A DNA stretch of 20,000 nucleotides from an uncultured virus (IMG/VR IMGVR_UViG_3300036790_000345) (Duplodnaviria; Heunggongvirae; Uroviricota; Caudoviricetes): the IMG/VR virus record IMGVR_UViG_3300036790_000345; one strand, written 5' to 3'. Below, piece by piece: positions 1 to 20,000 of this stretch (positions within the stretch are counted from its first letter, which is position 1; each line of letters begins with the position of its first letter). The notes under the pieces are model-generated. The model had not been told where the DNA came from and did not search any database. It saw nothing but the letters and a program-made list of their open reading frames with translations. The position numbers and the translations under genes were made by a program.

Positions 1-149
1 ATCCCGGCGGCCAGCACCGCCTGGACGACGGTTGCCGGTGCGGCTTTTGCGGTGGCTGGGAGGATGCGGGCGAAGGGTACTGGAGCGACGCCATGACCCG
101 TCAGCTTGAGATCGACGCGGGCATCACCAGGGAGGACGGCGATGGCTGA
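1..149 (+). CDS. 3' end of a hypothetical phage protein (partial)
   Basis: Frame 3 is open from the window edge (...DDGCRCGFCGGWEDAGEGYWSDAMTRQLEIDAGITREDGDG*). Its TGA at 147-149 overlaps the next ATG at 142. Confidence 0.5.
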   Translation, partial: PGGQHRLDDGCRCGFCGGWEDAGEGYWSDAMTRQLEIDAGITREDGDG

Positions 150-459
150 CACCGTCGCCGGGTTCGCCTCGTTCGCCCTGGACCGCCTCGGCGAGCACTT
201 CCCCGGCCACGCCGCCGACCCGGCCCAGCATCTCCTCAAGCTCGGCGAGGAGTACGGGGAGCTGACCGGGGCGTGCATGCGCTACCTCGGCCGCTCCCGC
301 CGCGCCGGGACGCTGGAGGAGGTAGCCGCCGAGGCCGCGGACGTGCTCATCACCCTGCACATCCTCGCCGCGTCCCTGGGCATCGACCTGGACGCCGCGT
401 GGAGGGCCAAGGCGGCCGTGATCGCGGGCAGGCCGTGGCGGGAGGCCGGCGGTGAATGA
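142..459 (+). CDS. MazG-like nucleotide pyrophosphohydrolase
   Basis: Contains KLGEEYGEL...EEVAAEAADVLITL, the EExxE...ExxD all-alpha NTP-PPase motif, followed by LGIDLDAAWRAK. GGAGG RBS precedes ATG 142. Confidence 0.85.
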   Translation: MADTVAGFASFALDRLGEHFPGHAADPAQHLLKLGEEYGELTGACMRYLGRSRRAGTLEEVAAEAADVLITLHILAASLGIDLDAAWRAKAAVIAGRPWREAGGE

Positions 460-604
460 TCACCCGTGTGTCGGACCGCACTTCCGCACCATCCGGGGCC
501 GGATGATCTGCCAGTGCGGGTGTGAACGCTGCTCCGCCGACAAGCGGTACTGCACCTGCACGGGTTGCCAGTGCCGGAAGGACGAGGACCACGACGATGC
601 CTGA
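452..604 (+). CDS. Small Cys-rich protein (50 aa, not in ORF track)
   Basis: GTG 452 follows GGAGG (441-445) and overlaps the MazG stop. Sequence (M)NDHPCVGPHFRTIRGRMICQCGCERCSADKRYCTCTGCQCRKDEDHDDA has 9 Cys. Confidence 0.6.
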   Translation: MNDHPCVGPHFRTIRGRMICQCGCERCSADKRYCTCTGCQCRKDEDHDDA

Positions 605-630
605 CTACCCGGCACCGGATGGAGGCTGTG

Positions 631-1137
631 ATGGCTGAGCCTTGGCCGAAGACAATCCCCGACCCGGCAGACCCTTCCGGGCTGGCCAGCCTGCCGATGC
701 CGGACGAGATGGCTCGCGCAGACCAGTACGTCCCGTCCCGGGCCGAGCTCGACAATGAGGCCTACCTGGTGTCCCGCGGCGTCCGCCCGCTGGCCCTGGC
801 CGGCCACTACCCGGCCGTCCCGCTGGTCATGTGCCGGGTGAAAACCCTGCTGCACCGGGCCCGGCAGTCCGAGCTGGTGATCCCGTTCATTTTCGCCGAG
901 GGCGGCGACCCTGGCTCCGCAGCGTTCGGCTACGCCTCGCACCGCTGGTGCATAGACCTGCTGGAGTGGGCCCTTGACGGCGGCGTGCCGCCGGACCGCA
1001 AGCACGAGATCCTCGGCCTGCTGCTCGGCTACTCGCCGTCATCGATAGCACGGCACCAGGAACGCGGCGAGCTGTGGGCGTACCGGGACGAGGACGAGCG
1101 CGATAAAAATTCCAAGATCAGGTTCCCGGCAAGATGA
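631..1137 (+). CDS. Hypothetical protein with HEILGLLLGYS motif
   Basis: Part of ORF 565..1137; ATG 631 follows a GGAGG RBS. Its stop overlaps the effector ATG (ATGA 1134-1137). Confidence 0.65.
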   Translation: MAEPWPKTIPDPADPSGLASLPMPDEMARADQYVPSRAELDNEAYLVSRGVRPLALAGHYPAVPLVMCRVKTLLHRARQSELVIPFIFAEGGDPGSAAFGYASHRWCIDLLEWALDGGVPPDRKHEILGLLLGYSPSSIARHQERGELWAYRDEDERDKNSKIRFPAR

Positions 1138-2804
1138 AGGAGGCTGGAGTCATGAGCGAACACGCTGAACGCGACGTGCCTCTCATGCGAGCCTTCGCGT
1201 ACGGCTGCCCGGCACGCGCTGACCTGGACGACGCCGGCATCCGCCAGCTCCGGCTGGCGAACCAGCTGTGGAACGCGCTGGTGGAGGCCGAGCACGCGCA
1301 CGAGGACGCGAAGGCCGCGATCTGGGGGCGTGACCCGCGGGTCGCCGCCGCGCAGGAAACGCTCGCCGCCGCGCAGCAGGCCGCGGATGAGATCCGGGAA
1401 CGGATACGCGCCAGCCGGCAGGCTGACCGGACCACGGTGCCCCGTGACGGCGACAAGTCCGCCCTCGCGGCTGCGTCCTCGGCGCGCAGGGAGGCGAAGA
1501 CGGCGCTGGACGCCGCGCGGCAGGCTGCGCTGCCCGGCCTGCGGGAGGCGTTCGGCGAGGCGAAAAAGGCCCGCGCCGCCGCGCACAAGGCCCTGTACAA
1601 GACGTTCGTGCAGGAGAAAGGGCTCGGCTGGGGCACCCACAATGACATCGTGCGCCGCCGGTTTCCTGCTGCGGTGGCGAAGGTGGAGGAACGCCGCAAG
1701 TCGGGCCTGCCCGCGCAACTGCGGTACAGGCGGTTCGATGGCACGGGGACGCTGACGGTGCAGGTTCAGCGGCAGGCCGGGCACCCGCCGCGCACCGTCC
1801 CGGCGCTGAACAGCGGCCGGCACCCGCAGTCCGGTGTCCTGGCCCTGACCCCGTGGCAGGACATGGCAGGCCGGCCGAAGGGCGCTGCGCGGCACGGCAC
1901 GCTCACGGCCAGGATCGGCCGCGGGCGCGGCTTTGACCCGTTGCGGCTGGAGATCCCCGTGGTGCTGGACCGGTACCTGCCGGCGGGCGCGGACGTGTGC
2001 GAGGTGAAGATCAGCCGCCGGGTCACCGGCACCCACGCCCGGCTGTCAGTGTCGGTCGTCTGCCAGGTTCGCGAGCCCGCGCCGCGCGGCGGCCACGCTG
2101 ACGTCGCTGTGCGTCTCGGCTGGAAGTCGGCCGGGGACGGGTGGACCGAGGTAGCGCACATCGGCAGCAGCGACCCGCTCCCGGCACCTCCTGCTGCCAT
2201 TGCCGCGATCACTCGCGTCAGCGGGGACGGCCTGTCAGCGGACGTGCTGTACCCGGCCGAGTGGCGGAAGCTGCTCGAGCGGGACGCGGCCATACGGTCG
2301 GTGCGTGACCAGGATCTGGAGCCGGTGCGGGACAAGGTGACTGTGGCGCTGCGGCAGGACGCCGTGCTTGCGGAGTCCCTGGGCGTGACCGCGGGTGAGG
2401 TGTCGCGGTGGCGGGCACCGCGCAGGTTCGCGGTTCTGGCCCGGTCGTGGCCGGCCGGGCACGAGCTGGCGCCCGTGCTGGAGGAGTGGCGGCGGCGGGA
2501 CAGGCACCTGTACGACTATGAGGCACACGAGCGCGCCCAGGTGACCGCCCGGCGGCGGGACGCGTGGCGGTGCGTGGCGGCGTGGCTGTGCACCGCTGCC
2601 GCCGGGGTCGCGGTTGACGGCCTGGACGTGGCCGCGCTGAAACGCGAGCCGGATGTCAGCCGCGAGGATCCAGAGCAGGCCCGGCGCGGCCGTGCGCAGA
2701 TGCACGCCGCGGCTCCCGGCGAGCTGCGCGCCGCTGTCCTCGCGGCGGCGAAGGCCAGGAAGATACCGGTTACCGTGATACGCAGGAGAAAGGACGAGAC
2801 GTGA
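1134..2804 (+). CDS. cas12m: Cas12m-like type V-M (V-U1) CRISPR effector, predicted nuclease-dead, C-terminally truncated
   Basis: 556 aa. Motifs QLRLANQLWNALV, a long Ala-rich coiled coil, LRYRRFDGTGTLTVQVQRQAGHPPRT, RYLPAGADV, VAVRLGWKS (RuvC-I), WRAPRRFA, VAVDGLDV (RuvC-II) and AAPGELRAAV run colinear with my recollection of Mycolicibacterium mucogenicum Cas12m (e.g. LRHHRFDGSGTIAVQLQRQAGAPPRT, VALHLGWRS, AAPGGLRASV). A CRISPR array is nearby. Alternative start is ATG 1152 with a GGAG RBS. Confidence 0.85.
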   Translation: MKEAGVMSEHAERDVPLMRAFAYGCPARADLDDAGIRQLRLANQLWNALVEAEHAHEDAKAAIWGRDPRVAAAQETLAAAQQAADEIRERIRASRQADRTTVPRDGDKSALAAASSARREAKTALDAARQAALPGLREAFGEAKKARAAAHKALYKTFVQEKGLGWGTHNDIVRRRFPAAVAKVEERRKSGLPAQLRYRRFDGTGTLTVQVQRQAGHPPRTVPALNSGRHPQSGVLALTPWQDMAGRPKGAARHGTLTARIGRGRGFDPLRLEIPVVLDRYLPAGADVCEVKISRRVTGTHARLSVSVVCQVREPAPRGGHADVAVRLGWKSAGDGWTEVAHIGSSDPLPAPPAAIAAITRVSGDGLSADVLYPAEWRKLLERDAAIRSVRDQDLEPVRDKVTVALRQDAVLAESLGVTAGEVSRWRAPRRFAVLARSWPAGHELAPVLEEWRRRDRHLYDYEAHERAQVTARRRDAWRCVAAWLCTAAAGVAVDGLDVAALKREPDVSREDPEQARRGRAQMHAAAPGELRAAVLAAAKARKIPVTVIRRRKDET

Positions 2805-3334
2805 TGACAGGCCAGATACCGTCCGGGTCGATCGGGCAGCAGCTCCGCGAGGCGCTGAAGGCGGGCGCGACGCCGGAGGATGCGGTCCGCAAGGTGCTCG
2901 GCCCGTTCGGCGCGGTTCTCGCGGAGGCAGGCAATGATCACCTGGTCGGGTATGCGCGGCCGGCGGTGCTGTCGGAGGCGCGGCGGCTGGGCCGTCAGCT
3001 GATCCGCCGGGCGGAGGACCGGTCGTTCGGCGCGGCGCCGGCGTCGCGGGACCGGATGCGGCTGGGGCAGATCGAGTTTCACCTGCCGGATGGCCAGGTG
3101 GTGTCGTGGGCGGATGCGACAGCGGAGCAGCACGGGGCGCGTATCGCGTGGCTGCGGACGTATATCTCCAGCGTGGAGGAGGACCTGGCCCGTCATGAGC
3201 GGGCGGCGAAGCTGCTGGCTGAGCATGGCGCGGCGAAGCTGTCCGACATCCCCGGGTGGGAGGATCTGATCGGCGACGACGCGGACAGCGAAGACGCGGA
3301 TGACGGGGATGCGAGCGCTGAGGCGGTAGCCTGA
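2801..3334 (+). CDS. Hypothetical 177-aa protein between effector and array, acidic C-terminal tail
   Basis: GTGA overlap with the cas12m stop and an upstream AGGAG/AAGGA RBS. Mostly helical-looking sequence with FHLPDGQVVSWADATAEQHGARI and tail DDADSEDADDGD. Confidence 0.8.
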   Translation: MMTGQIPSGSIGQQLREALKAGATPEDAVRKVLGPFGAVLAEAGNDHLVGYARPAVLSEARRLGRQLIRRAEDRSFGAAPASRDRMRLGQIEFHLPDGQVVSWADATAEQHGARIAWLRTYISSVEEDLARHERAAKLLAEHGAAKLSDIPGWEDLIGDDADSEDADDGDASAEAVA

Positions 3335-3478
3335 AAGCCGGGGAGCGCTCGCACGCAGGTCAGGGCGGGTATTGCGCATCTTGACAACTGAACGTATGAG
3401 CGAAAAGGTGTTCGCGGAACGGTCCGCTCGCAGTGGTCCCGCATACCCGCAGGCCAGGTGCCCCGTATTCTGCGAGCC
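3335..3478 (+). promoter_or_regulatory. CRISPR leader region with candidate promoter elements
   Basis: Non-coding and less GC-rich. Contains TTGACA at 3381-3386 and TTGCGC(3372)-N17-TATGAG(3395); neither gives a perfect -35/-10 pair. It lies at the end of the array where repeats are invariant. Confidence 0.5.
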
Positions 3479-4395
3479 GTCGCTATGCCGGCGCAGAGGC
3501 TTCGTATCTGCGAGCGTTGAGGTATTCAGATCGGGCCGATCTGGCGTCCCGGTCGCTATGCCGGCGCAGAGGCTTCGTATCTGCGAGAGGCCCTCCAGCG
3601 TGGAGGCCAGCTCGTCGTCGATGAGTCGCTATGCCGGCGCAGAGGCTTCGTATCTGCGAGAGGCCCTCCAGCGTGGAGGCCAGCTCGTCGTCGATGAGTC
3701 GCTATGCCGGCGCAGAGGCTTCGTATCTGCGAGCGGATCTACGACGTGCTACCGGACGACGAGAAGATCATGTCGCTATGCCGGCGCAGAGGCTTCGTAT
3801 CTGCGAGGATATCAGCTGCTGGCAGTGCGGCCCGGTGTGCGCGGGGTCGCTATGCCGGCGCAGAGGCTTCGTATCTGCGAGGCATCGGTTAGTGCCGTGG
3901 CGGCCGGTCGCCAGCACGTCGCTATGCCGGCGCAGAGGCTTCGTATCTGCGAGTAGTCCACCTTCACGGCTCGCTGGTCGACGTACATGAGGTCGCTATG
4001 CCGGCGCAGAGGCTTCGTATCTGCGAGGGGGGCAAGGCCCATACGCCTGCCTCGACTCGGACGACGTCGCTATGCCGGCGCAGAGGCTTCGTATCTGCGA
4101 GACATCCACTCCGTGAGGTCGGCGCTCGCTAGCTCGCGTCGCTATGCCGGCGCAGAGGCTTCGTATCTGCGAGATGTCGGAGACCGGGGTGACGCGCAAC
4201 TCCGGCTTCGTCGTAATGCCAGCGCAGAGGCTTCGTATCTGCGAGCTGTTGATGTGGCCCACCGCGTCGGCGATCTTGTCGATGTCGTCGCTATGCCAGC
4301 GCAGAGGCTTCGTATCTGCGAGGTACAGTGTGGTGCAGGGGGCGTCTCCGACTCGCAGAGTCGTAATGCCAGCGCAGAGGCTTCGTATCTGCGAG
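3479..4395 (+). CRISPR. CRISPR array: 13 repeats of 36 bp (GTCGCTATGCCGGCGCAGAGGCTTCGTATCTGCGAG) and 12 spacers of 36-41 bp (11 unique)
   Basis: Repeats start at 3479, 3552, 3625, 3698, 3772, 3846, 3918, 3992, 4066, 4138, 4210, 4287 and 4360. The first 10 are identical; the last three carry variants (GTCGTAATGCCAG..., GTCGCTATGCCAG...). A CGCAGA/TCTGCG hairpin ends 2 nt before each spacer. Orientation is inferred from distal degeneration and hairpin position. Confidence 0.98.
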
Positions 4396-4429
4396 AAGCC
4401 AGCTATCCGCGCGATCCATCAAGATCATC

Positions 4430-4759
4430 TTGTCGCAGGTGGACGACGAGGCACTGGCCGCCTTCGGCCGCAGCCTCACTGCCCAGATGGAAGGCGTCCA
4501 GGAATGGATGCGGCAGGCCTTCCATCTGCTCGCCCGCGCGGTCGCCCGGGCCGCAGACGACACGGGCAAGATGCTCGCCGCGGCGTTCAGCTACACCTGG
4601 GACGACCGGCTGCACTATCACGCCCCGGACGCACCCCGCCGGGTGCTTCGCCGCTGCCGGGCCTGTCACCCGGAGGGCAACCCGCTCCCGCTGGCCGTTG
4701 ACGGCAGGGGGTACCGGCGGCGGCAGTCAGCTCGCAGGCGGCGCGGCAGAGGCCAGTGA
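4430..4759 (+). CDS. Hypothetical phage-like protein, possibly a 5'-truncated remnant
   Basis: Coding-like codon usage with a CRACHPEGNP motif and a basic tail. Only a TTG start without an RBS; the frame is open back into the last repeat. Confidence 0.45.
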   Translation: MSQVDDEALAAFGRSLTAQMEGVQEWMRQAFHLLARAVARAADDTGKMLAAAFSYTWDDRLHYHAPDAPRRVLRRCRACHPEGNPLPLAVDGRGYRRRQSARRRRGRGQ

Positions 4760-5701
4760 TGCGGCCAGAGCGTAAACGGGGGAGTGGTCAAGCCGGGAGC
4801 GCATCCGGTCGTAGCGCTCGGTAGTCCGCGGGTCGACGTGGCCGGCTAGCGCCTGCACGTCCCGCAGTGAGCAACCGCGCTCGAGCGCCTCGGTCAGCGC
4901 CGAGTGCCGCAGCGAGTGGGGATGCAGCGCATTCGCCTGCGGCAGTTTCGCCCGCACTGCGATGCGGCGGATCAGCCGGTACAGGCCCGGCTCGTCAAGA
5001 CGCCCGCGGCCGCCATCGCGCGGCGAGGTCGCGAAGAGCGGGCCGTCAATGCGCCCGTCCAGGTAGGCGTCCAGCACGACGCCGACCCACGGCGCGACCG
5101 GCAGGTGCTGGCGCCTGCCGCCCTTCCGGGTGACCGTGAGCACCCGGTGGCCCCCCGTGTGGCCTAGGTCGTTCACATCTGCCGCGAGTACCTCGGTGGT
5201 CCGCGCCCCCGTGGTCAGCATCACGGCGGCGAGGGCGTGCGCCCGGCGCGAGTGCGCCTGGGCCGCCTCGAGGAACGCGACCATCTCCTTGCGGTTCAGC
5301 CACGAGATCGTGTCCTCGTCCTGCTGGCGCTTCGGCCGCTTCATCTCCTTGATCGGGTTGGCTTCCATGTCGCCGGTCTCTGCGGCGTAGCTGAAGAACG
5401 ACGACGACGACGACAGCCGCCGCGCGATGGTCGCCTCGGAGACCGCCCGCGAGCCGTCTTCGCGAACTGTGCGGCGCATCGACTCGGCCCACGCCGCTAC
5501 CTGCCGCCGCGTCGCCGCGAGGACGCTGGTGCCGTGCTCGCCGAGGAATGCCGCGAGAAGCCTGATGTCCTTCGCGTACGCGGTGCGCGTGTTGGCGCCC
5601 GGGTGCTCGAGCAGCCATCCGGTGATGGCGCTCAGGGAGTCGCTGTCTGCGGCGATGACGGCGAGCGCGTCAGGCTCGGCCGCGGCGGGCAAGATCGTCA
5701 T
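4727..5701 (-). CDS. XerC/XerD-like tyrosine recombinase
   Basis: N-terminal SAM-like segment (NTRTAYAKDI...SEATIARRLSS...NP) and a full catalytic set: TGAR, RKGG, HSLRH, AGH and TTERY. No arm-binding N-terminal domain is evident. Confidence 0.92.
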   Translation of the reverse strand: MTILPAAAEPDALAVIAADSDSLSAITGWLLEHPGANTRTAYAKDIRLLAAFLGEHGTSVLAATRRQVAAWAESMRRTVREDGSRAVSEATIARRLSSSSSFFSYAAETGDMEANPIKEMKRPKRQQDEDTISWLNRKEMVAFLEAAQAHSRRAHALAAVMLTTGARTTEVLAADVNDLGHTGGHRVLTVTRKGGRRQHLPVAPWVGVVLDAYLDGRIDGPLFATSPRDGGRGRLDEPGLYRLIRRIAVRAKLPQANALHPHSLRHSALTEALERGCSLRDVQALAGHVDPRTTERYDRMRSRLDHSPVYALAASLASAAPPAS

Positions 5702-5703
5702 GG

Positions 5704-5732
5704 ATGACAGAGTAACAGGAATTATCCTGCAT
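5704..5732. promoter_or_regulatory. dif/XRS-like tyrosine recombinase site
   Basis: ATGACAGAGTAA-CAGGAA-TTATCCTGCAT: imperfect 11-12-bp inverted arms with TAA/TTA inner ends around a 6-bp core, 2 nt upstream of the recombinase ATG. Confidence 0.65.
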
Positions 5733-5807
5733 ACTCCGGAGCGCTGTAGCGCGTCTCTAACCAGCCGCTAGCACTGTTCGCTGCGCAGTCCCGATAGCCT
5801 TTGATCC

Positions 5808-6038
5808 ATGCGGCAGGCCGATCTCGCGGTGATCGCGCAGACCCGTGACGATCTCGCGTCGGGCCGGGCACGGGCGGCGAGGAATGAGGCCAGGATCACC
5901 CAGGCCGAGTTCGCTTCGGTGCTCGGCGTGCACCGGTCCGCGGTCAGCCACTGGGAGTCCGGCCGGTCCGTTCCCTCCGCGCCTCACGCCCTGGCCTACG
6001 GCAGGCTGCTGCGTCAGCTCGGGAAGAAGGCGGCATGA
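5808..6038 (+). CDS. XRE-family helix-turn-helix regulator
   Basis: RAARNEARITQAEFASVLGVHRSAVSHWESGRSVP is a canonical Cro/C1 HTH. Divergent from the tyrosine recombinase. Confidence 0.88.
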   Translation: MRQADLAVIAQTRDDLASGRARAARNEARITQAEFASVLGVHRSAVSHWESGRSVPSAPHALAYGRLLRQLGKKAA

Positions 6039-6078
6039 TGGCCCTCGTCTGCCCGGCAGGCCGCTGCCCGTGCCTCAG

Positions 6079-7680
6079 CTAGACGGGGATGCCGGAGTGC
6101 CCCGGCCCCTGCCATGGCGGTTCCCAGGCGGGGAACACCCGGGCATGGCAGTCCTGCCCGTCCTCGCCGCGCCATGCCACCACCGAGAGGATCAGGCCGG
6201 CCAGCGCGTTCCGGGCCCGGTCCGGGCGCATGGTGTCCCACTCGTCCAGCAGTGTGCGGATGACCGGGTGCACGTCGGGTGCCATGCCGCCGGCCCGCTG
6301 CTGCTCGCGGGCCAGCAAGGTGACGATCCGCTCCCGCTCGGCGAGCAGCTCGGCTCTCGCCCCGGCCCATGCCCGCGCGGGGACGTCCTCCTCGCGTGCC
6401 TGCCGGGCCAGGAGCCGGGCCAGTTCCCGGTCCTTCTTCGCGAGCTCGGCCTCCAGCTGCCCGGCGCTGGCCCGCGCGGCGGAGACCGCCGCCCCGGCCG
6501 CGGCCAGCCCCTGCTCGCCGGCGAGGCGGATGTCCTCGGCGGCGAGCCACGCCAGGACGGCGCCGAGGACGGCGTCGTAGCGGACGCCCCGCCCTCGCGA
6601 GGGACAGTCCTTGTACCGGTCCCAGCGGGAGCACCGCGCCAGCGTCCGTGCCGTGCCGTGCGAGATCTTCAGGACGGCCTTCGCCCCGCAGTGCCCGCAT
6701 TGCAGGAGGCCGGTCAGCGCGTAGCGGGGCGCGCGGGAGCGCGGCGGGGTGGCGCTGACCGCGGCGCGCCGGCGCAGGTACGCCTGCCATTCGGGGGGGC
6801 TGATGACAGGCTCGTGGGCGCCGGCGAGCAGGACCGTGCGTGAGCAGCGGGCCGCCTTGCCGCAGCCGCACGCCGGGTCGTGGACGCGCAGGTACCCGGC
6901 GCCGAACCCGGAGTCGAGGGTGCGCCGGACAAGGTAGGGCGCCCACCTGGTGCCGCGGGTGTTGCGGATCCCCGCGTCGTTGAGCACGGCCGCGATGACG
7001 GCCGGCTGGTCGCCCCGGATGTAGGAGAGGTACATCTCGCGCAGCACCGGCCCGGTCAGCGGGTCGTGCTCGTACCGCTCGCCGGCCGGGTCGGCGGTGT
7101 CGCGGCGGGTGCGGCGCGGGTTCTCGGGATCGGGAACCCGGCCCTTGCGCTCGTAGCCGAACCGGGGCCGGGCCGAGCCGGGCAGGCCCGCGTCGTGGCG
7201 GTGCCGGTGCGCTTCTTTCCACTGCTCGCCGGCCCGGTTGGACTCGAATACGGCGATGTCGAAGAGCATCGAGCGGGTCAGCTGGCCGACCGCGGTCCGG
7301 GCGTCGACGTCCTCGGTGGCGGAGATGAGCTGGCCGCCGGCGTCCTCGACGCGGCCCAGGTTCTCGGCTATGCCGCGGGCGTCGCGGCCGAACCGGCTGT
7401 ACTTCCAGACGATGATCTCGCGGGCTTCCCCGGCTTCGACGCGCTCGATCACCTTCATGATCTTGCGCTTGAAGTTCCTGCCCGTCGCGTCGAGGTCGGT
7501 GACCCAGTCGACGATCCGCCGGCCGTGGACGCGGGCCCAGTTCAGCCCCGCGGCCTTCTGGACTTCAGGGGAGATCGCCTCCTCGCGCCACATCGAGACG
7601 CGTATGTAGCCGATGGCGGGGACCAGGTCCGGGAAGGTAATATCCTGCGCTGTTTCGCGCGTCTTATCCTTGCCGGCCAC
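6079..7680 (-). CDS. Large serine recombinase (phage integrase), about 533 aa
   Basis: GYIRVS catalytic Ser motif, WKYSRFGRD, recombinase domain (PRFGY...LNDAGIRNTRGTRW...GAHEPVIS), zinc ribbon (LTGLLQCGHCG...RC...C) and coiled coil. Start taken as GTG 7680; the ORF-track extension to 8169 is probably spurious. Confidence 0.93.
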   Translation of the reverse strand: MAGKDKTRETAQDITFPDLVPAIGYIRVSMWREEAISPEVQKAAGLNWARVHGRRIVDWVTDLDATGRNFKRKIMKVIERVEAGEAREIIVWKYSRFGRDARGIAENLGRVEDAGGQLISATEDVDARTAVGQLTRSMLFDIAVFESNRAGEQWKEAHRHRHDAGLPGSARPRFGYERKGRVPDPENPRRTRRDTADPAGERYEHDPLTGPVLREMYLSYIRGDQPAVIAAVLNDAGIRNTRGTRWAPYLVRRTLDSGFGAGYLRVHDPACGCGKAARCSRTVLLAGAHEPVISPPEWQAYLRRRAAVSATPPRSRAPRYALTGLLQCGHCGAKAVLKISHGTARTLARCSRWDRYKDCPSRGRGVRYDAVLGAVLAWLAAEDIRLAGEQGLAAAGAAVSAARASAGQLEAELAKKDRELARLLARQAREEDVPARAWAGARAELLAERERIVTLLAREQQRAGGMAPDVHPVIRTLLDEWDTMRPDRARNALAGLILSVVAWRGEDGQDCHARVFPAWEPPWQGPGHSGIPV

Positions 7681-7693
7681 GAACCCAGAGTAT

Positions 7694-7739
7694 CGTCTGT
7701 TTGGGAACGTTGTCGAACGACAACGTTCCCAAACAGACG
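7694..7739. repeat. Perfect 22-bp inverted repeat with central AA; candidate attP of the serine integrase
   Basis: CGTCTGTTTGGGAACGTTGTCG-AA-CGACAACGTTCCCAAACAGACG, 13 nt upstream of the integrase start. The palindrome is directly seen; the attP role is inferred. Confidence 0.7.
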
Positions 7740-7770
7740 GCCCGCGAATGTGCGCCCGAGGGGGGATCCG

Positions 7771-8001
7771 ATGACCACCACTGCCCTGCCGTTCATCTGC
7801 GCGAACGGCCTTACCCGCGCCCAGCGCGCCGGCCGGGCCTGCGCCTTGCCGGACTGCCGCCGCCGCTTCCGCCTCAGCACCTCGTCCTCGCCGCGGGTTA
7901 TCGGCGTCACCACGGGAGGTCGGCCGGTCTGCGCGTGCGCGGACCACGACCTGGCCCTGGTGCTGGAGGCCGTGCCGCTGATCTACGGGGCTGCCCTGTG
8001 A
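7771..8001 (+). CDS. Small Cys/His-containing hypothetical protein (76 aa)
   Basis: ATG 7771 follows GAGGGGG. Contains CALPDC...VCACADH. Divergent from the integrase. Confidence 0.55.
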   Translation: MTTTALPFICANGLTRAQRAGRACALPDCRRRFRLSTSSSPRVIGVTTGGRPVCACADHDLALVLEAVPLIYGAAL

Positions 8002-8183
8002 AACCGGGCACCAGCGAGGGCGGTTTCGCTGCCCGTCAGCGGGCCGGCCTTGACGTGCTCCGCGCCCTGTCCGCCGCGCAGGCGCTCGAGCGTTTCGCGT
8101 CCGCGGACACGGATCTCCTGAACGTCCCGCGCCCGGGTTATCCCGGGCGCGGGCGGCACACAAGATCAACGAAAGGAACCATT

Positions 8184-8975
8184 GTGCGCAAGCTAATTCT
8201 GACCGCTATCACCGGAGCTTTCACGACGGGCCTCGTCCTGCTCGGCATGATGCCCGCCGGGGCGGCGGTCACGCACCCGAAACCGCAGCTGCGGTTCGCC
8301 GCGTCCGCCGCCCCGCCCGTCGCGAAGACGCACACCATGACCACGAAGATCTACCTGAACCCGGACTCCGGCGACGCCGGCAACACGTGGGCTCTCGACA
8401 CCTTCGTGCGCGTGGTCACCATCACCCGCTCCGGCGGGAAGCGCGGCTACGAGTACGCCGGCGGCAAGTGGCAGCCCTACCCGGTGAGCGACTGCGGCGG
8501 CGGCATCCGCTGCTACCACTACACGTTCACCATCGAAGACACCGGCCGCGCCGCCGTCATCGCCGGCCAGCAGTCCCCGGGCAAGTCCCAGGGCGAGTTC
8601 GTGAACCTGGACGTGGCCGAGAACGCGCAGATGGGCGGCGGCACCAGTGACGGCCAGTTCTTCTCGTCCTACAAGAACGAGTACGCGAAATACTTCCCGG
8701 TGAGCATGGACGAGAACGGCGTCCCCGCAACCGGGAACTACACCACGGGCAACTGGGTGATGCTCGGCCAGCCCGGCGCCCACTTCCAGGACGTCAGCCT
8801 CGGTGCCAGCGCCGGGTGGACGTACATCGTGCCCGCGGGCCGGGACGCCCGGTGCCCCGCCTACAAGGGCACGTGGATCGACTCGTTCGCCGACGGATGG
8901 GGCGTGAACCCGGACTCGGGGAACGTCCTGGCGCCTAACGCGGCCGACTGCGCAGCCCAGTCGGGCACCGGCTGA
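8184..8975 (+). CDS. Secreted hypothetical protein (about 263 aa)
   Basis: GTG 8184 follows an AAAGGA RBS. Signal peptide (M)RKLILTAITGAFTTGLVLLGMMPAGA-A; the mature part is Gly/Thr/aromatic-rich with 4 Cys. Confidence 0.75.
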   Translation: MRKLILTAITGAFTTGLVLLGMMPAGAAVTHPKPQLRFAASAAPPVAKTHTMTTKIYLNPDSGDAGNTWALDTFVRVVTITRSGGKRGYEYAGGKWQPYPVSDCGGGIRCYHYTFTIEDTGRAAVIAGQQSPGKSQGEFVNLDVAENAQMGGGTSDGQFFSSYKNEYAKYFPVSMDENGVPATGNYTTGNWVMLGQPGAHFQDVSLGASAGWTYIVPAGRDARCPAYKGTWIDSFADGWGVNPDSGNVLAPNAADCAAQSGTG

Positions 8976-8981
8976 CAGCCG

Positions 8982-9028
8982 TCCCGGGCGCGGCGGCGGG
9001 ACCTAACGATGTGCCGCCGCGCCCGGGA
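8982..9028 (+). terminator. GC-rich stem-loop after the secreted protein gene
   Basis: Perfect 16-bp stem TCCCGGGCGCGGCGGC / GCCGCCGCGCCCGGGA with a 15-nt loop, 6 nt after the stop. Confidence 0.6.
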
Positions 9029-9053
9029 TTCCCGCCCGGGGAAGGGAAACCGC

Positions 9054-9233
9054 GTGACATCGCTGCGTGTCCTGCTGGCGCGCTTGTTCTCGCCCGCGGA
9101 CTGGAAGGTCAGCCGCATCGCCAGCCTGAACCGGTGTGACCAGTGCGGGTCAGGCGAGCGGGCCAGTTTCCGCGGCGTGCCCGTCTGCGGCCGGTGCGGG
9201 GCGCTGTGGCGGGAAAGGCAAGGTGCCCGGTGA
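9054..9233 (+). CDS. Small zinc-finger-like protein
   Basis: GTG 9054 follows GAAGGGA. Contains CDQC...CGRC. GTGA overlap with the next gene. Confidence 0.55.
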   Translation: MTSLRVLLARLFSPADWKVSRIASLNRCDQCGSGERASFRGVPVCGRCGALWRERQGAR

Positions 9234-9340
9234 TCGCCGTCATGTGGTGCGCCGCGGTGGTGCTGCTCGTCGCTGTGGTCATCATCGCCGCGCTGGCGCG
9301 GCTCATTGCCCGGTACATCCGGTACGCACTGGCATCATGA
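9230..9340 (+). CDS. Small single-pass membrane peptide
   Basis: (M)IAVMWCAAVVLLVAVVIIAALARLIARYIRYALAS; coupled by a GTGA overlap. Confidence 0.45.
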   Translation: MIAVMWCAAVVLLVAVVIIAALARLIARYIRYALAS

Positions 9341-9387
9341 GATTGACCCCGGGACTTCCCGGGCGCCGCCGGGCTTCCTCCTTTCAC

Positions 9388-10709
9388 CAAAACCCCCCGG
9401 AGGATGCCTCGGCCTTCAGGCCGGGGAGGAATCCGGTGCCCGCGCGCAGCGCGGCGTTGTGGTCTTTACAGTCCATCGCACTATCCTGTAAGGGTGCGGA
9501 CGGCGTACCGGTGCCGGGCCTATCCCGACGCAGACCAGCAGGTCATGCTGGCCCGCACGTTCGGATGCGTCCGCGTCGTGTGGAACCGCACCCTCGCCGC
9601 CCGCCACGCCCGCTACGCCGCCGAGCGCAAGGGCACGTCCTATGCGGAAACCGACAGGGCGCTGACCGCGATGAAGAAAGACCCGGACCTGACGTGGCTG
9701 AACGAGGTGTCCTCGGTCCCGCTGCAGCAGGTCCTGCGCCACCAGCACGCCGCTTTCCAGGCATTCTTCGGCAAGCGCGCCCGCTACCCCCGGTTCCGCT
9801 CCCGGCGCGGCAAGCAGTCGGCGCACTTCACCCGGTCGGCGTTCACCCTGCGCGGCGGCGTGCTGCGGCTCGCCAAGACCGCCGCGCCGCTGCCGTTCGC
9901 ATGGTCGTGGCCGGATGCGGACTTGGCCGCGCTCGAACCACTCATGGTCATCGTCTCTCGCGAACCAGACGGCCGCTGGTACGTGACTTTTACCGCCGAT
10001 GTCGCTGCGCTTGAGCCGCCGCCGGAAACAGGGCGCGCCGCAGGCGTGGACCTGGGCGTGAAGGACTTCGCGGTGACCAGCGACGGCCAGAAGATCGCGA
10101 ACCCTCGGCTGCTGGAGCGCAAGGCCCGGAACCTGGCTCGCTACCAGCGGCGGCTCGCCCGCTGCCAGCGCGGCTCCGCGAACCGGGTGAAGGCGAAGAT
10201 GAAGGTCGCCCGCGCCCACCGCAAAGTGCGCCACGCCCGGCAGGACTTCTTGCACCGGGCCAGCGCCAGCCTGGTCCGCGATAATGATGTGATCGTGATC
10301 GAGGATCTCGCCGTGCGCAACATGGTCCGCAACCGGTCGCTGGCCCGTGTCATTTCCGACTGCGGGTGGGGCGAGTTCCGCCGCCAGCTGGAGTACAAGT
10401 GCGAGCGATACGGTCGCACGCTGGTCGTCATCGACCGCTGGTACCCGTCCAGCAAGACCTGCTCGGCGTGCGGGCACCTGCTCGCCGAGCTGAGCCTTTC
10501 CACCCGGACGTGGCGCTGCCCGTCCTGCGGCACCCGGCACGACCGGGACCACAACGCCGCGAAGAACATCCTGGCCGCTGGTCAAGCGGTTACTGCCTGC
10601 GGAGTTGATGTCAGCCATTCCGGGACCTCCCGGGTGCAGTCGGCCGTGAAACAGGAACCCTGGCCGGTGACGGCCGGAATCTCCGTCCTTCAGGGCGGGG
10701 AGTAGTCAA
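9388..10709 (+). mobile_element. IS200/IS605-family element, TnpB-only (IS1341-type)
   Basis: Left end TCAC|CAAAAC followed by GATG and hairpin CCTCGGCCTTCAGGCCGGGG. Right end has GAAT and hairpin CTCCGTCCTTCAGGGCGGGG ending in TCAA (10706-10709). No tnpA between the ends. Confidence 0.82.
9494..10705 (+). CDS. tnpB: RNA-guided endonuclease TnpB
   Basis: N-terminal AYRCRAYP...LARTFGCVRVVWN, RuvC GVDLG / VIEDL / DRDHNAAKNI, and zinc finger CSACG...CPSCG. GTG 9494 lies 6 nt after TATCCT, a possible leaderless start. Confidence 0.95.
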   Translation: MRTAYRCRAYPDADQQVMLARTFGCVRVVWNRTLAARHARYAAERKGTSYAETDRALTAMKKDPDLTWLNEVSSVPLQQVLRHQHAAFQAFFGKRARYPRFRSRRGKQSAHFTRSAFTLRGGVLRLAKTAAPLPFAWSWPDADLAALEPLMVIVSREPDGRWYVTFTADVAALEPPPETGRAAGVDLGVKDFAVTSDGQKIANPRLLERKARNLARYQRRLARCQRGSANRVKAKMKVARAHRKVRHARQDFLHRASASLVRDNDVIVIEDLAVRNMVRNRSLARVISDCGWGEFRRQLEYKCERYGRTLVVIDRWYPSSKTCSACGHLLAELSLSTRTWRCPSCGTRHDRDHNAAKNILAAGQAVTACGVDVSHSGTSRVQSAVKQEPWPVTAGISVLQGGE

Positions 10710-10806
10710 CGGTTACAACAGCCCGCCTGCTCAGCCGGAATGGTCATGGACGGTGAAGGCGGGATCGGCGCCCGGGATCAAACCTCAGCGAAAGGGAAAC
10801 GGCAGC

Positions 10807-13390
10807 ATGAGCGAGACAGCAGCCGAGGGCATTACCGTGTTCGGCCTGCCAGCCGACGCTGTCACCGACGGACTCAAGGCCTGGCATGCGGCGCAGCCGG
10901 ACCCGGTCGCCGCCACCGTGGCCGAAGTGCATGTCATCGCTGCGATCAAGGCCGCCGCGCCGCACATCGCCGTCGCCGAGCGGGAGCGCATCTACGATCT
11001 GCTGGGCCACGACCACGTCGTGATCTTCACCGAGGACCATTGGAGTGTAGAGCACTCCGTCGAGTGCAGGCTCAGCGGTCACATGCACGAATGCGACTAC
11101 CACGGGGCCGTCGCGCGCATCGCCGCTGAGTTCGATCCGGACATGGCAGGCCGGTGGCGCATCGACGAGATCGACGGGGAGGGGCTGCCAGTCCTGTCCC
11201 GCGCCGAGGAAACCGGAGGTGCCCGATGACCGGCATTGAGACCGCTGCCCGCTCGGCGATCACCACGCTCCTGCAACGTGTCCGTACCGAGGCACCGGAA
11301 ATGTGGGTAGCCGAGGCGGTAGAACGGATCACCGCTGCCGCTGGCGATGCTGCTCTCGTGCCGGACGGGATGGTGACGGCGGACGGACCTGAAGCGGCCG
11401 CCGCGCTGGCCGGGCTGCAAGAGCGCGCCGAAGAGATGAAGGCGCTGGCCACCGAGATGGCGGGCGGCTTCAAGCGGGGCGGCAACGGTTACAGTCAGCG
11501 GGTCAGCGTCGCGACCTATGAGGGCTGGCAGGTAAGGCTGCGCAGGTCACTGGAGGAGTAGGAATGAACTACCGCGAGAGCCCGGCCGACATCGACTTCG
11601 CGGCTCTGACGCAGGCGTACATCGCCGCCGCCCGGCTGCCGGCGCCCGCGCGAGCACGGCTCTGGTATCTGCGCCGCCTGGTGTTCCCGGCGGGCCGCTT
11701 CCTGTACTGCTACGGCTACCGGTCGGCTGCCGTCACATTCTGCCGACGCGCGGCGCTGATGGTGCGATGAGCGCGGCAAGCGGTCTATTCGCCACCCGGG
11801 ACGGTGCGTGGCTTGACGCACAGGATTTCAGTGGCGTCATGGAAGCCCGCGAACTGCTTGACGATGGTCGCTGCTCGCCACCGTGCTTGCTCGCCCGTGA
11901 GCCCGGAACCGAATGTACCTGCCGCTGTCACGGGGAGTTTCATGGTGTGCTAGCCACGGCCCTTGTCCCGGCTACACCCAAAGCACCCTGGTACGCCCGT
12001 CACTGCGGCTGGGCCCAGTGCCTTCTTGACGACTCGGTGCCGGTAGTGGGCGACGTCCGGGGGTTCAATCGTCTCTATCGCGCTGCCAGGCGCGCGCACG
12101 TGCCCTTCGCTGCCGTCTGGCACCTCGGGAGGGCGTGGGACATGTACTTTGACCCCGAGACGGAGGAACATGACAGCGAACTTACCGATGATGCGGCCGA
12201 GCTGTTCGAGCAGATCGCGGGGGCGCTGCTACGCGCCCGCCGCATGGTCAGCGCAATCGCGTCCCCGCACGGCCTGAACGCTTACGGCGTCCGCAGTAGG
12301 ACTGAAGCCCAGGTTCTCGGGTTTATCGCTCGTGAGTTGTTCTGCTCCAACCATGATGGAGCGCGCTCCTGTCTGGTCGCACTCTACGAGGATGGATTCG
12401 GCCCGGTCCAGAGCGTGTGGGGCGAACCGTGAGCGCCCACGAAGCAACCGTTGAGGTTCTGACGGCCGAGGTCCGTGTCCTGATGGTCGGGTCACGGCAG
12501 GTGACACTTAGTGTCTATGGTCAACTCGATGAGGTATCTCCTGCCCAGATCCGGCCGTTTGGCCGTGTAGCACCGCGTGACGCCCTGCCGGGGCACTGGA
12601 ACTGGCCGACAGACGATGAGTTCCAGTCGTCGACCAAGCCCGAAGTGAGGGACGGAAAAGAGACGGCCCGAGTCTGGTGGCAAGACGCCGCCATTGACCA
12701 CCGCTGGCAAGCACTGCCCGACGTGCACATGCGCGGGCGCGACTGAAGCAGAGTTCAAGGTGCTACTACGTTCGGTCAACTGGATGTCCCTCGGGGATAG
12801 TCCTCAGCTCATGCCTGACCTGATGATCGCGGCCACGCCTGCGCAGCGGAAGGAAATGGGCTTCCGCTGGGACGGGAACAAGGCGGTGTTCCCGAGCTGG
12901 TGGCCGCCATCGGCCGAGGCGCTAGAGAAGTACCTGGAGACACCATGACCCACACCAATGCCGACGGGCAGGCAACTGCCACGGACTTCTGCACCTGGAA
13001 ACCGCCCGTTGACTGGCTGGTGGCCAATTGCCCGGAATGCGATCACCCGGACATAGCTCACCTGCGCGGGCCGTGCTGCATCGTCTGCGCGGTCCGCGAC
13101 GGTTACCTCGTCCGCGCGGACGGGACACTCGTGGAGAACTCGCCCGGGTCGACGCTGTGATCCGCGTCCAGATCGCAGAGGGCTTCGCGTTCGGCTTCGG
13201 CGTCGCCATCCTCATCGCGGACCGCCCCGGCGAGAACGCGGCAGGGATGCCCTACCGCGCGCTGCACTTCGGCGAGGGCGGCAGCCGGGAGTGGGAGCAT
13301 GTCACCGACGACAACGAGCGCGGCCGCGTCGACCGGCTAACCGGCCTGCTCGGCGACACCCTGACGGCGCTGGTGGCCGCCGATGGCTGA
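10807..13390 (+). other. Run of small coupled hypothetical phage genes (10807-11229, 11226-11561, 11564-11770, 11767-12432, 12429-12746, ~12694-12948, 12945-13160, 13157-13390)
   Basis: Repeated ATGA/GTGA start-stop overlaps and GGAGG-type RBSs. Several Cys/His motifs (HSVECR...ECDYH; CTCRCHGEFHG; CPECDH...H...CCIVC). No function recognised. Confidence 0.65.
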
Positions 13391-16300
13391 GCTTCGCAAC
13401 GAGATTCCCGGCTGGGAAGGATCGGACCTGGATGATATGCGATCGTTGTGGCACATCACCGGCCTGCAGCGTCAACTGCCTGTGCGCCTGCTGTGCCGGC
13501 GTCGGCCGCCAGGCGGAGCCGGTGCAACCATGAGCGCGCCGTCACCAGCCGAGCTCTGGCACGAGGCAGGTGGCGACCCGGAGCGCTACCGCGAGCTGAT
13601 GCGCGAGCACGGCTGCATCGTGCCCTGCGAATGCGCCTGCCACGCCGACGGCTCCGGACACTGCGAGCAGTGCAAGCCCCGGCTGCCGTGCGGTTGGTCA
13701 CCCGGCACGGAGAAGCGCCGATGAGGCTCTGGCGCCGCAAGCCGAAATGGTCACATCCGTGCCCGTCCTGCAACCGTATGGGCCGGGTGGCGCTGCATGC
13801 CGGCCAGCATGTCCCGCGCAACGCGCCGGTCCCGCCGCGAAGCACGGGACTACCGGATCCGCCGCCACCGGGCAGAATGCGTCCATGACAGATTCCCCGA
13901 TCTTCGCCGGGCTGGAGCGTGAAGCCGGCCACATCCGCGACGAGGCAGAGCAGGAAGCAAGACGGCTCGCCCACCGGGTTTCGGACAGGTTCCGCCACCA
14001 CGGCTATCCTGACCGCAATACCCCTGCGCCCGTCCCGGAGGAGTCCCCCGTGAGCCTGATCACCGAAGTCAAGACCGGACTGCACGACATCATCGCCAAG
14101 CTCGAGCAGGTCGACGAGGCCGCGGCCGCCAAGCTTGAGTCCGCGCAGGCCAACCCGGGCATCATGAAGCTCGTCGATGCCGGCCTTGCCGCAGTCCACG
14201 TGCCGCCGCAAGCGTTCGACCTCGCTGTCTCTGCCGTCGAGGGCCTGGAGAAGCTCTACAACCCGGCTCAGGAGGCCGCCGCGCCCGCCGAAGCTGCTCC
14301 CGCAGCCGCTGACGGGGCAACTCCCGAGGCCGGGACCGTGGCGGACGAGCCCGCAGCTCAGCCGGCCGCCTGATGGCTACTGCACCGCCTCGCCGGGCGG
14401 AGCCGGTGCCGTTCCTGGACGCGCACATCGTGCCGGTGGAGAAGGCGATGCGGCGGAAACTGGCCGCGCAAGTCGCTGAGAAGCCGGGCTGGACGCTGCT
14501 GGACGGCCGGGAAGAGCGTCACGTCCTGTACGAGCGCACCGTGGACGACCCCGGGTACCTGTTCCGGCGCGTTGCCGAATGTGCCGAGAGCGAGGCTGAG
14601 TTCGTCAGGCTGCGGCTGTCGTGCTGGGTGGCCGGGCAATGAGGATCCGCCGGAAGCAAGCCGCGCAGGCACCCGAGGGTGTCCGTGTCCGGCGCGCTGA
14701 CGGCACGATCGTGGAGTGCGACGTGCTCCGCGACCCGGACCAGGACCGCGACGGCTGCGCGATGTGGATCGCGGTCCCGCGCGAGCCGCTCGACATCAAT
14801 ACCGGCGCGTTCGCCTTGCTCGCGGACGTGCTGCCCGGCAAGACGATACTCAGATGCTGCACTGGAAGCGGTGACCGGTGAGCGACGACCGGCACGACCG
14901 CATCATGACGGTGATCATCCTCATCTTCGCCGCGCTCCTGGCCGCCATGGTGCTCGCTGCCCTGTTCGCGCCCCAGTGCTCGGTCACGGTGGTCAGCAAC
15001 TCGGGCCGCGTGATCACGGCAGCATGCCCGGCACCGCTATGACCGCCGATCCCGCTGCCTCGCCCTTGTCGCTGCGATCTCACCTCCGCGACCTGCAGGC
15101 CGTACTGGACGAGACCGCCGCGGCTCACTACGCCCACCGACTCGGCCACGGGTGCCGGGAAGGGACCTGCGCCGAAGGGAAGCAGCTGGCCGGGGCGGTC
15201 AGCGAGGCGCAGTCCGCCCTGTCGGTGACCCGCTTTCTGAACGAGGAGACAGACCGATGACCTTCATGGCTCACATGTCCGGCGGCGGCAAGAAGATCGT
15301 GGTCCGTACGACCTACGGGCCGGTCACGATTGAGGTAGAAGAGGACCCGGGTCACGTTCGCTCCTTCTGGGGCGAGCTGGGCAGGCTGCTCCGCGAGATC
15401 GAGCACGGCCCTGACGCTCCTGAGCCGGCACGGACGGCTTTCGCTGCGTACTGCGAGTCCACGGGCGGCCTGAACGTCCGCGGCGAGCAGGTGCCGCCGT
15501 GGGAGGAGCTCGGCGAGCCGGTACAGGAAGCGTGGCGGGCCGCGGCACGGAACCTGACCGGCTGAGACCGAATCCCCTGCTAGCGACCTACACGACATAG
15601 GAGGCTGCAATGGGTCACTGGACGATGCACATCGAGGGCGGCGGCGCCCACGACAACGGCGGCAACTACGACGCTGATGCGATGCTCCGCGTGTTCGCGG
15701 GCAAGCTCGCCGACGCCGGGCACCAGGTCCACTCGGCGACGATCACAACCGGGAGCACCCGGGAACTGCTGAACGCCGACGACAGCACGCCGCTGGCCGC
15801 CCACGCGGGCACGTCGTCCCCGCGCCCGCTGAAGTACCGGGACCGGGCTCACTGAACGGCAGTCAGGCCCGGCGGCCCGTGACCCTGTTCGGCTGCCCGA
15901 ACAGCCCGCCGTGCCCGCATGGCAGCTTCGTGCACGACATTGAGGACTACGGCGACCCGGTTCCTCGCTGCTGCGCGGAGGGCTGCGGCTGCGGGCAGCG
16001 GGAGCGGCAGTACTGCGGGTGCCTCGTCGCCTGTGACATCGTGGTCCGCGAGTGCGGGGAGCATTTCGTTCAACTCCGGTGGCGGCTAGACGAGATCCGT
16101 AACGTCATGGATTCCGGTCCGCCCGCCACGGTCGGCGCAGACCACTACAGCCGCGAGGGTCCCGGTCATGCCGGATGACATGCTCGGCCGCATCAACGCG
16201 GCACTGGAGGACTGGGAACACGGCCCGGACGCGGCGCGCTGGCGGCCGGGCGGCACCCTGGGCTGGCCGGCGGATCTCTCGCTACCCGAAGGCACAGAGT

Positions 16301-16897
16301 GGGTCGCGTTGTGCGCTCCCGGCTGCCGCGTCGGTACCGCACTGATCCTCGGCGTGCTCTGCGACGGTGCCGGGAACGTGACCGACGTGCGGGAGAGCCC
16401 GCTCATCGAGGGCCGTGAGATCGTGCTGGTCAACACGGCTACGCTGGACTGGCTGGCCCGGCCCGTGCCCGTGACGTTCTCGGAGTCTGCTGCGCCGCCC
16501 TGGCGGTTCGACTACGCCGTTCGCCGACCGCGACCTCTGCTCTCGCTGCGGGAATGCCTTCCCTTCGGCGCAAGTCTGTGACCTGTGCGTCACCGATGCC
16601 GACAAGGTGCGCTCGGCCGCCGCCGTTCTCCGCGAGCGCATGGACCGCCGCGGCAGGCACCCGTTCTGGGGCCTGGTGATCGTTCACGTCCTGGAACGCT
16701 GGGCCGGCGATGAGGAGCGCCCGGTCAGGATCACCGGCCGCAAGGGCGGCAAGGCCGCAGCGACAAGACGCGCCGTCTACGAGGCCCGCGACCGCGGCGA
16801 GCACGTCCATGTCGCCAGTGGCAAGGGCAGCTTTTGTGCCGCGCGCGAGCAGCCGGAGGACTGCCATTCGCCGCGATGGGAAGGGCTGGCGCCGTGA
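13383..16897 (+). other. Continued run of small hypothetical phage genes (13383/13530-13724, 13721-13888, 13885-14373, 14373-14642, 14639-14881, 14878-15042 membrane peptide, 15039-15260, 15257-15565, 15610-15855, 15879-16178, 16168-16581, ~16607-16897)
   Basis: Head-to-tail + strand ORFs, mostly with 1- or 4-nt overlaps, typical of actinophage non-structural arms. Individual starts are uncertain. Confidence 0.6.
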
Positions 16898-17256
16898 ACG
16901 GCGCTGACTGGCCGAATACGAGGCCCTTCTAGAGAGCCTGCCTGGCTACCCGAGCCTCACCGAGCAGCCGCTGACCGGCTGCCTGGATCAGGGCGCGGCG
17001 GCTAATGCCGCGATCGCCGAAGGTTTCTGCCCGAAAGGCCACGGCCCTCTTGAGGCAATAGCGATGCACGGTGAGCGCTACGGTACCTGCACGAGTTGCC
17101 TCTGGTCGTGGCGCTATGACAGCAGCGGACGGCTCTGGAGCACTACGTGCAGACCCGGTGCTCACATCTGCCGCGAACGCCCTTAACGCGTCCTGCCTAG
17201 CGACGCGCAGCGCGCCTCACCACCTGCCCCCTCGCTGACGTTCTAACATCTGCCTC

Positions 17257-17849
17257 ATGCCACCCGCCACACCCCAGGACACTCCTGAGCGCGTGCTGCA
17301 GCTCGTCGCGAGCGGCGACATCACCCTGCCCGACCTCGAGGTCTGCTGGTGCTGCGCAGGCATCCTCGGCCGCGCTCAGCGCGCCGCGGTCTACTGGTGG
17401 CTGACCTGCCGCGGATTCTGGCTGGGGCTGTGCGTGAAGTGCTGCGCCATCTGGAGGATGGACGCGGGTTCGGACCCGTGGCTGCAGTCCGTGCGGGTTA
17501 CAGACCGGCGTCCGGACCGCAGCGAGGCGGCATGATCAGGCCCGGGTCAGCTGAACGGCTCCGGTGGGCACTGCGCCAGCACCGCCGCCCGCGGACACTG
17601 GCCGGCCTGGCGCGCCTCTGCTGGCACGACTTCGTCATCCACGTCCTCTTCGAGGGCGGCGAGCGCTGCCAGGACTGCGGCCGGTCATACGCGCCGTGGC
17701 TGGCGTCCGACAGCCTCTACCGCGAGGTGTACGGCTCGCTGCGAGGACTGCTCTGCCCGCTGTGCTTCAGCAGGCGCGCTGAGGCGAAGGGGCTGCCCGT
17801 CCGCTTCGAGGCGCGGGTGACAGACCAGCGGCCCGCGCAGGCAGCGTGA
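17257..17849 (+). other. Two small Cys-rich hypothetical genes (17257-17535, 17532-17849)
   Basis: ATGA overlap. Motifs CWCC...CVKC and CQDCG...W...LCPLCF. Confidence 0.6.
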
Positions 17850-17893
17850 GGCGTTTCGCTTGCCTGCAGCGACCACTACAGCGCGGGTGTAGT

Positions 17894-18121
17894 ATGGGCT
17901 ACATGAGTACGGGCGCGGGGCGGCAGTCGGCCGAGCGAGCGCTCACCCGCTGGGCCGCTCAGCGCCGCGAGGTCGACGAGACCCGCGACCAGCTCATCCT
18001 CGGCGCCGTCGGTGCCGGGATCTCCAAGCACCGGATCTATGTGCTGACCGGGATAGCCCGCAGCACGATCGACAGCGTTATTGCGAGAAAGGAAGCCTCC
18101 GGTGGCGCTCAGGATCAGTGA
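17894..18121 (+). CDS. Small HTH-like DNA-binding protein
   Basis: RDQLILGAVGAGISKHRIYVLTGIARSTIDSVI resembles actinophage HTH proteins. Preceded by inverted repeat ACTACA-N7-TGTAGT (17875-17893). Start is 17894 or 17903. Confidence 0.65.
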   Translation: MGYMSTGAGRQSAERALTRWAAQRREVDETRDQLILGAVGAGISKHRIYVLTGIARSTIDSVIARKEASGGAQDQ

Positions 18122-19005
18122 CTCAATCCGCATCGGCCCGTTCCGGCTGCGGGCCAGCGTGCCGCTCACCGGCCGCGGGCGAATGTGGCTGTCGGCCGGG
18201 ACCAGGATCGGTCGCCGCGGCTGGCTCGGCATGTCCGGGCCGGCTGGCGGACGGCGCAGGAGGACGCGGTGAGCATGCTGTTCTCCGCCGAGCTGAGCGG
18301 CCGGTCGTTCACCGCTGACGAGTTCGCGCAGCTTGAGTGGCCGCCGTGCCCGGTTTGCGGCGGGAAGCTCAGCGTTCAGCGCATCGACATCACCATGAAC
18401 GCCGACGACGAGGCGCGCAACGGCCGCAGCTACATCGCAGGGCTGTACGAATGCGAGCACCACTGCGACCTGCGCACCGGCCAGCGGGTGCACTACGGCC
18501 AGTCGTTCCGCAGCGGCGGACCGGACCTCGGCGACGGTATCGAGTGCACTTGCTCCTGCGGAGACGTGAGGATCCTCGCTCGCGGTGAGGTGCGAGCGTG
18601 GCAGGACGTGCACCAGGTGCCCGGCGAGAGAGGAACATCCCGATGACCACCCCGCCACCCGACGCCAGGATCACCGCAGACCAGTTCGCCGCGCTCTGCA
18701 ACCTGATGCACACGGTCATCTGCGAAAAGCAGGGCAACCTCGACCCGGCCGAGATCGGCGACATCCTCTACTACGGCGCTAACCGCACCGTCTGCGACGA
18801 GTCGCGCACTATGGCCCGCGCGATCCTGGCCTACCTCGGGCTGCGGTTCGCCGGGCAGCAGCCCGTGCACGAGCCGGGCAGCGGCTGCAGGTTCGCCGAC
18901 CCGGACGGCAACTGCGAGTTCCACGACGTCAGTGTCGCTAATGCGCTCGTGGACGAGATTGAGGCGCAGATGCGCGCTGGCGACGGCGCACTGTCGTACG
19001 GCTGA
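18102..19005 (+). other. Three hypothetical genes (18102-18272, 18269-18646, 18643-19005)
   Basis: RBSs (AAGGAAG, AGGAGG, GAGGAA) and GTGA/ATGA overlaps. The middle gene has CPVCG...CEHHC. Confidence 0.6.
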
Positions 19006-19040
19006 CCGGCTACCGGCCAGCGCCCCCGGCACCGTACGGT

Positions 19041-19379
19041 GTGATCGTGCCCTGGGCCCACGATAAGGAAAGCCGCAGCCGCTCCGACGCCACCTACCGC
19101 ACATCCGAGTACCGCCGCAACCGGCCGCTCGCCATGAAACGCGACCGCTGGCACTGCCAGATCCGCTACCCGGGCACCTGCATCGGCGCGGCCAGCGAAT
19201 GCGATCACATCATCCCGGTCACCCAGGGCGGCGGCAGCGGCCTGGACAACCTGCGCGCCGCGTGCTCGCCGTGCCACAAGCGCAAGACCGGCAGCGAAGG
19301 CGGCGGCTGGCGCCGCACCAGGGCACAGCGGGACGCCATCCCGGCCGACCCGGCACCACGCCCGGCCACGAACTGGTAG
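19041..19379 (+). CDS. HNH endonuclease (phage packaging-associated type)
   Basis: RDRWHCQIRYPGTCIGAASECDHIIPVTQGGGSGLDNLRAACSPCHKRKT. Confidence 0.92.
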   Translation: MIVPWAHDKESRSRSDATYRTSEYRRNRPLAMKRDRWHCQIRYPGTCIGAASECDHIIPVTQGGGSGLDNLRAACSPCHKRKTGSEGGGWRRTRAQRDAIPADPAPRPATNW

Positions 19380-19381
19380 CC

Positions 19382-19831
19382 ATGCTCACCGTCGTCACCG
19401 GGCCGCCCTGCAGCGGGAAATCAACCTGGGTGAAGCAGCACGCCCGCCCGGGGGACATCGTCATCGACTTCGACGTCATCGCCCAGGCCCTCGGCTCGCC
19501 TTCGGTCCACGGCCACTCCCCCGCGCTCACCCAGGTAGCCGCAGAGGCGAGGCACGCGGCGATCGCGGAGGCGATCACCCAGCACCACAAGGGAGCACGC
19601 GTTTTCGTCGTCGATACTCAGCCCGGCGAAAAACGCCGCTGGCAGTACGATCATGCTGGCGCGAAATGGGTGAACCTCACTGCCACGCCAGACGAGTTGC
19701 ACGCCAGGTGCAGCAGGGAACGGCCGGCCGCCTGGCATGCGAGGATAGACCAGTGGCTCGCGGCGGACGCGGCAGCGGCAGCCGGGAAGCGCATGCCGGA
19801 CCCGCCATCGAGACCGCTCACATCGTGGTAA
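19382..19831 (+). CDS. P-loop NTPase/kinase-like phage protein
   Basis: N-terminal Walker A VVTGPPCSGKSTWV followed by DIVIDFD. This type often sits next to an HNH gene upstream of phage terminase genes. Confidence 0.8.
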   Translation: MLTVVTGPPCSGKSTWVKQHARPGDIVIDFDVIAQALGSPSVHGHSPALTQVAAEARHAAIAEAITQHHKGARVFVVDTQPGEKRRWQYDHAGAKWVNLTATPDELHARCSRERPAAWHARIDQWLAADAAAAAGKRMPDPPSRPLTSW

Positions 19832-20000
19832 CGCAGAGTAAGGCACAGCCGGTGACCATTCGAACATGTTCGATATGCGGTGCTGACCTGCACGGATGCC
19901 TTGCGGACTGCCATCATCTAGCAGACCGGTGCAGTGTTCGAACCATGGCGCTGACCTGCAACGCAGTGTGACCCAAAGTCCAGGGGCGATCCCCCGTCAG

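Follow-up and report, generated by a model that had tools for sequence, protein, structure and literature searches.

A phage-borne Cas12m-like protein that ends before the TNB zinc finger, and the conserved partner gene that follows it

Overview

Within a 20,000-nt stretch of DNA from an uncultured soil member of Caudoviricetes (IMG/VR record IMGVR_UViG_3300036790_000345; this whole stretch is hereafter called the window), we found a truncated cas12m-like gene followed by a small partner gene and a CRISPR array, and these three elements constitute a conserved module. In our opinion, with a probability of about 0.6, the module represents a natural, phage-borne and nuclease-free two-gene V-M variant, in which the Cas12m-like protein and its partner work together. 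Such a two-protein system is favoured by the disabling effect of the TNB deletion in PmCas12m and by the strict linkage of both genes. The coordinates of the features of the window are collected in Table 1.

Table 1. Features distinguished within the window
Feature	Position	Strand	Remarks
MazG-like protein	106-459		
cas12m-like gene without TNB zinc finger and RuvC-III	1134..2804	+	556 aa from ATG 1134
RuvC-I position, Arg codon (R327, within VAVRLGW)	2112..2114	+	aligns to Cas12m2 His317; Asp in TnpB
RuvC-II position, Asp codon (D495, within GVAVDGL)	2616..2618	+	aligns to Cas12m2 VLVDD motif
Last RuvC beta-strand (KIPVTVI)	2763..2780	+	AF2 strand 546-549, alignment A1; full-length relatives continue with the zinc finger after it
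Conserved partner gene	2804..3334	+	176 aa from ATG 2804; GTG 2801 also possible
Leader, partner gene to array	3335..3478	+	contains partial repeat 3' end GTATTCTGCGAG, about 3465-3476, read by eye
CRISPR array	3479..4395	+	13 repeats (36 nt each) and 12 spacers (36-41 nt)
Tyrosine integrase	4727-5701	-	
Cro/cI-type HTH	5808-6038		
Large serine recombinase	6079-8169	-	
Complete TnpB	9404-10705		
Terminase-small-like ATPase	19199-19831		

The effector is a Cas12m relative that ends before the zinc finger

The probable true start of the cas12m-like gene is ATG 1152, which is preceded by GAAGGAGG and gives a protein of 550 aa, in agreement with the 550-aa database record P0003. Searches of Pfam and NCBIfam with this basic protein (pI 10.2) gave no match. 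Among the PDB sequences, phmmer indicated Cas12m2 (8HHL, 598 aa; E 3e-59) and GoCas12m (8PM4; E 2.6e-57), while two newer Cas12m entries scored more weakly, and in PADLOC the protein matched Cas12u1, as V-M was formerly called, over profile positions 4-487 of 533 (E 3.4e-97). The top matches of the effector are Cas12m and not Cas12f proteins. The AF2 model, computed with 12 homologues as input (pLDDT 77.4), recovered 8hhl_A in Foldseek (E 6.9e-37, TM 0.60), and it displays the bilobed Cas12m fold composed of WED, REC1, coiled-coil REC2 and an RNase H-like RuvC core. Judging by its sequence and predicted structure, the protein is a Cas12m-type effector, as was proposed in the preliminary description of this DNA, which had been prepared from the letters alone.

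The RuvC active-site positions are H317, D485 and D579 in Cas12m2, in which the zinc ligands of the TNB domain are H549, C552, C569 and C572 (PMC10442227); the corresponding RuvC residues are H322-D497-D590 in GoCas12m (PMC11013384) and N372-D494-D581 in PmCas12m (bioRxiv 10.64898/2026.03.26.714355). Alignment with the known Cas12m proteins placed R327 of the window protein opposite the His and D495 opposite the VLVDD motif, and the RuvC-II Asp was nearly invariant in alignment A2. The protein terminates with IPVTVIRRRKDET (stop codon 2802-2804), 7 residues past the last strand, where Cas12m2 has residue 543, and hence the whole zinc finger and the helix carrying the third Asp are absent. Its triad reads R, D, absent, in place of the H/N-D-D of Cas12m with the third Asp; no TNB domain (HCCC/CCCC zinc finger) is inserted in RuvC, and none of the 5 Cys residues is located in the tail. 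A profile built from seven zinc-finger tails detected no zinc-finger or RuvC-III remnant 3' of the cas gene in six frames, and its sole match within the window was the unrelated TnpB gene (ORF 9347-10702, E 1e-8). Every element reported in the preliminary description was thus recovered, i.e., VAVRLGW with R327, VAVDG with D495, the stop before the zinc finger, the overlap with the next start, the RBS and the lack of a frameshifted tail downstream, and its statement that the protein is more reduced than the characterised Cas12m enzymes, having Arg at RuvC-I and missing both the TNB zinc finger and RuvC-III, proved correct.

As two of the three active-site positions are lost, a binding-only effector is a reasonable inference from the sequence. 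It should be stressed that, in the accessible part of the PmCas12m preprint, an engineered TNB deletion is described as reducing or abolishing activity (bioRxiv 10.64898/2026.03.26.714355), so DNA binding by a tail-less protein on its own may be poor, and the ready-made CRISPRi scaffold envisaged earlier is not to be assumed for the bare tail-less protein.

The truncation is a common feature of one clade

A word-indexed search with the window protein returned 32 relatives. For the alignment, 29 relatives were used (P0003, being the same protein, the partial P0027 and P0028, and P0034, of 739 aa and with 52% coverage, were left out), and, with the later addition of Cas from L001, L004 and L006, the set comprised 32 aligned relatives. 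The tail-less form is represented by 25 of them, with intact ORFs, 2-33 residues beyond the last strand and no Cys pairs, while the remaining seven possess an H/CxxC...CxxC tail, accompanied by DxD in four cases. The RuvC-I residue of the tail-less proteins is Arg (18), Asp (5), Trp (1) or Val (1). Asp occupies the RuvC-II column in 19/20 of the proteins with Arg, Trp or Val at RuvC-I, and those of the Asp type have Lys, His or Arg and then Asp there. The tail-less proteins were split from the others in 200/200 bootstraps (Biopython NJ, unrooted, 542 of 1041 columns), and twelve members sharing 51-60% identity have 118 invariant columns.

The claim that the truncation is a fixed architecture and not a recent decay is borne out by these data: the truncation is not unique to the window, being common to 25/32 relatives, and these form one clade with intact ORFs. 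Purifying selection, which had also been named as a possible sign of fixation, gave a weaker answer, as NG86 dN/dS values of 0.49-0.64 were obtained for cas12m (window versus L002 and L004) and 0.49-0.68 for the partner gene; values of ~0.5-0.7 are only moderate evidence of constraint, since codon usage is strongly biased and dS (0.5-1.3) approaches saturation. A second assembly, originating from a soil-metagenome run and possibly from the same sample, is identical over 1134-3508; no RNA run was found to contain the locus.

The tail-less clade was found neither in viral_contigs (pattern search based on A2) nor in phages; the plasmids contained zinc-finger-type or TnpB-like matches only, and one match in genome_contigs was a full-length form rather than a tail-less one.

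The partner gene is linked to the tail-less cas12m

In the window, the stop codon of the cas gene overlaps the ATG at 2804 (TGATG), and AGGAG/AAGGA is located inside the last cas codons, as noted previously. The downstream ORF had been treated there as a mere sign of operon packing, a view that has to be revised: the ORF is a conserved companion of the tail-less clade, located directly 3' of the tail-less cas12m in 4/4 loci with downstream sequence (window, L002, L004 and L009). The Cas proteins of L002, L004 and L009 show 59%, 42% and 44% identity, respectively, to that of the window. Overall, the preliminary interpretation was right with regard to the Cas12m relationship, the additional reduction and the fixed architecture, and it missed the significance of the downstream ORF, whose conservation indicates that the effector may not work alone.

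In the window, L002 and L004 the partner was mapped by tblastn (the sequences of L003 and L005 break off within cas). The overlaps read TGATG, TGATG and ATGA, respectively, the final codons of cas contain a Shine-Dalgarno-like run in every case, and an array of the same repeat family is located downstream in all three loci. The loci share no upstream genes. In L001 and L006, the two loci whose Cas protein carries the zinc finger, tblastn gave no partner match within 6 kb (2/2).

Locus L009 was retrieved by an IMG/VR search with a distant partner homologue (P0076) and is a 93,360-bp viral contig of 81% completeness (CheckV). Its tail-less cas12m (558 aa, Asp at RuvC-I) ends at 4852 and is followed directly by a repeat-spacer-repeat unit (4853-4966). 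A 34-nt stretch containing AGGAGG separates this unit from the partner gene (5001-5504), and another six repeats are situated at 5662-6068; the partner gene of this phage is therefore localized inside the CRISPR array, between repeats. The L009 pair lies directly 3' of a cro-like gene, which, considering the situation in L007/G402 (see below), tempers the linkage argument. Seven further Cas/partner pairs are probably co-resident, as the sizes of their longest contigs are identical (2577, 2466, 3190, 6127, 9156, 7456 and 35242).

Besides the window's own record, 24 close homologues of the partner were identified, i.e., 23 at 54-88% identity (167-188 aa) and one partial. The AF2 model of the partner (pLDDT 89.5, pTM 0.64) comprises five main helices (two of ~30 residues), one beta-hairpin at the conserved FHLPDGxxVSW motif and a disordered tail. 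The tail is acidic (net charge -11 over the last 27 residues) and has a conserved DASGEVVP end; the pI of the whole protein is 4.9. The partner matched nothing in Pfam (including sigma-70 and HTH families), NCBIfam, PHROGs and PADLOC; its profile gave a best E of 1.2 against PDB sequences, and Foldseek of its model against the PDB matched no known fold (best E 2.1). The best BFVD matches (E 0.068) were uncharacterised actinophage proteins, and in the ESM Atlas only unnamed, mostly viral clusters were found.

With the profile of the partner, 725 representative clusters were gathered at E <= 1e-3, of which 122 reached <= 1e-10 and 12 reached <= 1e-30, a family far larger than the Cas set (32 matches). 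Applied to 401 sampled genomes from the class to which G001 belongs, the profile had 0 matches. A scan of 62 of the 149 listed family members against PHROGs and Pfam brought no usable match (two weak PHROGs matches to families of unknown function and two sub-threshold Pfam matches), and no Cas12m-partner fusion occurred among the best 150 profile matches (89-321 aa). Two His, two Arg, a Glu and a Trp are near-invariant across the wide family, and such conservation of polar residues may point to a defined site, and not just to a scaffold role. A homologue without cas is encoded by the 37.9-kb phage record L007/G402 (52% complete), where it lies 3' of a cro-like HTH gene and a 100-aa ORF, with an endolysin, a serine integrase and a cI-like gene nearby; cas12m is absent from this 52%-complete record. 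This shows that the partner has a life of its own and that its linkage with cas could partly be phage synteny. The partner family is thus a wider actinophage early-gene family, one branch of which is tied to the tail-less Cas12m.

The CRISPR array and its genomic context

The array is located on the same strand as cas12m. Its spacers 2 and 3 are identical (11 distinct of 12), and the last three repeats are degenerate, which is consistent with the leader at 3335-3478 and transcription of the + strand. The crRNA of PmCas12m is described as forming two helices, -23..-20 with -3..-6 and -28..-26 with -15..-17 (bioRxiv 10.64898/2026.03.26.714355), and the window repeat can form both of them (pseudoknot), so that an array with the Cas12m crRNA scaffold adjoins the effector gene. 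The helices were examined on 7 repeat variants and then on 11. In the 11 variants from 4 loci, pairing was retained in 99/99 cells, as compared to 26-55% in slid controls, both-side (compensatory) changes were present in 4/9 base pairs, and the observed covariation score was reached by 0/500 shuffles. The folding energy of a single repeat was no better than that of shuffles (z 0.03), and the case for the repeat structure rests on covariation.

The window contains no cas1, cas2 or cas4, and V-M loci without these genes are described in the available text of PMC10691335. Comparison of the whole array with phages and plasmids gave only matches of E 0.07-0.9, and one 24-nt spacer piece had 0 matches in viral_contigs. 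The 21 spacers of 4 loci, compared with the examined loci, matched their own arrays only, with one exception, i.e., a 22/23 match between window spacer 6 and L006. No self-target with <=8 mismatches was found in the 20-kb window outside the array, and a promoter scan indicated 0 sites.

Apart from the genes listed in Table 1, the window contains many small ORFs of unknown function. A tyrosine integrase is also present in L004, and an integrase and divergent HTH genes are localized just upstream of the L009 module. The integrases and HTH genes of the window, L004 and L009 suggest that the system rides on temperate phage-like elements. The source names of two relatives refer to Streptosporangiaceae MAGs.

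Proposed mode of action and alternative explanations

The element carrying the module would be a temperate-phage-like integrative element of an actinomycete. One operon, as suggested by the stop-start overlap, would yield the effector and the 176-aa helical partner with its acidic tail. The retained WED, REC1, REC2 and RuvC core would hold the crRNA and form the R-loop, and with the TNB zinc finger and RuvC-III helix lost and Arg at RuvC-I, the effector is predicted to be unable to cut DNA. Full-length Cas12m proteins silence by crRNA-guided binding without cleavage, according to the accessible text of PMC10442227 and PMC11013384, and, by analogy, binding to PAM-flanked DNA may keep competing phages or plasmids from being transcribed or replicated. 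The partner might be a subunit or cofactor making up for the missing lobe, a regulator, or an effector. The data themselves show the homology and fold of the effector, its truncation throughout the clade, the conserved structure of the crRNA and the linkage of the genes; from these we infer DNA binding without cleavage, a role directed against mobile genetic elements and a physical partnership of the two proteins. A more specific version, which we put forward tentatively and at less than even odds, is that the partner is a new CRISPR-associated subunit of the zinc-finger-less Cas12m branch, which either docks on the truncated RuvC lobe, replacing the TNB and lid, or is an output module delivered by the DNA-bound effector; in some phages the partner mRNA would lie between repeats and be released or regulated by pre-crRNA processing by Cas12m.

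The tail-less Cas12m could instead be a self-sufficient binder, followed by an unrelated phage early gene (e.g., anti-defence or replication-associated). The great excess of partner clusters (725) over Cas matches (32), the cas12m-free homologue after the cro-like gene of L007/G402 and the lack of a fusion protein among the best 150 profile matches speak for such independence, as does the example of similarly truncated TldR proteins, which bind DNA without a dedicated protein partner. We nevertheless regard it as rather unlikely, as the pair is kept in 4/4 loci down to 42% Cas identity while the upstream neighbours change, the stop and start overlap in three loci, the L009 partner is flanked by CRISPR repeats, and the partner is missing around both zinc-finger-bearing loci (6 kb). 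Little credence is given to a domesticated RNA-guided regulator that would act on genes of the phage or its host, e.g., in lysogeny, superinfection or host physiology, similar to TldR or dCas12f-sigma-E, in which the partner would be the part acting on transcription. The 12 spacers (11 distinct), in an array whose degenerate distal repeats indicate ordinary turnover, do not fit it well, nor does the lack of spacer matches in the 20-kb window outside the array (<=8 mismatches) and in the examined loci (bar the 22/23 match to L006), and the partner has no sigma-70 or HTH match in Pfam; yet integrases and Cro/cI-type regulators adjoin the module, a truncated RuvC with an operon partner repeats the dCas12f-sigma-E pattern, and protospacers were not found in the phage and plasmid collections.

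Finally, the loss of two of three active-site positions together with a whole domain, and dN/dS of merely ~0.5, could be taken as marks of a non-functional, decaying Cas12m remnant, or the truncation could be an assembly artefact. Both are very unlikely, considering the same endpoint in 25 intact ORFs that form one clade, the 118 invariant columns in 12 sequences of 51-60% identity and the junction reproduced by the second assembly; furthermore, compensatory changes preserve the crRNA structure, and the tail remnant is absent in every frame. The two-protein V-M variant thus remains our preferred reading.

Relation to known systems and significance

The window system resembles those of the characterised Cas12m proteins (MmCas12m2 8HHL, GoCas12m 8PM4 and PmCas12m) in the WED-REC1-REC2-RuvC layout with a degenerate RuvC site, the array of pseudoknotted repeats, the lack of cas1, cas2 and cas4 nearby and the carriage on mobile elements. 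In contrast to the window protein, all three possess the TNB zinc finger and the Asp of the RuvC-III helix (D579, D590 and D581); they have His or Asn at RuvC-I, where the window protein has Arg, and a conserved extra gene follows the window effector only.

According to the accessible part of the report on TldR (bioRxiv 10.1101/2023.11.30.569447), these proteins are RuvC-inactivated, have lost the C-terminal ZnF and RuvC segment, retain RNA-guided DNA binding and are often prophage-borne. The window effector is likewise a predicted nuclease-dead TnpB/Cas12 relative lacking this segment, but the TldR proteins belong to other TnpB branches, use a single omega-type guide without an array (the window has a 13-repeat array beside the gene, which does not fit TldR), and their companions fliC and oppF are targets or cargo and do not belong to the partner family described here. 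The available description of dCas12f (PMC13472631) likewise presents a C-terminally truncated, nuclease-dead protein, whose operon partner sigma-E supplies the output and most of whose loci have lost arrays. This is again a miniature Cas12 with a small operon partner; it differs in belonging to the Cas12f lineage, whereas the window effector matches Cas12m, and in having a recognisable sigma-E, whereas the window partner has no known family or fold and is not an ECF factor by these searches. The phage-encoded miniature Cas12p ('Cas12 hacker'; PDB 9JG3; bioRxiv 10.1101/2025.01.20.633832), as far as its accessible text goes, needs a small protein cofactor, but this is the host TrxA and the nuclease is active, while here the candidate cofactor is locus-encoded and the effector is predicted to be nuclease-dead. 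The precedents of TldR and dCas12f-sigma-E, as described in the available texts, indicate that the truncation is compatible with DNA binding and that a truncated Cas12 can act via an operon partner.

The degenerate active site of V-M and its 'gradual inactivation' have already been published, as stated in the accessible text of PMC10691335, and C-terminal truncation is already known in TldR and dCas12f. In the accessible parts of the literature, neither a Cas12m clade devoid of the zinc finger nor an accessory gene of V-M systems was found to be described; supplements (e.g., SI Fig. S3A of PMC10691335) might already show truncated V-M members.

According to the sources available, Cas12m, being compact and by nature free of nuclease activity, is under development as a scaffold for CRISPRi and for the editing of bases and epigenomes. 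The existence of a natural TNB-less clade, set against the inactivating deletion in PmCas12m, suggests that the domain is either dispensable in the right context or replaceable in trans by a small protein, and either answer bears on the minimum size of the effector and on the evolution of the Cas12 lobe. The conserved partner, embedded in the array of one phage, is a candidate new cas gene; if it is indeed a subunit, no Cas12m system with an obligate accessory protein would have been known before, and the pair would represent a naturally split miniature DNA-binding effector. Following TldR and dCas12f-sigma-E, the module is a further case in which truncated RuvC proteins are re-used with partners on mobile elements, and a nuclease-free system carried by a temperate phage would spare its own host DNA damage.

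Partner Gene and CRISPR Arrays

Locus L009 lies on a 93-kb IMG/VR viral contig. Here, CRISPR repeats (4853-6068) flank the partner gene (5001-5504) on both sides, two of them upstream and six downstream, with 34 nt separating the end of the second repeat from the partner start codon. As the partner gene lies between repeats, processing of the pre-crRNA could therefore release or regulate the partner mRNA. A homologue of the partner family also occurs without cas12m (L007:6001-6456 / L008), where it is placed in a phage early operon, downstream of a cro-like gene. The ORF that follows it contains, on visual inspection, a GVG-bearing, helix-hairpin-helix-like stretch, which recalls the C-termini of IS110-type transposases.

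Within the array of the window, spacers 2 and 3 (3588-3624 and 3661-3697) are identical 37-mers, which is a duplication of one repeat-spacer unit; their sequence is a near-palindrome. The 3' end of the leader (3463-3478) reads GTATTCTGCGAG and is similar to the repeat's own 3' end (GTATCTGCGAG). GTATTCTGCGAG may be a degenerate partial repeat immediately 5' of repeat 1. In spacer 6, the 23 nt at the PAM-distal side (3895-3917) match L006:1391-1413, on a metagenome contig encoding a full-length Cas12m, with 22 of 23 nt identical; this stretch is rich in GC, and the match may be due to chance.

Mobile-Element Genes of the Window

Directly past the CRISPR array, two integration enzymes are found within 3.5 kb (4727-8169). 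Besides the zinc-finger-less Cas12m, the same element carries a complete TnpB, next to which no tnpA was noted.

Mobile-element and regulatory genes in the window
Feature	Position	Strand	Remarks
Tyrosine integrase	4727-5701	-	
Cro/cI-type HTH gene	5808-6038		between tyrosine integrase and large serine recombinase
Large serine recombinase	6079-8169	-	
Complete TnpB	9404-10705	+	HTH_OrfB_IS605, OrfB_IS605, Cas12f1-like TNB; PHROG transposase (E 2e-128)

Diversity of Cas12m Relatives

Alignment A1 of Cas12m relatives revealed that P0011, a tail-less Cas12m (L002:1458-3542), has an insertion of about 80 aa in the WED/RuvC region (columns 320-400), in which a DnaJ-like zinc-finger motif, CxxCxGxG...CxxCxGxG, was recognized by eye. 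At the same site, P0021 and P0022 contain another, differing insertion, and those of P0010 and P0013 are localized elsewhere. The tail-less Cas12m clade tolerates large inserts. In the same alignment, two zinc-finger-bearing relatives, P0029 and P0030, retain all three RuvC positions as Asp, Glu, and DxD; nucleases that are possibly active may therefore belong to the Cas12m family.

Follow-up and report, generated by a model that had tools for sequence, protein, structure and literature searches.

For base and epigenome editing, Cas12m is prized as a small DNA binder that naturally lacks nuclease activity. In PmCas12m, deletion of the TNB domain reportedly showed that this domain is needed for activity. 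In the accessible parts of the sources (PMC10442227 among them), each of the Cas12m proteins described acts as an effector of one protein, with a TNB zinc finger and a triad of the H/D/N-D/E-D or HEK/HQK type. The portion of PMC10442227 on Cas12m2 places the zinc finger at H549/C552/C569/C572 and the third RuvC residue at D579. According to the same portion, the non-target strand reaches the RuvC/TNB groove, and the RuvC triad is its binding site. A second gene of the kind described below is not mentioned in the covered parts of the literature on Cas12m and Cas12m accessory genes.

The locus considered here lies in a 20,000-nt stretch of DNA from an uncultured virus, the whole of which is referred to as the window (GC content 69.6%). 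It encodes a Cas12m relative, followed on the same strand by a gene for a 177-aa protein, the partner, and by a CRISPR array (Table 1). We consider it very probable that the 177-aa gene is a functionally linked accessory gene of Cas12m.

Table 1. Features of the locus, with positions counted from the first nucleotide of the window
Feature	Positions	Strand	Description
cas12m variant, 556 aa	1134..2804	+	without TNB zinc finger and last RuvC helix (PADLOC, PDB, AlphaFold2)
Coupling junction	2787..2804	+	purine-rich Shine-Dalgarno-like run, then GTGA (partner start / effector stop)
177-aa Cas12m-associated gene	2801..3334	+	GTG start; helical, one beta-hairpin, acidic disordered tail
Leader	3335..3478	+	alignment of 8 leaders; two conserved GCTCGC...GCAGGYCAGG elements, TTGACA box
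CRISPR array	3479..4395	+	13 repeats of 36 nt (GTCGCTATGCCGGCGCAGAGGCTTCGTATCTGCGAG), spaced 72-77 nt

The effector matches PADLOC Cas12u1 (E 3.4e-97, profile positions 4-487 of 533). In a PDB sequence search it matches Cas12m2 in entry 8hhl (E 3e-59; query residues 34-550 against residues 22-543 of the 598-residue chain) and the GoCas12m entry 8pm4 (E 2.6e-57). Its AlphaFold2 model (pLDDT 86.4) was superposed with VIA-align on 8pm4_A (Z 27.8, rmsd 3.5, 535 aligned residues) and on 8hhl_A (Z 27.5, rmsd 3.6, 536 aligned residues, chain 1-548), and these alignments reproduce the WED-REC1-REC2-RuvC architecture. The last element of the model is a strand at 546-549, and the alignment to Cas12m2 ends at residue 543-548, ahead of H549. 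Because the match to the Cas12m structure ends just before the TNB zinc finger, the effector lacks the TNB and the last RuvC helix. The loss of a C-terminal domain, claimed in an earlier note on this DNA, is thereby borne out. No CxxC occurs in the last 95 residues. The first position of the RuvC triad is occupied by R327 (VAVRLGW versus VALHLGW), an arginine in all four sequences compared. The second position varies among TNB-less effectors, being D in the window and H in locus L005, and the third is gone along with the missing helix. The effector most likely silences through binding, not cutting.

The same truncation is found in relatives of the effector. No CxxC is present in the last 95 residues of 26 of the 32 effector homologues, and 25 of those 26 stop a few residues past the conserved AAPGELR...GIPVT strand; the remaining six retain H..C...C..C plus DQDxNA. 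In a tree of 37 sequences (FastTree, midpoint-rooted, like the partner-family tree below), the TNB-less effectors form one clade (29/29). A scan of genome contigs with the effector returned one distant locus (L006) and nothing else, and tblastn against the plasmid and phage collections gave only distant Cas12m/TnpB-like matches.

The ORF at 2801-3334 is a real, conserved gene. Its GC content at the three codon positions (0.79/0.50/0.86) follows the pattern of real genes in the window, and 24 close homologues were found besides the window's own record. Because the junction reads ...GACGAGACGTGATGACAGG, the GTG start of the partner and the TGA stop of the effector share four bases, and a purine-rich GGAGAAAGGA lies directly upstream of the start. 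The GTGA coupling and the leader placed directly after the partner gene, both of which the earlier note had pointed out, can thus be read in the sequence. An overlap of stop and start (GTGA, ATGA or TGATG) behind a purine-rich run is present in seven of the eight TNB-less loci. The eighth, L020, is uncoupled: two repeats stand between effector and partner, and the partner has its own ribosome-binding site.

The AlphaFold2 model of the partner (pLDDT 89.2, pTM 0.67) is helical, as had been expected from the sequence; its one beta-hairpin spans 92-102, and its tail is disordered from 166 to 177. The motif noted earlier as FxLPDGxxVSWxxATxEQH is present and conserved; it corresponds to FHLPDGQVVSWADATAEQH, residues 93-111, in which F93, P96, V101, W103 and H111 are unchanged across 25 aligned sequences. 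Further residues invariant in the family alignment, together with W103 and H111, are R114, R131, H132 and R134, and helix 47-77 carries a conserved arginine ladder (R61, R62, R65, R69). The tail is strongly acidic, as previously stated, with a net charge of -11 over the last 25 residues, and its disordered part ends with a semi-conserved DASGEVVP-like motif. It had been set against a basic RRRK C-terminus of the effector. This basic end is real in the window, but it is not conserved, since across six loci the final 12 residues of the effector have net charges of +2, +6, 0, -2, -2 and -1. With effector tails that are basic in some loci and not in others, a pairing of acidic and basic tails is weak and gives no general rule.

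No match of the partner to Cas1/2/4 or sigma factors was found, in agreement with the earlier note; Pfam, PHROGs, NCBIfam and PADLOC gave nothing usable. Pfam, NCBIfam and PADLOC returned no family at E <= 1, Cas1, Cas2 and Cas4 included, and no sigma or HTH domain was matched in Pfam or NCBIfam or appeared near the top of the fold searches, in which all matches were weak. In PHROGs the best value for the 177-aa protein (E 0.11) was not usable and phrog_4604 was not reached; this family is matched weakly by 5 of 46 distant family members (E 0.0012-0.0097). A search of the PDB with the family profile gave HU as the best match, at a non-significant E of 0.39, and Foldseek with the partner model found no PDB match at E <= 0.001. 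In BFVD the best match was an unnamed phage protein (E 0.083), and the top of the list consisted of uncharacterised Mycobacterium phage proteins (probability 0.72-0.96, TM 0.32-0.45). A wide comparison with VIA-align reached at best Z 5.1, which is inside the noise for helical models. With no known fold to compare it to, the model gives no clue to an activity. A split-off TNB/RuvC tail of Cas12m was also considered as the identity of the partner and was rejected, the hhalign probability being 0.1-0.2% against eight TNB-bearing tails (C-terminal 85 residues). A split TNB zinc finger is further contradicted by the absence of any cysteine from the 177-aa protein, which leaves no Cys zinc ligands.

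The order TNB-less Cas12m, partner homologue, array was found in 8/8 loci, namely the window, L001-L005 from soil-type metagenomes, and L019 and L020 from viral contigs; in the seven others, the partner homologue is followed by repeats related to those of the window. Of the relatives under study, two have kept the TNB, L021 (which has an array) and L006 (which has none), and neither has a partner homologue. These neighbourhoods support what the earlier note had suggested, that the gene is a candidate for an accessory Cas protein and is linked to a dead Cas12m of truncated form. Seven further effector/partner pairs likely lie on shared contigs, as indicated by equal lengths of their longest contigs. 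The divergence of effector and partner is correlated (r = 0.84; 15 pairs, 6 loci), as expected for any adjacent genes. The related loci contain no third conserved gene, and the window's orf190 and MazG-like gene are absent there. In the partner-family tree, with genomic context known for 14 of 182 tips, all seven Cas-context partner genes fall in one clade of 62 tips (support 0.88), which includes none of the seven stand-alone phage members. The linkage is seen in the reality and conservation of the gene, its strict co-occurrence with the truncation, its single origin and its co-divergence with the effector.

The wider family comprises 293 cluster representatives at E <= 0.001; its members have about 150 aa and neither a Pfam name nor a known fold, and the nearest Atlas clusters are 80-92% viral. 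Motif-derived patterns in IUPAC code led to eight distinct contigs, one of which (L014) was a chance match. In seven of seven other viral loci a family member stands without Cas12m or a CRISPR array in the surrounding sequence, which reaches up to 8 kb and is shorter at two contig ends. Because all seven phage loci lack Cas12m, the native job of the family does not depend on that protein, and its members could be mobile cargo. The stand-alone members sit in neighbourhoods of DNA recombination or replication genes: the one in L009 is flanked by a Rad52-like annealing protein and an exonuclease, in four of the seven loci a phrog_4285 protein follows immediately downstream, and one member is near an SNF2 helicase and AAA_24.

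The earlier note had also allowed that the gene might be an ordinary phage gene, with homologues mostly in phage contexts without CRISPR. The wider family does occur in such contexts, as in the seven loci above. Because these stand-alone phage members fall outside the Cas-linked clade, an ordinary phage gene describes the origin of the partner and not its present state.

Close relatives of the 177-aa protein were found neither in genome contigs and viral contigs nor in the phage and plasmid collections (tblastn). The family member P0049 had no match in the phage collection, and single-protein scans of viral contigs with P0057 and P0029 gave none. Among the best 150 of the 293 representatives there is no Cas12m-sized fusion, and the long matches in this set (406, 550 and 4010 aa) are multi-stretch and repeat-like.

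The array holds 12 spacers of 36-41 nt, 11 of them distinct, and its three variant repeats are all within the last four, at the far end. The partner stop is 144 nt from the array start, and a repeat-like element of the leader (about 3441-3476) adjoins repeat 1. A simple scan of 400-4700 gave no sigma-70 consensus promoter, and an Rfam scan of the locus gave no family. No protospacers were found in the examined loci, where the best matches were 12-16 nt, and megablast against the phage and plasmid collections found no spacer targets. The sequencing runs listed include no RNA run, and no expression data were found. One soil-metagenome DNA run contains 0.80 of the sampled words, and a second run contains a small share.

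We propose that the partner is a recruited phage gene, a clade-specific accessory of a truncated type V-M effector that is made in step with it, joins its complex and takes over the TNB/RuvC role; we give this proposal an even chance of being correct. On this view, one phage- or prophage-borne Cas12m lineage lost all that follows RuvC strand beta5. Gone with this stretch are the TNB zinc finger and the final helix of RuvC, on which the third active-site residue lies. It was in this lineage that one of the helical phage proteins was recruited, once, to a place directly behind the effector and upstream of the array leader, where translational coupling would keep its production in step with that of the effector. 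The partner may then join the Cas12m-crRNA complex and hold the displaced non-target strand or close the nucleic-acid channel, which is usually the job of the TNB/RuvC end. The R-loop would thereby be locked, and target transcription or replication blocked. We infer that the partner binds physically, contacts nucleic acid via the arginine-rich helix (R61, R62, R65, R69) and makes up for the missing domain. That the partner specifically compensates for the lost TNB/RuvC end is plausible at slightly below an even chance. More tentatively, the locus could encode a two-subunit class 2 effector, in which a captured phage protein of unseen fold supplies the TNB/RuvC function in trans by clamping the strand or closing the R-loop channel, and which may also link the bound target with a factor of phage recombination or replication.

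The partner might add a new output, with Cas12m bringing it to the target, where it would recruit or block a host or phage DNA-transaction factor (recombination, replication, nuclease). We regard this as unlikely. There would be a parallel in further dead proteins of the Cas12/TnpB kind, which act together with partner genes, and a Cas12m-Cas3 pairing is on record in the available part of PMC10910872. The company that the phage relatives keep (Rad52-like/exonuclease, phrog_4285, SNF2 helicase and AAA_24 genes) would be in line with such a factor, and the acidic disordered tail with its DASGEVVP-like end is what may be expected of a docking peptide. However, the partner has no recognisable catalytic or interaction domain, no third conserved gene lies beside the pair, and the link to the truncation is left unexplained.

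A role as a regulator of the locus, which binds the leader elements or the effector transcript and sets the expression of cas12m and the array, appears quite unlikely. It would fit a prophage that has to restrain a DNA-binding silencer, and integrase and repressor genes are found next to the system in the window and in L020. In the eight aligned loci the gene adjoins a leader with two GCTCGC...GCAGGYCAGG elements and a repeat-like element, the partner has conserved arginine-rich helices, and the figure legend of a review, the part of it available, names a 'tr. regulator' gene for plasmid type IV / V-M loci. Yet the searches picked up neither an HTH nor any other family of DNA-binding proteins, the HU match being non-significant; the restriction of the partner to TNB-less effectors (8/8 versus 0/2) is not accounted for, and the phage relatives reside in recombination/replication modules and not next to CRISPR leaders.

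It is very unlikely that a phage gene with a function of its own (e.g., anti-defence or recombination helper) entered cas12m at its 3' end and has been passed on with it only by adjacency while the effector decays or works alone: the largely viral wider family, independent of Cas12m in its seven loci, and the L020 partner gene flanked by repeats, as if inserted into array DNA, would agree with this, but the pair, with neither frame broken, is kept over partner identities that range from 88% to about 31%, the arrays have varied spacers, the stop/start overlap recurs in 7/8 loci, the effector retains 36 invariant columns across 25 sequences and folds confidently, and TNB-less loci without a partner gene number 0/8.

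Returning to the accessory proposed above, a whole lineage that lacks the TNB and always carries the same small partner suggests a second subunit or a new mode of stabilising or using the R-loop. If the two-subunit reading is true, the locus would represent a new V-M sub-variant and bring with it a new family of Cas proteins, and it would be a natural case of a Cas12 domain replaced in modular fashion. The locus also appears to be a case of a phage gene family captured by a CRISPR system, which gives a first handle on the role of this family in roughly 290 sequence clusters.

Among known sequences, phrog_4604 and unnamed actinophage proteins are similar in that the former is weakly matched by distant family members and the latter stand at the top of the BFVD fold search, but they have no known CRISPR link. 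The Cas12 'hacker' (Cas12p) with host TrxA is similar in being a phage miniature Cas12 that needs a small bound protein for full activity. In contrast to the present locus, and as far as the available portion of the source describes it, the Cas12p partner is a host housekeeping enzyme and not a gene of the locus, and Cas12p is a DNA cutter in which the zinc finger and the DED triad are retained. Cas12p entries (PDB 9jfs/9jg3) appear in the fold search with our effector. Cas12k (TniQ/TnsC/S15), TldR and Cas12m-Cas3 are likewise nuclease-dead Cas12/TnpB proteins with output via partner genes; according to the source sections at hand, their partners come from known families (transposition proteins, Cas3), or the dead protein represses alone. 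None of them involves a roughly 170-aa protein of the partner's family or a loss of the TNB alongside.

The closest likeness is to type V-M (MmCas12m, Cas12m2, GoCas12m and PmCas12m). The effector is related to these proteins by sequence and by fold (Z 27.5-27.8), the array of 36-nt repeats is adjacent and on the same strand, no adaptation genes were found among the ORFs scanned, and carriage on mobile elements or prophages agrees with the accessible part of the published account for V-M (PMC11656645). Unlike the described Cas12m proteins, the effector here has no TNB and no third triad position and carries Arg at the first, and a conserved second gene lies between effector and array. The best explanation is, with no published account found in the searched literature, a distinct type V-M variant with a clade-specific, CRISPR-associated 177-aa gene.

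Judged by sequence comparison, the 177-aa partner gene between cas12m and the CRISPR array is evidently a real gene under long-term constraint, tied to Cas12m effectors that lack the TNB, the zinc-finger domain near the Cas12m C-terminus, and usually translationally coupled to them. The earlier note had proposed it as a candidate accessory Cas protein, and the elements listed there (ORF, GTGA coupling, leader, array and motif) are all present when checked in the window sequence. The four bases GTGA are common to the effector stop and the partner start, with GGAGAAAGGA directly 5'. The GC content of the partner ORF at the three codon positions is 0.79/0.50/0.86, the pattern of real genes, in a window of 69.6% GC. 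A word-indexed search returned 25 partner-like proteins. One is the window's own record, and the remaining 24, all unnamed or 'hypothetical', share 46-88% identity. The alignment of the 25 sequences has 23 invariant columns, including F93, P96, V101, W103, H111, R114, W117 and D128, together with R131-H132-E133-R134 and an arginine ladder, R61, R62, R65 and R69.

The linkage to TNB-less effectors was followed in metagenome and viral loci. An array with related repeats lies just downstream of the homologue in 5/5 metagenome loci (L001-L005), and a full TNB-less Cas12m lies upstream in 3/5; L003 and L004 are short contigs that retain just the C-terminal end of such an effector. Scanning viral contigs with an effector profile yielded three loci, L019, L020 and L021. 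The first two each combine a TNB-less effector with a homologue and an array; in L021, a TNB-bearing effector is followed directly by the array, with no partner homologue at the locus. A TNB-bearing relative from a Chloroflexi genome (L006), whose effector has the Cys cluster and D..N motif, is accompanied by neither a partner homologue nor an array within the 6.9 kb searched. The homologue is therefore found in 8/8 TNB-less loci (window, L001-L005, L019, L020) versus 0/2 TNB-bearing loci (L006, L021). Equal 'longest contig' values hint that 7 further effector/partner pairs share contigs; these pairs are outside the 8/8 count. A stop/start overlap (GTGA, ATGA or TGATG) after a purine-rich run occurs in 7/8 loci. 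Pairwise identities of effector and partner correlate (r = 0.84; 15 pairs, 6 loci), as expected for linked genes, which is evidence of co-inheritance only. One main weakness of the accessory-partner reading is the separation of the two genes in L020, where the cas12m stop is followed by two repeats and one spacer (7597-7747) before the partner gene is reached. There, the partner gene has its own GGAGG ribosome-binding site and the main array lies 157 nt further downstream; thus, the gene is flanked by repeats. In L004, the homologue (783-1302) is broken into two reading frames (HSPs 783-956 and 976-1251), which reflects a frameshift or else an error of assembly.

The features of the window are listed in the table. 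Neither the MazG-like ORF nor orf190, which had no family match in domain-family scans, was found in the related loci; therefore, the conserved module consists of cas12m, the partner gene and the array. The array has 12 spacers of 36-41 nt with one identical pair. Its three variant repeats are all among the last four, at the far end, which puts the leader at the end of the array nearest the 177-aa gene. Spacers 2 and 3 (3588-3624, 3661-3697) are the identical ones, so one repeat-spacer unit was duplicated. The leader is unusually conserved in an alignment of window 3335-3478 with L001-L005, L019 and L020, and contains two copies of GCTCGC...GCAGGYCAGG and a TTGACA box at ~3381-3386. A repeat-like element at ~3441-3476, ending in CGTATTCTGCGAG 2 nt from the first repeat, may be a repeat that has degenerated, or else serve as a binding site or regulatory RNA.

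Coordinates of features in the window, in phage loci with family members, and in the partner model
Feature	Position	Strand	Remark
MazG-like ORF	106-459		operon-like row with cas12m
orf190, 190 aa	565-1137	+	strong coding signal; ATGA overlap couples it to cas12m
cas12m effector ORF, 556 aa	1134-2804	+	TGA stop
Partner gene, 177 aa	2801-3334	+	ORF, GTG start
Leader, 144 nt	3335-3478	+	between partner gene and array
CRISPR array	3479-4395	+	thirteen 36-nt repeats, spacing 72-77 nt
Tyrosine integrase	4727-5701	-	
Small HTH protein	5808-6038	+	
Large serine recombinase	6079-8169	-	
Transposase	9404-10705	+	phrog_506, E 2e-128
phrog_4285 protein, L007	6969-7829	-	
phrog_4285 protein, L010	6973-7827	-	
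phrog_4285 protein, L011	6988-7860	-	
phrog_4285 protein, L012	8378-9487	+	
Partner model, helices	residues 11-20, 25-42, 47-77, 83-90		AlphaFold2
Partner model, beta-hairpin	residues 92-102		carries conserved motif
Partner model, long helix	residues 108-142		AlphaFold2
Partner model, short helix	residues 153-157		AlphaFold2; then disordered acidic tail

Gene content places the window locus on a phage or prophage. Downstream of the array lie a tyrosine integrase, an HTH protein, a large serine recombinase and a transposase, followed by many small unannotated ORFs; with the integrase and the serine recombinase side by side (4727-8169), there are two different integrases in one element. Opposite the transposase, window 9683-10275 (-) is a full-length match (125.9 bits) to Rfam Sernc389, a Saccharopolyspora antisense sRNA family, a hint that the host is an actinomycete related to the Saccharopolyspora group. 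Among the related viral loci, L019 encodes a tail fibre, holin and endolysin, in L020 cas12m adjoins integrase and repressor genes, and L021 sits in a replication module. The available text of PMC11656645 describes V-M systems as enriched on plasmids, with some in prophages.

Alignment and modelling indicate that the effector has neither the TNB zinc finger nor the last RuvC helix, and that the third residue is missing from its triad. It matches PADLOC Cas12u1 (E 3.4e-97) over profile positions 4-487 of 533 only, and Cas12m2 (8hhl; E 3e-59) with query 34-550 on chain 22-543 of 598. Its AlphaFold2 model (pLDDT 86.4, pTM 0.77), in which the last element is a beta-strand at 546-549, superposes on GoCas12m 8pm4_A (Z 27.8, rmsd 3.5, 535 residues) and Cas12m2 8hhl_A (Z 27.5, rmsd 3.6, 536 residues, chain range 1-548). 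According to the available text of PMC10442227, the zinc-finger ligands of Cas12m2 are H549, C552, C569 and C572, and its RuvC triad is H317, D485 and D579. Since the effector aligns to Cas12m2 only up to 543-548 and the zinc finger begins at H549, the effector stops exactly at the TNB start. Its first triad position is an arginine, R327, invariant in 4/4 aligned sequences, and the second varies (D in the window, H in L005). A preprint on another miniature Cas12 places the zinc finger as an insertion after strand beta5 and before helix alpha5 (bioRxiv 10.1101/2025.01.20.633832, available text), which fits an effector ending after beta5. The L001 effector (1458-3542, +) carries a ~72-aa insertion at residues ~250-325 with CxxC...CxxC motifs, weakly matching DnaJ-type zinc-finger and anti-TRAP models (E 1.7e-4); the other effectors are without it.

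The truncation characterizes a clade. No CxxC occurs in the last 95 residues of 26/32 effector homologues, and 25 of those 26 stop a few residues past a conserved AAPGELR...GIPVT strand, the remaining one (P0199) having an unrelated tail. The TNB (H..C...C..C and DQDxNA) is kept in 6/32, the more distant sequences. In a FastTree phylogeny of 37 effectors, which left out the partial sequences P0199 and P0200, the 29 TNB-less effectors all group in a single clade, which nests within a set of 8 TNB-bearing sequences.

The AlphaFold2 model of the partner, built from 25 sequences (pLDDT 89.2, pTM 0.67), gave no convincing match in fold searches among solved or predicted viral structures. The partner is free of cysteine and its profile does not resemble that of the lost tail, so it is not simply the missing TNB/RuvC piece encoded separately, and that candidate was rejected. 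Cas12m is described, in the literature text available, as silencing by binding. For Cas12m2, the available text of PMC10442227 has the non-target strand reaching the RuvC/TNB groove and held by the RuvC triad. Removal of the TNB from PmCas12m is reported to abolish or strongly reduce activity. We propose that the partner may join the effector-crRNA complex, where its conserved Arg-rich helices would supply the lost nucleic-acid-holding or channel-closing function. Its acidic tail may dock on the effector, which is strongly basic (net charge +12 to +36 in six loci), or on another factor. Two other roles are attractive as well, namely a regulator that binds the leader and an adaptor that adds a new output. 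A hitch-hiking phage gene is a poor fit to a pair that stays together in 8/8 deeply diverged loci and whose stop/start coupling is conserved.

The partner belongs to a wider family. An exhaustive HMMER search gave 293 cluster representatives at E <= 0.001 (36 at <= 1e-10), mostly of 140-200 aa. None of 46 members scanned had a meaningful Pfam family, and 5/46 weakly matched phrog_4604, of unknown function; in a protein-language-model atlas, the partner's neighbours are unnamed clusters, 80-92% viral. Two IUPAC patterns, made by back-translating the FxLPDGxxVxWxxAT...H motif, were run against viral contigs and gave 7 distinct loci with true members (family HMM E 1e-20 to 3e-40); an eighth was rejected by the family HMM check as a chance match. 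Neither Cas12m nor a CRISPR array was found in any of these 7 phage loci within up to 8 kb, the contigs of L011 and L018 ending sooner. Directly downstream of the member in 4/7 is a phrog_4285 protein (~285 aa, 'transposase') with no Pfam match. Its GxGEH..ARLLG motif and C-terminal helices presumably resemble the IS110 transposase C-terminal domain, without the DEDD domain, and the two genes may form a phage module. Elsewhere, the member is flanked by a Rad52-like annealing protein and an exonuclease (L009), or has a SNF2 helicase and an AAA_24 protein nearby (L008). In a 182-tip partner tree, the 7 members with known Cas context fall in one 62-tip clade (support 0.88), which includes all 8 inferred pairs and 0/7 of the stand-alone phage members. 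The simplest history is that a Cas12m locus captured a phage gene once, in the lineage that also lost the TNB. Two proteins of the Cas-linked clade, P0041 (269 aa) and P0044 (321 aa), have 100-150 extra N-terminal residues carrying a cysteine cluster, C...CxHC / C...CGHC.

The available text of the literature on Cas12m and accessory proteins (PMC11013384, PMC10442227, PMC12669027, PMC10910872, PMC11656645, PMC12607003, and the preprints bioRxiv 10.64898/2026.03.26.714355 and 10.1101/2025.01.20.633832) makes no mention of a conserved gene between cas12m and the array, or of a TNB-less Cas12m clade, such loci being ones that supplementary tables or earlier papers could list. The Cas12m RuvC triads reported in that text have all three positions, whereas the window effector is without the third. 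We rate the window system as a type V-M system whose effector is truncated and which has a new family of associated proteins. Its nearest precedents are the Cas12 'hacker'-TrxA pair and the Cas12m-Cas3 association (PMC10910872).
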